Assembly (NCBI RefSeq): GCF_900542875.1 | Contig: NZ_UQPH01000002.1 | From: an uncultured Eubacterium sp. | GTDB lineage: Bacteria > Bacillota > Clostridia > Oscillospirales > Acutalibacteraceae | Length of the DNA: 64,000 nt | Reading direction: 5' to 3' (one strand) | Shown: in pieces, positions 1 to 64,000 of the stretch | How positions within the stretch are numbered: the first letter of the stretch is position 1 | How the letters are laid out: each line of letters opens with the position of its first letter | Made by a program: the position numbers and the translations under genes | Notes under the pieces: model-generated | What the model saw: the letters and a program-made list of their open reading frames with translations, nothing else | The model's database searches: none | Told to the model about the DNA's origin: nothing

Positions 1-1
1 T

Positions 2-733
2 ATGCCGCTGAGCGGAGAACTTTTATGCTATGATGTACTGCTTTTTGCGGAAATGCTCAGCGGATACTTGGACGATGCGTCGGACAAGCCGTGGTCGGAT
101 TACAAAAAAGGATTGATTGATTTAATAATCTGCGTTTTGATTTCCGTCGTATTTGTTCGTAACAATTCCACAACGATTGAATTTTTCAATTTAAGCGTTA
201 CAATTAATCCGATTATTTTCGCTGTTCTCTCGACAATTCTGCTTTGGCTCGGCATTAATGTTACCAACTGCTCCGACGGTGTTGACGGTTTATGTGCAAC
301 GCTCAGTGTTGTAACATTAATAGGAATTACCTCTGCGTTCAGCGGTGCAATCGGAGAATCGTATTCGATTTACAGTGCGATTATGGTGGGTGTTTTGCTC
401 GCTTATCTCTGCTTTAACACAAGCCCGAGTTCTCAACTTATGGGTGATGCAGGCTCGAGACCGCTCGGCTTGCTTATCGTAATAATGGTGCTCAAGTCCG
501 GCCATCCGTTCAGTTACATTCTGCTTTCGGCTGTACTTCTCGTTGACGGAATAGCAGGACTTATCAAAATCTTTCTTAAGAGATTTTTCAAAATATCGGT
601 GCTCAAGAATGTGCGTACTCCCATTCACGACGAGATGAGAAAAAATCACGGTTGGTCTGACACCCAGGTGGTTGTAAGATTTTCGATAACCCAACTTGTG
701 ATTTCTTCGCTTGTGTTCATCATTTGCAGGTAA
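2..733 (+). CDS. Glycosyltransferase family 4 (MraY/WecA-like phospho-sugar transferase), C-terminal part; 5' end truncated by the window edge
   Basis: Contains NxxDGxDGL, MGDAGS and the C-terminal PIHDE...GW...VVVRF motif typical of MraY/WecA polyprenyl-phosphate sugar-1-P transferases. Polytopic hydrophobic profile. Confidence 0.6.
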   Translation: MPLSGELLCYDVLLFAEMLSGYLDDASDKPWSDYKKGLIDLIICVLISVVFVRNNSTTIEFFNLSVTINPIIFAVLSTILLWLGINVTNCSDGVDGLCATLSVVTLIGITSAFSGAIGESYSIYSAIMVGVLLAYLCFNTSPSSQLMGDAGSRPLGLLIVIMVLKSGHPFSYILLSAVLLVDGIAGLIKIFLKRFFKISVLKNVRTPIHDEMRKNHGWSDTQVVVRFSITQLVISSLVFIICR

Positions 734-886
734 AATATAATAATTTTCAAGACTGCCGATAAGACTTTGGACTTTTCTACATTTTGAAGTATTCATTCTT
801 TATGTAGTGTGTCCGCTCTTGTCAGCAGTCTTTATTTTATGTATAATTAATGTATAGTTAATTTAGTAAATAAGAGGGGGAAACCT

Positions 887-3800
887 ATGAAATTGATAAA
901 GAAAATTGCGGCGGTTGTACTTTGCGTTGCTCTTATGTTCACCTGTTTTCCGCTTAGTGTATTTGCAAAAGCGTCCGACTCGGAAAATAAAAAGGAAGCG
1001 AATATTGTTCTCTTTGGGTATTTTAACAATTATACCGCAGATGAGGCGAATGAGTATTATAAAACCAATCTTGCGTCTATAATGAAAATCATTGACGGCT
1101 CAAACGGCCGTTCGTTTAAGAATTACATTAAGAGCATTTCATACGGCAAGTTGGAAATAGAAAATATTTTTCCGCAGTACAGCGGCGGCAATATTGTTCC
1201 CGTTAATGTGGGCGTGTCGGAGGATGACGCCAATGTGCTGAATTATGATGTAAGCGTGATTGACGCTCTCGTATCAAATATGCCGTCGATAGCAGACAAG
1301 ATCGTTGACAAAGACGGCGACGGCTATGTCGATAATGTTATGCTTATCGTTATGAATAAGACGAATGAGGCTGTCTCGGGTACAACTTTGGTGCCTCACA
1401 AGGGCGATTATACAGGCAGTACCGAAATCAATAATAAAAAAATAGGTACGTATAATATGTTCGGCACATACCGCCTTTTGAACGAAAAAACGGGACTTGT
1501 CGCACATGAGTTTTTGCATACTCTCGGCTATGCCGATCTCTATAAAAACACAACCTCGCAGTATCCCGTTTATGTGTGGTCGATTATGGGCGGTCCGTCC
1601 CAATATCCGCAGTATCCGCTCGCATATGAGAGAATGTATTTTACTCACTGGCTCGATATAGACGAGATTACCGAGAGCACCACACTGACTCTGGATACAC
1701 AGTCAAACGCAAACGGAAATCAAGCATACGCTATCAAGTCCCCGTTCAACGACAGAGAGCTGTTTGTGGTTGAGTACAGAGAAAGACCGAACAGATATGT
1801 TGCAGGCGACGAGGATTCGCTCGATTATTCGATAGGCGGCTCGGGTGTTATAGTTTACAGGGTTAATTTGAGCGTTGAGGGATTGTCGAATCTCGGTACG
1901 GAGAACGGCATTTATCTATTTAGACCGCAGGAAAATCAGCCGGGTTACAGCAAATATGAAACCACTTCGATTTATAACGCATATCTTCCGTATAATTCCT
2001 ATGACGGAAAAAGGGACAGCATAGGCACCGGCGATATGTCAAAAACGCTCGCCGACGGTGCACTGACTTTCGATAACGGAAGCAATTCGGGCATCGTGAT
2101 AGAAAATGTAAAGTTGTCATCCGACGGAAAGCAGGCAACCCTTGATGTAACCGTTCCGCAAAAAGAGGATTTTGACCTGTGGGAGGATACGGGCTTCGGC
2201 AATGAGACTTCGACTTACGGAAAATATATCAATGTGCAGTCAAATTCAAACGGCGTTTATACAATGTCTTTTGAGAATAATAAAATTTATTCAAAAAAAT
2301 ACGACAACGGTGCGTGGAGCAACTTTGCGCCGTCGATTGACGCTATGTATGCTACGAATATTTGCTCTGCCGAAAAAGACGGAGTGCTTTATCTCGCATT
2401 CTTTGCTTATGAAAATAATGCGGACTGCGTTAAGTTTTATAAATTCGATACAAAGAGCGATAATTCGTGGACGCTTATTAAGAGTATTTCGGGCATAATG
2501 AATTACGGCTTAACGCTCGGTGCGGCAAACGGCGATATTTATGCCGCATACACGGGAGCGGGCACATGGCAGTCATACCCGCTTATGCTGGGAAAAATAA
2601 GCGAAGGAAATGTATCGTTTGAGAAGGTGAATATTTCCGGCAATGCAATGCGACCTAAAGTTACGGGCTTTAACGGTGATATAACAGTTTCCTATAAGAA
2701 TAATTCCAATCAAATAGTTATAGGCAAATACAAAGACGGTACATTCGAGCAAATCAATTCTGTTGCTTCGGGCAGCGGATATTATGACTTGAAAACTATC
2801 GGCTCTAAACTCTGTCTTGCTTACAGTCCGAGCGATACGAGGATTGCCGAATATGACGGTACTTCATGGAGCGACATAAGTGTTGATACGAATTCTGCTT
2901 TTGATGTCGGTTTGTCCGATGTAAATGGAAAATGCTATCTTCATACCGCCGTTCAAACTCCCTCAAAAACCGCAATTTATTTATACGAAAACGGTCAACT
3001 TACGCAGGAGGGCGAAAATGTTGATGTGTATGCAGACAGCGTCAGCCTTGCTCAGTCAAACGGTACGTTTTACGCAGGCTATTCACGAAACGGCTCAAAC
3101 GGTTCAACATTGTTTGTAAAGAAAAAAGCGATTAATATGACTCAGACTCCTGTCGATACGGCGGCGTTTGATTCGGCTGTTTCTGTTGCAAAGCAACATT
3201 TGACGGAGGATTACAGCAAAGAAACTCTTGGCGTTCTTCAGGCTCTTTGTGATAAATATGACGGAGCTTTCGCCGAGGGATCGTCTCAATCGGAAATAGA
3301 TAAAGCCACTGCCGAAATATTGGAAGCGGTGTCTGCACTTAAAGCATATTTTTTTGCAAGAGTTTCGGCAGAGAACGGAACAGTCACGGCAAATGTAAAT
3401 TCCGTTTCGATGAGTAAGAGTGATTTTACGGTGCTTTACGGAGATAAGGTTACGGTATCGGCAGACACAGGAGACGACTGCGGCTTTGTCGGTTGGTATG
3501 ACAATAACAGTTCTCGCTACCTGTCGAGCGACTTGGTTTATTCTTTTATTGCCTCGTCAAATATCGACCTAAAAGCTGTGTTTACCAAGGCGGGATATGC
3601 AACGCTGACATTTACAAATCACGCAGGTTCAGTATGGCAGAAGAACACTATGTCGACTTCGGCGTGGTCGGATATTTCGGATATAGGTGCACTTGTGCCC
3701 GATGTGCCGTACCGTTACGGATATTCAAACGGCAGGTGGAATTATGATTCTGTCGAGGTTTTGACAAAACTCAGAAGCGGCGAGAATGTAACGATTGTTC

Positions 3801-4204
3801 CTATTTACGATAATGACAATAAACTTATCCCATCATCTCCTAAACTGAACGGTGCGGATGCGGCGCTTGAACTTTATTATGATTATGATAAAAATAATAA
3901 TGTGGGCTCGTTTATTATGACTGTTTCAAAGCGTGAAGAAATTACGGTTGAGGCAATCGGCTTTGCACTTTATCATTCGGCAGAGTTCATTCCGTCGGAG
4001 TTTGATTTAAGGCTGAATAATAAGATGAAAGCGAGTGCGTTTTCTACATCAGAGATTTACGATTATTATATACTGAATGTTCCTAAATTTAACTCAAACG
4101 AAAATTGGGCTGTCAGGGGATATATCACCTATAAGGACTCAAAAGGAGCAGTCAAGACCGTATATTCAAATCAGGTTAATGTTGTTAATGCAACTAGGGT
4201 TTAG
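887..4204 (+). CDS. Secreted zinc metallopeptidase (HEXXH; M6/M64-like) with long C-terminal repeat region
   Basis: N-terminal signal peptide MKLIKKIAAVVLCVALMFTCFPLSVFA. Motif HEFLHTLGYADLY fits the HExxHxxGxxDxY pattern of InhA (M6) and IgA-peptidase (M64) families. C-terminal ~600 aa carry recurring Y/W-rich blade-like repeats (YLAFFAY, IYAAYTG, LCLAYSP, FYAGYS). RBS AGAGGGGG lies before the ATG. Confidence 0.55.
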   Translation: MKLIKKIAAVVLCVALMFTCFPLSVFAKASDSENKKEANIVLFGYFNNYTADEANEYYKTNLASIMKIIDGSNGRSFKNYIKSISYGKLEIENIFPQYSGGNIVPVNVGVSEDDANVLNYDVSVIDALVSNMPSIADKIVDKDGDGYVDNVMLIVMNKTNEAVSGTTLVPHKGDYTGSTEINNKKIGTYNMFGTYRLLNEKTGLVAHEFLHTLGYADLYKNTTSQYPVYVWSIMGGPSQYPQYPLAYERMYFTHWLDIDEITESTTLTLDTQSNANGNQAYAIKSPFNDRELFVVEYRERPNRYVAGDEDSLDYSIGGSGVIVYRVNLSVEGLSNLGTENGIYLFRPQENQPGYSKYETTSIYNAYLPYNSYDGKRDSIGTGDMSKTLADGALTFDNGSNSGIVIENVKLSSDGKQATLDVTVPQKEDFDLWEDTGFGNETSTYGKYINVQSNSNGVYTMSFENNKIYSKKYDNGAWSNFAPSIDAMYATNICSAEKDGVLYLAFFAYENNADCVKFYKFDTKSDNSWTLIKSISGIMNYGLTLGAANGDIYAAYTGAGTWQSYPLMLGKISEGNVSFEKVNISGNAMRPKVTGFNGDITVSYKNNSNQIVIGKYKDGTFEQINSVASGSGYYDLKTIGSKLCLAYSPSDTRIAEYDGTSWSDISVDTNSAFDVGLSDVNGKCYLHTAVQTPSKTAIYLYENGQLTQEGENVDVYADSVSLAQSNGTFYAGYSRNGSNGSTLFVKKKAINMTQTPVDTAAFDSAVSVAKQHLTEDYSKETLGVLQALCDKYDGAFAEGSSQSEIDKATAEILEAVSALKAYFFARVSAENGTVTANVNSVSMSKSDFTVLYGDKVTVSADTGDDCGFVGWYDNNSSRYLSSDLVYSFIASSNIDLKAVFTKAGYATLTFTNHAGSVWQKNTMSTSAWSDISDIGALVPDVPYRYGYSNGRWNYDSVEVLTKLRSGENVTIVPIYDNDNKLIPSSPKLNGADAALELYYDYDKNNNVGSFIMTVSKREEITVEAIGFALYHSAEFIPSEFDLRLNNKMKASAFSTSEIYDYYILNVPKFNSNENWAVRGYITYKDSKGAVKTVYSNQVNVVNATRV

Positions 4205-4298
4205 CCTCTGTTTTTTGCAAGATGGTTAAAAACAGTATAAATCGTCGGGCGAAAAAATGTTTTTATTTGGCACTTTATACAAAATTTCAAAAAATATT

Positions 4299-4327
4299 TG
4301 ACAAATCGTACAAAGGGGATTAATATG
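4299..4327 (+). promoter_or_regulatory. Sigma-A type promoter (TTGACA, 17-nt spacer, TAATAT) driving the cstA leader
   Basis: Sequence ttgacaaatcgtacaaaggggattaatat. Located ~360 nt upstream of the cstA start. Confidence 0.5.
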
Positions 4328-4334
4328 GAACCAT

Positions 4335-4688
4335 AAACTTAACAGTCAAAATGCAATGAACAGGATATGATTTTATGTATCACCGTTTACAGAAAGCCGT
4401 CGGTTGTGCGAGGCGGCAGCAAGGAACATAAAGCCCTCACCTGCAAGCATTTTCGGTGAAAGGATACGAGTAGCCGAAAACGGGACTCACCGTTATATGA
4501 GACGCATTTGACAGATTGCGGTTGAGCGGTCGGCTTTTGTCGGCAAGCAAAGTGGTAACACGGAGCGTTATTCATATTTTTTATGATTATGTCTTCGCCT
4601 TTGCGAAAGGTCTTTCGGACTTTTCAGGAGGCGGGGACTTTTGTTTTTTGACTGTTTGGCAAATAATTAAGTGAGGAGATTGATTATT
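4335..4688 (+). promoter_or_regulatory. Long structured 5' leader of cstA with terminator-like hairpins and U-runs; possible riboswitch or T-box-like attenuator, class unresolved
   Basis: ~350-nt untranslated leader. Hairpins ccttt-gcg-aaagg and ggactttt repeats are followed by ttttgttttttg immediately upstream of the RBS GAGGAGA. Segment aaagtggtaacacgg weakly resembles the T-box UGGNACC core. Confidence 0.3.
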
Positions 4689-6407
4689 ATGAGTACATTG
4701 GTAATTGTTTTAATTGCAATTGTCGTACTTGGTGCCGGCTATGTTTTTTACGGCCGTCATATTGCAAAAAAATGGGGCATTGACCCTAAAGCAAAAACAC
4801 CGGCAGTAGAGATTAATGACGGCAAGGATTATGTTCCGACGAACGGCTGGACGGTATTTTCTCATCAGTTTTCGTCTATCGCAGGTGCAGGCCCTGTAAC
4901 CGGTGCAATTCAGGCAGCTGTTTTCGGCTGGCTTCCTGTTTTGCTTTGGATATTAATCGGCGGCGTTTTCTTCGGTGCGGTAACAGATTTCGGCGCACTT
5001 TACGCTTCGGTTAAAAACCAGGGCAAGTCGATGGGTATGCTTATAGAAAAGTATATCGGTAAACTCGGCAGAAAGCTGTTTACCATTTTCTGTTGGTTGT
5101 TTTCGCTGCTCATCATTGCAGTATTTGCAGATATGGTATCGGGCACATTCAACGCTTTTGATGCGAAAACGGGCGCACTCAGCGCAAATGCGGCAGCAAA
5201 CGGTTCGGCAGGTATGGTATCGATTATGTTTATGGTCTTTGCCGTTATCTTCGGTCTTATCCAAAAGAAGTTTAACTTCTCCGGTTTCAAAGAATTTTTA
5301 ATCGGTATTGTCTTTATCGTCGCTTCTTTTGCAATCGGTATTAAATGCCCCATCACTCTCGGCAAGGACGGCTGGAGTTATGTAGTATTCGCTTACATTT
5401 TTGTTGCGGCTATTATGCCTATTTGGCTTATGAAACAGCCTCGTGATTATATGACAACCATTATGTTTGTATGTATGATTTTGGGTGCGGCTGTGGGTCT
5501 TATCATCGGTCACCCGACTATGAACCTCCCTGTATTTACAGGTTTTAAGAATGAACAACTCGGAACAATGTTCCCGATTCTTTTCGTAACCGTTGCGTGC
5601 GGTGCTGTATCGGGCTTTCATTCCTTGGTGTCTTCCGGTACTTCGTCAAAGACGATTGAAAACGAAAAAGATATGCTTAAAGTCGGCTACGGCGCAATGA
5701 TTCTTGAGAGCGTTTTGGCAGTTCTTGCTCTTTGCGTAGCAGGTGCCGCCGCTGCAAAGGACGGTACTCCGGCAGAGGGTACACCGTTCCAAATTTTCAG
5801 CCGTGGTGTTGCAGGCTTCTTTGAAAAGATGGGTATGCCTGTTTCGGTCGCTACCGTATTTATGACAATGTGCGTTTCGGCTCTTGCACTTACAACCCTT
5901 GACGCCGTTGCCCGTATCGGTAAGATGTCGTTCCAGGAAATCTTCAGCGTTGACGATATGAAGAATGCAAAGCTTTGGAGAAAGATTGTCTGCAATCCGT
6001 ATTTCGCAACAATTATCACACTCGCTTGCGGTTATGTTTTGACAAAAATCGGTTATCAGAAAGTATGGCCGCTCTTCGGTTCGGCTAATCAGTTGCTCAG
6101 TGCGCTTGTACTTATCACGCTTTGCGTATTCCTTAAAGTAACGGGCAGAAGCAACAAGATGCTCTTCCCTCCGATGATTATTATGCTTTGCGTAACCTTT
6201 ACCGCTCTCGTTCAGCGTGTAATCGCACTTGTAAAGGCTATCTCGGCAGGTACCGATATTTTCGGTTCCGTACTTCAACTTGTTGTTGCGGTTCTTCTTA
6301 TTGCCCTCGGTTTGACTATTGCAGTTAACTCGGCAAAGAGTTACGTAAAAAGTAAAAAAGGCAGTGAAATAGAAGAAAAAACTTCTGTCGCTCAAACAGC
6401 AGAATAA
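4689..6407 (+). CDS. cstA: Carbon starvation protein A (CstA; peptide/pyruvate transporter family)
   Basis: N-terminal region (HQFSSIAGAGPVTGAIQAAVFGWLPVLLWILIGGVFFGAVTDF) is diagnostic of CstA. ~570-aa polytopic membrane protein. RBS GAGGAGA sits 9 nt before ATG 4689; the track ORF starts at an upstream in-frame GTG 4671. Confidence 0.85.
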   Translation: MSTLVIVLIAIVVLGAGYVFYGRHIAKKWGIDPKAKTPAVEINDGKDYVPTNGWTVFSHQFSSIAGAGPVTGAIQAAVFGWLPVLLWILIGGVFFGAVTDFGALYASVKNQGKSMGMLIEKYIGKLGRKLFTIFCWLFSLLIIAVFADMVSGTFNAFDAKTGALSANAAANGSAGMVSIMFMVFAVIFGLIQKKFNFSGFKEFLIGIVFIVASFAIGIKCPITLGKDGWSYVVFAYIFVAAIMPIWLMKQPRDYMTTIMFVCMILGAAVGLIIGHPTMNLPVFTGFKNEQLGTMFPILFVTVACGAVSGFHSLVSSGTSSKTIENEKDMLKVGYGAMILESVLAVLALCVAGAAAAKDGTPAEGTPFQIFSRGVAGFFEKMGMPVSVATVFMTMCVSALALTTLDAVARIGKMSFQEIFSVDDMKNAKLWRKIVCNPYFATIITLACGYVLTKIGYQKVWPLFGSANQLLSALVLITLCVFLKVTGRSNKMLFPPMIIMLCVTFTALVQRVIALVKAISAGTDIFGSVLQLVVAVLLIALGLTIAVNSAKSYVKSKKGSEIEEKTSVAQTAE

Positions 6408-6428
6408 CTGATAATTTGGATATAAAAG

Positions 6429-6466
6429 TAATCCCGATTGGCATTATGCCAATCGGGATTTTATTA
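6429..6466. terminator. Bidirectional intrinsic terminator between convergent cstA and fucI
   Basis: Perfect 15-bp stem aatcccgattggcat/atgccaatcgggatt flanked by T-runs on both strands. Confidence 0.7.
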
Positions 6467-6499
6467 TGTTATTCGGTTTTACAGGCTTATAAGGTTATA

Positions 6500-8311
6500 T
6501 TACTTATAGAGCGGACCATAGGTTGCACAAGCCTTGTAATCTGCCGACTGTGCGTCCTCTGTACCGAATGCTGCCCAAGCCTGCGGACGGAATACTCTGT
6601 CGCTTGGTACATTGTGCATATTTACAGGAATACGAAGCATAGAAGCAAGTGTAATAAGTTCTGCACCCTTGTGGCCGTAGATTGTTACGCCGTGGTTAGC
6701 GCCCCAATTAGCCATTACGCTGTATACATCTTTGAATGCACCCTCACCTGTAAGAGTAGGAACAAACCATGTTGTAGGCCATGTTCTGTCTGTACGCTTG
6801 TCGATTGTGTTATGGATTTCATCAGGAAGGTCTACCGTATAACCCTCAGCGAGCTGAAGAACAGGACCGATACCGTCGATAACATTAACTCTCAGCATTG
6901 TAACAGGCATTTCAGCACTGCAACGGAAGTGGCTTGAAAATCCGCCGCCTCTGAAGTATTCGTAGTTTGCTCTGCACCAATCGGTTGCTTTGAGGCAAGC
7001 CTTGATGTCATCGTTTGTCATTTCCCAGAACGGTTTCATACAGCCTTCGCCGTTTGCATTTTTGCTTGCGGCAGAACCGTCGAGTGCTGTTGCGCCCGAG
7101 TTGATGAGGTGGATAAATCCGTTGGCAGCCTTGCCCTGCGGCTTAACGCCTGTAACTCTTTCGCAAGCCTCGGGTGACCAATATGTACGAACATCGTGGA
7201 AGCAAGGAGCGGCGTCGGAAACGAGAGTACCGAGCATCATGGAAACGCCGTTTAAGGTGTCGTTTTCTGTTGCAAACGGAGTAGGCATTTTAGGACCGTT
7301 CCAGTCGAATGAACTTGCCATGATAGACTCTGAAAAGTCTGCGTTGGGGAGCCAGTCTGTCCAGTTTCTTTGTCCCTGGAAGCCGCCTGCGATAGCGTTC
7401 TTTCCGAGAGCCTCCTCGTGCCAACCCATTTCGTCAAGTTTCTTGTTTCCGAAAAGAATATCACGGAAAACGATAGTCATTTTTGTTACAAATTCCCAAT
7501 CCTTGTCAGGGTCAACAACCTTTGACTTTTTGATGATTTCGGGAAGATTTTTTCCTGCGTTGCAATCAAATCCCTCCGGGCAGTTCTCCTTAACCCACTT
7601 GATAGCCTTTTCGTACTCGTCGTGGTCAAAGATTTCAAGTTTGATACGGCGGAGAATTTCTGTCATATCAACCCATTCTGCACGGATGCCAAAGTATTTT
7701 TGGAACATATCTGCGTTGCAGTAACTTCCTGCGATACCCATAGCGATACCGCCGAGGTTTACATAAGCCTTGTTTTTCATCCAGCCTACGGATACTGCAC
7801 ACTTTGCAAAGCGTAAAATCTTTTCTGCAACATCCTCAGGAATTTCCTTGTCGTCCATATCCTTTACATCGTGGCCGTAGATTGAGAATGCGGGCATACC
7901 CTTTTGAGCGTATGCAGCCATTACAGCGGCAAGGTAAACGGCACCCGGTCTCTCCGTTCCGTTAAATCCCCAAACAGCCTTGATGGTTGACGGCTCCATA
8001 TCAAAGGTTTCGCTTCCATAGCACCAGCACGGTGTAACGGAAAGAGTAGCCACTACATTTTCCTTAGAAAATTGTTCGGCACATTTAGCAGCCTCTGCAC
8101 CGCCGCCGATTGTGGTATCGCTGATAACGCACTGAACAGGTGTTGAGTCGGGATATCTGAGAGTGCTCTCGATAAGAGCCTTGGCAGCCTTAGCCATATT
8201 CATTGTCTGCTCTTCCAGGCTTTCACGAACACCGCCCCATCTGCCGTCGATAACAGGTCTGATACCGATTTTTGGATATAACATAATTTTGTCCTCCTTA
8301 TTTATTTTCAA
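6500..8311 (-). CDS. fucI: L-fucose isomerase
   Basis: Near-colinear similarity to E. coli FucI over the full length (PKIGIRPVIDGR..GVRESLEEQTMNMAK, TVTPCWCYGSETFDM, WTDWLPN, GPLYK C-terminus). An alternative start lies at the internal Met MLYPKIG. Confidence 0.93.
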   Translation of the reverse strand: MKINKEDKIMLYPKIGIRPVIDGRWGGVRESLEEQTMNMAKAAKALIESTLRYPDSTPVQCVISDTTIGGGAEAAKCAEQFSKENVVATLSVTPCWCYGSETFDMEPSTIKAVWGFNGTERPGAVYLAAVMAAYAQKGMPAFSIYGHDVKDMDDKEIPEDVAEKILRFAKCAVSVGWMKNKAYVNLGGIAMGIAGSYCNADMFQKYFGIRAEWVDMTEILRRIKLEIFDHDEYEKAIKWVKENCPEGFDCNAGKNLPEIIKKSKVVDPDKDWEFVTKMTIVFRDILFGNKKLDEMGWHEEALGKNAIAGGFQGQRNWTDWLPNADFSESIMASSFDWNGPKMPTPFATENDTLNGVSMMLGTLVSDAAPCFHDVRTYWSPEACERVTGVKPQGKAANGFIHLINSGATALDGSAASKNANGEGCMKPFWEMTNDDIKACLKATDWCRANYEYFRGGGFSSHFRCSAEMPVTMLRVNVIDGIGPVLQLAEGYTVDLPDEIHNTIDKRTDRTWPTTWFVPTLTGEGAFKDVYSVMANWGANHGVTIYGHKGAELITLASMLRIPVNMHNVPSDRVFRPQAWAAFGTEDAQSADYKACATYGPLYK

Positions 8312-9713
8312 TAATTTTTACAAATTCAGCATATGCCTTATCCCATTCGGATGAATGATTAGGCACATAAGTTGTGAGTTTTTCGGTTTTTGCAATGATT
8401 TTTCTTCCCTCGTCAACACTCTTTATTTCTCCGAGTGCAATGAGTTGAAGAATGATGTTGCCCAAGGCGGTCGCTTCGATTGGTCCTGCTTCGACAGGTA
8501 TTCCCAAGCAGTCGGATGCCATTTGACAAAGAAATCCGTCCTTTGTTCCTCCGCCGAGAAGATTAAGTTTTTCAAATTTCTTGCCCGTGCAGTCGCTGAT
8601 TTGTTCAAGAGCATATCTGTACTTGAGCGCAAGGCTTTCGTAAATGGTTCTTACAGCTTCGCCTACTGTTTCGGGCTTTTTCTGTCCCGTTTTTTCGCAG
8701 TATGTTTTAATCTTGTCGGTAAGATTATCGTGCCTTGAAAGTTCGGGAGCGTCGGGGTCGATAAAGAATTTGAACGGCTGACTTTCTCTTGCCATACATT
8801 CAAGGTCGTTGTAACTGTACTTATATCCCTGCTCGGCAAGATTACGCTTTAGTTCCTGAATCAGCCAAAGACCGCTGATATTTTTGAGATAGTCGATTTT
8901 GCCGTTTGCACCGAGTTCGTTTGAGAGTTCGAGAGAATTGCTCTTGTCGGTGAGAATAGGTTCGTCGAGTTCGCAGCCGATAAGTGACCATGTTCCGCAG
9001 GAGAGAAATGCGTTATTATTTTCAACGCTCGGCATTGCCGCAACGGCACATTGTGTATCGTGACCTGCCACGGTGATAACCTTAATTCCTTTATATTCTC
9101 CGAGAATGGTTGACGGCTCGGTAAGCGGAGAAAATTTTGACTCGTCTATGTCGAATTTTTCTGTTATTTCACTGCACCATTTCTTTTTGCTCGGTGAGAG
9201 CATTTGAGATGTGGAGGCGATGGTGTATTCGCTTACGCTGTTACCTGTGAGCAGATAGCCGAAAAGGTCGGGCATAAATACAATTTTGTCTGCTTTTTCG
9301 AGATTATCGTCCGATATGAGTTGAAACAGTGTGTTGATGCCCATTATCTGATTTCCCGTAAGGCGATAAAGTTCATTTAAGTCCTGCTTTTTTGCGGCTT
9401 TTTCCACTGCACCCTCGGTGCGGCAGTCACGGTAATGGTACGGAAGATTGATGAGTTTTCCGTCTTTATCGAGCAGTCCGTAGTCAACGCCCCAGGTGTC
9501 AAACGCAAGGGAGTCAACTTTTCCTGCTTTTTCAACAGCTTTTTTGATTTCGGCTAAAATCATATTTACATCGTGATGAATGTGACCGTTTTCTTTTACA
9601 GGGATATTATCAAAACGATGGATTTCCTCATATGATATTTTTTCTCCGTCAAAGACAGCTTTAATGGCTCTGCCCGACGATGCGCCGAAGTCGAAGGCTA
9701 AAACGGTTTTCAA
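8298..9713 (-). CDS. FGGY-family sugar kinase, rhamnulokinase/L-fuculokinase type
   Basis: N-terminus FDFGASSGRAI...EIHRF.N....NG...WD and DTWGVDYGLLDKDG are closest to the rhamnulokinase (RhaB) pattern. Location inside the fuc operon implies fuculokinase function. Confidence 0.8.
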   Translation of the reverse strand: MKTVLAFDFGASSGRAIKAVFDGEKISYEEIHRFDNIPVKENGHIHHDVNMILAEIKKAVEKAGKVDSLAFDTWGVDYGLLDKDGKLINLPYHYRDCRTEGAVEKAAKKQDLNELYRLTGNQIMGINTLFQLISDDNLEKADKIVFMPDLFGYLLTGNSVSEYTIASTSQMLSPSKKKWCSEITEKFDIDESKFSPLTEPSTILGEYKGIKVITVAGHDTQCAVAAMPSVENNNAFLSCGTWSLIGCELDEPILTDKSNSLELSNELGANGKIDYLKNISGLWLIQELKRNLAEQGYKYSYNDLECMARESQPFKFFIDPDAPELSRHDNLTDKIKTYCEKTGQKKPETVGEAVRTIYESLALKYRYALEQISDCTGKKFEKLNLLGGGTKDGFLCQMASDCLGIPVEAGPIEATALGNIILQLIALGEIKSVDEGRKIIAKTEKLTTYVPNHSSEWDKAYAEFVKIIENK

Positions 9714-10144
9714 ATTACCACTCCTTTTTTAAGCAAAATATTTGCATAAAGAGCGGTTTCACCCGTTGCGATGATTACGCTTGCACCCTTTGCTCTCTCA
9801 TAAAATGCGAATCTTTCGATGTATTCTATATCGTGGTGGTTGGGTTCGTGCTTATTAAGCAACTCGTTATATTTGTCCCAAATGGGAGTTTCAACATCGT
9901 CACCCGGAACGACTTGCATCAAGCCTACGGGTTTTTCGCTGTATGTATCAAGAGGGAAAAGTTGCAGTACGGCGTCCAAAATTTCGGGCACTCCGTGACC
10001 GTCGGCACGGATAACTACGGCATTTTTTCCTATTGATTCGCACGGAAAGTTTCCGTCTGCGATAACAAGTTCGTCGCCGTGACCCATTTTTGACAGTTCG
10101 CAAAGAAGTTGCGGCGAAATGATTGAGGGGATACCCTTTAGCAT
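9710..10144 (-). CDS. fucU: L-fucose mutarotase (RbsD/FucU family)
   Basis: Strong similarity to E. coli FucU (ISPQLLCELSKMGHGDELVIADGNFP, RFAFYERAKGA, GETALYANILLKKGV). Confidence 0.88.
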   Translation of the reverse strand: MLKGIPSIISPQLLCELSKMGHGDELVIADGNFPCESIGKNAVVIRADGHGVPEILDAVLQLFPLDTYSEKPVGLMQVVPGDDVETPIWDKYNELLNKHEPNHHDIEYIERFAFYERAKGASVIIATGETALYANILLKKGVVI

Positions 10145-10147
10145 AGG

Positions 10148-10861
10148 TCAGTCCTCCTTTTTGTGAAGAATTTCGTCCTCCGGATTATATACCTTATATC
10201 CCGGATGTCTGCCTGTAACTCTGTAATAGCCTCTGAGGTCGATAAGTTTTTGAATGTTCTCGGGGCTGATGTCGTGGCTTCCGCCGAGAATTACTGCGTT
10301 AATTGTAATTTTTGCCCAAAGTTCGAGGCTCTCCATTCTGTAAAAAGCGGTGATAACATCGCTGCCTACTGCGAGTGCGCCGTGGTTTTCGAGGAGCATT
10401 ACATCGTGCTCTTCAAGGTACGGTTCAATAGCGTTGGGAACTTCAACTGTTGACGGAGTACCGTACGGAGTAAGCGGAACGCTTCCGATTACGGCAACGT
10501 CTTCTATCATATTATACATATCCATTGCCTTGTGAGCCACAGCGAAGCCTGTTGCTCCCGGCGGGTGTGCGTGGATAACGCTGAATACATCCGGTCTTTT
10601 CTCGTAGCATTTGAGGTGCATTTTGATTTCGCTCGACGGACGGTAGCCCTCGGCAGCCTCCAAAACATTGCCTTCTGAGTCGATGAGAATAAGTTTTTCG
10701 GGTGTGATGAATGATTTGCTGATTCCCGTAGGTGTTGCGAGGATGTTTCCGTCCTCAAGTTTTACGCTGACGTTTCCGTCATTTGCCGCAACCCAGCCGA
10801 GTTGCCACATTTTATGGCAGACATCGCAGATTTGCGCCTTTACTTCATTAATGTCTTGCAT
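10148..10861 (-). CDS. fucA: L-fuculose-phosphate aldolase (class II aldolase)
   Basis: NDGNVSVK...LATPTGI, PSSEIKMHL, HAHPP and ENHG motifs match FucA. Length ~237 aa. Confidence 0.8.
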   Translation of the reverse strand: MQDINEVKAQICDVCHKMWQLGWVAANDGNVSVKLEDGNILATPTGISKSFITPEKLILIDSEGNVLEAAEGYRPSSEIKMHLKCYEKRPDVFSVIHAHPPGATGFAVAHKAMDMYNMIEDVAVIGSVPLTPYGTPSTVEVPNAIEPYLEEHDVMLLENHGALAVGSDVITAFYRMESLELWAKITINAVILGGSHDISPENIQKLIDLRGYYRVTGRHPGYKVYNPEDEILHKKED

Positions 10862-10966
10862 GGTAAACCTCCTGAATTAAACTGTTGACTGACAGTTATT
10901 TTTATTTTATAATTGTATTATATTTAATTATAAGATAACTTTCTTGGTGGATATAGCCAAAATAAT

Positions 10967-11839
10967 ATGACAATATTCACTTTTTCGGTGACTTTAATGA
11001 ATTACAGTAATTTATACGAAAGCAAAAAGAGGGGAACTTTTGATTTTCCGATTGAACTTTATTATGTAGACTCTCTTACTCCGAGGTATGAGATGCCGCT
11101 TCACTGGCATTTGGAGTACGAACTTATCACGGTGCTCAGAGGCAGTTTTGAACTTTCTCTCGACGGCGAAAAGACTGTGATGTACCCGGGCGATTGCGCT
11201 TTTATCAACGGCGGAGTGGTGCACGGAGGAATACCCGACGGCTGCATATACGAATGTCTTGTATTTGATTTGCAGGCGTTTTTGCATAATATGCCGGTGC
11301 GTTCAAAGAGTCTTGCCGCATTTTTGTCCGACACTTCGGGTATAACAGGGGTGTATAAAAGCGGCAGCGTTACCGCTCAAACCGTGGATAAAATCTTTGA
11401 CTCCATGGAATGCGAACGCAGGGGCTACGAACTTGTTACCGTCGGGCTTATGTGGCAACTTCTCGGTGAATTCGCTTCGTCCTCGGCTCAAAATGTTTCG
11501 GGCACAAAAAGTACCGACCAAATTTCACGGCTGAAAAATGTTCTCTCCTTTATTCATAAAAACATAGACCGCCATATTTCTCTTGACGAACTCGCCGAGA
11601 CGGCGGGTATGTCGCCTAAATATTTTTGCAGGGTGTTTAAGGATTTGACCGGAAAGCGACCGATAGAATATCTTAATTATTACCGAATAGAATCGGCGTG
11701 CGAAATGCTTACCCTGACAGACGAATCGGTTACGGAAATCGCTATGAACTGCGGTTTTGACGATATGAGTTATTTTTCAAAAACCTTTGCACGCTATAAG
11801 GGATTGAGCCCTAACAAATTCAGAAAGCAAAATAACTGA
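10967..11839 (+). CDS. AraC-family transcriptional regulator (cupin sensor domain plus C-terminal HTH), divergent from the fuc operon
   Basis: N-terminal cupin-like region and C-terminal AraC-type HTH (YFCRVFKDLTGKRPIEYLNYYRIESACEMLTLTD...SVTEIAMNCGFDDMSYFSKTFARYKGLSP). Confidence 0.8.
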   Translation: MTIFTFSVTLMNYSNLYESKKRGTFDFPIELYYVDSLTPRYEMPLHWHLEYELITVLRGSFELSLDGEKTVMYPGDCAFINGGVVHGGIPDGCIYECLVFDLQAFLHNMPVRSKSLAAFLSDTSGITGVYKSGSVTAQTVDKIFDSMECERRGYELVTVGLMWQLLGEFASSSAQNVSGTKSTDQISRLKNVLSFIHKNIDRHISLDELAETAGMSPKYFCRVFKDLTGKRPIEYLNYYRIESACEMLTLTDESVTEIAMNCGFDDMSYFSKTFARYKGLSPNKFRKQNN

Positions 11840-11932
11840 TTGACACCGCCGTGCTATTTTATTATACTAGATAAGATAGAGTAAATTTATAAAAATCCGA
11901 ATATATCCTGTTCGGAGAGGAAAGGTAACGCT

Positions 11933-13435
11933 ATGGATAAGAAATATCTTACGCTAAAGGAACGCATTTGCTTTACTGTCGGCGCATTCGGCAGATCGGG
12001 TATTTATACTCTTATGTCGATGTTTACTCTCGTTTTCTTCCAAAACGGAGCAGGCTTGACCTTAAAGCAGGGCACAACGATTATTTTAATCGGCAGAATT
12101 TTTGATGCACTTAACGACCCCGTTATGGGTATGATTGTTGACAGAACGAAGTCGAGATGGGGAAAGATGAGACCGTATCTTCTCTTTTCTCCGATACCCA
12201 TTGCGATAAGTACGATACTTTTATTTACCGCTCCGTTTGAGGACGGCTCGGGCAAGGCTTTCGTTTGGGCACTTGTTACATACATTCTTTGGGGCGTTTG
12301 TTTTACCGTGCAGGATGTTCCGTTCTGGGGACTCTCATCGGTTATCACTCCGCTTGAAAGCGAGAGAACTTCATTTATTTCAACCGCACGTCTCGGTTCA
12401 ACATTCGGCGGAATTCTCCCGGCTCTCGTTGTTCCGATTTTATATCAGAGCAATATGGGTTACCAAAAGGGATTTTTCATATCGGCTGTTATTTTCGCAT
12501 TCCTCGGCTGCGGACTTTCGATTTTGATATTCTTCGTATCAAAAGAGCGTGTGCCTAAGATGGACCATACTCCGTCGTTTAAGGAAACTTTTGTCGTGCT
12601 CGGCAAGGATAAACTTCTCATCATTGTTATTTTTGCCGCAATTCTCGGCTCGACCATGGTTACCGCAAATCAGTGTGCCGACTATATAGGCAACTATCTT
12701 GTTATTCAAAATCACACCGATTTCAGCCAAATCTTCTCCGCCACGGGTGAACTGCTCGGCGGCGTTGACGCTGCAAAGGCTTATGATTTCTGGATTCCGC
12801 GTGGAACGATAGTAACCACTCTCACCGTTGCAATCGGTGTGGGTATGGTACCTGCAATGGCGATTTTCCCGTTGCTCAGAAAGAAGCTGTCGTTAAAGCA
12901 GATTTATATTTATTCCGCTGTATTCGGACTTGTTGTTCATGCACTTTGCTATGTTGTTTTCTCGAGAGATGTAACGAGCGTAAATATTTATATACTTTGG
13001 GTATTCCTCTTTCTTATGGGCTTGCCGCTGGGAATATATAATGTTATCACCTATGCGCTCATTGCCGATGCGGTTGACTATATGGAGTGGAAAACGGGCG
13101 AGCGTCACGAGGGCGTTTGCTTCTCATTCCAGACCTTCCTTTCAAAGGTTAATGCCGCAGTTGCCACCTTTGTATTCGGTCAGATTCTTGACAGAACAGA
13201 CTTCAAGCCTGTTGATAAATCGCTTGTCGATGTAGCAGGCAGACAGATTTTCTTTGAACAGTCCCATGATACTCAACTTATGCTTTTGGCGCTCGTAACC
13301 ATCGTGCCTGCCGTAGGCTTTTTGCTTACAATAATTCCTATGCTCTTTAACGATTATACCGGAAAGACTAAGGAAAATGCTCAGAAGGAATTGGAAGAAC
13401 AGCGTATCGCAAAGATGCACACTACCGAGTCATAA
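11933..13435 (+). CDS. MFS transporter, glycoside-pentoside-hexuronide (GPH):cation symporter family
   Basis: GPH signature DxxNDPxMGxxVDRTxSRWGKxRPY. ~12 TM helices. Confidence 0.8.
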   Translation: MDKKYLTLKERICFTVGAFGRSGIYTLMSMFTLVFFQNGAGLTLKQGTTIILIGRIFDALNDPVMGMIVDRTKSRWGKMRPYLLFSPIPIAISTILLFTAPFEDGSGKAFVWALVTYILWGVCFTVQDVPFWGLSSVITPLESERTSFISTARLGSTFGGILPALVVPILYQSNMGYQKGFFISAVIFAFLGCGLSILIFFVSKERVPKMDHTPSFKETFVVLGKDKLLIIVIFAAILGSTMVTANQCADYIGNYLVIQNHTDFSQIFSATGELLGGVDAAKAYDFWIPRGTIVTTLTVAIGVGMVPAMAIFPLLRKKLSLKQIYIYSAVFGLVVHALCYVVFSRDVTSVNIYILWVFLFLMGLPLGIYNVITYALIADAVDYMEWKTGERHEGVCFSFQTFLSKVNAAVATFVFGQILDRTDFKPVDKSLVDVAGRQIFFEQSHDTQLMLLALVTIVPAVGFLLTIIPMLFNDYTGKTKENAQKELEEQRIAKMHTTES

Positions 13436-13460
13436 AACAATTTAACAGTATTGATATAAT

Positions 13461-13497
13461 AAAAACGCTTCGGAACAATCGTTCTCGAAGCGTTTTT
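13461..13497. terminator. Bidirectional intrinsic terminator between the GPH gene and the thrH-like gene
   Basis: 11-bp perfect stem aaaacgcttcg/cgaagcgtttt with T/A runs on either side. Confidence 0.65.
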
Positions 13498-13536
13498 GTA
13501 TGTCTTAAATTAATTTTGCTATTTGATAAGAGTTAA

Positions 13537-14136
13537 TTACAATGCCTTTTTGATAGCGGCAAGAAGTTCGTCATATTCTTCATATGCGGGAATGTCGGGG
13601 TAATCTCTCTTTATCGCCTCGGTGGACTTAAAGAGGAAGCCTGCCTTGCTCGCCTGAATCATACCCAAATCGTTGAAACTGTCACCGCTTGCGATTGTGT
13701 CAAATCCGCAGGACTGAAGTGCCTTAACGGTGGTGAGTTTCGACTGGGGGCAACGCATTTTGAAGCCTGTGATTTCTCCGTTTTCGCTGACTTCCAGACT
13801 GTTGCAGAATATTGTCGGCCAATCAAGTTTTTTCATAAGCGGAGCGGCAAACTGCTCAAAGGTGTCGGATAGGATGATTACCTGAGTGATGGTGCGAAGT
13901 TCGTCCAAAAACTCCTTTGCACCCGGCATAAGGTCAATCTTTGCGATTACATCCTGAATTTCCTTTAGTCCGAGACCGTGCTCTTTCAAAATCTTAATTC
14001 TGTAATTCATCAGCTTGTCATAGTCAGGCTCGTCACGGGTGGTGAGTTTAAGTTCCTCGATACCTGTTTCTTTTGCAAAGGCTATCCAAATTTCCGGTAC
14101 GAGAACGCCTTCCATATCTAAGCATACAATATTCAT
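13537..14136 (-). CDS. HAD-family phosphoserine phosphatase / homoserine phosphotransferase, ThrH-like
   Basis: Colinear similarity to Pseudomonas ThrH (IVCLDMEGVLVPEIWIAFAKETGIEELKLTTRDEPDYDKLMNYRIKIL...ILSDTFEQFAAPLMKKL). Confidence 0.75.
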   Translation of the reverse strand: MNIVCLDMEGVLVPEIWIAFAKETGIEELKLTTRDEPDYDKLMNYRIKILKEHGLGLKEIQDVIAKIDLMPGAKEFLDELRTITQVIILSDTFEQFAAPLMKKLDWPTIFCNSLEVSENGEITGFKMRCPQSKLTTVKALQSCGFDTIASGDSFNDLGMIQASKAGFLFKSTEAIKRDYPDIPAYEEYDELLAAIKKAL

Positions 14137-14157
14137 CTGTTTTTCCTCCGAGAGATT

Positions 14158-15243
14158 TTAGTATTTAATAGGGGTTGAATCAAGGTACTTGTTTACCATA
14201 AGTGCTACTTTAAATACGATAGCGTCGTCAAATTCTCTAAGGTCAAGACCCGTCAACTTTTTAATTTTTTCGAGTCTGTAAACGAGAGTGTTACGGTGAA
14301 CAAAAAGTTTTCTCGATGTCTCGGAAACATTAAGATTGTTTTCAAAGAATTTTTGAATTGTAAAGAGAGTTTCCTGGTCGAGCGAATCAATGCTGCCTTT
14401 CTTAAATACTTCCTTTAAGAACATCTCGCAGAGAGTGGTCGGAAGTTGGTAGATAAGTCTTGCGATACCGAGGTTGTCATAATTTATGATAGGACGCTCG
14501 TTGTCGAATACCTTGCCTACTTCCAGAGCAACCTGTGCTTCCTTAAAACTTCGTGCCAGTTCTTTGATACCTGTAATGCAGGTGCCGATACCTACCACAA
14601 CCTTGCAGTAGAACTCGGTTGAAAGAGTGTCGCAGATGGATTGCGCCAGCTTTTCGAGTCCTTTTGAGTCAACATTCGGGCGAACTTCTTTAATCAGCGC
14701 AATGTCGGTTTCGTTAATGTTGATTACGAAATCTTTGGTCTTGTCGGGGAAGAAGTTTTGTATTACATCATATGCGGAAACATCGGTGTGCTCCTCTACA
14801 CGGATGATGAAAACGACTCTCGTAGCATCGTTATTAAAACGAAGTTCACGGGATTTGATATAAATATCACCCGGCAAAATATTGTCGAGGATTACATTTT
14901 TAATGAAATTCGAGCGGTCGAATTTTTCGTCATTGTTCTTTTTTATTTGCTCAAGAGCAACTGCGATAATGGAAACATATCTGCGGCTTGTCTCGTCCGT
15001 GCCGTCAACAAATACGGCATATTCGGGGTGAACAGAGTCACCGAATGCCTTGTAAGTGCAGGTATCAACGCTTACGTGTGCACCCGAAAAAACGCCTGCC
15101 GCAATAACTCCCTTGCGAACATCGCCGATTAATCCGAGTTCACTGCACGAAATTATTGTTCCGCTCTCGTCAACTACTCCTATCGTTCTGTCTGTCGCCT
15201 CACGCATTTGGTTAATTATTCCCTGAAACAATTTGTTAGGCAT
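14158..15243 (-). CDS. CdaR/PucR-family transcriptional regulator (sugar-diacid regulator type)
   Basis: C-terminal PucR-type HTH (ETSRKLFVHRNTLVYRLEKIKKLTGLDL) and central GGDEF-like/CdaR domain architecture. Confidence 0.65.
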   Translation of the reverse strand: MPNKLFQGIINQMREATDRTIGVVDESGTIISCSELGLIGDVRKGVIAAGVFSGAHVSVDTCTYKAFGDSVHPEYAVFVDGTDETSRRYVSIIAVALEQIKKNNDEKFDRSNFIKNVILDNILPGDIYIKSRELRFNNDATRVVFIIRVEEHTDVSAYDVIQNFFPDKTKDFVININETDIALIKEVRPNVDSKGLEKLAQSICDTLSTEFYCKVVVGIGTCITGIKELARSFKEAQVALEVGKVFDNERPIINYDNLGIARLIYQLPTTLCEMFLKEVFKKGSIDSLDQETLFTIQKFFENNLNVSETSRKLFVHRNTLVYRLEKIKKLTGLDLREFDDAIVFKVALMVNKYLDSTPIKY

Positions 15244-15280
15244 ATATACTCCTCCAAGTCAGTGTAAAATAAATTTGCAC

Positions 15281-15332
15281 AAAAAAACATCAAATCTGTT
15301 GTATATATTATACAAGGGATTTGATGTTTTTG
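15281..15332 (-). terminator. Intrinsic terminator of rsuA (minus strand)
   Basis: 14-bp perfect stem aaaaacatcaaatc/gatttgatgttttt with a palindromic loop, followed by a T-run on the minus strand. Confidence 0.65.
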
Positions 15333-15427
15333 CAACCTTTTTGAGATATTTTTTTATAATTTTTGTGCTAATTGCATAATGTAACACATTTTATACTATA
15401 TATTGTGTCGTGAAAAATAGCCGTATA

Positions 15428-16132
15428 CTATTTTGCAACGATTGATTTAAGCTCGTTTTCATCGATATATCTGCATTCGCCCGATTTGAGTGTCTTATCG
15501 AGCGGTAAATTTCCCATCTTTGTACGCTTTAGTTCAACTACGGTTATGCCGTGCTTTTTGAACATTCGCTTAACCTGATGATAAAGTCCCTGCCTGAGAA
15601 CAACTTCGGCAATCGTGCGCTCATCGTTGAGCGGGGTTATTTCCGCTTTGAGCAGTTTTTCACCGCCGAGCGTCATTCCCGACTTAAAATCGTTTATCAC
15701 ATCATCATCAAACGGCTTGTCCAGTTTTGCTGTATAGGTCTTGTCTATATGGTGCGAGGGAGAGAGTATGTCGTGTGCAAAGGCTCCGTCATCGGTAATG
15801 AGCACAAATCCCGTTGTGTCCTTGTCGAGCCTGCCGGCAGGGAAAAGCCCTTTTCTTTTCATCTCATCGGGCAAAAGGTCAATTACGGTTTTGTCGCCCT
15901 TGCTCTCGCTCGCCGAGATAACGCCTTTTGGCTTGTTCATCATAATGTAGACAAAATCTCTGCGTTCTATTTCCTTGCCGCCTGCCGAGATTTTATCGTC
16001 ATCGGAGCACTTAAAATCAACGGATTTGATAACCGCCCCGTTTACGCAGACCTCGCCGTTTTTTATCATCGCCTTTGCCTGCGTGCGTGAAATATTAAGT
16101 TGCTTTGCCGTTATTTTATCAAGTCTTGTCAT
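15428..16132 (-). CDS. rsuA: 16S rRNA pseudouridine synthase (RsuA/RluB family, S4 domain plus catalytic domain)
   Basis: N-terminal S4 RNA-binding domain (RLDKITAKQLNISRTQAKAMIKNGEVCVNG) and the catalytic motif MNKPKGVISA...PAGRLDKDTTGFVLITDDG. Confidence 0.85.
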   Translation of the reverse strand: MTRLDKITAKQLNISRTQAKAMIKNGEVCVNGAVIKSVDFKCSDDDKISAGGKEIERRDFVYIMMNKPKGVISASESKGDKTVIDLLPDEMKRKGLFPAGRLDKDTTGFVLITDDGAFAHDILSPSHHIDKTYTAKLDKPFDDDVINDFKSGMTLGGEKLLKAEITPLNDERTIAEVVLRQGLYHQVKRMFKKHGITVVELKRTKMGNLPLDKTLKSGECRYIDENELKSIVAK

Positions 16133-16592
16133 TAAGTGCCACCAAAAATCCGTTGTCGGCAGAGGTGTCGCATAAATCCGCTCCGATTAAAATTCCGTCA
16201 TAAACTATCAGGTTTGCTATAACATTGTCATTATCTTTATAGTTCGTTATGTTATAGGTATACATAACGGCGGTCTTGCCTTTATAATCGGTTAAATCAA
16301 AGTTCTGCTGTTTTTGGATTTCGTTATATTTGTTGTATACATCGTTAAACTGCTCGGGAATGATTATCTCCTTAGACTCCTCCTTGCTGTCCGTTTTGAG
16401 GTCGAAGGAATTTATGTAGTCCACTCTTTCCTGTGTGGTTGAGCATCTTATTCCCTCGCTTTTGGAGGCGGGCTTTGCCGGGTGGTTCGTTAAAAATGTA
16501 ATCAGCACCACCACAATACCGGTCAAAAGGAGTATAAGCCCGAAAATCTGTTTTGAATTCATCTTAAAAGTAAACATTCGCATTTTTATCAC
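16119..16592 (-). CDS. Hypothetical small membrane-anchored protein (one N-terminal TM helix plus a ~110-aa extracytoplasmic domain)
   Basis: ORF with a hydrophobic segment IFGLILLLTGIVVVLITFL. Sits between rsuA and the PBP gene with a 14-nt overlap with rsuA, so probably co-transcribed. The probable start is the internal MNSKQ (16562). Confidence 0.45.
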   Translation of the reverse strand: MIKMRMFTFKMNSKQIFGLILLLTGIVVVLITFLTNHPAKPASKSEGIRCSTTQERVDYINSFDLKTDSKEESKEIIIPEQFNDVYNKYNEIQKQQNFDLTDYKGKTAVMYTYNITNYKDNDNVIANLIVYDGILIGADLCDTSADNGFLVALNDKT

Positions 16593-16641
16593 CGTTAGAT
16601 TATATGCAAAATGTTTACCTTTAATTACAGTTATAATAATT

Positions 16642-18039
16642 TTATGATTCGGAATTTACCAGAGCATTTAATACTTTTTTTGCTACGGGACCGGCAACCT
16701 GTGAACCCGAGTTTCCGTTTTCTATCGTTACGACAAATGCGTAGGGATGATCGTCGTCGTCCATAAAGCCCGTGAACCACGCAATGTTATGTGCGTCCAC
16801 ATCATCTATCTGTGCCGTACCCGATTTTGCGCAGAGGTTTAATCCCTTGTAATTATATTCGCCGTAATGCTCGGTTACATTGTATCTCATCATCTTTTTC
16901 ATTGTGTCGGCAACTTCCTGCGGCATAAGAGATGATTGGTTGTGCGGCAGAGTGATTTTAAGTGACTTGCCTGTCTGGTTTGCAAGCGATTGAACAAGGT
17001 TGAATGACGGAGCGTTTCCGCCGTTTGCGATAGCCGATACAACCCTCAGCATTGTAACCGGTGCGATTCTTGTATTGCCCTGACCGATACCGGTCCAGCC
17101 TAAGAGGTCGGCACTCATCTTGTTACTTTCGTCATCAAAGATGCCGCTGTAACATCTGATTGCTCCGCTGATTACAACGCTTGAATCTATACCGAGTTCT
17201 TTTGCCGTCTTTGTCAGTTTGTCCTGACCGAGTTCTATTGCTATTTGGGCAAAGGTTGCGTTACATGACTTAGCCAGTGCGTCATTAAAATTAATGTGAC
17301 TGCCGTGGTTTGCGTTGCATTCGATTGCGATACCCTCACTCGGCTGATATTTTCCGTTACAAACCCATGTGCGCTCGTCTATGTCCGATATGTTCTCTAT
17401 TGCACATATTGCGGTTATCAGTTTGAATGTGGAGCCCGGTACATAGGAGGCGTCGGTAAAACGGTTAATGTAAACGCCCTCGTATTTTTCGCTTGTGTCG
17501 AGGTTGTCGGGTACATTTTCAACATCATAACTCGGAGAGGAAACCTCACAGATTATGTCTCCGGTTTTGTAATTTACTATGCCGATTGTGCCCTTTCTGC
17601 CGTTCAGAGCTTCGTATGCGATGTTGTTAATGTCCTTGTCTATGGTAAGGCGCAAATCGTTTCCTTTGCCGTAGCGTTCTATGTTGTATACTCCGAAAAG
17701 GAGATTATATCCCGTAAGCCTTGCGGAATATACGGACTGCACGCCGTTTGATATGAAATTTCTCGGGTCGCCCACAACGTGGAGTGTTGATTTTCTTGTG
17801 GTTTGGTCGTCTGCATAGACTCTTTCGCCGTTCTTTGTTTGAACGAGAGCATCGCCGTCTTTGTCGTAAATCGTACCTGCGCCTATGAGTTCTCCGTCGC
17901 TGTAAACGTGACTGTTAAAGCGTTTCATTACCCATGTGTCGCTGTTGTTTACGAGCGATACGGTCATAAACACAATGCCTACAATAAACGCAAGTGAAAG
18001 AATTAAAAGAAAAATTCCTCTTTTGGTTATCATTTTCAT
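16642..18039 (-). CDS. Class B penicillin-binding protein (transpeptidase, PbpA/FtsI-like)
   Basis: SxxK (STFK), SxN (SCN) and KSG(T) motifs. N-terminal TM anchor. 465 aa. The stop overlaps the upstream SEDS gene. Confidence 0.85.
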   Translation of the reverse strand: MKMITKRGIFLLILSLAFIVGIVFMTVSLVNNSDTWVMKRFNSHVYSDGELIGAGTIYDKDGDALVQTKNGERVYADDQTTRKSTLHVVGDPRNFISNGVQSVYSARLTGYNLLFGVYNIERYGKGNDLRLTIDKDINNIAYEALNGRKGTIGIVNYKTGDIICEVSSPSYDVENVPDNLDTSEKYEGVYINRFTDASYVPGSTFKLITAICAIENISDIDERTWVCNGKYQPSEGIAIECNANHGSHINFNDALAKSCNATFAQIAIELGQDKLTKTAKELGIDSSVVISGAIRCYSGIFDDESNKMSADLLGWTGIGQGNTRIAPVTMLRVVSAIANGGNAPSFNLVQSLANQTGKSLKITLPHNQSSLMPQEVADTMKKMMRYNVTEHYGEYNYKGLNLCAKSGTAQIDDVDAHNIAWFTGFMDDDDHPYAFVVTIENGNSGSQVAGPVAKKVLNALVNSES

Positions 18040-19298
18040 TTCTTCTTTGCACCTCCGAGATAATTATAGGTACGCACATCCGACGCCTTGATAAAGGCGA
18101 GCACCATCCAGCACGAAATCATACTCGAGCCGCCCTGACTGATGAACGGAAGCGTAACGCCCGTAAGCGGAAGAATGTCGGTAATACCGAAAATATTCAG
18201 CGCCGTTTGAAACAGGAGCATTCCTGCCGCCGCAATGGAGGCGATTGAGTAGAAAGTGCTGCGTGCGGCTATGCTGTTTACAAGTGCGGAAATGGCTATG
18301 CATACAAAACTGAGCACTACTATAATGCCGAAAATATAGCCCCATTCCTCACAGATAACGCCGAAGATAAGGTCGTTTGTACTTTCGCCGATATAACGAA
18401 TGTTGCCGTTTCCTATTCCGAGACCGAGCAGACCGCCGCTTGCCATTCCGACAAGAACCCTCGTTTGCTGATAGCCCGAGTTGTTGAAATTGTCAGCCTC
18501 CCAAATGTGACGGTATACGGCAAATCTGCGTGCAACATAACTTTTGTATTTGAGCACGATTGCGCCGCCCATTACCGCAGACGCAACGGCGAGCACAACG
18601 GTTTTTATGTCGCCTGAGTTCATAAATGCGAGAATGAGAAATGTAACAAAGAATATGAGCGCAGTGCCCAAGTCCTTTATTATAATCAGTGAGCCGACCA
18701 CTGCCATGGAAAAGGCAATGAAGGCAATAATATTCTTTGAAGTTTGAATTTTTTCCAGCGTTGCCGAGCCGACAAAGATGAATGCTATTTTTACGAATTC
18801 GCTCGGTTGAACGGTAAAGCCGCCTATTTCAATCCAGTTTCTTGCGCCCATATGAGTTTTTGCTATGAGAAGATTTACGGCAAGAAGCAGCAGTGCACCG
18901 ACGGCTACGAATATTCTTATCTTCATACAGAAATCCGTATGTCCCATAAGAAATACCATAAATATGAAACCTAGCAGTCCTGCGAGCAGCATAATGTACT
19001 GCTTGAGTCCCTGGGAGGCATTTTGACTTCCTACTGCTACTATGCCCACTCCGCTCAGAAAGAACGCTATTATTTCAAGCTCAAAGTTTCTTCTGTGATA
19101 TGCGTTGTAAAAAAATATGAGATATGCCCATTCGGTTACTATTAGGAGCAGTATTGCTATGAGTACCTTTGGCTGAAATTCGTCCTTGCAGTTTGCGCCG
19201 ACAAAGCCGGTCACAAGCTGAAATACGGAGAGAAAAGCCATCAGTGCAAAGTTATTTATAGGTTTTACTTTAATACGCTTTTTTGTTTTTTCGCCCAT
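18036..19298 (-). CDS. SEDS-family peptidoglycan glycosyltransferase (FtsW/RodA/SpoVE)
   Basis: C-terminal PLTGVTLPFISQGGSSM signature of FtsW/RodA. ~10 TM helices. Confidence 0.85.
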   Translation of the reverse strand: MGEKTKKRIKVKPINNFALMAFLSVFQLVTGFVGANCKDEFQPKVLIAILLLIVTEWAYLIFFYNAYHRRNFELEIIAFFLSGVGIVAVGSQNASQGLKQYIMLLAGLLGFIFMVFLMGHTDFCMKIRIFVAVGALLLLAVNLLIAKTHMGARNWIEIGGFTVQPSEFVKIAFIFVGSATLEKIQTSKNIIAFIAFSMAVVGSLIIIKDLGTALIFFVTFLILAFMNSGDIKTVVLAVASAVMGGAIVLKYKSYVARRFAVYRHIWEADNFNNSGYQQTRVLVGMASGGLLGLGIGNGNIRYIGESTNDLIFGVICEEWGYIFGIIVVLSFVCIAISALVNSIAARSTFYSIASIAAAGMLLFQTALNIFGITDILPLTGVTLPFISQGGSSMISCWMVLAFIKASDVRTYNYLGGAKKK

Positions 19299-19313
19299 TG
19301 CTTTTTCTCCTTT

Positions 19314-20048
19314 TTATTTTTCGTAGAAGATGAACACCTTGTCGCCGAAGGTGAGCATATCCTCGTCAAAGATAAGTTGCGGCTCGTTTATATATCTGCC
19401 GTTTAACTTTGTTCCGTTGTGGCTGTCCAAATCCGCAATCGCCCAGCCCTTTGTGGTTTGGTAAATTCTTGCGTGGTGCGAACTTACCGTCTGCGACATG
19501 ATCTGTATGTCTGCGTCGTTTCCTCTGCCGATGAGCACATCCTGCTTTTTGAGGTAAACGGGTCGCCTTGTCTTTATGTCAACGAGCACGCCGTATGCAA
19601 TGCCGGAGTTTTGCACTTTGTTTCGTATTTCCTTTTTCGTGCTTGAGGACATTGCCTCATCGCATATAAATTTCATCGGTATGTTTCCTATGGTGATAAT
19701 GTCCTCGTTTTCTATTACTCGGCTGCCGTTAATTTTTTCACCGTTGACGAGAACGCCTATGGTTCTTGCCGAAGTGTCGGTTACCACCCAGTCTTTTCTC
19801 TTTTTTGCTATTACGGCATGAAATCTGCCGACCGTCGTAAAGGGGAGAACTATATCGTTTGCTTTACTCTTTCCGATAGAGGTTTCCCAGTGGGTGATTT
19901 CACTTATTTCTCCGTCGTTTTCGTTAACGAGTTTTGCAAGTTTATGCACTCTCGGTCTGTTTCTGAAGAGTGAGATTATACATGTTGAAAGTATTATAAG
20001 CGCCGCAATCGGTGCGACAAATCTAAGTACGCTGATTATATATACCAT
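19314..20048 (-). CDS. Membrane-anchored protein with two FHA domains (FhaB/FhaA-like)
   Basis: N-terminal TM helix followed by two FHA-type modules (GR..A.I.........D.S.NGT.VNG...). It is the first gene of the FHA-SEDS-PBP operon. Confidence 0.7.
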   Translation of the reverse strand: MVYIISVLRFVAPIAALIILSTCIISLFRNRPRVHKLAKLVNENDGEISEITHWETSIGKSKANDIVLPFTTVGRFHAVIAKKRKDWVVTDTSARTIGVLVNGEKINGSRVIENEDIITIGNIPMKFICDEAMSSSTKKEIRNKVQNSGIAYGVLVDIKTRRPVYLKKQDVLIGRGNDADIQIMSQTVSSHHARIYQTTKGWAIADLDSHNGTKLNGRYINEPQLIFDEDMLTFGDKVFIFYEK

Positions 20049-20135
20049 ACCGTCACGCCTTTCCGATTTTAATATCTACATTAATTCATTTTAAGTGTAA
20101 TGTTTTTAATATAAAATGTCAAGTCACTTGAAATT

Positions 20136-20164
20136 AGTTTACACTTATTCTATAATAAAGAAAA
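20136..20164 (+). promoter_or_regulatory. Sigma-A promoter of galM (TTGAAA, 17-nt spacer, TATAAT)
   Basis: Sequence ttgaaattagtttacacttattctataat ~27 nt upstream of RBS GAGGG and ATG 20191. Confidence 0.55.
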
Positions 20165-20190
20165 ACATAATTGATATGCGAGGGCTTATT

Positions 20191-21246
20191 ATGGTAGAAA
20201 AATCATATTTCGGCGCACTTGATGACGGAACCGAAATCGACCTTTATAAAATCACAAATAAAAGCGGAGCGTATGTAAAACTGCAAACTCTCGGGGCAGG
20301 CATACAGTCGCTTTATGTGCCTGACAAAAACGGTGTTTTGTCGGATGTTGTGCTCGGTTTTGACAATCCGCAGGATTATACAGACCCCGACCACGGTTAT
20401 CAGGGACTTGTTGTCGGCAGATGGGCAAACAGAATCCGTGATGCAAAATTTACTTTTAACGGCGAGGAATATCACACCCCGATAAATCAGGGCAGATGGA
20501 CTCTTCACAGCGGAGGACGCTTCAGTTTTACTCCGTGGGAGGTTGAAGAAACAGGTGACGATTATGTTGTGTTTAAGCGTTTTTCTCCCGATTTGGAGGA
20601 CGGCTTCGGCGGTAATTTCACTATGAGAGTCAAGTATACCTTTACAGAGGATAATACATTGAGGCTCGAATATATGATTATGTCCGACAAGGACACCGTT
20701 GCCAATCCGACCAATCATTCGTATTTTAACCTCAGCGGAAATGATGACGAAATTATTGACAGTCATTATCTTATGATTAATGCAGATTACTTTACCGAGA
20801 CGGACGATGACCAACTTCCGACCGGCGAACTCGGCGAGCTTAAAGGCACTATGATGGACTTTTCGACAATGCATAAAATCGGCGAGCACATCAACGAACC
20901 GTTCAGAGCGGTTATCGACGGTATCGGATATGATAACAATTACTGCCTGCGTAAAAAGGATTTTACCATGCAGCAGGCGGCTGTTCTTGAGCACAGGGGC
21001 AGCGGCAGAAGACTTGAAGTTTATACCGATTTGCCGGGCATTCAACTTTACTGCGGCGGTTGGCTCGATAAGAATTACACCGCAGGCAAGGGCACTAATG
21101 TCGTTAAATACCGCAGGGGTGCGGCGCTTGAAACTCAGTTTTATCCCGATACGGTAAATCACCAAGATGTTTTCCCCGCAAGATTTGTAAAAGCAAACGA
21201 AGAATTTAAGACCGTAACGGAGTTCAGATTTTCCGTTATTGACTGA
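20191..21246 (+). CDS. galM: Aldose 1-epimerase (galactose mutarotase)
   Basis: Aldose-epimerase family similarity throughout (GFDNPQDY, HSGG, catalytic His/Glu context). The start was moved to ATG 20191 because the promoter lies inside the longer track ORF. Confidence 0.8.
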   Translation: MVEKSYFGALDDGTEIDLYKITNKSGAYVKLQTLGAGIQSLYVPDKNGVLSDVVLGFDNPQDYTDPDHGYQGLVVGRWANRIRDAKFTFNGEEYHTPINQGRWTLHSGGRFSFTPWEVEETGDDYVVFKRFSPDLEDGFGGNFTMRVKYTFTEDNTLRLEYMIMSDKDTVANPTNHSYFNLSGNDDEIIDSHYLMINADYFTETDDDQLPTGELGELKGTMMDFSTMHKIGEHINEPFRAVIDGIGYDNNYCLRKKDFTMQQAAVLEHRGSGRRLEVYTDLPGIQLYCGGWLDKNYTAGKGTNVVKYRRGAALETQFYPDTVNHQDVFPARFVKANEEFKTVTEFRFSVID

Positions 21247-21338
21247 GATTTAATTCGGTAACAAAAATACATCTTCTTCATAGTATGGATTGAAGTACAC
21301 CGATGGGTGGCTTACAATATTATGAAGGAGATTTTTTT

Positions 21339-22142
21339 ATGGCTGATAATCCTATTATCCAACCGGGCGTCGGCAAAATAAATGAAGCGGTTTGTATTGA
21401 CACAAAGCGAATTTATGACAGTTGCGTCAGCAAGGACTGCTTGGAAAATTTAAGAGTTACATTTTTTGCCTCCAGTCAGAGATTAATAGACGAGGCTTCG
21501 TCGGTTAAATGCAGAAGTTGCAAGATAAGCGCAGTCAGCATAGATGTTGATGAGGTACCGTTTAACAAAGGCTTTTACAGTGCCGATGTGCATTTCTACT
21601 TTATGCTTCAGTTTGACTGTTATTCGACACCGTGTACCACTCCGCAAATTGCCTGTGGATATACCGATTTTAATAAAAAGTGTATCCTCTACGGCTCAGA
21701 GGGTAATGTGAAAATTTTTACATCAAATCTTTCGGACAAAAAGACCGATTGTCCCGAAGCACCTCAGTATTCCAATCCAACCGCTAAAGTTCAGGCAGTT
21801 GACCCTGTTGTGCTTTCGTGCGATTTGGTCGATACCTGCGATTGCCCCGTTCCGCTTTGCACTGTATTTCCGCAGAGCATAATTCAAGGTTCGCAAGAGG
21901 GTGCGATTCCGCTTGCCTCCAGTCGTGCGGTTCTCGTTACTCTCGGACTCTTCTCAATTATTCAGATGGAGAGAGATGTCCAGATGACCATACCTGCATA
22001 TGATTTCTGCATTCCGGACAGAGAATGCTCATGCTCGACTCAGGATCCGTGTACCGCATTCCAGAGTATAGAGTTCCCGGTAGAACAGTTTTTCCCTCCC
22101 GAGAGAGAAAATTGCGATTGTCCGTGTAACCCAAACGCATAA
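21339..22142 (+). CDS. Cysteine-rich hypothetical protein (~11% Cys, no signal peptide, no TM helix)
   Basis: RBS GAAGGAG 8 nt before ATG 21339. About 30 Cys in 267 aa, arranged in CxxC/CxC/CxxxxC clusters. I do not recognise a family. Confidence 0.5.
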   Translation: MADNPIIQPGVGKINEAVCIDTKRIYDSCVSKDCLENLRVTFFASSQRLIDEASSVKCRSCKISAVSIDVDEVPFNKGFYSADVHFYFMLQFDCYSTPCTTPQIACGYTDFNKKCILYGSEGNVKIFTSNLSDKKTDCPEAPQYSNPTAKVQAVDPVVLSCDLVDTCDCPVPLCTVFPQSIIQGSQEGAIPLASSRAVLVTLGLFSIIQMERDVQMTIPAYDFCIPDRECSCSTQDPCTAFQSIEFPVEQFFPPERENCDCPCNPNA

Positions 22143-22149
22143 TTTTTCT

Positions 22150-22186
22150 GCCACTCCGTTTTGGATAACGGGGTGGCTTTTATTTT
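22150..22186 (+). terminator. Intrinsic terminator after the Cys-rich protein gene
   Basis: Stem gccactccg/cggggtggc followed by ttttatttt. Confidence 0.65.
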
Positions 22187-22195
22187 ACCGTAAAA

Positions 22196-22272
22196 TAAAA
22201 AGGCCTCCGAAGGGAATGCCTTTGAATGAGAAATAGTTATCTCTTTGAGAACCGCAGGAGCAAAGAGATATG
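22196..22272. repeat. Diverged copy (module A) of the rpsI terminator plus rpsI 3'-end module
   Basis: aaaaaggcctccgaagggaatgcctt...ttatctctt...gaac...gca aligns with 24222-24295 (aaaaaggcactccataaggaatgcctt...ttatctcttgctgaactgtggtgca). It is embedded in a larger imperfect hairpin 22221-22286. Confidence 0.5.
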
Positions 22273-22365
22273 TTACTCATTCAAATCATAACCACCAGTT
22301 CAACTGGCGGTTATGATTTATATTTAGAATTTAAGTATTATATCATTTGTCGGTAAATTGATGTA

Positions 22366-23778
22366 TTATAGTTTGCTGTTTTCAATAGTTGATTTGAGCT
22401 TTATTCCGTTACTGTCGATTGACCAACTATCGCCTAAATTAATAACAGAAGAATCAGCTAATTGATTTTCTTCAATAGAATAAACATTAGGAAATGCAGC
22501 CTTTACCCCGACGCAATTAACTCCGTTATTCAAATAGTAACAATTTTGCGGCTCAGGAGCATTCGAGAAGAAGTCGCATATAATTGCTCCGCTTTGATTT
22601 GTCCCGGTTATGCTGCCTGTGTTTATGCAGTTGTAAAGCGGTGCCAAATAACGACCTCCGCCTTGAATACCTCCAGCTTTGACGCCTGAAATTGAAGCGA
22701 AATTTCCGCAATCACTTAAATCATAATCTTTTACGGTATATCCTATAATGCCTCCTGTATATTCACAATTATCGGATATAATTGAACCATAATTAGCACA
22801 AGAATTTATGGATGCCGGATAACCATTTCTATAAGGTCCCGTTTGTCCAATTATACCGCCGCAGATAAAAAATTTTCCATAGCCGGCGTCATTATCTTCA
22901 TTGTCTTTTGCAATAGGACAATCTACATTTATTTGACCATAGTTGTCGCAAGAACTGATATTACCGTAGCCACATCCGAGTATTCCGCCAATTATTGAAC
23001 CATCATTGTATGCTACTTCACTTTTAACATAAATATCACCTTTATTTACTGTGTTAAATAAATCAAAAGCCGGAAAGTATTCATTAGACGAACTTTGTTG
23101 GTAAACACCCCCTATGACTCCACCTACACTATCACAGCCTTTTTCATCATAATAGATTTTTGCTTCATTTACAATATTAGACATTGTGACAGTGGCAGTT
23201 TTACATCCGGGTTCAACGACGCCTGCAATAGTACCAAATTCCGTTCCGCAGGTATGATGTATTTCGCCTTTGATTTTGATATTTGTTATTTTAGATAAAG
23301 CGCTTTCGGAATAGCTTGTTGTTATACAATTTGCCAAAACACCAACACCGTTTGTCCAAGTTCCGTCATCTCTCACATATGTTGTTTTGCTTATGTTAGC
23401 AGAAATAGTTATGTTGGATATTACGGCGTTTGTTGTTGTATCAAAAAAGCCGTTTTCAAAATGGTAGTTTTGAATTTCGTAATTGTTACCGTCAAATGTT
23501 CCTTGAAAATTTATTCCGTCCCAATCATCAATATTGCTCATATCAATATCATTCATAAGTATATATTGACCTGTACTTGAATTTCTTAGATAATCAAAAT
23601 CTTCTACGGTATATATGCCTATGTAACCCTCAGGAACGGTTTCATTGTGTAAAGTGGTTTCCTCTGTTATATTGTTATCTACATTATCTTGAATCGGTTC
23701 ACTTATATCTCCGGTGCATCCGGAAAAAGCAACGATAACAAATAATAATGATAAAAACAAATAAAAGTTTTTCTTCAT
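22366..23778 (-). CDS. GLUG-repeat lipoprotein (IgA-protease/ZmpB-type GLUG motif repeats)
   Basis: Lipobox AFSGC after the signal peptide. At least 7 Gly-rich repeats of type GG(I/V)IG spaced ~20-30 aa apart (GTIAGV, VGGVIGGV, IGGILGCG, CGGIIGQT, TGGIIGYT, AGGIQGGG, TGSITGT). Confidence 0.6.
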   Translation of the reverse strand: MKKNFYLFLSLLFVIVAFSGCTGDISEPIQDNVDNNITEETTLHNETVPEGYIGIYTVEDFDYLRNSSTGQYILMNDIDMSNIDDWDGINFQGTFDGNNYEIQNYHFENGFFDTTTNAVISNITISANISKTTYVRDDGTWTNGVGVLANCITTSYSESALSKITNIKIKGEIHHTCGTEFGTIAGVVEPGCKTATVTMSNIVNEAKIYYDEKGCDSVGGVIGGVYQQSSSNEYFPAFDLFNTVNKGDIYVKSEVAYNDGSIIGGILGCGYGNISSCDNYGQINVDCPIAKDNEDNDAGYGKFFICGGIIGQTGPYRNGYPASINSCANYGSIISDNCEYTGGIIGYTVKDYDLSDCGNFASISGVKAGGIQGGGRYLAPLYNCINTGSITGTNQSGAIICDFFSNAPEPQNCYYLNNGVNCVGVKAAFPNVYSIEENQLADSSVINLGDSWSIDSNGIKLKSTIENSKL

Positions 23779-23804
23779 TTATAATCACTCTTGAGGTGAT
23801 GGAT

Positions 23805-24017
23805 ATGTATAACCGTATTCGTGATTTACGGGAAGACCAAGACTTAAATCAAACTCAGGTAGCAAAAATGCTTGGACTGTCTCAAACTGGATATTCAAAA
23901 TATGAGACGGGTGAAAATGATATTCCGACAATTATTCTTATAAAGCTCGCAGATTTTTATGAGGTTTCTGTCGATTACCTTCTTAATCGAACCGACAATA
24001 AAAGAATGAACAAATAA
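23805..24017 (+). CDS. XRE-family helix-turn-helix transcriptional regulator (70 aa), divergent from the GLUG lipoprotein gene
   Basis: MYNRIRDLREDQDLNQTQVAKMLGLSQTGYSKYETGENDIPTIILIKLADFYEVSVDYLLNRTD is a canonical Cro/C1-type HTH. RBS GAGG lies 7 nt before ATG 23805. Confidence 0.8.
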   Translation: MYNRIRDLREDQDLNQTQVAKMLGLSQTGYSKYETGENDIPTIILIKLADFYEVSVDYLLNRTDNKRMNK

Positions 24018-24049
24018 TTAAGTTATCAGCTTTTGCTGTAATATAAAAA

Positions 24050-24078
24050 AACAACGCTTCCGTAATGAAAGCGTTGTT
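24050..24078 (+). terminator. Hairpin terminator downstream of the XRE gene
   Basis: Perfect 10-bp stem aacaacgctt/aagcgttgtt preceded by an A-run. Confidence 0.5.
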
Positions 24079-24094
24079 GAATGAAATAATGTAA

Positions 24095-24157
24095 TTATCT
24101 CTTGCTGAACTGTGGTGCACGACGGACTTCGTTGCTTCGCAACAGTCCGTGATTTTA
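24095..24157. repeat. Exact 30-nt duplicate (module B) of the rpsI 3' coding end, followed by a hairpin and U-run
   Basis: ttatctcttgctgaactgtggtgcacgacg at 24095-24124 is identical to 24266-24295, which encodes the C-terminus ...RRAPQFSKR* of rpsI on the minus strand. Hairpin acggac...gtccgt 24122-24150 and gattttat follow. Confidence 0.8.
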
Positions 24158-24221
24158 TATTATCCGTTCGCTCTGCTTTGCAAACCGCTCACGATGATAT
24201 AGTGCTGCTCGTCGTGCAAAA

Positions 24222-24256
24222 GAAAAAGGCACTCCATAAGGAATGCCTTGTATAGA
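24222..24256 (-). terminator. Intrinsic terminator of rpsI (part of module C)
   Basis: On the minus strand: aaggcattccttatggagtgcctt followed by tttttctttt. Additionally 24202-24218 (gtgctgctcgtcgtgca) is the reverse complement of the rpsI 3' end at 24284-24300. Confidence 0.7.
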
Positions 24257-24265
24257 TAATACTGA

Positions 24266-24664
24266 TTATCTCTTGCTGAACTGTGGTGCACGACGAGCAG
24301 CCTTGAGACCGTACTTCTTTCTTTCCTTCATACGAGGGTCACGAGTAAGGAATCCTGCCTTCTTGAGTGCCGGGCGAAGGTTTTCGTCATACTGGAGAAG
24401 TGCTCTTGAAAGGCCGTGACGGATAGCGCCTGCCTGACCAGATACACCGCCGCCGTTTACGCGACATACGATGTCGAACTTCTCTGTTGTTTCTGTAAGA
24501 GTGAGCGGCTGACGAACAACGAGCTTTAAGGTCTCAAGACCAAAGTAATCGTCGATGTCTCTGCCGTTGATGATGATTTTGCCTGTGCCGGCATAAACAC
24601 GAACACGAGCAACAGACTCTTTACGTCTGCCTGTTCCGTAGAAATAAGGATTTGATTCGTACAT
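24266..24664 (-). CDS. rpsI: 30S ribosomal protein S9
   Basis: Canonical S9 sequence ([22 protein letters not shown]-terminal [14 protein letters not shown]). Confidence 0.95.
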
Positions 24665-24678
24665 ATTAAATTACCTCC

Positions 24679-25107
24679 TTATGCTTCGTAAGCAACAGGC
24701 TTTTGAGCCTCGTGCTTGTGGTCTGCGTTCTTATAAATCTTACATCTGGTGAGTTGCTTTCTGCCGAGAGTTGTGTCGGGAATCATACCCTTTACAGCAA
24801 GCTCCATAGCAAAGTCGCTCTTTTCCTTCATAAGAGTGCCGTACTTAATTTCCTTAAGGTTTCCGATGTAACCGCTGTGATGCTGATAGAGCTTCTTGTT
24901 GAGTTTATCGCCTGTAAGTACAGCCTTGTCTGTGTTAATGATGATAACGAAATCGCCGCAATCTACATTTGGCATAAAGATTGGCTTATGCTTACCTCTG
25001 AGAAGTGCAGCAGCCTGAGCAGCAACACGGCCGAGCGGCTTGTCTGCTGCATCAATAATATACCATGAACGCTCGATGTCGTCTGCTTTTGGCATAAATG
25101 TTGACAT
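24679..25107 (-). CDS. rplM: 50S ribosomal protein L13
   Basis: Canonical L13 sequence (KPLGRVAAQAAALLRGKHKPIF.P..D.GD.VIIIN). A sigma-A promoter (TTGACT, 17 nt, TATTAT) lies upstream on the minus strand at ~25150-25185. Confidence 0.95.
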   Translation of the reverse strand: MSTFMPKADDIERSWYIIDAADKPLGRVAAQAAALLRGKHKPIFMPNVDCGDFVIIINTDKAVLTGDKLNKKLYQHHSGYIGNLKEIKYGTLMKEKSDFAMELAVKGMIPDTTLGRKQLTRCKIYKNADHKHEAQKPVAYEA

Positions 25108-25342
25108 AGTCTTTTCCTCCGAATAATTTATTTTTATTGCTTTGGTATAATATCATAAGAAATAAAAATAGTCAACACTTAATTTCAAATAATTTGTACT
25201 TGCTCGTGTTTTCTCGTTTTATCTCATTTAATCATATAAAAATCTGATTTATTATTTATGAATAAAATTATTTCCGATACATTTATATATGCGTGAAAAA
25301 CTACATTTGAAAAAGTTTTTTGAAAAAATACTAGAAAACCTA

Positions 25343-25377
25343 TTGACATACTAGGCATTGTGTGATATTATGATGAC
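25343..25377 (+). promoter_or_regulatory. Sigma-A promoter of cysK (TTGACA, 17-nt spacer, TATTAT)
   Basis: Sequence ttgacatactaggcattgtgtgatattat, leaving a ~90-nt 5'UTR before the RBS. Confidence 0.5.
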
Positions 25378-25468
25378 AACGAAAGCAGACGACAGTAGAT
25401 TATCGCTTACGACAACGGTAAATGATCGCCTACTTAACATATTAATAATTTGAAAGAGGTAACTAATT

Positions 25469-26398
25469 ATGGCACTTTATCAGTCAGTAGCCGACACAAT
25501 CGGCAACACTCCGTTGGTAAGAATTAAAAATTTTGAAAAGGCAAATGACCTTGAGGCTAATGTTTATGCAAAGCTTGAGTATTTCAATCCGGCAGGTTCC
25601 GTTAAAGACAGAATCGCAAAGGCCATCATAGATGACGCAGTTGCAACAGGTAAACTCAAAGAGGGCGCAACCATTATTGAGCCGACTTCGGGCAATACCG
25701 GTATAGGCATTTCATCATATGCCGCTGCAAAAGGCTTTAAAGTAATAATTACAATGCCCGAGTCGATGAGCGTAGAACGCAGAAATCTTATGAAAGCATA
25801 CGGCGCAGAACTTGTACTTACAGACGCTTCTCAGGGCATGAAAGGCGCTATCGCAAAGGCAAAGGAACTCCACGAGCAGACCCCGAATTCAATCATCGCA
25901 GGTCAGTTTGAAAATCCCGTAAACCCAAAGGCACACTATGAGACCACAGGCCCCGAGATTTACAGAGACCTTGACGGCAAGGTAGATATTTTCATCGCAG
26001 GTGTAGGCACGGGCGGAACAGTATCGGGCGTCGGCAAGTATCTTAAGGAGCAAAATCCCGATGTTCAGATTATCGCTCTTGAACCCGAAACTTCTCCCGT
26101 TTTGACAACAGGCAAGGGCGGCGCACATAAGATTCAGGGTATCGGCGCAGGCTTTGTACCGGATACTCTTGATACGAAGGTATATAACGAAGTTATCACA
26201 GTTCCTAACGAGGCTGCATTTGAATTCGGCTCGGCATTTCCGGGACAGGAGGGTGCTCTCGTAGGTATCAGTTCGGGAGCTGCTCTTTGGGCTGCCGCAC
26301 AGGTAGCAAAGAGACCCGAGAATAAGGGCAAGAACATTGTTGTTCTTCTTCCCGACAGCGGTGACAGATATCTCTCTACTCCGATGCTTGCAAAATAA
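25469..26398 (+). CDS. cysK: Cysteine synthase A (O-acetylserine sulfhydrylase)
   Basis: PLP-enzyme motifs of CysK (IGNTPLVR, NPAGSVKDRIA, EPTSGNTGIGI, GTGGT). Confidence 0.9.
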   Translation: MALYQSVADTIGNTPLVRIKNFEKANDLEANVYAKLEYFNPAGSVKDRIAKAIIDDAVATGKLKEGATIIEPTSGNTGIGISSYAAAKGFKVIITMPESMSVERRNLMKAYGAELVLTDASQGMKGAIAKAKELHEQTPNSIIAGQFENPVNPKAHYETTGPEIYRDLDGKVDIFIAGVGTGGTVSGVGKYLKEQNPDVQIIALEPETSPVLTTGKGGAHKIQGIGAGFVPDTLDTKVYNEVITVPNEAAFEFGSAFPGQEGALVGISSGAALWAAAQVAKRPENKGKNIVVLLPDSGDRYLSTPMLAK

Positions 26399-26431
26399 TA
26401 AGCATAAACTGAAATAATATACATAATTGAG

Positions 26432-26476
26432 CCGTTTTGTCACTTTTGACAGAGCGGCTTTTTTGTCGAAAAATTG
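26432..26476 (+). terminator. Intrinsic terminator after cysK
   Basis: 12-bp stem with 2 G-U pairs (gccgttttgtca/tgacagagcggc) followed by ttttttg. Confidence 0.6.
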
Positions 26477-26588
26477 TTGATATATTGCACTCGGATTATA
26501 AATTTATTGCAATGTGATTAAATCCGTTATATAATACATAGTTGTTGTGAATAATCAATATATATTGTTTTATATAAAGAGGTAAAAT

Positions 26589-27848
26589 ATGTCAAAGAAT
26601 ATGATTATCGGTCAGTCCGGCGGACCGACGGCGGTTATTAATGCCAGCCTTGCGGGAGCAATAGAGTATGCGTTTAATCATACGGATATTGAAACCGTTT
26701 ACGGAATGGTGCACGGAGTTCAGGGACTGCTTGAGGATAATATTATCAATCTTACCGAGCATTTCGGCAACAGACCGTCGAGGCTTAACAGATTGCGTAT
26801 GACTCCCGCAATGTTTCTCGGTTCATGCAGATTTAAGTTGTCGAATGATGAGGAGCAGTACGAGAAAATTATCAGTGCTCTGAAGAAGTATAATATCGGC
26901 TATTTCTTTTATATCGGCGGAAACGACTCCATGGATACCGTGGAGAAACTTTCAAGATATATTGCAGAAAATAATATAGATATTAAAGTAATGGGTATTC
27001 CAAAGACAATAGATAACGACCTTATGGGAATCGACCATTCTCCCGGATTTGCCAGTGCGGCAAAATATGTTGCCCTTGCGGTAAGAAATGTAACTTATGA
27101 CACGGCTATTTACAGCATTAAATCTGTGCATATTATTGAGGCTATGGGCAGAGACGCAGGTTGGCTCGCCGCTTCGAGCGTGCTTGCACGAGACAGCAAG
27201 AATGTCGCTCCGCACCTTATCTATGTTCCCGAGGTTGCTTTTTCGGTAGACAAATTTGTCAGTGATGTTAAGGCAAAACTTGAGGAATATAACTCGGTAA
27301 TCGTTGTTGTAAGCGAGGGCATACGAGACGAAAACGGTGAGTATATTTCCGCAAGAAGCGACAAACTTGATAAGTTCGGTCACGCAATGCTCAGCGGAAC
27401 GGGTGCTTACCTTAAGGAAGTGGTAGAGGAGCAAATCGGCTGTAAAGTAAGGTCGCTCGAACTCTCCGTTCTTCAAAGAAGTGCAGGCCATACGGCTTCT
27501 CTTACCGATATTACCGAGGCTGAAAATCTCGGTATGGTTGCCGTAAAGGCGGCAGTTGCGGGAAAGAGCGGCGAATTTTCCACTCTCAGGAGAATTTCCA
27601 ATAATCCGTACTCGGTTGAATATTACACGGAGAGGGTAGGAGTTGTCGCAAATGCGGAAAAAACGATTCCTCGCAATTGGCTTAACGCAGACGGAAATGA
27701 TGTAACGCCGGAAATGGTTGAGTATCTCAAGCCGCTCGTAAGAGGAGTTCCGCAGATTCCGTATCGCAACGGTTTGCCCGATTATGTAAATGTTTCTTAT
27801 CTTGATAAAAAGAAGCAAAGGTACAACGATAATAAGGAAGAAAAGTGA
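26589..27848 (+). CDS. 6-phosphofructokinase (PFK family; length suggests the PPi-dependent or group-III type)
   Basis: GGPTAVINAS, GGNDS and PKTIDNDL motifs of the PFK family. 419 aa. Confidence 0.8.
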   Translation: MSKNMIIGQSGGPTAVINASLAGAIEYAFNHTDIETVYGMVHGVQGLLEDNIINLTEHFGNRPSRLNRLRMTPAMFLGSCRFKLSNDEEQYEKIISALKKYNIGYFFYIGGNDSMDTVEKLSRYIAENNIDIKVMGIPKTIDNDLMGIDHSPGFASAAKYVALAVRNVTYDTAIYSIKSVHIIEAMGRDAGWLAASSVLARDSKNVAPHLIYVPEVAFSVDKFVSDVKAKLEEYNSVIVVVSEGIRDENGEYISARSDKLDKFGHAMLSGTGAYLKEVVEEQIGCKVRSLELSVLQRSAGHTASLTDITEAENLGMVAVKAAVAGKSGEFSTLRRISNNPYSVEYYTERVGVVANAEKTIPRNWLNADGNDVTPEMVEYLKPLVRGVPQIPYRNGLPDYVNVSYLDKKKQRYNDNKEEK

Positions 27849-28528
27849 TGGCATATAAATTAAGAAAAGACCCTATTAATGAAATACCGAAGGCTCAATT
27901 CATATTTTGGATAATAGTCAGAATAAGTATGATTATATGCGCCGTATACAGTTTTGTAACGGGCGATGTCGTTATGGGATTTGAAAGCATATTCTGTTTT
28001 ATATTTTCTCATTTGTGGGATATGTTTCAGGTGTTCGGTCATACGAGTTTTATTATTGAGGTTCCGCCGCTTAGCCAGACTATGCTTAATGTGATTATTT
28101 TCGTAGGTATAGTGCTCGGTTCATATATGGGACTTTTTGATAAAATAAGTTGGTTTGATAATTTTATGCATATTCTGTCGGGCTTTGTGTGTGCTGTTTT
28201 CGGATATGATTTTGCTTGCATTATCCAGCGAAAAAAAGGGCAATGTGCCGCAACTCTTGCGGCATTGTTCAGCATAATGTTTGCACTGTCGATTGCCGTG
28301 GGTTGGGAATTTTATGAATTTCTTATGGATTCTTTACATGGCACAAATCTTCAACTTTCAAAATACGGAAACGAAACCGCAATGATTGACATTTCAAAAT
28401 ATCACAATGAATACGGCTATCTCGGTTTGGTTGATACCATGACCGATATGATGATGAATGCCGTCGGCGGTCTTGTGGGCATGATATTTATGATTGTGCT
28501 CAGAAACAGAAAAAAGAAGCCGAAATAA
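27845..28528 (+). CDS. Hypothetical polytopic membrane protein
   Basis: ORF with ~6 predicted TM helices. Start overlaps the pfk stop (ATGATGG). I recognise no family. Confidence 0.45.
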   Translation: MMAYKLRKDPINEIPKAQFIFWIIVRISMIICAVYSFVTGDVVMGFESIFCFIFSHLWDMFQVFGHTSFIIEVPPLSQTMLNVIIFVGIVLGSYMGLFDKISWFDNFMHILSGFVCAVFGYDFACIIQRKKGQCAATLAALFSIMFALSIAVGWEFYEFLMDSLHGTNLQLSKYGNETAMIDISKYHNEYGYLGLVDTMTDMMMNAVGGLVGMIFMIVLRNRKKKPK

Positions 28529-28529
28529 T

Positions 28530-29336
28530 ATGACCTCGACAGATAAAAAGAATTTACTTATCAATGAAATAAAAAAGTACAAAAGGGTTGCCGTTGCGTT
28601 TTCGGGCGGAGTTGACAGTACCTTTTTGCTTAAAATGTGCATAGATGCTTTGGGCAGTTCCAATGTCCTTGCACTTACGGCTGACTGCTCGGCTTTTCCG
28701 AAAAGGGAACTTGACGAAACACACAGACTTTGCACAGAAATGGGCGCAACGCATTTGAATATAAAAATTAATCAACTCCGAATTGACGGTTTTGTGAAAA
28801 ATACTCCGCTTCGCTGTTACTATTGCAAAAGGGAGTTGATGTCACGGCTGATTAAAGTTGCACAGCAAAGAGGTTTTAATACTGTTTTTGAGGGCAGTAA
28901 TGCCGATGACGATAACGACTATCGTCCCGGAACGAGGGCGGTTAAGGAATTGGGCGTGCTCAGTCCGCTGAAAAATGCCGAACTCACTAAATCCGAAATA
29001 AGACGGCTGTCAAAAGCTCTCGGACTTTCCACATATTCTAAGCCGTCGCTTGCCTGTCTCGCTACCCGTATAGAATATGATGAAGAAATAACGGCGCAGA
29101 AACTCAGAATGACGGACAGGGCGGAGCAGGTGCTGTGCGACCTCGGTTTGACTCAGGTCAGAGTAAGAATGAATGATAATTCAGCCAGGATAGAAGTTCC
29201 GTTCGATGAGATGAAAATTGTTTTTGATAACGCAAAATACATAAATGACGCTCTTAAAAAAATCGGCTATGACTTTGTTTCCCTTGATTTGGAGGGATAC
29301 AAAACAGGTAAGATGAATATTAATATCAATAATTGA
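28530..29336 (+). CDS. PP-loop ATP pyrophosphatase of the LarE/TIGR00268 family (ATP-dependent sulfur transferase-like)
   Basis: SGGVDS PP-loop near the N-terminus. Cys-containing motif CYYCK and C-terminal domain typical of LarE-like proteins. Confidence 0.6.
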   Translation: MTSTDKKNLLINEIKKYKRVAVAFSGGVDSTFLLKMCIDALGSSNVLALTADCSAFPKRELDETHRLCTEMGATHLNIKINQLRIDGFVKNTPLRCYYCKRELMSRLIKVAQQRGFNTVFEGSNADDDNDYRPGTRAVKELGVLSPLKNAELTKSEIRRLSKALGLSTYSKPSLACLATRIEYDEEITAQKLRMTDRAEQVLCDLGLTQVRVRMNDNSARIEVPFDEMKIVFDNAKYINDALKKIGYDFVSLDLEGYKTGKMNININN

Positions 29337-29384
29337 TAAAAAACAAAACGCAGAAGCATTCACTTCTGCGTTATTTTTGTCTTA

Positions 29385-30338
29385 TTATAATGTTTTCTTC
29401 AGCACAAATACCAGCCATCCGTTGTTTTCGTGCCGCTCGATAACCTCGAAACCGTTTTGATTAAAGGAATAAAGAACTTCGTCCTCACGGTTTTCTATGA
29501 TGCCGCCCGTGATGTAAACACCGTCATCTTTAAGGAATTTTCCGACTTCGGTGTTGAATTCCATAATTATGTCGGCAACGATATTTGCAACTACTATATC
29601 GAATTTACCGCTTACCTTATCGGAGAGGTTGCCCTGAACGGCGGTAAAGCGGTCTTCGGCGAAACCGTTTTGCTTTGCGTTTTCCTTAGCGGTCTTTACT
29701 GCAAGGCTGTCTATATCAACGCCGAGCGCATGCTTTGCGCCGAGGAGAAGCGTTGCTATCGAGAGTATTCCCGAGCCGCAACCTATGTCCAAAACTTCGT
29801 CGCCGTTTTTAACGTATCTTTCGAGTGTTTCAAGGCAAAGCCTTGTTGTCGGGTGTGAACCCGAGCCGAAAGCGAGTCCGGGCTCAATGTCGAGCACGGC
29901 TCTGCCGTCTGCGTCGTAATCGTCAATCCAAACGGGGCGAATGAGCAGTTTTTCTCCGATGGGCATTGGGTGAAAATACTGTTTCCAGTTATTCTGCCAG
30001 TCCTCCACCTTGCAGTCCGATACGGTTATTTCGTGCTCAATTCCTGATGCATTAAGACGTTCTTTAAGAAACGATACCGACTCCATCGGATTTTCTTCGG
30101 GGTTTATATAGATGTGGATTATGCCCTTTGTTCTATCCTTTTTGAGCAGAGATTCCTCTATCAAATCAATGTGGGCAATCTCCATTGTTTCTTCTTCGAG
30201 TGCCGAATAGTCTTCAATGTATATGCCGTACGGCACCACCATATTTGCTATGTCACCGGCAGTGTCTATGTCCGCCGTGTTTACCTTTACCGATATTTCT
30301 GTCCAGCTGTCCTGATCGACTGCGTTGGTCATTCCCAT
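29385..30338 (-). CDS. prmA: Ribosomal protein L11 methyltransferase
   Basis: SAM-binding motif DIGCGSGILSIA and the overall PrmA architecture. Confidence 0.85.
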   Translation of the reverse strand: MGMTNAVDQDSWTEISVKVNTADIDTAGDIANMVVPYGIYIEDYSALEEETMEIAHIDLIEESLLKKDRTKGIIHIYINPEENPMESVSFLKERLNASGIEHEITVSDCKVEDWQNNWKQYFHPMPIGEKLLIRPVWIDDYDADGRAVLDIEPGLAFGSGSHPTTRLCLETLERYVKNGDEVLDIGCGSGILSIATLLLGAKHALGVDIDSLAVKTAKENAKQNGFAEDRFTAVQGNLSDKVSGKFDIVVANIVADIIMEFNTEVGKFLKDDGVYITGGIIENREDEVLYSFNQNGFEVIERHENNGWLVFVLKKTL

Positions 30339-30348
30339 AATGTTCTCC

Positions 30349-31278
30349 TTATTTTTCGAGGTTTACTCTGTGGTCCGCTTCGCCGAGCGAGTGGTTATAC
30401 AGTTTTCTGTTGTCGAGTGCCCACTGTCTGTCGGTGAATTCGCCGCAGCCTACCGAGCCTACGGCATTTGTGATTTCATAAATTGTTGCGTCGAGTGCGT
30501 CGAGAGTAGAAAGCACTTCAGCCTCTAAGAACATAGGCATTTTTGCCGCACCGTATTCGGGCACGCCGTGGTGGGATATAATCATATGCTCAAGGAGCAG
30601 TACTTTTTCGTTATCTATTTTGAGTTTTTTTGCCGACTCTTCAACATACATTGCACCCTTTACGAGGTGACCTATCAGTTCTCCGCCTACCGTGTAGCCG
30701 TCGCACAGTCCGCTTTTTGATACATTCATCTCAAAGGTTTTTGCAACATCATGGAGAATTGCTCCCGAGATGAGAAGTTCTCTGTTAATTGCGGGATATA
30801 TCGTGCATATCTTTTCTGCCATTTCCACTATTGAGGCAGTGTGCAGCATAAGCCCTCCGACTATTGCGTGGTGGAGCCTGTAAGCCGCAGGATATACTTC
30901 CAGTTTTTCCTTGTGCTCGAGCATAATATCGCTTACGATAGCCTTAAGGTCTGCGTCCTTAAAATTATTTACTTTGTTCATGAGTATGGAAAATACGGCT
31001 TTTCCGTCATACTGAGAGGACGGAACGAAATCGCTTATCATACTTTCGGGTGCTTTCTTTATTGTGGTTATGTTAAGTTGGGTCTTGCCTTTGTAATCGT
31101 CTGCTCTGTACTCGATTTCGATTACATCGTTTACGGCAAACATACCGTTGTTGTCAAATCTCCATATTTTTGCGGGATATTCCTTTTTGTCGCTTCCGAT
31201 TACTACGAGGTCGAGATAGCCGTTTCCGTTTTTGTCCGTCTTTTCTCTGAGTTCTTTTATCATTGCGTAAGATGCCAT
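30349..31278 (-). CDS. yhaM: 3'-5' exoribonuclease YhaM (OB-fold plus HD domain)
   Basis: N-terminal OB-fold followed by an HD phosphohydrolase domain (HHAIVGGLMLHT...ILHDVAK). Typical YhaM length. Confidence 0.75.
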   Translation of the reverse strand: MASYAMIKELREKTDKNGNGYLDLVVIGSDKKEYPAKIWRFDNNGMFAVNDVIEIEYRADDYKGKTQLNITTIKKAPESMISDFVPSSQYDGKAVFSILMNKVNNFKDADLKAIVSDIMLEHKEKLEVYPAAYRLHHAIVGGLMLHTASIVEMAEKICTIYPAINRELLISGAILHDVAKTFEMNVSKSGLCDGYTVGGELIGHLVKGAMYVEESAKKLKIDNEKVLLLEHMIISHHGVPEYGAAKMPMFLEAEVLSTLDALDATIYEITNAVGSVGCGEFTDRQWALDNRKLYNHSLGEADHRVNLEK

Positions 31279-31473
31279 ATAATTACCTCTTTACATTACA
31301 TTCATAAATCTTTACTATGATTATAGCTTATAGTCGTCCGTTTATCAAGCGAATATGTGATTAAGTCCCGTAATTGGGATAAAAATTAAACAATTATAAA
31401 ACATTTTTTCATTTGATTGACAAAGTAATTTTACTGTTGTATTATGAAATCAAAATTAAAAGGAGGACTCGTT

Positions 31474-32313
31474 ATGAACGAATGTTGGCTCCACGGAAAA
31501 ACCGTAGTAGTAACAGGTGCTTCGGGAGGAATGGGCGCAGGCATTGCCGGTACTCTCATTAAAAAGCACGGCTGTACCGTAATCGGTGTGGCAAGAAACG
31601 AAAAGAAGATGCTTAAATTTATAGATGAACTCGGCGACAGTTATGCAAAGCAGTTCAGCTATAAACTGTTTGATGTTTCCAAAAAGGAAAATTGGGAGAA
31701 TTTTTACCAAGAACTCAGAGATAACGGAGTTAAGGTTGATATATTGATTAATAATGCGGGTATTCTTCCTAAGTTTAAGAGATTTGATAAGTATTCGTAT
31801 GAAGAAATCGATATGGCTATGAACATTAATTTCTACTCGAGTGTTTATTCGGTAAAGACTATGTTGCCTATGCTTCTTGAGTCTTCGACTCCGGCTGTAA
31901 TCAATATTGATTCGTCAGCCGCTCTTATGACGCTTGCGGGCACATCTATGTATTCTGCTTCCAAAGCGGCTCTTAAGGGATTTACGGAAGCGCTCAGAAT
32001 TGAGTTTAAGGATAAAATGTATGTAGGTTTGGTTTGCCCCGGATTTACAAAGACTGATATTTTCCGTGGTCAAACGGGCGTAAATATGGAAAGCGGCGCA
32101 AAAGTTATGGATATGATAAGCACCGACTGCGACAAAATGGTAAAGATGATTATGTTCGGTATCGAACATAAGATGCCTATGCAGGTTCACGGCTTTGACG
32201 CTCACGCCATGAGCGTTGCAAACCGTCTTATGCCTGTTTACGGTTCAAAATTGTTCAGTGCGGTTATGAGAATGGCTAATGTGGACATTTTCAAAGAGGT
32301 ATTCTCGGATTAA
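31474..32313 (+). CDS. Short-chain dehydrogenase/reductase (SDR) family oxidoreductase
   Basis: TGASGGMG Rossmann motif and YxxxK (YSASK) catalytic motif. Start set at ATG 31474, preceded by RBS AAGGAGGA. Confidence 0.8.
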   Translation: MNECWLHGKTVVVTGASGGMGAGIAGTLIKKHGCTVIGVARNEKKMLKFIDELGDSYAKQFSYKLFDVSKKENWENFYQELRDNGVKVDILINNAGILPKFKRFDKYSYEEIDMAMNINFYSSVYSVKTMLPMLLESSTPAVINIDSSAALMTLAGTSMYSASKAALKGFTEALRIEFKDKMYVGLVCPGFTKTDIFRGQTGVNMESGAKVMDMISTDCDKMVKMIMFGIEHKMPMQVHGFDAHAMSVANRLMPVYGSKLFSAVMRMANVDIFKEVFSD

Positions 32314-32477
32314 ATCGACTGATTTTCAGTAAATTAAGCAGTACCGATGATTATGCAACGGAGCATAGACACACTTCATAAGAAAATAATTGCTTTAGCG
32401 GTTATTCATTATGCAGTGTGTATGTCGGTCTGCTTTTTTTGCGTTATATTTTTATATGAGAAACAGGAGGAAACAAT

Positions 32478-33911
32478 ATGGTACAGGATACGGCACAAAA
32501 GAAGTATCTTAATTTTAAGGAGATTGCGGCTTATTCTCTGGGTCTGTTCGGATTTCAGGCGATAGTCGGACTCTTAAACAGTTATCAGGCGGAGTTTGAC
32601 GGCTCGATTTTGGGAGCTAATGTTTCGGTTGTTGCAATTCTTATTTTGGTTGCGAAAATCGTGTCTGCCGTTGCCGACCCCGTTGTGGGAAATTTGGTTG
32701 ATCGTTCAAAGAGCAAGATGGGTAAGTTTAAGTCGATGATAGTTTACTCGCTTGCACCGCTGCTCATTTTTACTGCGGTTGTGTTTATTGATGTTCCGTT
32801 TAAGGAAAATAAGACAGCAACCTATGTTTGGATTTTTGTTACATATCTTATCTGGAACATTGCGATGACAATGGGTGATGTTCCGTCGCAGGGCATTGCC
32901 GCCGCTCTGACGCCCAACCCGACAGAGAGAACCAATGTTGTCTCTATTTCAAACACCTTTAAGCAGGTTGGTTTCAGTGCGTGCGTTGTAATTGTCCCCA
33001 TAATTTGTCTTATCATTCCGGGCGGCTCTAAGGTATTTGTTAAATCGGGCGAGACCGATACTCCTATGATTGCGTCGGAATATTTGGGCACCGCCGTTCT
33101 TACTGCCGTGCTCGGCTGTATTCTCTTTGCTCTCATTCCGATGATTAATAAGGAGAGAGTAACCGTAAAGAATACGGAAAAAACCACTGCTAAGGATATG
33201 GCTTATGCGCTTAAAAGCAATGTGCCGTTTATGCTTGTTATCATATCGTATTTTCTCGGCTTCGGCAGGCAGATGGCTATGGGAATTCAGGTTCAGGCGG
33301 CTACCGTTATTTTGGGCAGCCAAAATCTCGTTGCCGTGCTCGGTATAGTTACCGCCGTAGGTTCTATGATAAGTATGGCGCTCTGTCCGCTTCTTATTAA
33401 GAAAACGGACGAGAAAAAGGCATATATAATTCTTTCCGTTTACGGCTTTGCCGCTTCGATTTTCTCATTTGTTATCGGTAGTCTTTGGTTTAAGTCTCCC
33501 GAAAACTCGGTTCTTACCGTTTTATTCTATGCAAGCCTTTTCCTTATCGGCTTGCAATTCGGTGCAGTAACTCTTATGCCTATGATTATGACCGCCGATT
33601 GCGTGGATTATTATGAGTATAAGACAGGCAAGAGAATGGAGGGAACCTGCTATTCCATCCTTACTCTCACTATCAAGGTTTGTCTTGCACTCGGTACTGC
33701 CGTAGGCTTGATTTTCGTTCAGGCTTCGGGCTATTATGACGGACTTGCAACCGGTTCGTTTGATATAAAGACAAAGAATATTATCTTTTTTGCATATACG
33801 GCATTGCCCGGAATTCTTGCGTTGCTTTCGATTATTCCTATGTTTAAGTATGACATAGTCGGAGATAAGAAAAAGGAAATTACAAAGGCACTTGCAGAGA
33901 AGAGAAACTAA
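32478..33911 (+). CDS. MFS transporter, GPH:cation symporter family (second copy in the window)
   Basis: GPH signature DPVVGNLVDRSKSKMGKFKSMIVY. 12 TM helices. Confidence 0.75.
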   Translation: MVQDTAQKKYLNFKEIAAYSLGLFGFQAIVGLLNSYQAEFDGSILGANVSVVAILILVAKIVSAVADPVVGNLVDRSKSKMGKFKSMIVYSLAPLLIFTAVVFIDVPFKENKTATYVWIFVTYLIWNIAMTMGDVPSQGIAAALTPNPTERTNVVSISNTFKQVGFSACVVIVPIICLIIPGGSKVFVKSGETDTPMIASEYLGTAVLTAVLGCILFALIPMINKERVTVKNTEKTTAKDMAYALKSNVPFMLVIISYFLGFGRQMAMGIQVQAATVILGSQNLVAVLGIVTAVGSMISMALCPLLIKKTDEKKAYIILSVYGFAASIFSFVIGSLWFKSPENSVLTVLFYASLFLIGLQFGAVTLMPMIMTADCVDYYEYKTGKRMEGTCYSILTLTIKVCLALGTAVGLIFVQASGYYDGLATGSFDIKTKNIIFFAYTALPGILALLSIIPMFKYDIVGDKKKEITKALAEKRN

Positions 33912-34012
33912 AACAGAACGACGATAAAGTCCCGTAGTACAATTTCATTTATAATTAAATAAAGGATAGTCGAGTTATCACGTTCGGCTATCCTTTTAGT
34001 TTTTTAGTTGTT

Positions 34013-34705
34013 TTATTTTACGACATCTTTACTGTTTGCGTAGATTTTGTGCATACGTTCATCGTCAAAGTGATTGTCGAGATATTCTGAGACTGCATTG
34101 CTTGCAGGAATGCCTGCGTCTCTTCTGTCCATTCTGAATGCGGCAGCTCCCGAAAGGATGCAGTCACATACAAAAAATACGATGAAAACGCCGACGAATA
34201 CTTTGCTGAATTTAACAGGTATTTTATCTACAAGTTTCGACATAAGAGGATATACGACTTTAATCCAAAATATCCCCAGCACTCCCCAGAACAGAGAATA
34301 CAAAAGGCAAACTCTGCCGTTTATGTTAAGCGGAACATTGCTGTAGTCCCACGCTACCGAACCGAACAAAATTTCCTGACCCAGCGAGCATATGTATTCT
34401 GTCACTGTGCCGGCAACATAAGATGCAAGAAATATAGTGGACAGTTTTGCGTCTTTGAGTTTGTAAAGCACCAGGGTGAGTATTACCGCACCCATACCGT
34501 ACGCTACCGAAAGGTGGCTGTAAACAAGCGACTGCCTGGATTCTATGTAGCCGTGGCGGATAAAGCACCATACCGTCTCCACAAGCCAGCCTACCTCACA
34601 GCTTATGAAAAATATCCATACTGTCTTGTTAAAGGTCAGCCTGTCGTTAAATTTTGAGGCTTGAACCGTTGTATTATTTTTTTCTCTCTTTAATACGTCA
34701 ACCAT
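34013..34705 (-). CDS. Hypothetical polytopic membrane protein (possibly putative-ABC-transporter type IV / DUF1113-like)
   Basis: ~5-6 TM helices. No soluble catalytic motif recognised. Confidence 0.4.
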   Translation of the reverse strand: MVDVLKREKNNTTVQASKFNDRLTFNKTVWIFFISCEVGWLVETVWCFIRHGYIESRQSLVYSHLSVAYGMGAVILTLVLYKLKDAKLSTIFLASYVAGTVTEYICSLGQEILFGSVAWDYSNVPLNINGRVCLLYSLFWGVLGIFWIKVVYPLMSKLVDKIPVKFSKVFVGVFIVFFVCDCILSGAAAFRMDRRDAGIPASNAVSEYLDNHFDDERMHKIYANSKDVVK

Positions 34706-34728
34706 AATTTCTTCCTCTTTTATTATGC

Positions 34729-35276
34729 TTATCGGACGTCTCGTATTTTTTGTGTGGTATATGCGGCGGTGATTATCTTGCTTATACCCTCAAGCACACA
34801 ACCGAGGCCGTACAGCCTTGCAAGCACGCTCAGACTTTCTATCGGGCAAAAGATTAAAAGTATGCCCAAAGCCATTGATATTACGGAAACTGCAAGCAGT
34901 GCGCCCCAAGCCTTCAGTCCGAATTTTTTTGAATCAATCGACGCCTGAACGGAAAACAGACTGCTTGCCGTTATTATTATTCCTGTTATAGTGCTGAAAA
35001 ATGACAGCACCCAACTCGTTTTTGCTATGAATATAATTCCGATAATTATTGCGAGTATACCGAGCGCCAGGTCAAACTGAAAGGCTATGTTGTACCTGTC
35101 GTCGGAAAAGTAGGCGCAGATTTTTATTGTGCCGAGCATTATTGCAAATACGCCGATAATACAGCAGATTGCTCTCATTGATATTTGCGGAAAGATTATT
35201 AATATCAGTCCCATAATCGAAAACAGAACGCCTGCACAGATGTAGGCTGTTTTTATTCTTTTCAAGTATTTCAAGG
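34729..35276 (-). CDS. HdeD-family (DUF308) acid-resistance-type membrane protein
   Basis: Repeated small GxxxG/A TM pairs typical of HdeD. Start reassigned to TTG 35274, which has RBS GGAGG 7 nt upstream. The N-terminal 50 aa of the longer track ORF are low complexity. Confidence 0.5.
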
Positions 35277-35317
35277 TGTTACCTCCGAGAGTTATATAAA
35301 GGTTAAAAACGCAAAAA

Positions 35318-35360
35318 CACCGACACGAATACGACAGACTATGATTCGTGTCGGTAAAAC
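35318..35360 (-). terminator. Intrinsic terminator downstream of the tetR-family gene (minus strand)
   Basis: 12-bp perfect stem accgacacgaat/attcgtgtcggt followed on the minus strand by gtttttgcgttttt. Confidence 0.55.
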
Positions 35361-35574
35361 GGTCAATTTGGTATAAGTAAGAGGGGGAAATCAGACTTGA
35401 GGAGAAAAAATATAAAGAAAATCCAAATAACATGGATAGCCTGAATCTTAATTAAATTGACCGATAGCCGAGTATTTATCTCTGCTACGGCTTTATTAAA
35501 TCATATACTTGGCAAAAACAAAACTGTCAAAAAAAGAGAAATATGCAATATTTGCACATTTCCCTTGTTTTGTA

Positions 35575-36138
35575 CTAATCTTTTTTTATTACATTTATTG
35601 AATTTTCTATATTCTCGGGGAATATCTTGCCCAGTTTCTTTATGAAATCCTCCGGATTTGTTTTCATTCCCAACTGCACCCATTCGGAAAAGGTACCCGC
35701 AATGGCATGTTTGTAGAATGTCGAGATTATTCTTATGTCTTCTTCACACATGGTGATACCTTTTTTCTCGCATATGATTTTCATCTTATTCTCGATTATT
35801 CTGCCTATGCCGTTTGCTATATAGAGATTTATTTTGTCCGCATATTTGGAAGAGAATATGTTTGATATAATATTTTTATTAATCAGCATACTGCCTGCCA
35901 CCTGCTGAAAGGCGTTCTCCCACGAAAAATCGTCGCTGTCGTTCTTTATTACCTCGTCGAGCATATTGTCAAATGAGTCCGACAGTACCTCGTAAATGTC
36001 GTGATAGTGGTAGTAAAAAGTATTTCGGCTTATGCCGCATTCGTCGATTATATTTCTGACCTTAATGCTGTCGAGCGGTTTTGTCTGTAAAAGCCCCAGC
36101 ATAGTCAGTTTTATTTCCTTTTTAGTAAACTGCTGCAT
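35575..36138 (-). CDS. TetR/AcrR-family transcriptional regulator
   Basis: N-terminal TetR HTH (IKVRNIIDECGISRNTFYYHYHDIYEVL). It is divergent from the ABC exporter operon. Confidence 0.8.
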   Translation of the reverse strand: MQQFTKKEIKLTMLGLLQTKPLDSIKVRNIIDECGISRNTFYYHYHDIYEVLSDSFDNMLDEVIKNDSDDFSWENAFQQVAGSMLINKNIISNIFSSKYADKINLYIANGIGRIIENKMKIICEKKGITMCEEDIRIISTFYKHAIAGTFSEWVQLGMKTNPEDFIKKLGKIFPENIENSINVIKKD

Positions 36139-36266
36139 ATTTACCTCTTTGGCATTATCATTGTCATTGAACTAATATTATATCATAATTCTGACATTTA
36201 TGCAATAATCGGCAAATGCTTGTTTTTGAAATCGGCAAAAAGAAATAACAAACATTTAACTTTTAT

Positions 36267-36296
36267 ATTGACAAGTGTATTTCTGTGTGATAGTAT
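36267..36296 (+). promoter_or_regulatory. Sigma-A promoter of the ABC exporter operon (TTGACA, 17-nt spacer, TAGTAT)
   Basis: Sequence ttgacaagtgtatttctgtgtgatagtat, ~40 nt upstream of the leader-ORF RBS. Confidence 0.55.
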
Positions 36297-36338
36297 TGGA
36301 ACATATTTACAGATTAAATTTATCGGGAGGTGTAGTTC

Positions 36339-36443
36339 GTGAGACAGCATTATTCATACAGACTTCGTTATTTCGTACGTTCAAATGAGAATAATTTGCC
36401 CTGCGATAAAACACCTTTTGGCAGGGTAAGACGCTTGCCGTAA
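36339..36443 (+). CDS. Candidate 34-codon leader peptide (GTG start) of a transcription-attenuation leader
   Basis: Strong RBS GGGAGG 8 nt upstream of GTG 36339. ORF VRQHYSYRLRYFVRSNENNLPCDKTPFGRVRRLP. It is followed by a hairpin ccctgc/gcaggg and an intrinsic terminator that lies upstream of the real ABC gene start. Confidence 0.4.
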   Translation: MRQHYSYRLRYFVRSNENNLPCDKTPFGRVRRLP

Positions 36444-36482
36444 GTTTTTATTATAGTTATTTATTGTCGTAAAGATGCTGTA

Positions 36483-36518
36483 AAACGCTGTCGGTTTGCC
36501 GACGGCGTTTTTGTTTTT
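36483..36518 (+). terminator. Intrinsic terminator (attenuator) inside the 5' leader of the ABC exporter genes
   Basis: Stem aaacgctgtcgg/ccgacggcgttt (one G-U pair) followed by tttttgttttt. The RBS GGGGGAG and ATG 36532 lie immediately downstream. Confidence 0.65.
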
Positions 36519-36531
36519 GGGGGGGAGAAAA

Positions 36532-38361
36532 ATGAGATTTATACAGATTGATAAGGAGCAGGCTGATGTGCCTGTTGTAAAAAATGTAATATATGCGCTG
36601 GGCTTGGTATGGCGTGCCGATAAAAGGCTGATGATAGGATATTTTATGCAGGAGGTTTTCGGCAATGTATTTGTATGGTTTGTGCAGAATATATTGTTTC
36701 TTAAAGTTTTGCTTGAGATTATCACGGGCAACAGAGATTTCGGTATGTACTGCCGCTGTCTGATTATCTTTGCCGTGCTGTCGGTACTTGATAAAATCGT
36801 TACTTGGAGCGGAATGAGAATTGAAAAAAGAGCGACTAAAAATGTGCTTAAAAATATAAACAATATGATATTTGAAAAGGCACAGTCGCTTGATATTTCC
36901 TGTTATGAGGACCCGTCTTTTTATGATAAATACCAAAGGGCAACCTTAGTGGCGACCTCGGGATATTTTGATATTATAACTTATGACTTTGTGAGTATGC
37001 TGTCGGGGATTATATCCCTAATTTGCGTGCTTTTTACAGTATCGAGCATAAATCCCGAGTATCTGCTGTTTTTGGTGCCTATATTTTTGGTGTTTATCAT
37101 AGAGACGGCAAAGAGCAAGTATGTATACAAGCGTGATTTGGAGATGACGACGAATAACAGGGTCAAGGCGTACATTCAGCGTACCGTTTTTCTGCGTGAT
37201 TACGCAAAAGATTTAAGAACGTCAAATATCTTTTCCGTTTTGATGAGTCGTTTTGAGGGTGCGATTGAGGCAAATATAGTTATACTGAAAAAATACGGAG
37301 TGGGTCTTTTTGTTTACAGTATGATAAGTTCGTTTTTTGAGGAGTTTATTCCGGTAATCGGAACTTACGCTTATGCGGGATATGAGTTTGTAAACAAAGG
37401 GAATATGAGCGTTTCGGGTTTCAGCGTTGTGCTGTCTTCGGTTTCCTCCGTCAGAGACGTTACGCTTGATATTACTCAGTGTTTTGACGAGATGAATCAG
37501 ATGGCTTTGTATTTCCAAAACCTAAAGGACTTTTTTGATTACGAGCCGAAGATTGTGTCGGGTGATAAAAAGGCGGGAAAATTCGAGAGCCTTGAATTTA
37601 AGAATGTATCGTTCAGGTATCCGTCTGCACAAAAAAATTCTTTGAGCAATGTCAGCTTTAGGCTGAATAAGGGTGAAACGCTTGCCGTTGTCGGAATTAA
37701 CGGAGCGGGCAAGTCAACGCTATTAAAACTTATGCTTAGGTTTTACGACGCTACCGAGGGCGAGGTGCTTTATAACGGTGTGAATGTAAGAGAGTATGAT
37801 TTGGCGACTTACAGAAATGCGTTCGCCACCGTGTTTCAGGATTATAAAAATTTTGCGCTGTCGGTTTATGAAAATGTTATGTGCAAGCCATGCACCGATG
37901 ATGAGAAAAGACTCGCTGCACAGGCTCTTAAAGATTCGGGAGCGTGGAGAAAAATATCGACTTTATCAAACGGCGGCGATACCGTGCTGACAAAGGAGTT
38001 TGACGAAAACGGTGCAGGACTTTCGGGCGGCGAAAACCAAAAGGTATCGACCGCAAGACTGTTTGCCCGTGATTTTGAGGTGGCTGTTCTTGACGAACCG
38101 AGTTCTGCTCTTGACCCCGTTGCAGAGAGTGAAATGTATGACAGTTTGGCTCGTGTGACCGAGGGCAAGACGGTGATTTATATATCGCACAGGTTGTCGA
38201 GCGCAACTCTTGCCGATAGGATTATTGTGCTTGACGGCGGCAGGATTATCGAGAGCGGAACGCACGGCGAATTGATGGCGCTCGGCGGAAAATACAGCGA
38301 GATGTTTTCGCTTCAGGCATCCAATTACAGCAGCGAGGAGGCAGAGAATTATGAAAATTAA
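36532..38361 (+). CDS. ABC exporter half-transporter (N-terminal TMD plus C-terminal NBD), subunit 1 of a heterodimeric pair
   Basis: Six-TM exporter domain. Walker A GINGAGKST, ABC signature LSGGENQKV, Walker B VLDEPSS. Start set at ATG 36532, downstream of the attenuator terminator. Confidence 0.85.
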   Translation: MRFIQIDKEQADVPVVKNVIYALGLVWRADKRLMIGYFMQEVFGNVFVWFVQNILFLKVLLEIITGNRDFGMYCRCLIIFAVLSVLDKIVTWSGMRIEKRATKNVLKNINNMIFEKAQSLDISCYEDPSFYDKYQRATLVATSGYFDIITYDFVSMLSGIISLICVLFTVSSINPEYLLFLVPIFLVFIIETAKSKYVYKRDLEMTTNNRVKAYIQRTVFLRDYAKDLRTSNIFSVLMSRFEGAIEANIVILKKYGVGLFVYSMISSFFEEFIPVIGTYAYAGYEFVNKGNMSVSGFSVVLSSVSSVRDVTLDITQCFDEMNQMALYFQNLKDFFDYEPKIVSGDKKAGKFESLEFKNVSFRYPSAQKNSLSNVSFRLNKGETLAVVGINGAGKSTLLKLMLRFYDATEGEVLYNGVNVREYDLATYRNAFATVFQDYKNFALSVYENVMCKPCTDDEKRLAAQALKDSGAWRKISTLSNGGDTVLTKEFDENGAGLSGGENQKVSTARLFARDFEVAVLDEPSSALDPVAESEMYDSLARVTEGKTVIYISHRLSSATLADRIIVLDGGRIIESGTHGELMALGGKYSEMFSLQASNYSSEEAENYEN

Positions 38362-40153
38362 AAAAGAAAAAAATGAACATTCGCTTCTTTCAAATATGCT
38401 GTTTTTTGTCGGCTTAATGTTTAAGGCTTCCCCGCTTTTGGTTATCGGCGAGCTTTGCTGGGGTATACTTATGAATGTTCCGAGCAGACTGATAAGCGTT
38501 ATCGGAGTTAAATATATCATTGATGTTATGACTTCGGGCGAGAGGGTATACCGCATATTTTGGGCAGTCGGCATTATTGCCGCCGTGATTGTTTTCAGCA
38601 GGGTTATATCGTGGCTTTTTCGTGAATTTTTCTGGAATGTCGAAAAGGAAAAATGTTATTTTGCCCTTAATAAGGAACTGTATGAAAAAGCAAAAAGCCT
38701 GGACTTGGAATCATACGACAACCCCGAATTTTATAACAGCTTTATTCTCACTATCGAATCGTCGAGCGATAATATCCAAAACCTTTTGGGATTGATAAGA
38801 AATTATTTCGGCAATGTCGTTGCGCTCATAAGCGTTGCCTCCGTGCTTGCCGCCATTGATCCTCTTTGCCTTTTGATAATTCTTGTAAGCATTGCGGCGT
38901 TTATGCCGCTGTCAAAGGTTATCGGTAATTTGCAGACCCAAAGGCAGATAGAAAACACTCGCTATCATAGGCGAAGCGATTATTTTCAGCGTATTTTTTA
39001 TCTTCAGGATTACGCAAAAGAGGTCAGAATGAATAATATTCATCCTCTTTTGATTGACAGGTATAATGACGCCGCCGATGATGTTATTAAAAATCAGGAT
39101 AAGTATTGGAGCAAGATTTCACTTCTCTACTGCATACAGGAAATAGGCGTTCAGGTTGTGGGCATTATGCTTCTTATGCCGCTTTATCTCGGCTATCTTG
39201 TTCTTGTTAAGCAGTCGATTACGGCAGGCGACTTTGTGGCAACCTTTAACGGCGCTTACTCTATTGCGGTGAGCATTAATTTTCTTACCGTTTGGGCTGT
39301 CGCACGCTTTGAGGAGAGGGCTAAGATTATAGAAAAATACCGTGGCTTTCTTAATGCCGAGCCAAAAATCACCGACGGAGAAAACCAAGCAAGCGTTACC
39401 GAGCCTAAGGAAATTAAAATCGAGAATATGTCATTTACTTATCCCGGAAGCGATAAGCCGACTCTAAGTGATATTAATCTTACAATTAAACCGTACGAAA
39501 AGATTGCACTCGTCGGTTTTAACGGAGCAGGCAAGACAACGCTTACAAATCTTTTGCTCAGGCTTTATGATGTAAGCGAGGGCAGTATTAAGATAGACGG
39601 CGAGGATATACGCACCGTTAAGACATCGGAGCACAGAAACCGCTTTGCCGCTGTGTTTCAGGATTTTCAGATTTTTTCCTGCAATGTCGGCGAAAATGTC
39701 GCTCTTGACAGCAGTTATAATTCAGATGATGTAAAGAGTGCACTCAATCACAGCGGCTTTGATAAGAAACTAAAAGGCGGCACTAAAACGGAACTTCTTC
39801 GGGAATTTGATGACGAGGGCGTTATGCTTTCGGGAGGCGAGGCACAGAAGATTGCCGTAGCCAGAGCATTTTATAAAAAATGTCCTTATGTAATTCTTGA
39901 TGAGCCGTCGGCGAATCTTGACCCGATTGCCGAGTATAATCTAAACCGTGCCATGCTTGAGGCGGCGGAGGATAAGACGGTTATATTTATTTCGCACCGC
40001 CTTTCCACCACCGTTAATGCCGATAAAATCTATGTTATGGAGCAGGGCAGAATTATCGAGAGCGGTTCGCATAAGGAACTAATGAGCAAAAACGGAACAT
40101 ATGCCGAAATGTTCAACCTTCAGGCAGAGAAATATGTTGACAAAGAAAATTAA
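38351..40153 (+). CDS. ABC exporter half-transporter (TMD plus NBD), subunit 2 of a heterodimeric pair
   Basis: Walker A GFNGAGKTT, signature LSGGEAQKI, Walker B ILDEPSA. The start overlaps the upstream gene end. Confidence 0.85.
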   Translation: MKIKKEKNEHSLLSNMLFFVGLMFKASPLLVIGELCWGILMNVPSRLISVIGVKYIIDVMTSGERVYRIFWAVGIIAAVIVFSRVISWLFREFFWNVEKEKCYFALNKELYEKAKSLDLESYDNPEFYNSFILTIESSSDNIQNLLGLIRNYFGNVVALISVASVLAAIDPLCLLIILVSIAAFMPLSKVIGNLQTQRQIENTRYHRRSDYFQRIFYLQDYAKEVRMNNIHPLLIDRYNDAADDVIKNQDKYWSKISLLYCIQEIGVQVVGIMLLMPLYLGYLVLVKQSITAGDFVATFNGAYSIAVSINFLTVWAVARFEERAKIIEKYRGFLNAEPKITDGENQASVTEPKEIKIENMSFTYPGSDKPTLSDINLTIKPYEKIALVGFNGAGKTTLTNLLLRLYDVSEGSIKIDGEDIRTVKTSEHRNRFAAVFQDFQIFSCNVGENVALDSSYNSDDVKSALNHSGFDKKLKGGTKTELLREFDDEGVMLSGGEAQKIAVARAFYKKCPYVILDEPSANLDPIAEYNLNRAMLEAAEDKTVIFISHRLSTTVNADKIYVMEQGRIIESGSHKELMSKNGTYAEMFNLQAEKYVDKEN

Positions 40154-40206
40154 TAAAGCCGAATTTTTAAGCCGAGCACTTTATGGTGCCCGGCTTTCTT
40201 GCTGCT

Positions 40207-41703
40207 TTACGTTATTTTTTGATAAAGATAAAAATTGACTTTTTGACCTTGGTATTCGTATGTTACTGTTTTTACCGCTTTGTACATTGTTTTATCATAG
40301 TTGCCCTCAGAGGCATAATTTATTATGAAATCATAATCGCCGTTCTTTATTCCGCTTATATAATGCTCTGTCATTTCGGGGAATGCGGCGTTAAGCGGAG
40401 AAACATATTTATAATCTTCAAAACAATCCATATATTTATAAAACGGTGCGACATCTATACAGTTTCCCGTAATCTTCGGATTTTCGACACCCGAATCTTT
40501 TATGTATTGCGAAAATTGATAATACGGGGTTTCTTCTTCATCCTCGCCCAAATAATGTATTGTGCTTGAGGTTGTAAAAGATATTGTAAGACCTATTGCA
40601 ACAACCGAGATGACTGTTAAAATATTTAACTTTTTGATGCTTGATTTATCAAACTTGTTAAATAGATTATCAAAGGCGTATATTAAAGCCATTGCACCCG
40701 GAATCGCAAATATAAACATCTGTATGAAATAGTAAGAAATTTTACCGCCGTTTCCGATAATGTATATAAATATAAATAAGACGATAAAAAGCAGTAGGTT
40801 ATATAAGAATAGTTTTTTAGGTATTTTTTGGTGCTTGCTTTTTTTAATCAGCAAAGAAGATACAAAAGATATTATCGGCATTGCCAGATATATAAAGCAA
40901 CGGTATATTCCAAACAATATGCCTGTCGATAAGGCTAATTTTTTATAATATTTTCCTTGCTCGATAAAGTAAAAATTAATAAAATCGGTAAAATAATTAT
41001 TTATTCCGAAGTATATTATCCATGGTATTGTTGAAATCAAAACTCCGCCGGCAATGATAAGACATGTTGAGAATAATTTTTTGAAGTTCTTTTCTTTTAT
41101 CATATCGACGGCAGGTATAATAAACCATGCAATATAAATTCCCAAAAGAGTGTACTTACTCCAAAGGACACAGCCGGATGTAATTCCTACAATCAAATAT
41201 TCATAAGGTTTTATCGAAATGTTTTTGTATACATACCGAAAGCCTATATAGTAAAGATATACAAAAAACGGCATCATCATAAGTTCTGCCGTATCGCCGC
41301 CGTAGGTGTTAAGAGGACAGCAATACATAAGACAGGCAACAAAAAAGGTTGAAAGCAGAGCTCTTTTTGAGTCATATTTTAACGAAACGGTTTTATATAC
41401 AAAGCAAAGGGATATAAATGAAAAGAGAATTTCCGTAAAATACAATCCTATGTACGAACTGTCGCTTATCAGTGAGGCTATTCCGTATATGACAAATAAG
41501 AACGGTCCCTTTTGGTCTATTACATCTCTGTATAAAAGCTGTCCGTCAAACATTCTGCGACCGACCTCAAAGATAACGGTTACATCCGGTGAATTGTTAA
41601 AACCGTAAAGCGGTGAGCATTTTGAAAAAACGGTAATAAACGAAACCGATATTAACAGAATTGCAAAAAGTACCGTGTGCTTTCTTTTTCTCGTTTTTAT
41701 CAT
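40207..41703 (-). CDS. Large polytopic membrane glycosyltransferase-like protein (GT-C fold; ArnT/PMT/YfhO-like)
   Basis: ~12 TM helices across the N-terminal 400 aa plus a C-terminal ~110-aa soluble domain. Adjacent to a GtrB-like GT2 gene. Start set at MIKTRKRK (RBS GAGG 8 nt upstream). Confidence 0.5.
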   Translation of the reverse strand: MIKTRKRKHTVLFAILLISVSFITVFSKCSPLYGFNNSPDVTVIFEVGRRMFDGQLLYRDVIDQKGPFLFVIYGIASLISDSSYIGLYFTEILFSFISLCFVYKTVSLKYDSKRALLSTFFVACLMYCCPLNTYGGDTAELMMMPFFVYLYYIGFRYVYKNISIKPYEYLIVGITSGCVLWSKYTLLGIYIAWFIIPAVDMIKEKNFKKLFSTCLIIAGGVLISTIPWIIYFGINNYFTDFINFYFIEQGKYYKKLALSTGILFGIYRCFIYLAMPIISFVSSLLIKKSKHQKIPKKLFLYNLLLFIVLFIFIYIIGNGGKISYYFIQMFIFAIPGAMALIYAFDNLFNKFDKSSIKKLNILTVISVVAIGLTISFTTSSTIHYLGEDEEETPYYQFSQYIKDSGVENPKITGNCIDVAPFYKYMDCFEDYKYVSPLNAAFPEMTEHYISGIKNGDYDFIINYASEGNYDKTMYKAVKTVTYEYQGQKVNFYLYQKIT

Positions 41704-41830
41704 AACAGAGCCTCGTAACAGATTTTTTATTAATATTAACATAATATACAAATTTTGTCAAAAGTAACTAATAATCATATTGATATATTTGAGTTTTTAG
41801 TATATAATTGACTTAAATTTGTATAGGGTG

Positions 41831-42802
41831 ATGGAAATGAAAAAATTATATGTTGTTGTTCCTTGCTATAATGAGGAGGAAACTCTTGTTGATTCTACAT
41901 ATAAGTTAACTCAAAAGTTAAAAAGTTTGATTTCGGATAAGAAAATTACCGAGGACAGCAGAATTTATTATATTGATGACGGAAGCAAGGACTCAACATG
42001 GGCTCTAATAGAAAAGTTGCATAATGAAAATTCATTTGTAAACGGTATAAAACTGAGCAAAAACAGAGGACATCAAAACGCCTTGCTGGCAGGACTTATG
42101 AGCGTAAAGAATGAATGCGATTGTTGCATTACTATTGACGCCGATTTGCAAGACGATATTAATTCGTTTGATGAAATGATTGAAAAATTCGAACAGGGCT
42201 ACGAAATTGTATATGGGGTGCGTAACGACCGAAAAAGCGATACGGCATTTAAGCGAGGCACCGCCCAACTCTACTATAAAATCCTTTCGTTTTTCGGGGC
42301 GGAAATTGTATATAACCATGCAGATTATAGGCTTATGAGTTCAAGGGCTTTGGACGCTCTGGAATCATTTAAGGAGGTTAATTTATTTTTAAGAGGGCTT
42401 ATTCCTCTTATCGGATTTAATTCCTGCACGGTTGAGTATTCAAGAAAAGAAAGACTGTACGGCGAAACCAAATACAGTTTGAAAAAAATGGTCGCTCTTG
42501 CATTGGACGGAATAACCAGTTTTTCGATTAAGCCGATAAGAATGATAACTGTTACGGGCTTTTTTTCGCTTTTACTCGGCTTGGGAATGCTGATTTACAG
42601 TTTGGTTCAGTGGAAACTCGGAAATACAATCAGAGGCTGGACTTCTCTGATTTGGTCAATTTGGACCGTCGGAGGACTTGAACTGCTTGCACTCGGAATT
42701 ATAGGCGAATATATAGCAAAAATTTATCTGGAGACAAAGGCTCGTCCGAGATTTATAATTGAGAAAGTTCTTGACGATAAAGGCGAAGACGGCAAAAAAT
42801 GA
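41831..42802 (+). CDS. GT2-family glycosyltransferase, GtrB/DPM1-like polyprenyl-phosphate sugar synthase
   Basis: VVVPCYNEE, YIDDGSKD and DADLQDD (DxD) motifs. Two C-terminal TM helices as in GtrB/CsbB. Confidence 0.8.
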   Translation: MEMKKLYVVVPCYNEEETLVDSTYKLTQKLKSLISDKKITEDSRIYYIDDGSKDSTWALIEKLHNENSFVNGIKLSKNRGHQNALLAGLMSVKNECDCCITIDADLQDDINSFDEMIEKFEQGYEIVYGVRNDRKSDTAFKRGTAQLYYKILSFFGAEIVYNHADYRLMSSRALDALESFKEVNLFLRGLIPLIGFNSCTVEYSRKERLYGETKYSLKKMVALALDGITSFSIKPIRMITVTGFFSLLLGLGMLIYSLVQWKLGNTIRGWTSLIWSIWTVGGLELLALGIIGEYIAKIYLETKARPRFIIEKVLDDKGEDGKK

Positions 42803-42813
42803 AAATAGGATTA

Positions 42814-43114
42814 TTAAGAAGTCGGGCATTGGGGCACACTTCATAAAGAAGTAATTGGTTTAAGCTTTCTGAGTTTTGCCCGGTGCACTATTAAAAAATC
42901 CCGTTAATACTTGCGTATTAGCGGGATTTTGTTAATGCACACTGAACAAAATCAGTTTGCTTAAACTGCTTTGCACTTAAAAACCAAAGAAACAGATGAA
43001 AGACAAGGCATAATTTGCAGGGCAGGCTTGCCGCCTTCACTGCAAATTTAACGCAGTATTTGGCTTTTAAGCATTTATTCCTTATGAAGTGTGCCCCTTG
43101 CTCGGCTTTTTAAT
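42814..43114. mobile_element. MITE-like ~300-bp element bounded by ~37-bp imperfect terminal inverted repeats
   Basis: Left end ttaagaagtcgggcattggggcacacttcataaagaag versus the reverse complement of the right end ttaaaaagccgagcaaggggcacacttcataaggaat. The 16-bp core ggggcacacttcataa is perfect. No ORF inside; it contains the hairpin terminator at 42895-42930. Confidence 0.45.
42895..42930. terminator. Bidirectional hairpin terminator after the GT2 gene (inside the MITE-like element)
   Basis: Stem aaaatcccgttaatac/gtattagcgggatttt (15/16 bp) with a 4-nt loop, followed by a T-run. Confidence 0.65.
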
Positions 43115-43192
43115 TTACGATTTAGTAATAATCATTGCCAGGGCAGGCGGGTTTATGTTATCATTCAGTTAAAGAGGTAAGGCGGTGGCGTT

Positions 43193-43861
43193 ATGAATGA
43201 AAAAATATTTTTGCTGGAGGACGATGCATATTTGCGTGACGGACTGAGTGAGATGCTCTCCGGTCAGGGTTATGCCGTTACGGCAACCGAAACGATTTCG
43301 CAGGCAAGGGGAATTATTGCGTCGGGCGTCTTTGATTTGATTATCCTTGATGTTATGCTTCCCGACGGAAGCGGTCTTGACTTTTGTGCATCGCTGAGAG
43401 CCTCGGGCGTTACTTCACCGATACTGTTTTTGACTGCGTGCGACGATGAAATAAATATCGTAAAAGGGCTCGACTCGGGTGCCGATGATTATGTTACAAA
43501 ACCTTTTAAGCTATTGGAACTGATGTCGAGAGTGCGTGCGCTCATCAGACGCTCGGGGAACAATTTGTCTCTCGTCAGCAGTGACGGCATAGTTATTGAT
43601 ATGAATAATATGACTGTTAAAAAGAATAACGAAACCATATTTCTTACAAAAACGGAGTTTCAGATTTTATGCTGTCTTATTCGCAACAGCGGCGTTATCG
43701 TTACCCGTGATACGCTTTTGAAAAATATATGGGACGAGAGCGGAAACTTTATTTATGACAATACGCTGAGCGTGCACATGAGCCGCCTCAGAGAAAAAAT
43801 CGGCTTTGAGCATATCGTTACGGTAAGAGGCGTGGGATACAGATGGGAGGACGCAAGATGA
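43193..43861 (+). CDS. OmpR-family response regulator (BceR-like)
   Basis: Receiver domain (LLEDD...DLIILDVMLPDGSG) plus a winged-helix trans_reg_C domain. Confidence 0.85.
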   Translation: MNEKIFLLEDDAYLRDGLSEMLSGQGYAVTATETISQARGIIASGVFDLIILDVMLPDGSGLDFCASLRASGVTSPILFLTACDDEINIVKGLDSGADDYVTKPFKLLELMSRVRALIRRSGNNLSLVSSDGIVIDMNNMTVKKNNETIFLTKTEFQILCCLIRNSGVIVTRDTLLKNIWDESGNFIYDNTLSVHMSRLREKIGFEHIVTVRGVGYRWEDAR

Positions 43862-44763
43862 CGGCGGCTATTGTATCGGGTACGCTTATTGCGGCTTTGA
43901 TTATTGCTTGCGTTGTGCTTATCGAAAAACAGCGCAGACTGAAAAAAGACGTTAGAAATCTTACAGAGCAGATTGAGGATTTTCTGAATAATGACAAGAT
44001 GACTCCGTTTAGCCTTTACGATAATGATTTTGCAAAGCTGCAAAATTCCGTTTCGGATTTGGAAGAATTGGTTAAGTTGGAGCAAAATAAACTGGCGGCG
44101 GAGAGCAGAAAAAATACTGAATTTATTTCAGACATATCACACCAGCTCAAAACTCCGATTGCGGCGATAAAACTTTATTGTGAGATGGACAACGAAACGA
44201 AACCCAGCCCACACAACACAAAAGAACTTGAGCTTATATCGAAAATGGAGAGCCTTGTGTACCAGCTTTTGCGTTTGGAAAAAATTAAGACGGGCGACAT
44301 TTATTGCGAGGATTATAAATGTTGTGACCTGTCTGCACTCATAAAGGGAATAATAAGCGATTTTAAGCCTTTTTATCCCAATAAAACCTTTGCCGTTATC
44401 GGAGAGAGTAAAATGAGATGCAGCATAAATTGGCTTGGCGAGGCTATTTCAAATGTGATAAAAAATGCGTGCGAGCATACTGCGGATGACGGGTGCATAA
44501 AGGTTGAAATAAGCGATACAGGACATGCCTCAATAATTAAAATTTCCGACAACGGCGGCGGAGCGGATGAGGACGATTTGAAAAACCTATTCATTCGTTT
44601 TTATAAATCTAAGGAGTCGAGCGAGAAAAGCACGGGCATAGGTCTTGCCATAGCAAAGGCGGTTGTGGAACGGCACCACGGGGTAATATCTGCCGAAAAT
44701 CAGGGCGACGGTTTGGTATTGAGCATATGCCTGCCGCATATAGAAGCAAACGAAATTATATAA
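43858..44763 (+). CDS. Sensor histidine kinase of the intramembrane-sensing type (short N-terminal TM region, no extracellular domain)
   Basis: Single N-terminal hydrophobic segment, then the HisKA H-box HQLKTPIAAI and HATPase_c motifs (N-box, GIGLAIAK). Confidence 0.8.
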   Translation: MTAAIVSGTLIAALIIACVVLIEKQRRLKKDVRNLTEQIEDFLNNDKMTPFSLYDNDFAKLQNSVSDLEELVKLEQNKLAAESRKNTEFISDISHQLKTPIAAIKLYCEMDNETKPSPHNTKELELISKMESLVYQLLRLEKIKTGDIYCEDYKCCDLSALIKGIISDFKPFYPNKTFAVIGESKMRCSINWLGEAISNVIKNACEHTADDGCIKVEISDTGHASIIKISDNGGGADEDDLKNLFIRFYKSKESSEKSTGIGLAIAKAVVERHHGVISAENQGDGLVLSICLPHIEANEII

Positions 44764-44895
44764 AGCAATAAAAGAAATCAACCTTGTTATAAAACGGGGT
44801 TGATTTCTTGTAATATCTTACGATTTTTTAAGACGGGCGTAAGATTGTTGAAAGACATATGTGATATATTGAAAGCAGAAAGAAGGGCGATTTAT

Positions 44896-45582
44896 ATGAA
44901 CATTATTTCGTGTAATGAATTGACTAAGGAATATATGAGCGGAGACAGCGTTATTAAGGCTGTTGATAATATCAGCGTTGAATTTGAGCAGGGAGAATTC
45001 TGCGCCATTACGGGTCCGAGCGGCTCGGGCAAGTCCACTCTTTTGCATATGCTATCCTCTTTGGAAAATCCCACTTCGGGATATGTTCTGTATAATGATG
45101 CCAAACTTGGAGATTACAGCGACAATCAGCTTTCCATTCTTCGCAGGAGACGCTTCGGTTTTGTGTTTCAGGCATACAATCTTGTAAACGAACTTACGGG
45201 AATGGAAAATATTTTGCTTCCGATTATGCTTGATTCAAAAAAAGCGGACGAAAAATATTTGGAAAGAATAGTAAACATATTAGGAATAAAAGACAGGCTC
45301 GAGCATCTGCCGTCTGCACTTTCGGGCGGACAACAGCAAAGAATTGCGATAGCAAGAGCACTTGCAAATAAGCCGTCAATTCTTTTTGCGGATGAGCCGA
45401 CGGGAAATTTGGATAAAAAAAGCGGAGAAGAGGTGCTTACTCTTCTTAAATATGCTGCCGACGAGCTTGGCGTTACGCTGATACTCGTTACCCACGACCT
45501 TCATGTTGCGGAACAGGCAGACAGGATTTTAACCATTGAGGACGGAAAAATCGTCAGAGATTCAAGGTCAGAGGTGGTATGA
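44896..45582 (+). CDS. ABC transporter ATP-binding protein (BceA/MacB-type)
   Basis: Walker A GPSGSGKSTL, signature LSGGQQQRIAIARAL, Walker B LFADEPTGNLD. Confidence 0.85.
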   Translation: MNIISCNELTKEYMSGDSVIKAVDNISVEFEQGEFCAITGPSGSGKSTLLHMLSSLENPTSGYVLYNDAKLGDYSDNQLSILRRRRFGFVFQAYNLVNELTGMENILLPIMLDSKKADEKYLERIVNILGIKDRLEHLPSALSGGQQQRIAIARALANKPSILFADEPTGNLDKKSGEEVLTLLKYAADELGVTLILVTHDLHVAEQADRILTIEDGKIVRDSRSEVV

Positions 45583-48272
45583 TGAAAAACAAATTAACCG
45601 TTAATGATATTGCTTTTGCAAACATAAGGCAGAGAAAAAAGCAATATTTGATAATGATTATCGGTATAGTTCTTGCTATGGTTTTTTCCGGCAGTATCGT
45701 ATTTTTTATGGCGGCGGCAAAGGAAACTTCGCATGCCGAATATGTGGATAACTGCGGCTGTCAGGACACTGTCATCGACATACCGTCATTCGGCGATAAG
45801 GATTATGAAAAGGCAAAGAACAGCGGCGCTGTGGACGATTATGCCATAGTTGATATTTTGGGTTATGCGTATAAGAGCGATAAGTTCAAAAGGCTCGGTT
45901 CTGCAGTCGGCAGAGCAAATGATAAGTTCAGAGAAATATCAAACCAAAGACTGCTTGAGGGCAGACTGCCCGAGGCGGAAAACGAAATAGCCATAGAGAG
46001 CGAGGCACTGAAAAAACTCGATTACCGCAATGCAAGCGTCGGAAGTACAATCAGCCTGAAATTTATGGTGCAAAATGCTCAGGGTTACGCTCAAACCGTT
46101 GATAAGGAGTATGTTGTAATCGGTATTCTAAAGGATAAAAAGAGCAATATAGGATATTCGTTTTTTTCCTATGACGAGTACGACACTTCGATACCGGCGA
46201 TTTTTGTGGCGGATAATACGATTTTGGAGTCGGGAGGCAAGGCAAAGCAAATTGCCTATCTTGAGGGAACGCAAAAAAGAAATAATACATTTAACGATTA
46301 TTTGGCAAAGAATTACGGCGAAGATTTAGAGTATGATATATGCAGTACGAATTTTGATTCTTCATCTGTTTTGGATTACTATCAATTTGCAAACGGTGAT
46401 TTGATTATCTTCATTGCCCTTTTGCTCGTGTTTACATCCTGTGTGGGAATAGTCAATTCGTTTAACAATAACCTCAAGGAACGCAGACAGCAGATAGGTA
46501 TGCTCAGGGCAGTCGGCACAACAAGGCGGCAGATAATACGCATTTTCGGCAGAGAGGCGTTTATTATAGCACTTATTTCTACGCCGATAAGTATTTTGAT
46601 TTCGTATTTGCTTGTGTATCTGGGTATCAATTTAATGAGCGACAATGCGGTTATGACAAAGAGCATTTGGACGCTTCCGATTGCAGCGGTTATAAATATG
46701 ACGGTCGTTATGCTTGCGGCACTTGTGCCGTTGATTTTTGCATCGCACATTTCGCCCATGCAGGCTATCAGGGATGTCAGGATTCAGCGAAAGGCTAAGG
46801 TAAAAAAGATTCATTCAAAGATGCAATATAAACCTGCCGCTCATCTTGCAAGGCGAAACGGTCAGTTTTATAAGGGAAGCAAAATTGCGGTGGGCGTAAT
46901 TCTTTCACTGTCGGTTATGCTGTCGGCGTTCGGATTTTCTTATCTTTCGTATGAAAAGGATAATAAAACGGTCATACCGTATGATTACGTATTTTGGTGC
47001 GGAAATTCGGATAATAGTCTCAGCGATGCAGATAAGCAAAATATCGCCTCCAATCCGCTCGTGGAGACCGTAGTCGGTGAAAAGAGCATAAGCTCTGCTA
47101 TTAAGGCGGACTATTCGAGTATGTTTATGCGTGTTATGAATCCCGACCGGTTCCTTTACAATTACGACAGCGATAACGAGGATTATTCGTTTCCTACCAC
47201 TGTGGAAGAGTATAAGAACCGTATTCAAAATAATAAGGGAGAACCGTACGCTCCCGACGAGTTTGAGGGACCGGGAATTACGGACGATATGTGGAGTATG
47301 ACGATTAATTCGTATGACCGAGACATCCTCTCAAAGTTAGAAGACAAGGTTTACGACGGAAAAATAGATTATAACAAACTCCGCTCGGGTGAGGAGGTTA
47401 TACTCGTTATGCCGAAAAAGGCGGAACTTATGGTGCGTCTTTATCATAACGGAATGGGCTCCCATTATAATTATGACGATGATGTGGGAAAGCCCAAAAA
47501 CCTATATAAAACCGTTATGACCGAAAACAGTCCGTACAAGGCAGGCGATGAAATTGAGGTGTATTCATCAGCGGACAAGGCGTTTAAGACGGTTAGGATA
47601 GGCGCTTTGGTTTCATGCTCCAATGACAGCAATATAATAGGTAACATTATTTCGACTTATTCTCCGCATATAATTACAAGCAATGACGGAATACTGAATT
47701 TTAATAAAGAGGCAGGATATGAAAACTTATATATCAGCCTTTATGATGAGCCGAACGACAAAACCGATGCGGAGTTTACAGAGTTTCTCGACGAATATAA
47801 ACTGAAGTATGACGGCTTTGTAACCTCGGCATACGAGGATAACCAAACGATTGAAAAGAACTACCGCTCAATGGTTACGGCGATGCTTGTTGTGCTGATT
47901 ACAGGCTTTGCCGTATGTGTAAGCATAATAAATAATTCGATTACCGCCCAGATAAGGGAGAATAAGAGAGTTATAGGAACTCTGCGTGCTGTCGGTGCAA
48001 GCAGGAGTGAACTGGTTAAATCATACTGCTTAAGAATGCTGTCTATGTTCACTTGGGGAGCGGGAGTCGGCTTTGGTCTTTACATCATAGGATTTATTGT
48101 AATTAAAATTTTGTGCAGATATTTGCCGGATATGGGATTAAATCTTGTGTTTAGTCCGTGGGCATCGGTAATTATGGTTGCGGTGCTGTTCGTATTTTGC
48201 TTTATTAATCTGTTTTCAAAGATCAGCAAGGAAATGAAAAACAGTATTGTTGAAAATATAAGGGAGTTATGA
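45579..48272 (+). CDS. FtsX-family ABC permease, 897 aa with two FtsX modules (BceB/YxdM-like but enlarged)
   Basis: N-terminal TM helix, a large extracytoplasmic region and two clusters of FtsX-type TM helices (around 46380-46800 and 47880-48240). Translationally coupled to the ATPase. Confidence 0.75.
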   Translation: MMKNKLTVNDIAFANIRQRKKQYLIMIIGIVLAMVFSGSIVFFMAAAKETSHAEYVDNCGCQDTVIDIPSFGDKDYEKAKNSGAVDDYAIVDILGYAYKSDKFKRLGSAVGRANDKFREISNQRLLEGRLPEAENEIAIESEALKKLDYRNASVGSTISLKFMVQNAQGYAQTVDKEYVVIGILKDKKSNIGYSFFSYDEYDTSIPAIFVADNTILESGGKAKQIAYLEGTQKRNNTFNDYLAKNYGEDLEYDICSTNFDSSSVLDYYQFANGDLIIFIALLLVFTSCVGIVNSFNNNLKERRQQIGMLRAVGTTRRQIIRIFGREAFIIALISTPISILISYLLVYLGINLMSDNAVMTKSIWTLPIAAVINMTVVMLAALVPLIFASHISPMQAIRDVRIQRKAKVKKIHSKMQYKPAAHLARRNGQFYKGSKIAVGVILSLSVMLSAFGFSYLSYEKDNKTVIPYDYVFWCGNSDNSLSDADKQNIASNPLVETVVGEKSISSAIKADYSSMFMRVMNPDRFLYNYDSDNEDYSFPTTVEEYKNRIQNNKGEPYAPDEFEGPGITDDMWSMTINSYDRDILSKLEDKVYDGKIDYNKLRSGEEVILVMPKKAELMVRLYHNGMGSHYNYDDDVGKPKNLYKTVMTENSPYKAGDEIEVYSSADKAFKTVRIGALVSCSNDSNIIGNIISTYSPHIITSNDGILNFNKEAGYENLYISLYDEPNDKTDAEFTEFLDEYKLKYDGFVTSAYEDNQTIEKNYRSMVTAMLVVLITGFAVCVSIINNSITAQIRENKRVIGTLRAVGASRSELVKSYCLRMLSMFTWGAGVGFGLYIIGFIVIKILCRYLPDMGLNLVFSPWASVIMVAVLFVFCFINLFSKISKEMKNSIVENIREL

Positions 48273-49216
48273 TGAAAAAATTATTATCTTTATTAGTATC
48301 GGTTTTGCTTTGCGTTTGCATGCTTGTGCCGTGTGCAACAGTTTTTGCAGAGGAGGACGAGGCTCAGACACCGGTAAACTCTTCTGTTCCGAGATTTATG
48401 CTCACTTCGTACAGTATTGACGGCGGATATGTTTCTCCGTTGGAACAGAAGGAACTTTCTCTCACGCTGAAGAATTACAGCAGGGACAAGGCGATATATA
48501 ATGTTAAACTGTCGCTTACAGACGACAGTGCGGAAATTCAGCCCGATGGTACGGGTACTGCCTTTGTGCAAAAAATAAATGCGGGTGCATCATATACTTG
48601 GAAACTTAAAATAGGCGCAACTCCCACTGCTTCCGTGGGAAATCATAAACTTACGGTTTCAAGTGAGTATGAGGACGAATACCATTCTGCGTTTTCTAAT
48701 TCGGACACCGTAATCGTCGGCGTAAAGCAAAAGACGGAACTTTCTTACGACGGGATTGTGCTTGCCTCAAGGCTTACTCAGGACAGTTCATCGTCGATGA
48801 ATGCGGTGCTGATGAACACGGGCAAATCCGTAATAAGAAATGCCAAAGTGTCGCTTGATGTTGAAGGAGTTACAACGGGCGGAGTGCTGTTTATCGGAGA
48901 AGTGCCTGTCGGTGAAAGCAAAAGCGGAACGATTAATTTTATGGTTGATTCGTCTGCCGAGGGCGAAATCAAGGGTACTGCAACAATCACCTATGAAAAT
49001 GACTTCGGCGAGGAGTTCAGTCAGACGGTTGAACTTACTTCAAATGTTGAACCTAAAAAGGAAGAAACCGAGCAGGAGCAGGAAAAACAACCTAAGTATA
49101 GATTGTGGTGGGCGTTTATGCTCGGCGGTTTAGTCATAGGCGGCGGAATCGGTGCGGCTGTTCCGATTGCGGTTAACTCTTATAAAAAACGCAAGGAGGA
49201 CGAACTCAGACTTTGA
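48269..49216 (+). CDS. Secreted, C-terminally membrane-anchored protein of unknown function, co-transcribed with the FtsX permease
   Basis: Signal peptide MMKKLLSLLVSVLLCVCMLVPCATVFA. ~250-aa beta-rich region with two similar halves. Acidic linker then a C-terminal TM helix plus a KKRKE tail. Start overlaps the permease stop. Confidence 0.55.
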   Translation: MMKKLLSLLVSVLLCVCMLVPCATVFAEEDEAQTPVNSSVPRFMLTSYSIDGGYVSPLEQKELSLTLKNYSRDKAIYNVKLSLTDDSAEIQPDGTGTAFVQKINAGASYTWKLKIGATPTASVGNHKLTVSSEYEDEYHSAFSNSDTVIVGVKQKTELSYDGIVLASRLTQDSSSSMNAVLMNTGKSVIRNAKVSLDVEGVTTGGVLFIGEVPVGESKSGTINFMVDSSAEGEIKGTATITYENDFGEEFSQTVELTSNVEPKKEETEQEQEKQPKYRLWWAFMLGGLVIGGGIGAAVPIAVNSYKKRKEDELRL

Positions 49217-49368
49217 TAATTTAACCAAAAAGAAGGCGAAATATTCGTCACGCTTTAGTGTGTGAATGAGATATTGCTGTTGACAAAGGGCTTGATTTGT
49301 GATTAGATAATATATGCGGCATTGCTTAAGTATGGGCGATGCCGTTATATTTTGTTTGGAGAATTGAT

Positions 49369-50757
49369 ATGACTGCAATAATTGAAGCGATTTACGGCTT
49401 TTTGTGGAACGATTTATTTACACTCAGGTTCGGCGATACGGTTATAGGCATACCGTTGTTGGTTTTGTTGCTTATACCTGCCGGAGTTTATTTTACGGTA
49501 AGAACAAGGGTTATGCCCATTCGCAAGTTCCCCGAAATGGTGAGAGCACTCGGCGAGAAAAAGGATGACAAAAGCAGCCTTTCCGCTTTTCAAACTCTGA
49601 TTGTTTCTACCGCAACGAGAGTAGGTATGGGAAATCTTGTGGGTGTTGTTGCCGCCATTTCGTTCGGCGGAGCAGGGGCTGTGTTTTGGATGTGGGTGAC
49701 TGCGATTTTAGGCGCCTCCACCGCTTATGCAGAGGGCACGCTTGCTCAACTTCATAAGAAAAAGGATAAGCTGTACGGCGGTTATCACGGCGGACCCGCT
49801 TATTATATTCATGATTTTGTTGAAAAAAAGCGAAAAAAGAAGATTAAAAAATCCTTTCTTGCACTTTTGTTTGCGTTCTTCGGATTGTTGTGCTGGTGCG
49901 GAATCAGCCAGGTGGTAAGTAATTCCGTTACTTCCGCTTTCAGCAATGCGTTTTCGATACCGCCGATTTATACTACTGTCGTTTTGGTTGCCATTGCGGC
50001 GGTTATAGTGCTCAGAAAAAACGCAACGGTTAAATTCCTCGATGTAATTGTGCCGATTATGGCGGTGCTTTATTTTCTGATTACGATTTTTATTATGCTG
50101 AAAAATATCAGGCTTATGCCGTCGGTTTTCTCTCGAATTTTCGAGGAGGCGTTTGGTTTTAAGCAGGCGGTGTCGGGAGGCTTCGGCGCAGTTCTTATGA
50201 ACGGAATAAAAAGAGGTCTGTTTTCCAATGAGGCGGGCTCGGGTTCTGCTCCGTGTGCCGCCGCAGCCGCAGAGGGCAAGAGTCCCGAGGCCATCGGAAT
50301 GGTGCAGTCTCTCGGCGTCTTGATTGACACCGTTGTTATATGTACCTGTACCGCAATGATTATTTTGCTTGTGCCGCAGGACATTATCGTTTCTCTTCAG
50401 GGAATGGAACTTTTGCAGACGGCTATGAGTTATCATCTCGGACCGATAGGACCGTATTTCATCGCAGTGATTTTGTTTTTATTCAGTTTTTCCACATTTT
50501 TGGGCGTGCTGTTTTACGCTCGCTCGAATGTATCTTATATCTGCGGCGAAAATTGGCTCAGCCAAAATATTTATAAGGTAGTCGCACTCGTTATGCTTTT
50601 CGTGGGCGGATTGCGTTCGTTCACCGTTGTTTGGGATTTGGGTGATGTCGGAATAGGACTTATGACGATAATTAATCTTATTGTCCTCATTCCTATGTCA
50701 AATGAAGTAATTCCTCTTTTGGACAAAAATAAGAAATCCGTTCGGCATAAGAAATAG
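49369..50757 (+). CDS. Alanine/glycine:cation symporter (AGCS family)
   Basis: AGCS signature region (FQTLIVSTATRVGMGNLVGVVAAISFGGAGAVFWMWV). Start at ATG 49369 after RBS GGAGA. Confidence 0.8.
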   Translation: MTAIIEAIYGFLWNDLFTLRFGDTVIGIPLLVLLLIPAGVYFTVRTRVMPIRKFPEMVRALGEKKDDKSSLSAFQTLIVSTATRVGMGNLVGVVAAISFGGAGAVFWMWVTAILGASTAYAEGTLAQLHKKKDKLYGGYHGGPAYYIHDFVEKKRKKKIKKSFLALLFAFFGLLCWCGISQVVSNSVTSAFSNAFSIPPIYTTVVLVAIAAVIVLRKNATVKFLDVIVPIMAVLYFLITIFIMLKNIRLMPSVFSRIFEEAFGFKQAVSGGFGAVLMNGIKRGLFSNEAGSGSAPCAAAAAEGKSPEAIGMVQSLGVLIDTVVICTCTAMIILLVPQDIIVSLQGMELLQTAMSYHLGPIGPYFIAVILFLFSFSTFLGVLFYARSNVSYICGENWLSQNIYKVVALVMLFVGGLRSFTVVWDLGDVGIGLMTIINLIVLIPMSNEVIPLLDKNKKSVRHKK

Positions 50758-50765
50758 AATTTTGG

Positions 50766-50820
50766 AGCACTCTCTGTTTTCTTTTGAAAAAAGAGGGTGC
50801 TATTTTTTGTTTTTGCTTGC
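50766..50820 (+). terminator. Intrinsic terminator after the AGCS gene
   Basis: Stem agcactctc/gagggtgct followed by attttttgttttt. Confidence 0.55.
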
Positions 50821-50889
50821 AAAAGGCGGCTGAATTAAGTATTATATAAATACTGTAACTGAAAAATGATTTTTTATCGGGAGAATGCT

Positions 50890-51336
50890 ATGAATAAAAT
50901 TATATTTTCCTGCGAGGATGAAAGGAAATATGCTCTTGCCTGCCTTACTTTTGCAAAAAGAATGTCTTTGATAAGCGATGACAGTCTTGATGCAGTGTAC
51001 GACAGATGCAACAAAGAGAATGAAAACAGAAAAAAGAAACTCGAAAATAACGAGATTGTTTACGGACCTGTTTTTCTTTCGCCTATTGAGTATCTCGATT
51101 ACGAACTTACGAGATTTAAGCTCGATTTTGTGTCGGAAAGCGACAGGGTTAATTATGATTTTAAGCCGATTGCAAAAAAGGATATGAAGGCTTATTATAA
51201 GGCAAACAAGGATTTGTTCACAAGATATAACAGAGAACGCTTTTTCTTTTTTGAGGTTAAAACGGTTATTTACAAAAAAATAAGAGAGGAAGAATACGAA
51301 AATGAAATCAACGGTATATTACGTCAGCTCTCTTAA
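50890..51336 (+). CDS. Hypothetical protein (148 aa)
   Basis: RBS GGGAGA 7 nt before ATG 50890. Weak resemblance to SurA/PrsA N-terminal chaperone domains (AYYKANKDLFT). Overlaps the start of the next gene by 35 nt. Confidence 0.4.
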   Translation: MNKIIFSCEDERKYALACLTFAKRMSLISDDSLDAVYDRCNKENENRKKKLENNEIVYGPVFLSPIEYLDYELTRFKLDFVSESDRVNYDFKPIAKKDMKAYYKANKDLFTRYNRERFFFFEVKTVIYKKIREEEYENEINGILRQLS

Positions 51337-52591
51337 CGGAAACGATTCAAACGACGGATTAACGAAAGAGACCGCTTTTTTGACTCTTGATAAAATCAAT
51401 TCGATTGCGCTCGGCGCAGGGGATAAGGTTCTGCTCGAAAACGGTTCCGTTTTTGAAAATCAGTTTTTGCATATCAAAAATGCAGGAGACATTAACGGTG
51501 AGCCTATCGAAATCGGTGCATACGGCGAAAACGAAAATATGCCGCACATTGCCGCAAACGGTACGGGGCTGTGGTTTCAGGATTACGGCACGGTGCTCGA
51601 TTTTCAACACCATGTGTATAAGGGTGATGTTTCTTCTGCGGTGCTTCTTTACGATACGGAGAATATTATTATTCACGATATTCAAATCAGCAATAAAGCA
51701 GAGTTCAAAAATATTGAGGCTTATTCCGCTCCCGATAAAACGGACAGAACGGGTGTTGCCGCAGTCGCTCAAAACAGAGGCACCGTTCATTCTATTATTC
51801 TTGATAATCTTTATATCCATGATGTAAACGGAAATGTTTACAACAAGCATATGAATAACGGCGGAATATATATGACCTGCTTCACTCCGGCAGATGAGGG
51901 AAAGACAGGCGTTGCAAGGTATGACGGCGTTACGGTAAACGGTTGTTTCGTTAAAAATGTAAGCAGATGGGGCATTGCCGTCGGTTACTCTTACCGCCAT
52001 AATGATTTTTCGACTAAGGAACTCAGCGAGGAGACCTTTAAGAAATACGGCAACGAGAATGTTAAGCTCACTAATAACTATGTTAAATTTGCAGGCGGCG
52101 ACGCAATCACTCCGATGTATGCGCTTGAACCGATTGTTGAGCACAATATGTCCGACTCCTGCGCTACGGAGATGAACGACAGATATTATAAATATCCCGA
52201 AAAGCGTCAGGGCAAGGTTGCGGCGGCTATTTGGCCGTGGAAGTGCAAGAATGCATTGCTCAAATATAACGAGGCTGTGGACACAAAACTTAATCAAGAC
52301 GGTATGGCGTATGACGCAGACTCGGGCGACGGTACTACATATGACAGCAACTACTCCCGTCTTAATGAAGGCGGCTGTATGATGTTTTGTATGCAGCAGG
52401 CTGTGCATAACACATTTACAAATAATGTCAGCGTTGACGATTTGAGCGGAACCATGACTCCGGCGTGCAATCCCGACGCTTATGTTGCGAATAATAAATA
52501 TTATGTTCGCAAGGGCGTTCCGTTTAGGAGACCGAGAAATCACGGCAAGATGACACTTAAAGATAACGAAATTATTAAAATAGAAAAATAA
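51302..52591 (+). CDS. Right-handed parallel beta-helix repeat protein (pectate-lyase-fold; putative intracellular glycoside hydrolase/lyase-like)
   Basis: N-terminal YYVSSLNGNDSNDGLTKETAF motif is typical of beta-helix proteins. Recurring N/G/V-rich coils. No signal peptide. Confidence 0.55.
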   Translation: MKSTVYYVSSLNGNDSNDGLTKETAFLTLDKINSIALGAGDKVLLENGSVFENQFLHIKNAGDINGEPIEIGAYGENENMPHIAANGTGLWFQDYGTVLDFQHHVYKGDVSSAVLLYDTENIIIHDIQISNKAEFKNIEAYSAPDKTDRTGVAAVAQNRGTVHSIILDNLYIHDVNGNVYNKHMNNGGIYMTCFTPADEGKTGVARYDGVTVNGCFVKNVSRWGIAVGYSYRHNDFSTKELSEETFKKYGNENVKLTNNYVKFAGGDAITPMYALEPIVEHNMSDSCATEMNDRYYKYPEKRQGKVAAAIWPWKCKNALLKYNEAVDTKLNQDGMAYDADSGDGTTYDSNYSRLNEGGCMMFCMQQAVHNTFTNNVSVDDLSGTMTPACNPDAYVANNKYYVRKGVPFRRPRNHGKMTLKDNEIIKIEK

Positions 52592-52607
52592 ACAGCGAGG
52601 TAAATTA

Positions 52608-54803
52608 ATGGCAAAGACAAAGGGAAGAGTTACTATACCCACCGATATGGATGTGGTAAAGGAAACGCTCGAAATTATGGACAAATGGGGCGCAGACGCT
52701 ATTCGTGACTGCGACGGTACGGAATTTCCGCAGGAATTAAAGGACGCAGGTGCAAAGGTTTACGCCACCTATTATACCACTCGTAAGGATAACGAGTGGG
52801 CTAAGGCAAACCCCGACGAAATTCAGCAGATGTATATTATGACGAAGTTCCACACAGCGGTGTCGGATACTCTTGAAATTCATCTTATGGATAATCTTTA
52901 TCCCGATATGCTCAAGGTAAATGACCGTGATGACATTACCAGATGGTGGGAGGTCATCGACCGTACAACGGGTGAGGTTGTTTCGGTAAATGATTGGAAG
53001 TATGACTCACAAAGCGGAAATGTAATCATTTCAAATGCTAAGGCATTCCACGAGTACACCGTAAGCTTCCTTGCATATATTATGTGGGACCCGGTGCATA
53101 TGTATAACGCTGTGGTAAACGAGTGGAAAGATGTTGAGCCGCAGATTACATTTGACGTTCGTCAGCCTAAGACGAGAGCGCACTCTCTTGAAAGACTTCG
53201 TAAGTTCCTTGAAACTCACGAGTATGTTGATGTTGTAAGATTTACAACTTTCTTCCATCAGTTTACTCTCATTTTTGACGAACTTGCCAGAGAAAAGTTT
53301 GTTGACTGGTTCGGTTATTCCGCATCGGTCAGCCCATATATTCTTAAGCAATTTGAAAAAGAGGTTGGTTATAAGTTCCGCCCCGAGTTCATCATTGACC
53401 AGGGATATATGAATAATACATATCGCATTCCGTCAAAGGAGTTTAGAGACTTCCAGGCGTTCCAAAGACGAGAGGTTGCAAAACTTGCTAAGGAAATGGT
53501 TGACATTGTTCACGAGTACGGCAAAGAGGCAATGATGTTTATGGGCGACCACTGGATTGGTATGGAGCCGTTTATGGACGAGTTTGCTTCAATCGGTCTT
53601 GATGCGGTTGTAGGTTCTGTCGGAAACGGCGCAACTCTTCGTCTTTTCAGCGATATTAAGAATGTTAAGTACACAGAGGGCAGATTTTTGCCTTACTTCT
53701 TCCCTGATGTTTTCCATGAGGGCGGCGACCCGATTTATGAAGCAAAGGTTAATTGGGTTACTGCAAGAAGAGCAATTCTCAGAAGTCCTATTCAGCGTAT
53801 CGGCTACGGCGGATATTTGAAACTTGCGCTTCAGTTCCCCGAGTTCGTTGATTATATTGAGGGCGTTTGCGATGAATTCCGCACTCTTTATGATAATATT
53901 CAGGGCGTTACTCCGTACTGCGTAAAGAAAGTTGCAGTGCTTAACTGCTGGGGCAAGATGCGTTCGTGGGCAAATCATATGGTGCACCACGGTCTTTACT
54001 ACCGACAGAATTATTCTTATTTCGGAATTATTGAGGCTCTCAGCGGCGCACCGTTTGATGTTAAGTTTATCAGCTTTGACGATATTAAAAATGATAAGAA
54101 TTTGCTTGACGATATTGATGTTATTATCAATGTCGGTGATGCAGATACCGCACAGTCGGGCGGCGAATATTGGGCAGATGAGGAAATTGTTACCGCAATT
54201 AAAAGTTTTGTATATAACGGCGGAGGATTTATCGGCGTAGGTGAGCCGGCTGCTCATCATTGGCAGGGTAAGTTCTTCCAGCTTGACGACATTTTGGGCG
54301 TTGAGGAGGAAAACGGCTTTACTCTTAACACTCGTAGATACAACACAGAAGAGCACAGGGACCACTTCATTCTTGCCGATACAGATAACGGTAAGGTTGA
54401 CTTCGGTGAGGGCAAGAAAAATATTGTCGCTCTCGAGGGTACAACCGTTCTTGTTCAAAATGCTACCGAGCTTCCGTTTATGGTTCGTCATGCCGAAGAG
54501 GTGCAGATGGCTGTCAGACAGTTCGGTAAGGGCAGAGGCGTTTATATCAGCGGACTTCCGTATTCATTTGAGAACAGCCGTGTTCTCTACCGTGCGGTTC
54601 TTTGGAGTGCAAGTGCCGAGAATGAACTTAACCGTTGGTATTCCACTAACTATAATGTTGAGGTTCACGCTTATGTTAAAAACGGCAAATACTGCGTTGT
54701 AAATAATACATACGAGCCGCAGGATACCACCGTATATGTAGGCGACGGCACAAGTTTCGACCTTCACCTCGACGCTAATGAGATTAAATGGTATCATATA
54801 TAA
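52608..54803 (+). CDS. GH112 1,3-beta-galactosyl-N-acetylhexosamine phosphorylase (lacto-N-biose/galacto-N-biose phosphorylase family)
   Basis: Colinear similarity to Bifidobacterium LnpA over the whole length (WGADAIRDCDGT, WEVIDRTTGEVV, HEYTVSFLAYIMWDP, VVRFTTFF, GLDAVVGS, VKYTEGRFLPYFFPD, ARRAILRSPIQRIGYGGY, GKGRGVYISGLPYS). Confidence 0.9.
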   Translation: MAKTKGRVTIPTDMDVVKETLEIMDKWGADAIRDCDGTEFPQELKDAGAKVYATYYTTRKDNEWAKANPDEIQQMYIMTKFHTAVSDTLEIHLMDNLYPDMLKVNDRDDITRWWEVIDRTTGEVVSVNDWKYDSQSGNVIISNAKAFHEYTVSFLAYIMWDPVHMYNAVVNEWKDVEPQITFDVRQPKTRAHSLERLRKFLETHEYVDVVRFTTFFHQFTLIFDELAREKFVDWFGYSASVSPYILKQFEKEVGYKFRPEFIIDQGYMNNTYRIPSKEFRDFQAFQRREVAKLAKEMVDIVHEYGKEAMMFMGDHWIGMEPFMDEFASIGLDAVVGSVGNGATLRLFSDIKNVKYTEGRFLPYFFPDVFHEGGDPIYEAKVNWVTARRAILRSPIQRIGYGGYLKLALQFPEFVDYIEGVCDEFRTLYDNIQGVTPYCVKKVAVLNCWGKMRSWANHMVHHGLYYRQNYSYFGIIEALSGAPFDVKFISFDDIKNDKNLLDDIDVIINVGDADTAQSGGEYWADEEIVTAIKSFVYNGGGFIGVGEPAAHHWQGKFFQLDDILGVEEENGFTLNTRRYNTEEHRDHFILADTDNGKVDFGEGKKNIVALEGTTVLVQNATELPFMVRHAEEVQMAVRQFGKGRGVYISGLPYSFENSRVLYRAVLWSASAENELNRWYSTNYNVEVHAYVKNGKYCVVNNTYEPQDTTVYVGDGTSFDLHLDANEIKWYHI

Positions 54804-54833
54804 TAAAATCATAATAAAATACCACACATTAAA

Positions 54834-54943
54834 AACCGCTTTCTTAGGTTAATCCTAAGAAAGCGGTTTTTGACGATTTTGTAACCGAACAATAATATTG
54901 AAAACGGCATTCGCAAAAGCACGAACGCCGTTTTTGTTTTAAT
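54834..54943 (+). terminator. Tandem intrinsic terminators after the GH112 gene
   Basis: Perfect hairpin aaaaaccgctttcttagg/cctaagaaagcggttttt (54834-54872), then a second hairpin aaaacggcattcg/cgaacgccgtttt plus tttgtttt (54903-54943). Confidence 0.7.
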
Positions 54944-55024
54944 ATACTGTTAATAAAATGCTTGAATATGATATTAGCTTAGTATATAATTGTAATAATA
55001 AAGACTTTAAGCAGGAGGGGTTAG

Positions 55025-55630
55025 ATGAACGACTTGAAGTCAAGCTACATAAAAAAGGCTGTTGTGTTTCCGCTTGTGACGGTTGCCGTTTTGATTGTCA
55101 TTGCGGCTTTGGCAGTGCCTAAAATTATCGCTTCGCTTCCCGTTGCGACGGACAAAACGCAGGCTGTTAAAACCTATAACGCAAAGGATTACGATTATTA
55201 TTTAAGAGAATTTGACAGTTTTGATGATTTAAGGCTTAACCGTTTTGTGGGCTGGATAAGCAGTGATGATGCGGCTCTCGGTTGTGCCGTTACATATAAC
55301 AGTGAGAACGAGGACACGGATGCGGCGTCTCTTATGCCGGAGTCTGCCGAGCCGTGGAACAACGGATGCGTTATGATTGTCGGTGACAACACCGATGGCG
55401 AATTTCGTAATTTGCACAAGGCTACGGTCGGCGATATTGTGACGGTTGATTTTTATGCAAAGGACTCTTACAGTTACAAAATAAAGCAGATTGAGGTTAA
55501 TCTCACAAGAGACGAGATTCTTAATTACAAAAAGGATAATACCTTGATTTTATGCAGACCGTATAAGAATTTTGAAGAGAACGGCTCGTATTTTTATACG
55601 ATTTACATTGCCGATTCAGTAAAGGAATGA
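55025..55630 (+). CDS. Membrane-anchored sortase-like protein (putative transpeptidase-fold; divergent active site)
   Basis: N-terminal TM anchor. Region F.NLHKATVGDIVTV resembles the sortase His-loop and TLILC resembles TLxTC, ~40 aa apart. The canonical downstream Arg is not evident. Confidence 0.3.
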   Translation: MNDLKSSYIKKAVVFPLVTVAVLIVIAALAVPKIIASLPVATDKTQAVKTYNAKDYDYYLREFDSFDDLRLNRFVGWISSDDAALGCAVTYNSENEDTDAASLMPESAEPWNNGCVMIVGDNTDGEFRNLHKATVGDIVTVDFYAKDSYSYKIKQIEVNLTRDEILNYKKDNTLILCRPYKNFEENGSYFYTIYIADSVKE

Positions 55631-55640
55631 GGTGAGCGGA

Positions 55641-56621
55641 ATGTCAAACAAAAAGCATGATTTAACTTTTTCGCTCAGGCGTATCGCTTATTTCTTTATG
55701 GCTCTTGTTATGGCGGGTTGCGTTGTATTGAGCGTATCGGTCGGCATTTCATCGGGTCTGCTCAGAGACGAAAGTTTTGTTCAAAAGAGATTTGAAAAAT
55801 ATAATTCTCAACTTTTGGACGAAGTTAATACGGCTATCGCAGGCGTTGCCGATACTACGGGATTGCCTACAAAGGCGTACACCGGTGCAATTCAAGAAGG
55901 CCACATCAGAACCGCTTTGCACCAGGCGGCTAATAATATCGTAAAGGGATACGACACCGATTATACCGAGTCAAAATATCTTTACGGCTACTATCGCACG
56001 GGACTTTTGAATTACTGTAAGGAAAACGGAATCCCAATTACAGAGGATGAACTTGTGCGTGATTCGTGTTTTGCCGTGGATGTGTTTAACGATACGGTCG
56101 GCGACGAGAGCACTAAGAATATTATTATTTTCGCTCTTACTTATACCAATAAGCCGCTTATGACGATTATATTCTCCGTTTTGATATTTATTGCCTGTGC
56201 CGTGATTATAGACTTTACTTCCTACGGTAAACATAAGAAATTTGATTATATGGGAATGGGACTGATTACCGCAGGCGAAGCTATGGTTATTTTGCCGATA
56301 TTTGCGCTTTTAATGAAGTACACCTCTACGCTTAGGTTTATGGATATAGATGTGTATAATATGGCACTTGCGGATGTTTTGAACGATATACTGAAAATAA
56401 TTATGGCAGTCGGCGCGGTTATTTTGGTGATAGGCATAGTTATGGTGGCGTACAATTACCGCTATTACAGCAAAAAAACCGAGTTTTTGCGTACCGAGCA
56501 TAATATCAGAGCAAAACTCATAGATGAGCAAAGAGAAAGCCATAAAGAGCAGTTTGCCCGTGCGGAGATGGAAGCCATCGACAGAGATATAAGTGCTAAC
56601 GATAAAGAAAAAAGTCAATAA
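55641..56621 (+). CDS. Hypothetical polytopic membrane protein with a C-terminal charged tail
   Basis: ORF translationally coupled to the sortase-like gene (RBS GAGGTGA before ATG 55641). ~5 TM helices. C-terminus rich in E/K/R. Confidence 0.45.
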   Translation: MSNKKHDLTFSLRRIAYFFMALVMAGCVVLSVSVGISSGLLRDESFVQKRFEKYNSQLLDEVNTAIAGVADTTGLPTKAYTGAIQEGHIRTALHQAANNIVKGYDTDYTESKYLYGYYRTGLLNYCKENGIPITEDELVRDSCFAVDVFNDTVGDESTKNIIIFALTYTNKPLMTIIFSVLIFIACAVIIDFTSYGKHKKFDYMGMGLITAGEAMVILPIFALLMKYTSTLRFMDIDVYNMALADVLNDILKIIMAVGAVILVIGIVMVAYNYRYYSKKTEFLRTEHNIRAKLIDEQRESHKEQFARAEMEAIDRDISANDKEKSQ

Positions 56622-56625
56622 AAAC

Positions 56626-56672
56626 AAAAACCGATTTGTGGCTTGAAACTGCTTCAAATCGGTTTTTTATAT
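56626..56672 (+). terminator. Intrinsic terminator after the membrane protein gene
   Basis: Stem aaaccgattt/aaatcggttt followed by tttttatat. Confidence 0.6.
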
Positions 56673-56704
56673 CAGCGTGTCTAAATATTTTACAGACAGT
56701 ATGC

Positions 56705-57508
56705 TTATATTTCATTTTTGTTTATGACGCCTAATCCTTCGCCCATTTTTCCGCCGTCGAGCATAAATTTTTTTGCGCTTTTTTGCAGTGAAGTGTTTTC
56801 GGGATAGTTCTTTTTTATCAGTCGCCTTTTGCCGAAAATTCGCTCGATTGACTGTCGGTCATCGGTGCTCGACATTACAATATCAAACAGTGATTGAAAT
56901 TGGAGAATATTGCATCCGCTTTTCATAAAACGCCAATTATCCTCGTATAAAAGCCAACTTTCGCAAATGAAAAATTTGTAATCGTAATCGGGAAAATGCT
57001 CGGCGAAAAATGCCTTTGCCGCTTTCAGCGAGTTTACACAGTCCGAATATATCAGCCTCTCACCCTGCGGTATGTGGACAAATATCGTTTTTTCTCCCTT
57101 ATTGAACGGAAGACGGGAATAATCGTAAAGCGGGTTGTTGCAGGTGTAAAACTGAAATTGCAGCCTGCCCAACCTGAACAGTTCCGATTTCAAATGGTTT
57201 TGTATCCAGGCGTAGTTTTTCAGCCCTTTGTTGCCGTTGTTTTCGCACCAGATGCGAATGTCTCTCATTGTGTCGTAAAAAATATCGTCGCTTATCTTCA
57301 GACGCTTGTACTGCTCTTTTGTATGTTTTGCGCAGGTCAGGCATACGGCAAGTTTCATTAAATCATTTTGATGCGCCAAGGCGGAAAAACCGTGCTGTGT
57401 GCATTTTTTTGCCAGCTTGTTTATTTTGTTTTCTTTTTTTTCGCACAGGCTTAAAACCGAGGCACAAAGGTTATCGTTTAAGCCGATTTTTTCTGCTAAT
57501 TCTTTCAT
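56705..57508 (-). CDS. Hypothetical cytoplasmic protein (267 aa)
   Basis: Long ORF with a coding-like composition. I do not recognise a family. Confidence 0.4.
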   Translation of the reverse strand: MKELAEKIGLNDNLCASVLSLCEKKENKINKLAKKCTQHGFSALAHQNDLMKLAVCLTCAKHTKEQYKRLKISDDIFYDTMRDIRIWCENNGNKGLKNYAWIQNHLKSELFRLGRLQFQFYTCNNPLYDYSRLPFNKGEKTIFVHIPQGERLIYSDCVNSLKAAKAFFAEHFPDYDYKFFICESWLLYEDNWRFMKSGCNILQFQSLFDIVMSSTDDRQSIERIFGKRRLIKKNYPENTSLQKSAKKFMLDGGKMGEGLGVINKNEI

Positions 57509-57632
57509 GGCTAAAGTATACTATGTATTAAAAAATAAGTCAAACGGAACGATTGTAAACTTAAATAAAAAATTAGGTTGACAATTATGTTTTTTATGGT
57601 ACAATATTTTCAGCAATTTTTAGGAGGCTGTT

Positions 57633-58190
57633 ATGGAAAAAACAGAAAAGAAAACAAAAAAGATTAAAACAATAGATATGATTTACATTGCGCTCGGTGC
57701 TGCCCTTATGGCGGTTTGTGCGTGGATTTCGATACCGATAGGCGAAATTCCGATTACACTGCAAACCCTTGCCGTTTGCCTTGTTGCGGGACTGTTTAAG
57801 ACAAAAAGAGCGGTGTGTTCAACTTTGATTTACATACTTCTCGGCGCAATCGGCGTGCCTGTATTTGCCGGATTTAAGTCGGGCCTTGGCGTTCTTGCGG
57901 GACCTACGGGCGGATATATTGTCGGCTTTATTTTTACCGCTGTAATTGTCGGACTGTTCAGCGAAAAATTTAACGGAAAAATTTGGGCTCTTGCACTGTC
58001 AATGGTGCTCGGCATTGCGGTTTGCTATGCGTTCGGCAGTGTGTGGTTCTTTATTTATATGCAGTCAAAAACGGCAGTTACATTCTCTTATATCTTTGGC
58101 TTGTGCGTTGCTCCGTATATCGTGCCGGATATTGTAAAGATAGTTGTTGCCTGCATTTTGGCTAACAGGCTGAAAAAATTTGTTAAGTAA
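57633..58190 (+). CDS. bioY: Biotin transporter BioY (ECF transporter S component)
   Basis: BioY motifs WISIPIGEIPITLQTLAV and GPTGGYIVGF. ~185 aa with 5-6 TM helices. Confidence 0.85.
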   Translation: MEKTEKKTKKIKTIDMIYIALGAALMAVCAWISIPIGEIPITLQTLAVCLVAGLFKTKRAVCSTLIYILLGAIGVPVFAGFKSGLGVLAGPTGGYIVGFIFTAVIVGLFSEKFNGKIWALALSMVLGIAVCYAFGSVWFFIYMQSKTAVTFSYIFGLCVAPYIVPDIVKIVVACILANRLKKFVK

Positions 58191-58249
58191 ATAATTAAAT
58201 CGGAATTAAAAACCTCTTTCTGTCATAGTATTGACGGGGAGAGGATTTT

Positions 58250-58933
58250 ATGTTATCGGCATTTTTCAGTTTTATCGGCGCAAATATTATGTTTTTTATT
58301 CTGCATATCCAAAGCTCCTCTTGCTTTCCGAAACCGCTGTCGGCAAAAGAGGAGAGGGAGTATCTCGGCAGAATGGCACAAGGCGACCCTGATGCCAGAG
58401 CGGTGCTTATAGAGCGTAATCTGCGTCTCGTCAGCCATATTTGCAAAAAATATTATTCAAAGACAAATGATAACGAGGACTTGATTTCAATCGGTACAAT
58501 AGGGCTGATTAAAGCGGTTGACAGTTTTGATTACACAAAGGGCACACGTCTTTCTACTTATGCCTCTAGATGTGTGGAAAATGAAATTTTGATGTATTTC
58601 AGGAGTCTCAAAAAACAGAACGGCGAGATATTTATGGGTGACACCTTAGAAACCGATAAGCAGGGCAATCCGCTTACCGTGGAAGATTTAATCAGCGACG
58701 ATACGGATATAGTCGAGGAGTTGGAGAAAAAACGCAGAATAGGCGAAATGACCGAACTTATCAGGAATATGACGGACGAGAGGGAAAAGGAAATTATTAT
58801 TCTTCGCTACGGCTTGAATAATGCAAAACCGCTCACTCAGCGAGAAGTTGCCGAGAGGCTTAATATCAGCCGTTCCTATGTTTCGAGAATCGAAAAAAAG
58901 GTGCTGGAGGATTTGAGAAATAATATAAATTAA
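58250..58933 (+). CDS. sigK: RNA polymerase sporulation sigma factor K, encoded as uninterrupted pro-sigma-K
   Basis: Very close to B. subtilis SigK, including the pro-sequence junction FPKPLSAKEEREYL, plus DLISIGTIGLIKA, ENEILMYFRSLKK and ISRSYVSRIEKKVL. Confidence 0.85.
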   Translation: MLSAFFSFIGANIMFFILHIQSSSCFPKPLSAKEEREYLGRMAQGDPDARAVLIERNLRLVSHICKKYYSKTNDNEDLISIGTIGLIKAVDSFDYTKGTRLSTYASRCVENEILMYFRSLKKQNGEIFMGDTLETDKQGNPLTVEDLISDDTDIVEELEKKRRIGEMTELIRNMTDEREKEIIILRYGLNNAKPLTQREVAERLNISRSYVSRIEKKVLEDLRNNIN

Positions 58934-59027
58934 AAAAATCGGAATGCAAATATTTTTTTGCATTCCGATTTTTACTTAAAGAACATGTTGTTTTTGGCTT
59001 GTTATTAATTTGATTTTCGGTTTTTTA

Positions 59028-59753
59028 TTAAATATCTGTTATTTCTCTTTTCATTGCGTTATATGAGCAAAGCACGGCTTCGTCGTTCATATTACAGCCG
59101 AGATCGTAAATCGGCACAAGTTTGAACAGTTCGTTCAGATTATCCATAAGTTTGTTCATTCCGTTTTCGCCGAGTCGCCTGATGGTTTGCGAAAAGATGT
59201 TGTAAATGGCTCTGCCCGTGTCGGCAGGCTTTATTTGGTTCGTTTCGCTTCTGCTCAAAAAACAGATACCGCCCAGAGGTACAACAGCCGGTGTAGAGTA
59301 ATCGTACTTTCCGCTCCACGGAGTGCCGCAGGCATACGGCTTGCCGTCTATGATTCTGATAGCCGGTTTGTCGTCGTTTAATATGTATGCTCTGTCGCCG
59401 AAGTGTTTGAGCCAAAGTTGGGTGTGGGTCGATTTACCCGTGCCGCTGTCCGCACTGAACGCATATGCCACGCCGTCAACGACTACGCATGACGAATGAA
59501 GCAGAATGCCGTCAAAGCCTATAAGAGCCGTGTAAAAATCACTTCCCGTTATCATATATTCCCAGTCGCCCTGGGTGAGCTCGGGGTGCTCCGCCATGGC
59601 ACTTTTGACCCTCTGTTCATCAACATTAATTACAATGTCGGGTGCAGAATCGGAACTTTGATTCTTTGAAAGATAGGGAATCGCTTGTTTTTTTGTTCTG
59701 CCTTTAGGGTCGATTATTTCAACTCTGAGATTTGCGATGTCGTAAAATGGCAT
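59028..59753 (-). CDS. HPr kinase/phosphorylase C-terminal-domain-like P-loop protein (HprK-related kinase, stand-alone)
   Basis: P-loop and downstream pattern SADSGTGKSTHTQLWLKHFGDRAYILNDD matches the HprK GxSGxGKS....L..G..L.ADD core. 241 aa. No N-terminal HprK domain. Monocistronic. Confidence 0.5.
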   Translation of the reverse strand: MPFYDIANLRVEIIDPKGRTKKQAIPYLSKNQSSDSAPDIVINVDEQRVKSAMAEHPELTQGDWEYMITGSDFYTALIGFDGILLHSSCVVVDGVAYAFSADSGTGKSTHTQLWLKHFGDRAYILNDDKPAIRIIDGKPYACGTPWSGKYDYSTPAVVPLGGICFLSRSETNQIKPADTGRAIYNIFSQTIRRLGENGMNKLMDNLNELFKLVPIYDLGCNMNDEAVLCSYNAMKREITDI

Positions 59754-59964
59754 AGTAAAATTCCTTTATAAAAATATTTATCTATTATGATTATAAAACA
59801 AATAGCGTTGTCCGTCAACTTAAAAAATCAAAATAGGTATTGAAATTTTTTTGATTATAATGTATATTATATAAAAATATAATAATGTATCACAAATGCC
59901 GTTTGGTGATTTTAATTAAACGAAAAAGCAAAATAAGTTGCAAAATATGGCACAGGAGATGTGT

Positions 59965-60735
59965 ATGGAAAAAATCACGAGCAAAAATAATACAATAATT
60001 AAGGACACCAAAAAACTCTTTACCTCATCTAAAGCAAGAGCCGAAGAAAAACGCTTTGTTTTGGAGGGGGCAAGGCTATGCTTTGATGTCCTTAATTCAG
60101 TTTATGAGCCCGAGAATGTGTTTTATACCGAGAATATAATAAAAAAATATCCCTCTGAAACAAACGCACTCATAACTCACTGCGGCGGCTCATATATGAT
60201 TACCGAGGAAATCGCCGAAAAACTAAGCGACACAAAGAGTCCGCAGGGCATATTCCTTACCGTTAAAATGAAAAACGGCGAAAACAAAATAAAAAACAAG
60301 GCGATAGCACTCGATAATGTTCAGGACCCGTCAAATGTCGGTGCGATAATCCGCTCGGCGGAGGCACTCGGGATAGACAGCGTTATAGTTTATTCCGGCT
60401 GTGATGTCTACAATCCCAAAGCAATCAGAGCAAGTATGGGTTCGGTGCTCAGAATGAATACGGTTAAAACAGATAATCTTACGCAACTGATAAAAGACTT
60501 ATCTTCGGGCGGTTTTGCAACTTATGCTACGGTTCCCGACAGCAGGGCAACTAAGATTACGGATATTGATTTTTCGGGCAAAACGCTTTGCGTTATCGGA
60601 AATGAGGCAAACGGAGTAGAGGACGGCATTAAGGCGGTTTGCGACTCGCTCATTACCATACCGATGCTTGGCAGAGCGGAAAGCCTTAATGCAAGCGTTG
60701 CCGCTTCGATTACTATGTGGGAGATGCTCAGATGA
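59965..60735 (+). CDS. SpoU/TrmH-family RNA 2'-O-methyltransferase
   Basis: SPOUT motifs (LDNVQDPSNVGAIIRSAEALG, VIGNEANGV, ESLNASVAASI). Start at ATG 59965 after RBS AGGAGA. Confidence 0.8.
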   Translation: MEKITSKNNTIIKDTKKLFTSSKARAEEKRFVLEGARLCFDVLNSVYEPENVFYTENIIKKYPSETNALITHCGGSYMITEEIAEKLSDTKSPQGIFLTVKMKNGENKIKNKAIALDNVQDPSNVGAIIRSAEALGIDSVIVYSGCDVYNPKAIRASMGSVLRMNTVKTDNLTQLIKDLSSGGFATYATVPDSRATKITDIDFSGKTLCVIGNEANGVEDGIKAVCDSLITIPMLGRAESLNASVAASITMWEMLR

Positions 60736-61940
60736 GTGATGTGCTTTACTGGATTTGGCTTCAGCATTGTATAGGCTGTGCAAGATGCTTTGATAATGTG
60801 CTCGATTATTTTGGGAGTATAGAAGCGTTTTACGAGAGTAATTATTTGCAGAAAAAATGTTGCCCCGAACTGAATGATAATATGATTCGCAAAAGTGAGG
60901 AGTTCACCCTAAACGACGCAAAGAAAATTGTTGATAAGTGTAAGAAAAACGGCTGGAACATAATTACTTACGAGGACAGCGAATATCCCGTTAAGCTGAA
61001 AAATATTTACAATCCGCCTGCCGTACTTTATGTCAGCGGCAATCTTCCGGATATAGATAATGTACTAACCTTCGGTTCGGTCGGCACACGAAAGGCATCG
61101 CCTTATGCTCTTAAAGCCTCTAAGGTCATAGCAAAGGGCGTTGCGAGGTGCGGCGGAGTTGTTGTGAGCGGAGGTGCGTTGGGAATAGATACGGCATCCC
61201 ATGAGGGAGCACTCGAGGGTGGCGGAAAAACCGTTGCGGTTCTCGGATGCGGTCTGGGTGCAAATTATCTTATGAGCAATGCGGATTTGAGACGGCGTAT
61301 AGCCGCAAACGGTGCTCTCATCAGCGAATATCCGCCCGGCACTCAGGCAAGTAAATATACATTTCCCGCAAGAAACAGAATCATAAGCGGACTTTCGGAC
61401 GCCGTGTTTGTCGCAGAAGCCGGGATAAAAAGCGGCTCGCTGATTACCGCTTCTTTTGCCGCAGACCAGGGCAGGGATATTTTTGTTCTTCCGTCGAGCA
61501 TATTCGATACCGGATTTAACGGAACGAATAAATTGATTGAAGACGGTGCGGTTCCCGTTACGTCAATGAATGTTATATTGTCTCAATATAAGGAAAAATA
61601 TCGCACGCTCGATACATCAAAGTCGGCTTCTTTTGAGGAACTTCTGTCGGACGAATATAAAGAGAGGGACATTCCTTTTGAAAAAGACGAACAACTCTCG
61701 TTTGATAAAATAGACGAGCACAGAGACAATCAGGACAAAATGACGCAGACCGCCGCAAAAATTTCGGGAAACGAAAAGGCGGTTTATGATGCTCTCACCG
61801 ACGGCTACACCGATATTGACAGCATAGCCGCAAGGGCAAATCTCGATATGAAAGACGTGCTTATGTCGCTGACTATGCTCGAACTCGACGGCTTGGCAGA
61901 GGCAGGCATAGGAAAAAGATACAGAAAAAAGCAGGCGTGA
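60732..61940 (+). CDS. dprA: DNA-processing protein A (DprA/Smf)
   Basis: DprA Rossmann-like domain (GSVGTRKASPYALKASKVIAKGVARCGGVVVSGGALGIDTASHEGAL, ISEYPPGT, FPARNRIISGLS). Start overlaps the stop of the preceding gene. Confidence 0.85.
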   Translation: MSDVLYWIWLQHCIGCARCFDNVLDYFGSIEAFYESNYLQKKCCPELNDNMIRKSEEFTLNDAKKIVDKCKKNGWNIITYEDSEYPVKLKNIYNPPAVLYVSGNLPDIDNVLTFGSVGTRKASPYALKASKVIAKGVARCGGVVVSGGALGIDTASHEGALEGGGKTVAVLGCGLGANYLMSNADLRRRIAANGALISEYPPGTQASKYTFPARNRIISGLSDAVFVAEAGIKSGSLITASFAADQGRDIFVLPSSIFDTGFNGTNKLIEDGAVPVTSMNVILSQYKEKYRTLDTSKSASFEELLSDEYKERDIPFEKDEQLSFDKIDEHRDNQDKMTQTAAKISGNEKAVYDALTDGYTDIDSIAARANLDMKDVLMSLTMLELDGLAEAGIGKRYRKKQA

Positions 61941-62015
61941 AAGCGGCATTTCACATTCGTTTTTAACTGCTTGAAAAATATTTTTTATTAACATTAACCG
62001 AAAGGATTTTTAATA

Positions 62016-64000
62016 ATGGCAAAGTCAAAATTAGTGATTGTGGAGTCACCCGCAAAGGCTAAAAACATAAAGGGCTATTTGGGCGACGGATATGAGGTTA
62101 TCGCCTCTATGGGTCATGTTCGTGATCTCCCTGCGGCAAGGCTCAGCGTTGATATTGAGCATAACTTTGAGCCTAAGTACGCAGTAATAAAGGGCAAAGA
62201 AGCTCTTGTTGAGGAACTTAAAACAAAGGCTGACAAAGCCGAATATGTATATCTCGCAACCGACCCCGACCGTGAGGGAGAGGCAATTTCGTGGCATCTT
62301 GCAAACATTCTTGATTTGAGTCTTAACGATAAAAATCGTGTTACATTTAACGAGATTACAAAAACAGGCGTTAAAAACGGTATGGCGCATCCAAGAGAAA
62401 TTGATATAGACCTGGTCAATGCTCAGCAGGCTCGACGTATTCTCGACAGACTTATCGGCTACAAACTGTCTCCGTTCGTCAGCCAGAAAATTCGCAGAGG
62501 ACTTTCGGCAGGCAGAGTACAGAGCGTTGCGCTCAGACTCGTTGTTGACAGAGAAAACGAGATTCGTGCTTTTAAACCCGAGGAATATTGGACGATAGAC
62601 GCTAAGTTTACAAATCCGCCCGACAGAAAAACATTCGGTGCAGTTCTTGTGCAGGACGCCGACGGAAACAAGGTAGGCACGGATAAGAATAAGATTCCGT
62701 CTAAGGAAGTTTCCGACAAAATGCTTTCCGATTTGGAAAACGCAGAATATGTTGTCGAAAGCGTAAAGAAAGGCACAAGAAAGAAAAATCCCGCTCCGCC
62801 GTTTATCACTTCGACTCTTCAGCAGGAGGCGTCACGCCGCCTCTCGTTCCAGGCAAGAAGAACGATGAAAGCCGCACAGGAACTTTACGAGGGCGTTGAT
62901 GTTAAGGAACTCGGTACTGTCGGTCTTATCACATATATGAGAACCGACTCGCTTCGTATTTCCGATGAGGCAAGAGCCGCAGGTAATGATTTTATCAAGA
63001 ATGAGTACGGCGAAAAATATCTTCCGTCAACTCCGAGATTTTATAAAACCAGAGGAAATGCACAGGACGGACACGAGGCTATCAGACCGTCTATGCCTAA
63101 TGTAACTCCCGAGTCGGTTAAGGCTTCGCTTACTTCCGACCAGTATAAGATTTATAAGCTCGTATGGGAGAGATTTATCGCTTCTCTTATGGCTTCCTGT
63201 GTTCAGGAGACTATGAAAGTTGAGATTAAGGCAAACGGTTATCTCCTTTCGGCAAGCGGATATACGATTAAGTTTGACGGTTTTACCGCTCTTTACGAGG
63301 AAAAGACCGATGACTCCCAAAAGAAGGACAGCGAATCTCCGCTTCCTCCGGTTGCAAAGGGCGATGTGCTCAAACTTAAATCCATTCTCGGTAATCAGCA
63401 TTTCACTCAGCCGCCCGCAAGATATACGGAGGCTTCTCTTACCAAGGCACTTGAGGAAAACGGCGTAGGCCGTCCGTCAACATATGTAACCATAACCTCC
63501 ACCATTCTTTCTAAGGAATATGTTGTTCGAGAGGGAAAGCAATTTGTACCGACAGAACTCGGCGAGGCTGTAACCAATCTTCTTAAAGAGAGAATTCCCA
63601 ATATCGTAAATGTCAAGTATACCTCAAAGATGGAGGATGACCTTGATAAAATTGATTCGGGCGAAAAGAATTATATCGATATGATAAGGCTTTACTATGA
63701 CGATTTTGTGGAGCCGCTCGAAAAAGCGAAGAAAGATATGCAGGGCGTTAAGATAAAACTCAAGGAAGAAGAAACCGATGTTGTCTGTGAAAAATGCGGC
63801 AGAAAGATGGTAGTTAAGGTCGGCAGATTCGGCAAATTCCTTGCTTGCCCCGGTTATCCCGAATGCAAAAACGCAAAGCCGCTCGTTACAAAGACGAATG
63901 CCAAATGTCCGGTATGCGGCGGTGATGTAATAGAAAAGAAAACAAAGAGGGGCACACCGTTTTACGGCTGCTCAAATTATCCTAAATGTAACTTTATGAC
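62016..64000 (+). CDS. topA: DNA topoisomerase I, N-terminal ~660 aa; 3' end beyond the window
   Basis: Toprim start MAKSKLVIVESPAKAKNIKGYLG, the DPDREGEAISWHL motif, the active-site region, and C-terminal zinc ribbons beginning (CEKCGRKMVVKVGRFGKFLACPGYPEC). Not in the supplied ORF track because there is no stop codon inside the window. Confidence 0.9.
   Translation, partial: MAKSKLVIVESPAKAKNIKGYLGDGYEVIASMGHVRDLPAARLSVDIEHNFEPKYAVIKGKEALVEELKTKADKAEYVYLATDPDREGEAISWHLANILDLSLNDKNRVTFNEITKTGVKNGMAHPREIDIDLVNAQQARRILDRLIGYKLSPFVSQKIRRGLSAGRVQSVALRLVVDRENEIRAFKPEEYWTIDAKFTNPPDRKTFGAVLVQDADGNKVGTDKNKIPSKEVSDKMLSDLENAEYVVESVKKGTRKKNPAPPFITSTLQQEASRRLSFQARRTMKAAQELYEGVDVKELGTVGLITYMRTDSLRISDEARAAGNDFIKNEYGEKYLPSTPRFYKTRGNAQDGHEAIRPSMPNVTPESVKASLTSDQYKIYKLVWERFIASLMASCVQETMKVEIKANGYLLSASGYTIKFDGFTALYEEKTDDSQKKDSESPLPPVAKGDVLKLKSILGNQHFTQPPARYTEASLTKALEENGVGRPSTYVTITSTILSKEYVVREGKQFVPTELGEAVTNLLKERIPNIVNVKYTSKMEDDLDKIDSGEKNYIDMIRLYYDDFVEPLEKAKKDMQGVKIKLKEEETDVVCEKCGRKMVVKVGRFGKFLACPGYPECKNAKPLVTKTNAKCPVCGGDVIEKKTKRGTPFYGCSNYPKCNFM

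Follow-up and report, generated by a model that had tools for sequence, protein, structure and literature searches.

The segment 22196–24265 of the analyzed window (a stretch of 64,000 nucleotides) is probably the variable region of an rpsI integration hot spot, occupied by a stack of integrase-less remnants that resemble cis-mobilizable elements (CIMEs); we estimate the probability of this reading at about 65%. The attachment site would be formed by the last 16–21 nucleotides of rpsI. Elements encoding tyrosine integrases would each introduce an rpsI end of their own together with a terminator, so that ribosomal protein S9 would stay intact and the older gene end would be shifted outward. The occupants of the site in this lineage would then have lost the integrase and most of the cargo, leaving, from rpsI outward, the mini-module M171, a 2-kb cassette inside an internally deleted copy of a second mini-module, Mb, and the original terminator. 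Since the newest arrival would adjoin rpsI, the order of modules would differ from strain to strain. Such remnants would keep both junction sites, and their movement would require either an integrase acting in trans or interstrain homologous recombination.

The rpsI 3′ end and its displaced copies

The rpsI gene (24266–24664, minus strand) is intact and encodes a 132-aa S9 protein ending in QFSKR (Pfam PF00380, Ribosomal_S9, E = 4e-51); an identical S9 appears in 1673 collection blocks. The genuine terminus of rpsI, copy C (24265–24295, minus strand), is the present attachment site, and the same core borders integrase elements in other species. It is directly repeated in copy B (24094–24124, minus strand), a displaced pseudo rpsI 3′ end that forms the proximal boundary of the cassette. 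The first-pass annotation had reported a repeat of the rpsI end at 24095–24124; the repeat is exact and extends to 31 nt. No further matches to this 31-mer with up to three mismatches were found in the whole 64 kb beyond copies B and C, and zero matches are expected by chance (100 shuffles). The minimal core corresponds to the final 16 nt of rpsI in the window (GTTCAGCAAGAGATAA).

Copy A (22237–22285, minus strand) combines the 5′ part of Mb, as matched by Mb of locus L152, with a 16-nt pseudo rpsI end at 22237–22252. This core is the reverse complement of GTTCTCAAAGAGATAA; it matches the window’s own rpsI end at 13 of 16 positions and that of sister strains with the TCA serine codon at all 16. 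Pseudo ends differ from the true end in the serine codon (a three-nucleotide change), and the true rpsI terminus in conspecific strains has either AGC or TCA as the serine codon, the amino acid being unchanged. Such alternation is expected where incoming DNA replaces the gene end. A scan of the genome collection found the rpsI-end pattern conserved across more than 120 species of Clostridia, with the nearest matches in UMGS98 (91%) and E. coprostanoligenes ATCC 51222 (80%). There are no tRNA genes in the 64-kb window.

The copies are accompanied by terminators. The present rpsI terminator, identified by the terminator scan, is a hairpin of type T3 at 24226–24249 (minus strand), the type that also follows rpsI in the empty-site loci L006 and L009. 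A hairpin of the same type at 22200–22222 (minus strand, repeat family D1; 74% over 31 nt) adjoins the flank and is likely the displaced ancestral rpsI terminator. Thus, the diverged third copy of the rpsI end with a copy of the terminator hairpin, noted in the first-pass annotation, is indeed present, while the layout proposed as common to all copies holds in part, the “tgaatga..aata” stretch being found in copies A and B and replaced by a different leader in copy C. A hairpin of another type, T1, follows copy B (24050–24078, minus strand; terminator scan), and this type is located directly 3′ of rpsI in loci L001, L002, and L007. The distal end of the cassette is marked by an 18-bp hairpin (22283–22319, 94% complementary), conserved in L001, L003, and L007. 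The fixed distal flank of the entire variable region is the terminator of a convergent 267/279-aa gene (22150–22177, plus strand; terminator scan), conserved throughout the conspecific loci.

Between copies B and A lie solely the genes for an XRE-family regulator and a lipoprotein, in agreement with the initial description of this interval. The regulator (70 aa, 23805–24017, plus strand) was assigned correctly, as it matches the HTH_3 domain (Pfam PF01381, E = 5e-16) and PHROG transcriptional regulators. The 470-aa lipoprotein (22366–23778, minus strand), with a signal peptide ending in FSGC, had been described as a GLUG-repeat protein; no direct match to Pfam GLUG (PF07581) was observed even at E ≤ 1, but this domain is carried by its remote homologs (28–30% identity). 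The AlphaFold2 model of the lipoprotein (pLDDT 85.6) is a parallel β-helix, for which Foldseek finds 3n6z (E = 1e-5), 6xja, and 7uvk, and IgA1 proteases; the protein is thus predicted to have a β-helix fold resembling the N-terminal region of IgA1 protease. No protease domain was found in it.

The cassette is AT-richer than its surroundings (GC 0.31–0.39 vs. 0.42–0.50 in the flanks). Alignment with L001 and L003 reveals a strain-specific 67-bp deletion with the junction at 23777–23788, where the BLAST alignment also breaks; it takes out, from the intergenic region, the TTGACT-17-TATACT promoter together with an operator formed by a 17-bp inverted repeat. The cassettes of sister strains have their own promoter and operator. 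With its promoter deleted in the window and the lipoprotein gene split in L007, the cassette is itself decaying. The same regulator/lipoprotein pair is found at unrelated loci in other species, where flanking repeats are absent, and may have reached the module by a different route.

Strain variation and integrases at the same core

Conspecific contigs from gut metagenomes have 97–99% identical flanks (97.4–98.7%), and the 22.2–24.2 kb segment is missing in seven of the first ten conspecific loci. Three of the sites (L006, L009, L170) are empty, a state that the first-pass annotation had proposed to look for among relatives: a single terminator separates rpsI from the flank. The hairpin directly 3′ of rpsI in the empty-site strains is of the T3 type, and the flank is the same as in the window.

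The conspecific contigs, all of them short-read metagenome assemblies, feature at least nine architectures assembled from the same few modules, in arrays of up to four units. Several architectures are repeated in independent samples (L005 and L161; L004 and L165; the window and L003). The order of modules depends on the strain, and M171 and Mb occur in both orders (L010 vs. L007), each of which is compatible with the newest module adjoining rpsI. M171 (24095–24265, minus strand) is shared by L003, L005, L007, L010, and L161, and its position in the array varies among them.

A large family of tyrosine integrases (1916 homologs at E < 1e-40) uses the 16-nt core as its attachment site; in other Clostridia, these integrases are encoded directly 3′ of rpsI, both in prophages and in decaying elements. 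In particular, an integrase (PF00589/phrog_1) is located 150–900 bp behind the core at the ends of IMG/VR prophages and in six species representatives (L121, L084, L050, L031, L044, L058), and a complete temperate phage is integrated at this rpsI core. Intermediate stages of decay are observed as well: a 4.6-kb element in L121 has an integrase; in a 3.6-kb element (L058) the integrase is split; in L077, a 2.7-kb cargo has no integrase, and the core and terminator are found on its flanks. In all three, identity to rpsI starts at GTTC.

An integrase-bearing occupant of the site, which the first-pass annotation had proposed to look for, exists in related Clostridia at the same core, but was not found in this species. 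There is no integrase gene in the 64-kb window, and none was found within 10 kb of rpsI in 14 conspecific loci, which makes an accreted, CIME-like stack the best reading of the region. We found no integrase-bearing element with the arm sequences of the window’s modules, and no match in the viral scan for an Mb-type arm with the core; most contigs with IMG/VR relatives of the integrase stop at the integrase, and the rpsI junction is present in one only. BLAST of the 2.15-kb region produced no matches in the phage collection and one 38-nt chance match in the plasmid collection. In two real junctions, the motif CTGTGGG precedes the core by 101 nt, and in Mb by 92 nt; being present in only three of six junctions, it is at most a lead to an arm motif shared by Mb and real junctions.

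Taken together, the empty sites, the variable architectures, and the same-core integrases in relatives support the original suggestion of a decayed or accreted element. For this species, in which an occupant with an integrase was not detected, integrase-mediated integration is the inferred origin of the modules; recombination at the core probably still occurs. Accretion is weakened by the missing integrase and parent element, by the regulator/lipoprotein pair at unrelated loci, and by the short-read origin of all the architectures. In addition, Mb and M171 are too conserved, and Mb is too clearly structured, for neutral scars, and the reshuffling of modules could be ordinary homologous recombination via shared segments of 16–75 nt.

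Mini-modules and alternative explanations

M171 consists of a terminator, an inverted rpsI segment, two hairpins, and a 30-nt pseudo rpsI end (copy B); it contains no ORF with a family match. The inverted segment, located just past the terminator at 24204–24218, is complementary to rpsI coding nucleotides 24287–24301 at 15 of 15 positions and closes the long stem of the predicted fold. It has species-specific equivalents in L094 and L016; at 124 examined loci, inverted rpsI-end copies following the terminator are confined to a few module-bearing lineages, and thus are not a Clostridia-wide feature. M171 is also found in an E. coprostanoligenes-like contig (L150), where its body, at 93% identity, has diverged less between species than the coding sequence of the neighboring rplM–rpsI genes (86.8%). 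No covariation was seen in M171, and an apparent compensatory pair in L150 proved to be unpaired in the consensus fold.

Mb, a module of ~100 nt, is located behind rpsI in about ten related lineages; all its matches lie directly past the rpsI terminator, with none elsewhere in the examined DNA. Copy A is Mb with the interior deleted: the covariance model R1 matches copy A (22237–22266) via its two ends only, and in L001, a second internal-deletion junction in Mb is shifted by one nucleotide.

It is possible, though clearly less probable than accretion, that the mini-modules are not mobile remnants, but resident functional structured elements, either an extended 3′ UTR RNA or a folded-DNA site, maintained by selection, with homologous recombination or unequal crossing-over altering their number and order. 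The confinement of Mb to the rpsI terminator and the cross-species conservation of M171 agree with that. So do the compensatory base changes in Mb across species: in hairpin 1, four out of five pairs have changes on both sides, 98–100% of cells are paired, and the covariation score was reached by none of 500 shuffles, while G–U pairs favor the rpsI-sense strand. The predicted folds of Mb and M171 are far more stable than those of shuffled sequences (z = -6.4 and -7.6, respectively). Moreover, the 5′ part of Mb follows the synonymous proline codon of the host, CTGTGG, CTGCGG, and CTGAGG being found opposite CCA, CCG, and CCT, respectively, and in L121 and L160, integrated elements have Mb on their host side. 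On the other hand, the existence of empty-site strains demonstrates that both modules are dispensable, and an internal two-way terminator makes a full-length Mb RNA unlikely. The pseudo rpsI end of Mb is invariably TCA-AAG, as at real element junctions, regardless of the host codons, which points to an element origin. The closing stems of Mb are paired in only 64–83% of cells, M171 lacks covariation, and no more than chance-level matches were obtained with Rfam, either for the window region or for an array-rich locus. The remark that the modules could be structured elements, made in the first-pass annotation, has some support from the compensatory changes in Mb, the parent module of copy A.

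The mini-modules may be more than mere scars. We tentatively suggest, at rather low confidence, that Mb and M171 are novel miniature non-autonomous structured attachment-site cassettes, or else that Mb is an undescribed structured RNA of the rpsI 3′ region. If the former is true, rpsI-specific prophage integrases would act in trans to insert Mb and M171 at the rpsI stop codon, causing an integron-like pile-up; if the latter, the 5′ arm of Mb would co-evolve with a synonymous position in the coding region for S9.

Integron cassettes are stacked at one site and have palindromic attC sites, whose structure is conserved beyond sequence, with boxes RYYYAAC ... GTTRRRY, and integrons have an IntI integrase; clusters of attC sites also occur as arrays with no adjacent integrase. 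An array of this kind, with modules ending in hairpin-forming sites and inserted as small circles by a recombinase encoded elsewhere, would share with integrons the stacking at one site, the newest module closest to rpsI, the order permuted between strains, structure retained while the sequence varies, and the absence of an adjacent integrase. Mb and copy A are likewise imperfect palindromes, their arms being inverted and direct core copies (TATCTCTTTG ... CAAAGAGATA). However, the core, GTTCTCA, departs from the attC consensus GTTRRRY, there is no integron integrase nearby, the arrays are very short, the cassette in sister strains has its own promoter and operator, and the tyrosine integrases encoded at the rpsI core are ordinary phage-type enzymes, accompanied by arm-type repeats, all of which makes an integron-like array improbable.

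Simple tandem duplication of the rpsI end and terminator by slippage or unequal crossing-over, involving no mobile DNA, would account for direct repeats as close as 171 nt and for similar terminators, but is already disfavored and seems highly improbable: the sequences between the repeats are unrelated to one another and to rpsI, the cargo is AT-rich, the pseudo ends have the other serine codon, the same modules occur in other species, and real integrase elements use the same core. Finally, a dispersed REP-like family unrelated to rpsI, which the first-pass annotation had named as a refuting outcome, is itself refuted for the examined DNA, as no module component recurs elsewhere in the 64-kb window, the cores in 20-kb conspecific loci are found only on the 3′ side of rpsI, all Mb matches adjoin rpsI, and nothing was found in its favor.

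Comparison with known systems

In streptococci, the end of rpsI is known to receive IMEs, ICEs, and prophages, e.g., IMESag-rpsI (PMC5090054; PMC5357655; PMC7487436), and the first-pass annotation had named it as a hotspot of integrative mobilizable elements in Firmicutes. The target gene end is the same, and in related Clostridia a tyrosine integrase is encoded there; the gene end is directly repeated, the gene remains intact, and more than one type of element uses the site. However, here the site belongs to a gut Clostridium from the [Eubacterium] coprostanoligenes group, its occupants lack genes for integrase, relaxase, and replication, and the integrases of relatives belong to prophages.

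CIMEs and their accretion have also been described (PMC5704250). Similarly to the modules studied here, CIMEs retain both junction sites, have lost recombination and transfer genes, and are stacked in tandem at one att site. The described CIMEs are, however, kilobases long and traced to a known parent ICE, whereas two of the units here are 95–171 nt long, have no parent found, are conserved across species, and have a defined fold. In Dehalococcoides, tandem ssrA-specific genomic islands feature repeats of the ssrA end (PMC3146451). There, too, several islands are found behind a single essential gene, each bounded by ~20-nt repeats of the gene 3′ end, their number and content vary among strains, and some lack the integration module. 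Those islands are on a 10-kb scale, with many genes and a serine recombinase; the units here are much smaller, and the rpsI site is used by the tyrosine recombinase family.

Thus, we observe a known phenomenon, that of rpsI-targeting elements and CIMEs, in a new host group and in an unusual form, miniature and structured. In abundant human-gut Clostridia, too, the end of rpsI is a busy, strain-variable integration site, with a very large family of prophage integrases, and the site could serve strain typing and the recognition of prophage boundaries in gut metagenomes. As the modules of 95–171 nt are conserved across species, one of them with covariation support, they pose the question of whether remnants of att sites can persist as self-standing mini-elements or be recruited as structured RNA or DNA.

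Copies of the rpsI end and the genes between them

The gene of ribosomal protein S9, rpsI, lies on the minus strand at 24266-24664, and its end is kept at the nucleotide level across more than 120 Clostridia species. The last 16 nt, the attachment core, by direct reading of the sequence form a small dyad, GTTCTC AAA GAGATAA; small dyads are usual for recombinase core sites. The first-pass annotation claimed that the last 30 nt of rpsI recur exactly, and once more in a diverged form with an rpsI-type hairpin. Both copies were recovered: the exact one (copy B, 30-31 nt) at 24094-24124, and the diverged one (copy A) with its core at 22237-22252 (GTTCTCAAAGAGATAA read on the rpsI strand), after which comes a hairpin (22200-22222) that shares its type with the current rpsI terminator (24226-24249). 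No further match to the rpsI end at up to three mismatches was found in the 64-kb window (0 expected by chance), nor were components of the module found elsewhere in it.

In sister strains and in other species, the sequence preceding the distal core runs on into a module of ~100 nt, Mb; the window keeps only its 5' part (GAATGAGTAACATATCTCTTTGCTCCTGCGGTTC), fused directly to TCAAAGAGATAA, and the same join, displaced by one nucleotide, is seen in conspecific contig L001. Since, in addition, the Mb covariance model matches 22237-22266 only via its two ends, copy A is an Mb whose interior has been lost by deletion between two short repeats, GTTCCTC and GTTCTC. The genes between copies A and B thus lie inside the Mb module, with the module's terminator on one side of them and its 5' part on the other.

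As claimed, this interval, AT-richer than its flanks, holds just two genes, encoding a 470-aa lipoprotein (22366-23778, minus strand) and a divergent 70-aa XRE regulator (23805-24017). The lipoprotein is confidently modeled as a parallel beta-helix (pLDDT 85.6) and most closely matches a "putative IgA1 protease" from Bacteroides and the beta-helix region of IgA1 proteases from streptococci; no protease domain was found in it. In other species the two divergent genes likewise form a unit, at unrelated loci of the chromosome (L141:7646-9452; L144:7131-9467; L147:7697-9185), with no flanking repeats around it. In sister strains, a TTGACT-17-TATACT promoter is located between the two genes, enclosed by an inverted repeat of 17 bp without mismatches that is probably the operator of XRE; in the window, both were taken by a 67-bp deletion (23777-23788, cf. 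L001:10689-10783) situated between two GTGATTATAAAT repeats. In contig L007 (11123-12556), the lipoprotein gene is split into ORFs of 140 aa and 330 aa, and is probably a pseudogene. The promoter deletion and the split gene indicate that the cassette is decaying.

Variation among strains

Conspecific loci were found in human-gut metagenome contigs via the exact S9 protein and the downstream 267-aa protein; with flanks at 97.4-98.7% identity to the window, they are assigned to the same species. Contig L139 matches the window without a difference. Among named genomes, the closest are an uncultured Ruminococcaceae MAG (91%) and Eubacterium coprostanoligenes ATCC 51222 (80%). The convergent cysteine-rich protein of 267/279 aa (window 21303-22142) is kept in all conspecific loci and gave no hit to Pfam, even with the threshold relaxed to E<=1. 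A second strain-variable spot is located at about 27839-27850 (cf. L001:6311-6818, L008:6311-6802), where in some strains an additional 163-aa PNPOx-family gene, absent from the window, separates the genes for DUF2238 and phosphofructokinase.

The distance from the rpsI stop codon to the fixed flank varies from 42 to 2328 nt. Empty sites, looked for in close relatives, were found in L006, L009, and L170, which carry the terminator only. The other architectures, listed from rpsI outward (T1, T2, T3, terminator hairpin types; M171, the 171-nt module between copy B and the true rpsI end; Ra, the distal unit, corresponding to copy A in the window), are T1-Ra (L002), T2-Mb (L004, L165), T3-M171-T2-Ra (L005, L161), T2-Mb-T1-Ra (L008), T3-M171-T1-Mb (L010), T1-XRE-lipoprotein-Ra (L001), T3-M171-T1-XRE-lipoprotein-Ra (window, L003), and T1-Mb-T3-M171-T1-XRE-lipoprotein-Ra (L007). 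Several of these turned up again in independent samples, a recurrence that speaks against artefacts of assembly. In all arrays a copy of the rpsI end closes every unit; M171 and Mb occur in both relative orders, and all arrays fit a history placing the newest unit beside rpsI. The true rpsI end switches between the serine codons AGC and TCA with the S9 protein unchanged, as expected if incoming DNA replaces the end of the gene.

Conservation and folding of Mb and M171

The two small modules may be more than plain scars. Mb immediately follows the terminator of rpsI in about ten lineages of Clostridia (L113, L036, L096, L068, L124, L148-L160, e.g., L113:1836-1936) and was found nowhere else in the DNA examined; L156 has two tandem copies, and in L121 and L160, where elements have integrated, Mb sits on their host side. 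Its pseudo rpsI end is always the TCA-AAG version, regardless of the host codons, and its 5' arm tracks the proline codon of the host. The predicted fold comprises closing stems and a three-way junction (z = -6.4). In hairpin 1, 98-100% of cells are paired, both partners vary in four of the five pairs, and the covariation score was reached by none of 500 shuffles; the closing stems are weaker (64-83% of cells paired). The fold of M171 is very stable (z = -7.6), and just past the terminator it carries, in inverted complementary form, a stretch from the final part of the rpsI coding sequence (24204-24218 with 24287-24301). Species-specific versions of this inverted copy occur in a few related lineages (L094, L016, L042) and are not general in Clostridia. 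Between two species with 86.8% identity in the rplM-rpsI coding sequence, identity in the M171 body reaches 93%. The suggestion that the modules are structured RNA elements has some support from covariation in hairpin 1 of Mb. In M171 no covariation was seen, and neither module matched an Rfam family. Mb might itself be functional, either as an RNA or in the form of folded DNA.

Integrases at the rpsI core and the origin of the arrays

Eight IMG/VR viral contigs bear the rpsI end at the very edge, in most cases followed by a terminator and arm-type repeats; a tyrosine integrase (PF00589 and phrog_1) was identified by direct reading in two of them and by BLASTP match in seven out of eight. The same family (1916 members at E<1e-40) is encoded immediately after rpsI in six species representatives, among them one member of the Acutalibacteraceae, and likewise in a complete temperate phage present in 82 collection blocks. 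In the prophage junction arms beside rpsI (L131-L138, e.g., L134:1915-2130), arm-type repeats such as GGTAACTAACAGGTAACACACAGGTAACTAACAC occur in sets of three and GTCTTGTGCAAGAC palindromes in pairs; a small Arc-like gene and the integrase lie downstream of them. In two variants of the rpsI-integrated temperate phage (L182:1-2766, L184:1-2766), genes have Pfam matches to Csf1 and Csf3 (type IV CRISPR-associated).

Three loci represent stages of decay: a 4.6-kb element at the core with an integrase (L121), a 3.6-kb element with a split integrase (L058), and a 2.7-kb cargo without integrase, flanked by the core and terminator (L077). In all three, as in copy A, rpsI identity begins at GTTC. Integrase-bearing elements at rpsI were found in other species, but not in this one: in agreement with the first-pass annotation, no rpsI-type integrase is present in the window, nor at 14 loci of the same species up to a distance of 10 kb from rpsI.

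Taking together the empty sites, repeats, array variation, and integrases elsewhere, the best-supported reading of the variable region is an accreted stack of integrase-less remnants, similar to cis-mobilizable elements (CIMEs), at the rpsI attachment site, as the decayed or accreted element proposed initially. The modules may still be mobile, with the integrase supplied in trans, or may be merely reshuffled through homologous recombination. The same logic as in the accreted stack is followed by streptococcal elements targeting rpsI (PMC5090054, PMC5357655, PMC7487436), by CIMEs and their accretion (PMC5704250), and by tandem ssrA islands of Dehalococcoides (PMC3146451). What is new here is the host group, the tie to a family of prophage integrases, and the extreme miniaturization and conservation of the two modules.

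Follow-up and report, generated by a model that had tools for sequence, protein, structure and literature searches.

A probable ribosome-sensing leader-peptide attenuator ahead of a two-gene ABC exporter operon in uncultured gut Clostridia

What controls two overlapping genes for ABC half-transporters that stand directly behind a promoter, a very short open reading frame and an intrinsic terminator? The question is raised by a locus of an uncultured Eubacterium sp. in the window (the whole stretch of DNA analysed, 64,000 nucleotides), where the region upstream of the pair had been read, in an earlier note, as a leader-peptide attenuator of the BmrB/BmrCD kind with a divergent TetR regulator as a second layer of control. 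From comparison with related loci we conclude that 36268-36531 is probably a ribosome-sensing leader-peptide transcription attenuator, gating a constitutive-looking promoter into the two-gene ABC exporter operon. The attenuator class is a known one; we did not find this leader family described, and it has no Rfam entry. The genes and signals of the locus are these:

35575-36138, minus strand: divergent TetR-family gene (TetR_N plus TetR_C_8), with its own terminator-like hairpin at 35566-35534
36268-36296, plus strand: sigma-A-type promoter, -35 TTGACA (36268-36273), 17-nt spacer, extended -10 TGaTAGTAT (TAGTAT at 36291-36296, with TG in front at 36288-36289)
36339-36443, plus strand: leader ORF of 34 codons, encoding fM-RQHYSYRLRYFVRSNENNLPCDKTPFGRVRRLP, stop codon UAA
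36482-36519, plus strand: intrinsic terminator, 13-bp stem AAAACGCUGUCGG/CCGACGGCGUUUU (arms 36482-36494 and 36499-36511; -19.5 kcal/mol), loop UUUG, then the U-tract UGUUUUU
36520-38361, plus strand: RBS GGGGGGGAG (36520-36528) and gene of the first half-transporter, ABC1, with ATG at 36532; 609 aa
38351-40153, plus strand: gene of the second half-transporter, ABC2, sharing 11 nt with ABC1; 600 aa

The leader RBS, GGGAGG at 36325-36330, lies 8 nt from the GTG start codon at 36339, and we infer a transcription start near 36303. The promoter, GGGAGG, the 34-codon GTG ORF, the hairpins, the terminator and the ABC pair were all found where the earlier note had placed them, and its reading of the leader peptide is identical to ours; the RBS and start codon of ABC1 are present as well, the ATG being at 36532 and not at 36533. 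The 11-nt overlap of the two ABC genes suggests translational coupling. The terminator stem ends just 20 nt short of the ABC1 start codon, and a scan of the plus strand over 36297-36770 gave no promoter-like site; with no promoter between terminator and ABC1, expression of the ABC genes therefore needs read-through of the terminator. The promoter is kept in the related loci L001, L081 and L082, with TAATAT as the -10 element, and analogous promoters precede the leaders of orthologous loci. Against shuffled sequences, promoter-like matches were not enriched (five seen, 6.5 expected), and terminator-like matches were (four seen, 1.1 expected). The comparative evidence is decisive: the layout goes beyond chance because the same order of Shine-Dalgarno sequence (SD), ORF and terminator recurs in front of orthologous ABC genes.

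In this layout a strong SD is followed by an ORF that is 25-44 codons long and by a terminator so close to the ABC start (15-40 nt) that a promoter has no room between them. It is shared by 71 of 160 loci with orthologous ABC genes, comprising 66 distinct leaders in 26 subgroups from Acutalibacteraceae, 'Ca. Fimenecus' and 'Eubacterium sp.' gut MAGs. In the genome collection, 52 of 80 loci carry it, with a T-run terminator at -65 to -20 from the ABC start in 51 of the 52; the T-run of the L007 terminator is interrupted. The gap of 15-40 nt between terminator and ABC start is kept at every leader-bearing locus, while the distance from ORF stop to terminator ranges from 13 to 43 nt across the family (38 nt in the window, from the ORF end at 36443 to the stem start at 36482). 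A strong SD at the correct spacing is found in all 26 subgroups, and the start codon is ATG in 62 and GTG in four of the 66 leaders. The leader frame is open in 26 of 26 subgroups, versus 3 and 4 of 26 for the other two frames; multiplied together, the probabilities that the frame is open by chance come to about 2e-26. Conservation of the small ORF in orthologous leaders, which had been proposed as a check on the attenuator reading, is thus borne out. The stop codon always falls at the same RNA landmark, even where the frame differs. In L031/L045 a different uORF encloses the terminator.

Codon-level conservation, proposed as a further check, is absent. Changes within subgroups are mostly non-synonymous (90, to 23 synonymous), and variable sites are spread almost evenly over codon positions 1, 2 and 3, showing no third-position bias. 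The leader peptide evolves fast and free of protein-like (purifying) selection; conservation attaches to the translation of the ORF as such, to the position of the stop codon, to the RNA pairings and to an N-terminal composition rich in Tyr, Arg and Asn. Across the 26 subgroups, residues 2-15 are 12.4% Tyr, 11.8% Arg and 10.2% Asn, versus 4-5% in out-of-frame controls (4.0% for Tyr), a bias confined to the ORF frame. The boxes 'UUCUGCC' and 'CCCAUUCUUGCGAUU' plus stop are conserved as nucleotides and read in two frames in different loci, so that function at the RNA level could dominate; a trans-acting factor may also be involved. A helix read from the sequences (CCCA:UGGG, UCCUG:UAGGA, ACUG:CAGU) covaries and encloses the stop codon together with a variable hairpin.

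Within the window transcript, the segments that enter into the proposed pairings are the following:

36323-36341, plus strand: S1, comprising the SD region, spacer and GTG start; 5' strand of the SD:anti-SD helix
36343-36348, plus strand: AT2, GACAGC, which could pair with GCUGUC at 36487-36492 (inverted repeat I5)
36396-36429, plus strand: H2, hairpin inside the ORF, UUGCCCUGC/GCAGGGUAA, arms 36396-36404:36421-36429; -14.1 kcal/mol
36403-36424, plus strand: S2, with the anti-SD ACACCUUUU at 36411-36419 plus GCGA at 36403-36406, and including UUGGCAG at 36418-36424
36431-36452, plus strand: ORF 3' end, stop codon and U-run, ACGCUUGCCGUAAGUUUUUAUU, corresponding to the conserved 'box 5' of the family

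Comparison across the family shows S1 pairing with S2, which lies in the ORF's 3' half; S1 is proposed as the 5' strand of an anti-antiterminator and S2 as the pivot between alternative pairings. The window duplex of S1 with 36402-36422 has a predicted energy of -17.2 kcal/mol, and S2 lies as far from the ORF end (-42 to -21) as the anti-SD of other subgroups does. When SD regions and ORFs are swapped among subgroups, the SD region pairs with its own ORF at -15.8 kcal/mol and with the ORFs of other subgroups at -12.7 kcal/mol (permutation p = 5e-5). SD and anti-SD occur as covarying haplotypes: GGCAGAA/UUCUGCC, GGCAAAA/UUUUGCC, GGUAAAA/UUUUACC, GGUGAACAUA/UAUGUUCAC, GGUGAACACAA/UUGUGUUCAC and AAGCGGAC/GUCCGCUU. 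For 20 main-class leaders, RNAalifold returns the SD:box 3 helix and the terminator only, and eight pairs of the main-class terminator have changes on both sides. A MAFFT alignment of concatenated segments put about one third of the rows out of register at box 3, and because of this it was left unused for per-pair counts, and the swap-permutation test and RNAalifold were used.

Within the window lineage, the pair U36333-A36411 has become C-G in L001/L082, a compensatory change (U36333C/A36411G). The minimum free energy (MFE) fold of the window offers another anti-SD, at 36431-36440, where U36333C is uncompensated; because it is compensated at 36411, the anti-SD containing ACACCU is preferred, and both SD pairings may occur. 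The anti-SD is carried in the 16-nt loop of H2, whose pairing is retained as U-G in L082 (A36423G), and a second hairpin can form at 36419-36440 (-9.7 kcal/mol).

The partner of the terminator 5' arm (S3) was sought in the same manner. In most family members S2 or adjoining nucleotides are complementary to S3; the ORF body pairs with its own terminator arm at -12.2 kcal/mol, versus -10.9 kcal/mol on swapping (p = 8.5e-4), and in 61 of 66 leaders the antiterminator strand and the anti-SD have 4 nt or more in common. In the window there are three candidate strands, comparable in predicted stability and none of them individually beyond chance (best z = -0.2). The first is UUGGCAG (36418-36424), complementary to CUGUCGG (36488-36494) of the arm. 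The second, AT2, occurs in the window lineage only and lacks significance by itself (-12.5 kcal/mol, z = -0.2). The third, AT3, uses 36437-36452 as candidate strand (-11.1 kcal/mol) and is the MFE partner when a ribosome is placed upstream; for 36431-36452 as a whole the alternative partners are the SD (in the MFE fold), GGCAGG at 36420-36425 and, as AT3, the terminator arm at 36482-36495. These candidates (-11 to -12.5 kcal/mol) are weaker than H2 and the terminator. The L003 subgroup, the second-closest leader-carrying relatives of the window (77% ABC identity), has no convincing antiterminator (-7.5 to -9.3 kcal/mol). Duplex swap tests of box 5 versus the ABC RBS, the 5' UTR, the 5' part of the ORF and the spacer found no cognate advantage. 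For the mutually exclusive terminator and antiterminator folds whose prediction had been proposed, support comes from the family-level covariation and, in the window, from the compensatory SD:anti-SD pair; the window antiterminator itself is represented by the three candidates.

Could all this be a structured cis-regulatory RNA, riboswitch-like or protein-binding, in which one of the folds is stabilised by a bound ligand or protein and the ORF is secondary, for example merely blocking Rho action or tuning folding? The boxes read in two frames, the preponderance of non-synonymous changes, the covarying helix around the stop codon with its variable hairpin, and a box 5 for which the swap tests identified no RNA partner would all suit such an element. 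Against it stand the strong SD and open frame of every subgroup, the stop codon held at a constant RNA landmark despite differences of frame, the inclusion of the SD itself in the conserved long-range helix, and the compositional bias that appears in the ORF frame only. Rfam searches, with permissive E-values used on the leader region, gave nothing at threshold, whether in the window or at the five related loci searched; local matches are terminator look-alikes, with E of at least 0.026 and scores below half of the gathering score. On balance we consider a structured RNA of this kind unlikely, and prefer a translated leader whose ribosome selects among RNA folds.

The S1:S2 and S2:S3 complementarities together imply three mutually exclusive states, in which S1:S2 would act as anti-antiterminator, S2:S3 as antiterminator and S3:S4 as terminator, and the co-evolution of these pairings supports a three-state attenuator that would depend on ribosome position. 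With no ribosome, or with one at the end of the ORF, S1:S2 would form and the terminator would fold, so that transcription would stop near 36512-36519. A ribosome delayed in the early ORF (about codons 1-16) would sit between S1 and S2 and mask the SD; the downstream strand, now free, could then bind the 5' arm of the terminator, and RNA polymerase would read on into the ABC genes. A thermodynamic folding model with assumed ribosome footprints, applied to the 26 subgroups, puts the probability that the terminator 5' arm is paired with upstream sequence at 0.43 without a ribosome, at 0.63-0.67 when a ribosome occupies the first codons or any position before S2, and at 0.34-0.43 when it is in the last 14 or so codons. 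The corresponding values for the window are 0.38 with none, 0.70 with an early and 0.14-0.21 with a late ribosome.

The trigger for such an attenuator would most likely be slowed elongation on the Tyr/Arg/Asn-rich N-terminal codons, and either a ribosome-targeting compound, as for bmrBCD, or a shortage of charged tRNA could provide it. If the signal were amino-acid supply, as in trp and pheL, the attenuator would be the same, and ribosomes would stall at Tyr (or Asn and Arg) codons and not in response to antibiotics. The threefold difference in Tyr frequency between ORF and control frames fits this, as do the Tyr clusters of the window leader (Y5, Y7, Y11, with F12), of L003-type leaders (six Tyr among the first 17 residues, including YYY) and of L083 (four among the first 11), and as does the modelled preference for antitermination when the stall falls in the first half of the ORF. 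In most subgroups, however, the Tyr codons are scattered and not in a run, L017 and L019 have nearly no early Tyr, the controlled genes encode a generic ABCB-type exporter pair that is unconnected with aromatic amino-acid metabolism, and the precedent for an ABC exporter is drug-induced stalling (PMC4191407). Amino-acid supply therefore seems an improbable signal.

Two features of the peptide and its codons were considered and rejected as evidence. Residues 8-10 of the window leader, R-L-R, fit '+x+', a macrolide arrest motif, but [RK]x[RK] occurs in 8 of the 26 subgroup leaders, about as composition predicts; no known arrest motif is demonstrably present in the window leader. Enrichment of queuosine-decoded NAY codons is no more than a speculative reading, Tyr and Asn being enriched and Asp and His not. 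A dedicated sensor with one specific input, whether nascent-peptide or small-molecule arrest, tRNA state, or a trans-acting factor on a box, in place of a generic sensor of translation stress, is an unlikely reading. Arrest on the Tyr/Arg/Asn-rich N-terminus might report the exporter's own substrate, for example a gut xenobiotic or metabolite; the leader might report the charging or modification of tRNAs for NAY codons; or a trans-acting factor might bind the 'CUUGCGAUU-stop' box, which is conserved in nucleotides, kept in two reading frames and had no RNA partner found for it.

BmrC and BmrD form a heterodimer with one degenerate ATP site. In the window, by contrast, both nucleotide-binding domains (NBDs) carry consensus catalytic motifs (Walker A GxxGxGK[ST], LSGGE, Walker B LDEPS and H-loop SHR; in ABC1, Walker A, LSGGE, VLDEPS and the H-loop were all found). 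Every named ABC exporter model of NCBIfam scores far under its cut-off for ABC1 and ABC2, the best matches being MsbA/HepA-type models, and the best 60 matches listed in a PDB sequence search are ABCB1, ABCB4, Ste6, Sav1866, MsbA and TM288, with none named BmrC or BmrD. Motifs, NCBIfam scores and the names of PDB matches set the pair apart, and orthology to BmrCD is unsupported.

The likeness to bmrB-bmrCD lies in the regulatory layout. In Bacillus subtilis, a heterodimeric ABC exporter is controlled by ribosome-mediated transcription attenuation, with three structures plus the terminator inside the 162-nt bmrB ORF, at nt 60-162 (PMC4191407), and induction by the ribosome-targeting antibiotics lincomycin, chloramphenicol and erythromycin. 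In both systems a single transcript carries a short translated leader ORF and, directly behind it, the two genes for ABC half-transporters, the first of them preceded by an intrinsic terminator; terminator, antiterminator and anti-antiterminator folds are predicted in both, and there is, putatively here, a separate promoter-level layer of control. They differ in that the bmrB terminator lies within the ORF, whereas here it begins 38 nt past the stop of the 34-codon ORF; in that the anti-antiterminator here is the leader's own SD; and in that the promoter-level regulator here is not AbrB. The 'BmrB/BmrCD-like' label of the earlier note thus describes an analogy and not a homology. Its attenuator interpretation is supported, at the level of sequence comparison, in the translated leader, the terminator and the co-evolving alternative pairings, and gives way in the BmrCD homology, the TetR layer and the codon conservation.

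As to TetR, conservation speaks against a second control layer. By tblastn, a homolog of the window's TetR adjoins the ABC genes and leader in four loci only, all of the window lineage; in loci outside it, the upstream neighbours are MFS (MFS_2), hydrolase or MATE (MatE) genes, and TetR was rejected as part of the family mechanism. No clear palindromic operator overlies the promoter; there are only weak inverted repeats and a direct repeat, AATCGGCAAA, present twice at 36207-36239. It is very improbable that the ORF encodes a small protein in its own right, closed by its own terminator and with the ABC genes expressed separately, or, as a variant, that TetR is the main regulator and the terminator incidental. 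The ORF does have its own promoter, SD and terminator, and the TetR gene does lie divergently 200 bp upstream, but the terminator stands 20 nt from an ABC1 start that has no promoter-like site of its own, the linkage to the ABC start is kept in every leader-bearing locus, the peptide lacks the conservation expected of a protein, and the TetR gene is missing from other loci.

A ribosome-position attenuator, the preferred reading, shares the four-segment logic of trpL, pheL, hisL and the ilvB uORF, in which an early ribosome leads to the antiterminator and a finished or absent ribosome to the terminator, and in which the leader peptide is likewise not conserved as a protein; for the E. coli trp leader, too, the leader RBS has been described as pairing with a distal segment. 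Unlike these classical attenuators, the present leaders have no run of a single regulatory codon and precede an exporter instead of a biosynthetic operon; segment 1 is the SD and start region and not a set of codons inside the ORF; and a terminating ribosome does not directly cover S2, its distance from the stop being 21-45 nt in the upstream direction. Antibiotic-sensing leaders (ermC/ermB/ermD, msrDL-msrD, vmlR, hflXr/lmo0919 and topAI toiL) similarly place a short uORF before a drug-response gene (PMC10314930, PMC9226507, PMC6310831, PMC12121999), with regulation by the position of the ribosome on the uORF and, in several, a Rho-independent terminator as the output, but here the genes are membrane exporters and not ABC-F factors or methyltransferases, and the leader has no demonstrable arrest motif. 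This family is absent from the motifs named for the 'uORF candidate' class (criteria in PMC11109978).

If the attenuator reading is true, a widespread group of uncultured Clostridia of the gut (Acutalibacteraceae, 'Ca. Fimenecus' and 'Eubacterium sp.' MAGs) would switch on an ABC pump by ribosome stalling and not by a DNA-binding repressor, and what is well studied in a single case, bmrBCD of B. subtilis, would extend to the gut microbiota of humans and animals. The mechanism class being well known, the finding should be useful to the specialist more than surprising. Its notable aspects are the use of the leader's own SD as anti-antiterminator, the keeping of RNA boxes across frame shifts and the variation in linker length, and the 26 diverged natural variants amount to a ready mutational series for the evolution of leader-peptide attenuators. 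In gut commensals the pumps themselves would then be candidates for efflux that is induced by drugs or xenobiotics.

Every element listed in the earlier note, namely promoter, RBS, ORF, hairpins, terminator, ABC pair and TetR gene, is found in the window sequence:

32478-33911, plus strand: MFS_2 transporter gene
34013-36138, minus strand: genes for TetR, a DUF308 protein and an ABC_trans_CmpB-like protein, between MFS_2 and the leader
35575-36138, minus strand, divergent: the TetR-family gene
36268-36273 and 36291-36296, plus strand: promoter, -35 TTGACA, 17-nt spacer, -10 TAGTAT preceded by TG
36325-36330, plus strand: leader RBS GGGAGG, 8 nt ahead of the GTG at 36339
36339-36443, plus strand: leader ORF of 34 codons, translating to the peptide quoted in the earlier note
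36396-36404:36421-36429: hairpin in or at the end of the ORF, -14.1 kcal/mol
36419-36440: second hairpin in or at the end of the ORF, -9.7 kcal/mol
36482-36494/36499-36511: terminator, 13-bp stem, -19.5 kcal/mol, then UGUUUUU
36532-38361, plus strand: ABC1, first half-transporter gene, ATG at 36532, RBS after the terminator
38351-40153, plus strand: ABC2, second half-transporter gene, overlapping ABC1 by 11 nt

Promoter-like matches are no more frequent in the window than in shuffled sequence, and terminator-like matches are commoner (4 vs. 1.1). The terminator directly adjoins the ABC RBS and is followed by no promoter-like site, so ABC expression must come from terminator read-through.

With the ABC1 protein as query, 80 loci were collected from species-representative genomes and a further 80 from metagenomes, the hosts being uncultured Clostridia of the gut that bear the labels Acutalibacteraceae, 'Candidatus Fimenecus', 'Eubacterium sp.' or Oscillospiraceae. 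One layout precedes the ABC gene at 52 of the 80 genome loci and 71 of the 160 overall: a strong SD (mostly AAAGGAGGCAGAAA) and a start codon, ATG or GTG, open an ORF of 25-44 codons, which is followed by an intrinsic terminator whose stem begins 13-43 nt past the leader stop and ends 15-40 nt short of the ABC start. All 26 subgroups, into which the 66 distinct leaders fall, keep the ORF frame open (joint chance about 2e-26, taking stops at 0.064 per codon); the other two frames are open in 3 and 4. Two loci have a complete leader ORF, MTNRW.NNRK...SCSCD, 170-220 nt farther from the ABC gene than usual (L049, -354 to -264, and L061, -397 to -307 from the ABC start), with what appears to be an insertion between attenuator and ABC gene.

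Codon-level conservation of the ORF, which the earlier note had proposed to look for, is absent. Within subgroups there are 90 non-synonymous against 23 synonymous substitutions, and variable sites are spread almost evenly over the three codon positions, with no third-position bias; judged by this pattern, the leader peptide is without protein-like conservation. In the main class, the boxes 'UUUCUGCC(CC)' and 'CCCAUUCUUGCGAUU' plus immediate stop are each read in different frames at different loci, giving the C-terminal readings FCPE versus SAT, and SCD versus LAI followed by the stop. Conservation at the peptide level is one of amino-acid composition. Across residues 2-15, Tyr makes up 12.4%, Arg 11.8% and Asn 10.2%, whereas out-of-frame reading of these nucleotides gives 4-5% for each. 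The window N-terminus MRQHYSYRLRYF conforms to this bias, and so do MKMRYYSRPYYY (77% ABC relatives) and MKNYTTYYRHY (an 80% relative). The box ending at the leader stop, box 5 (window version ACGCUUGCCGUAA, 36431-36443; main-class examples in L046 and L022), is kept in two reading frames. A covarying helix (CCCA:UGGG, UCCUG:UAGGA, ACUG:CAGU), together with a variable small hairpin, encloses it, and no RNA partner covarying with the box was found.

The SD region of each subgroup has a complementary stretch, S2, within the 3' half of the ORF that it serves; S2 is box 3 in the main class. Compensating SD/anti-SD haplotypes are GGCAGAA/UUCUGCC, GGCAAAA/UUUUGCC, GGUAAAA/UUUUACC, GGUGAACAUA/UAUGUUCAC, GGUGAACACAA/UUGUGUUCAC and AAGCGGAC/GUCCGCUU. 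When each SD region was paired with every ORF, using one representative per subgroup, cognate pairs averaged -15.8 and non-cognate pairs -12.7 kcal/mol, and the observed mean was not attained in any of 20,000 permutations (p = 5e-5). RNAalifold, applied to 20 main-class leaders, returned two helices only: SD:box-3, where two pairs have gone from G-C to A-U by double changes, and the terminator, where both sides are altered in eight pairs. In the window, AGGUGU (36328-36333), which has GGG at its flank, forms a duplex of -17.2 kcal/mol with ACACCU (36411-36416) plus UUU, and the anti-SD sits in the internal hairpin's loop, as far from the stop as its counterparts in other subgroups. Strains L001 and L082, nearly identical to the window, show only a handful of leader differences from it. 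Two of these fall on the paired positions, where U becomes C at 36333 and A becomes G at 36411, converting a U-A pair to C-G at the price of Thr-to-Ala. Use of the leader's own SD as anti-antiterminator is a predicted but well-supported special feature of these leaders. A rival anti-SD from the plain MFE fold (ACGCUU.CCG, 36431-36440) is less favoured, the change at 36333 in these strains being uncompensated there, though both pairings may occur. Six long-type leaders (L016, L019, L021, L022, L075, L079) have a conserved CCAATG(G/A)ATTCT ('PMDS/PMNS') 7-8 codons before box 3, containing an in-frame internal ATG with a weak SD-like CAGGAT ahead; initiation there would yield a 20-22-aa peptide.

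The mutually exclusive folds that the earlier note had asked about are supported at the level of the family. The ORF is matched to its terminator as well as to its SD. Swapping ORFs against the terminator 5' arm plus loop gave -12.2 kcal/mol for cognate and -10.9 for non-cognate pairs (p = 8.5e-4), the box-3 segment is the best partner of the arm in about 40 of 52 leaders examined, and matched changes link the two (UUUCUGCCCC:GGGUAGAA, UGCCCCGAGAG:CUGUCGGAG, UGCCUCGAAAAGUG:CACUAUCGAGG, UUUUUACCGAC:GUCGGUAGAAA). In 61 of 66 leaders the anti-SD and the antiterminator strand have 4 nt or more in common, an overlap that implies a three-state switch of SD:S2, S2:terminator arm, and terminator. For the window there are three antiterminator candidates:

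36418-36424 with 36488-36494: UUGGCAG:CUGUCGG, -11.6 to -11.7 kcal/mol
36437-36452 with 36482-36495: GCCGUAAGUUUUUAU, -11.1 kcal/mol
36343-36348 with 36487-36492: GACAGC:GCUGUC, -12.5 kcal/mol

The first adjoins and overlaps the anti-SD, as elsewhere in the family; the second contains the leader stop codon and is the MFE partner in folding once a ribosome sits upstream. All three are of similar predicted strength, none is significant taken singly, and confidence in any particular strand is low.

Folding was repeated with a ribosome footprint at each codon of the 26 representatives. The probability that the terminator 5' arm pairs with upstream sequence is 0.43 with no ribosome, 0.63 with a ribosome masking the SD and first codons, 0.66-0.67 with one anywhere upstream of S2 and no helix spanning it, and 0.34-0.43 with one in the last ~14 codons; window values are 0.38 without a ribosome, 0.70 at codons 1-16 and 0.14-0.21 at codons 30-33. 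These values point to a classical logic. With the ribosome absent or finished, SD:S2 would form and the terminator would fold; with a ribosome slowed within the first half of the ORF, the antiterminator strand would be free and polymerase would read through. The build of the family agrees with such ribosome-position logic: an SD plus N-terminal module and an S2-stop-terminator module flank a linker that differs between leaders both in sequence, with codons 7-16 taking most of the substitutions, and in length, with ORFs of 25-44 codons. As trigger, drug-induced stalling has a precedent in bmrBCD (PMC4191407). The codon bias of the leader ORFs suggests a Tyr/aminoacyl-tRNA signal, but such a signal fits poorly with the function of the controlled genes, and confidence in any particular inducer is low.

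The mechanism class itself is already well known, with bmrBCD, vmlR, msrD, hflXr, topAI-toiL and amino-acid attenuators as members. A description of this leader family was found neither in the searchable literature nor in Rfam, an absence within those collections only; Rfam had no family matching the leader region, the whole window or five related loci. On the features compared, the label 'BmrB/BmrCD-like' does not hold as membership. The bmrB terminator lies within its 162-nt ORF (PMC4191407), whereas that of the window starts 38 nt past the leader stop; the window ABC pair has consensus Walker B, signature and H-loop motifs in both NBDs; both proteins score far under the cut-offs of NCBIfam models of named ABC exporters; and the best 60 PDB sequence matches listed are generic ABCB, MsbA, Sav1866 and TM288 entries. 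A bmrB-like layout does exist among these ABC orthologues, in a different branch, where L031 and L045 have a different 26-codon uORF (MVLALIINCYSELRHRRSTVLFALIR, about -96 to -15 from the ABC start, SD GAGGAG) whose coding region includes the terminator hairpin GGCACCGT CGCAGT ACGGTGCT; the L111 upstream sequence looks the same.

The proposal that TetR adds a second control layer has no support from conservation, as the TetR gene, which has its own terminator-like hairpin (35566-35534), stands beside the leader/ABC unit only in the window lineage. The MFS_2 gene, about 2.6 kb upstream in the window, immediately precedes the leader in L022, which suggests that the TetR, DUF308 and CmpB-like genes were inserted in the window lineage. 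A direct repeat (AATCGGCAAA twice, 23 nt apart, 36207-36239) that lies between the TetR gene and the leader, upstream of the -35, may be a regulator binding site. Directly past ABC2, a 128-aa ORF (40183-40569, plus strand) without Pfam match is almost wholly overlapped by a PMT_2 glycosyltransferase gene (40207-41751, minus strand) and is probably spurious.

Other upstream elements recur among the orthologous loci. An operator-like box immediately downstream of the -10 takes the form of a palindrome, GTTACGTAAC, at 15 loci (L022:2783, L064:2740) or of GTTAC(N2-8)CGTTCAAC at 18 (L047:2960, L058:2955 and L073:2782, all as GTTAC..CGTTCAAC); it occurs with or without leader ORF and terminator, has no counterpart in the window, and suggests promoter-level control by a putative DNA-binding regulator. 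A conserved mini-ORF, M(K)LDIKSEQK, with a strong SD (GAGAGGTA), is present at 20 loci (e.g. L058:2746-2870; also L023, L030, L032, L035, L040, L042, L044, L049, L051, L055, L059, L061 and L123), about 150-650 nt upstream of the ABC start, in leader-bearing and leaderless loci alike. Directly 3' of it lies a long GC-rich hairpin plus U-run (AACCCTCCGAG...CTCCGAGGGTT ATTTC), and the mini-ORF may represent an independent gene for a small peptide or the tail of a different regulatory unit.

Taken with the shared layout and open frames, the co-evolving pairings bear out the reading of leader ORF and terminator as an attenuator ahead of an ABC exporter, and we consider it probable that the unit is a real, conserved leader-peptide transcription attenuator of the exporter operon, working by the general mechanism outlined. 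That the ABC genes of the remaining orthologous loci have a promoter immediately before them, and no leader, argues from comparative sequence that the leader unit is an evolutionarily mobile add-on.
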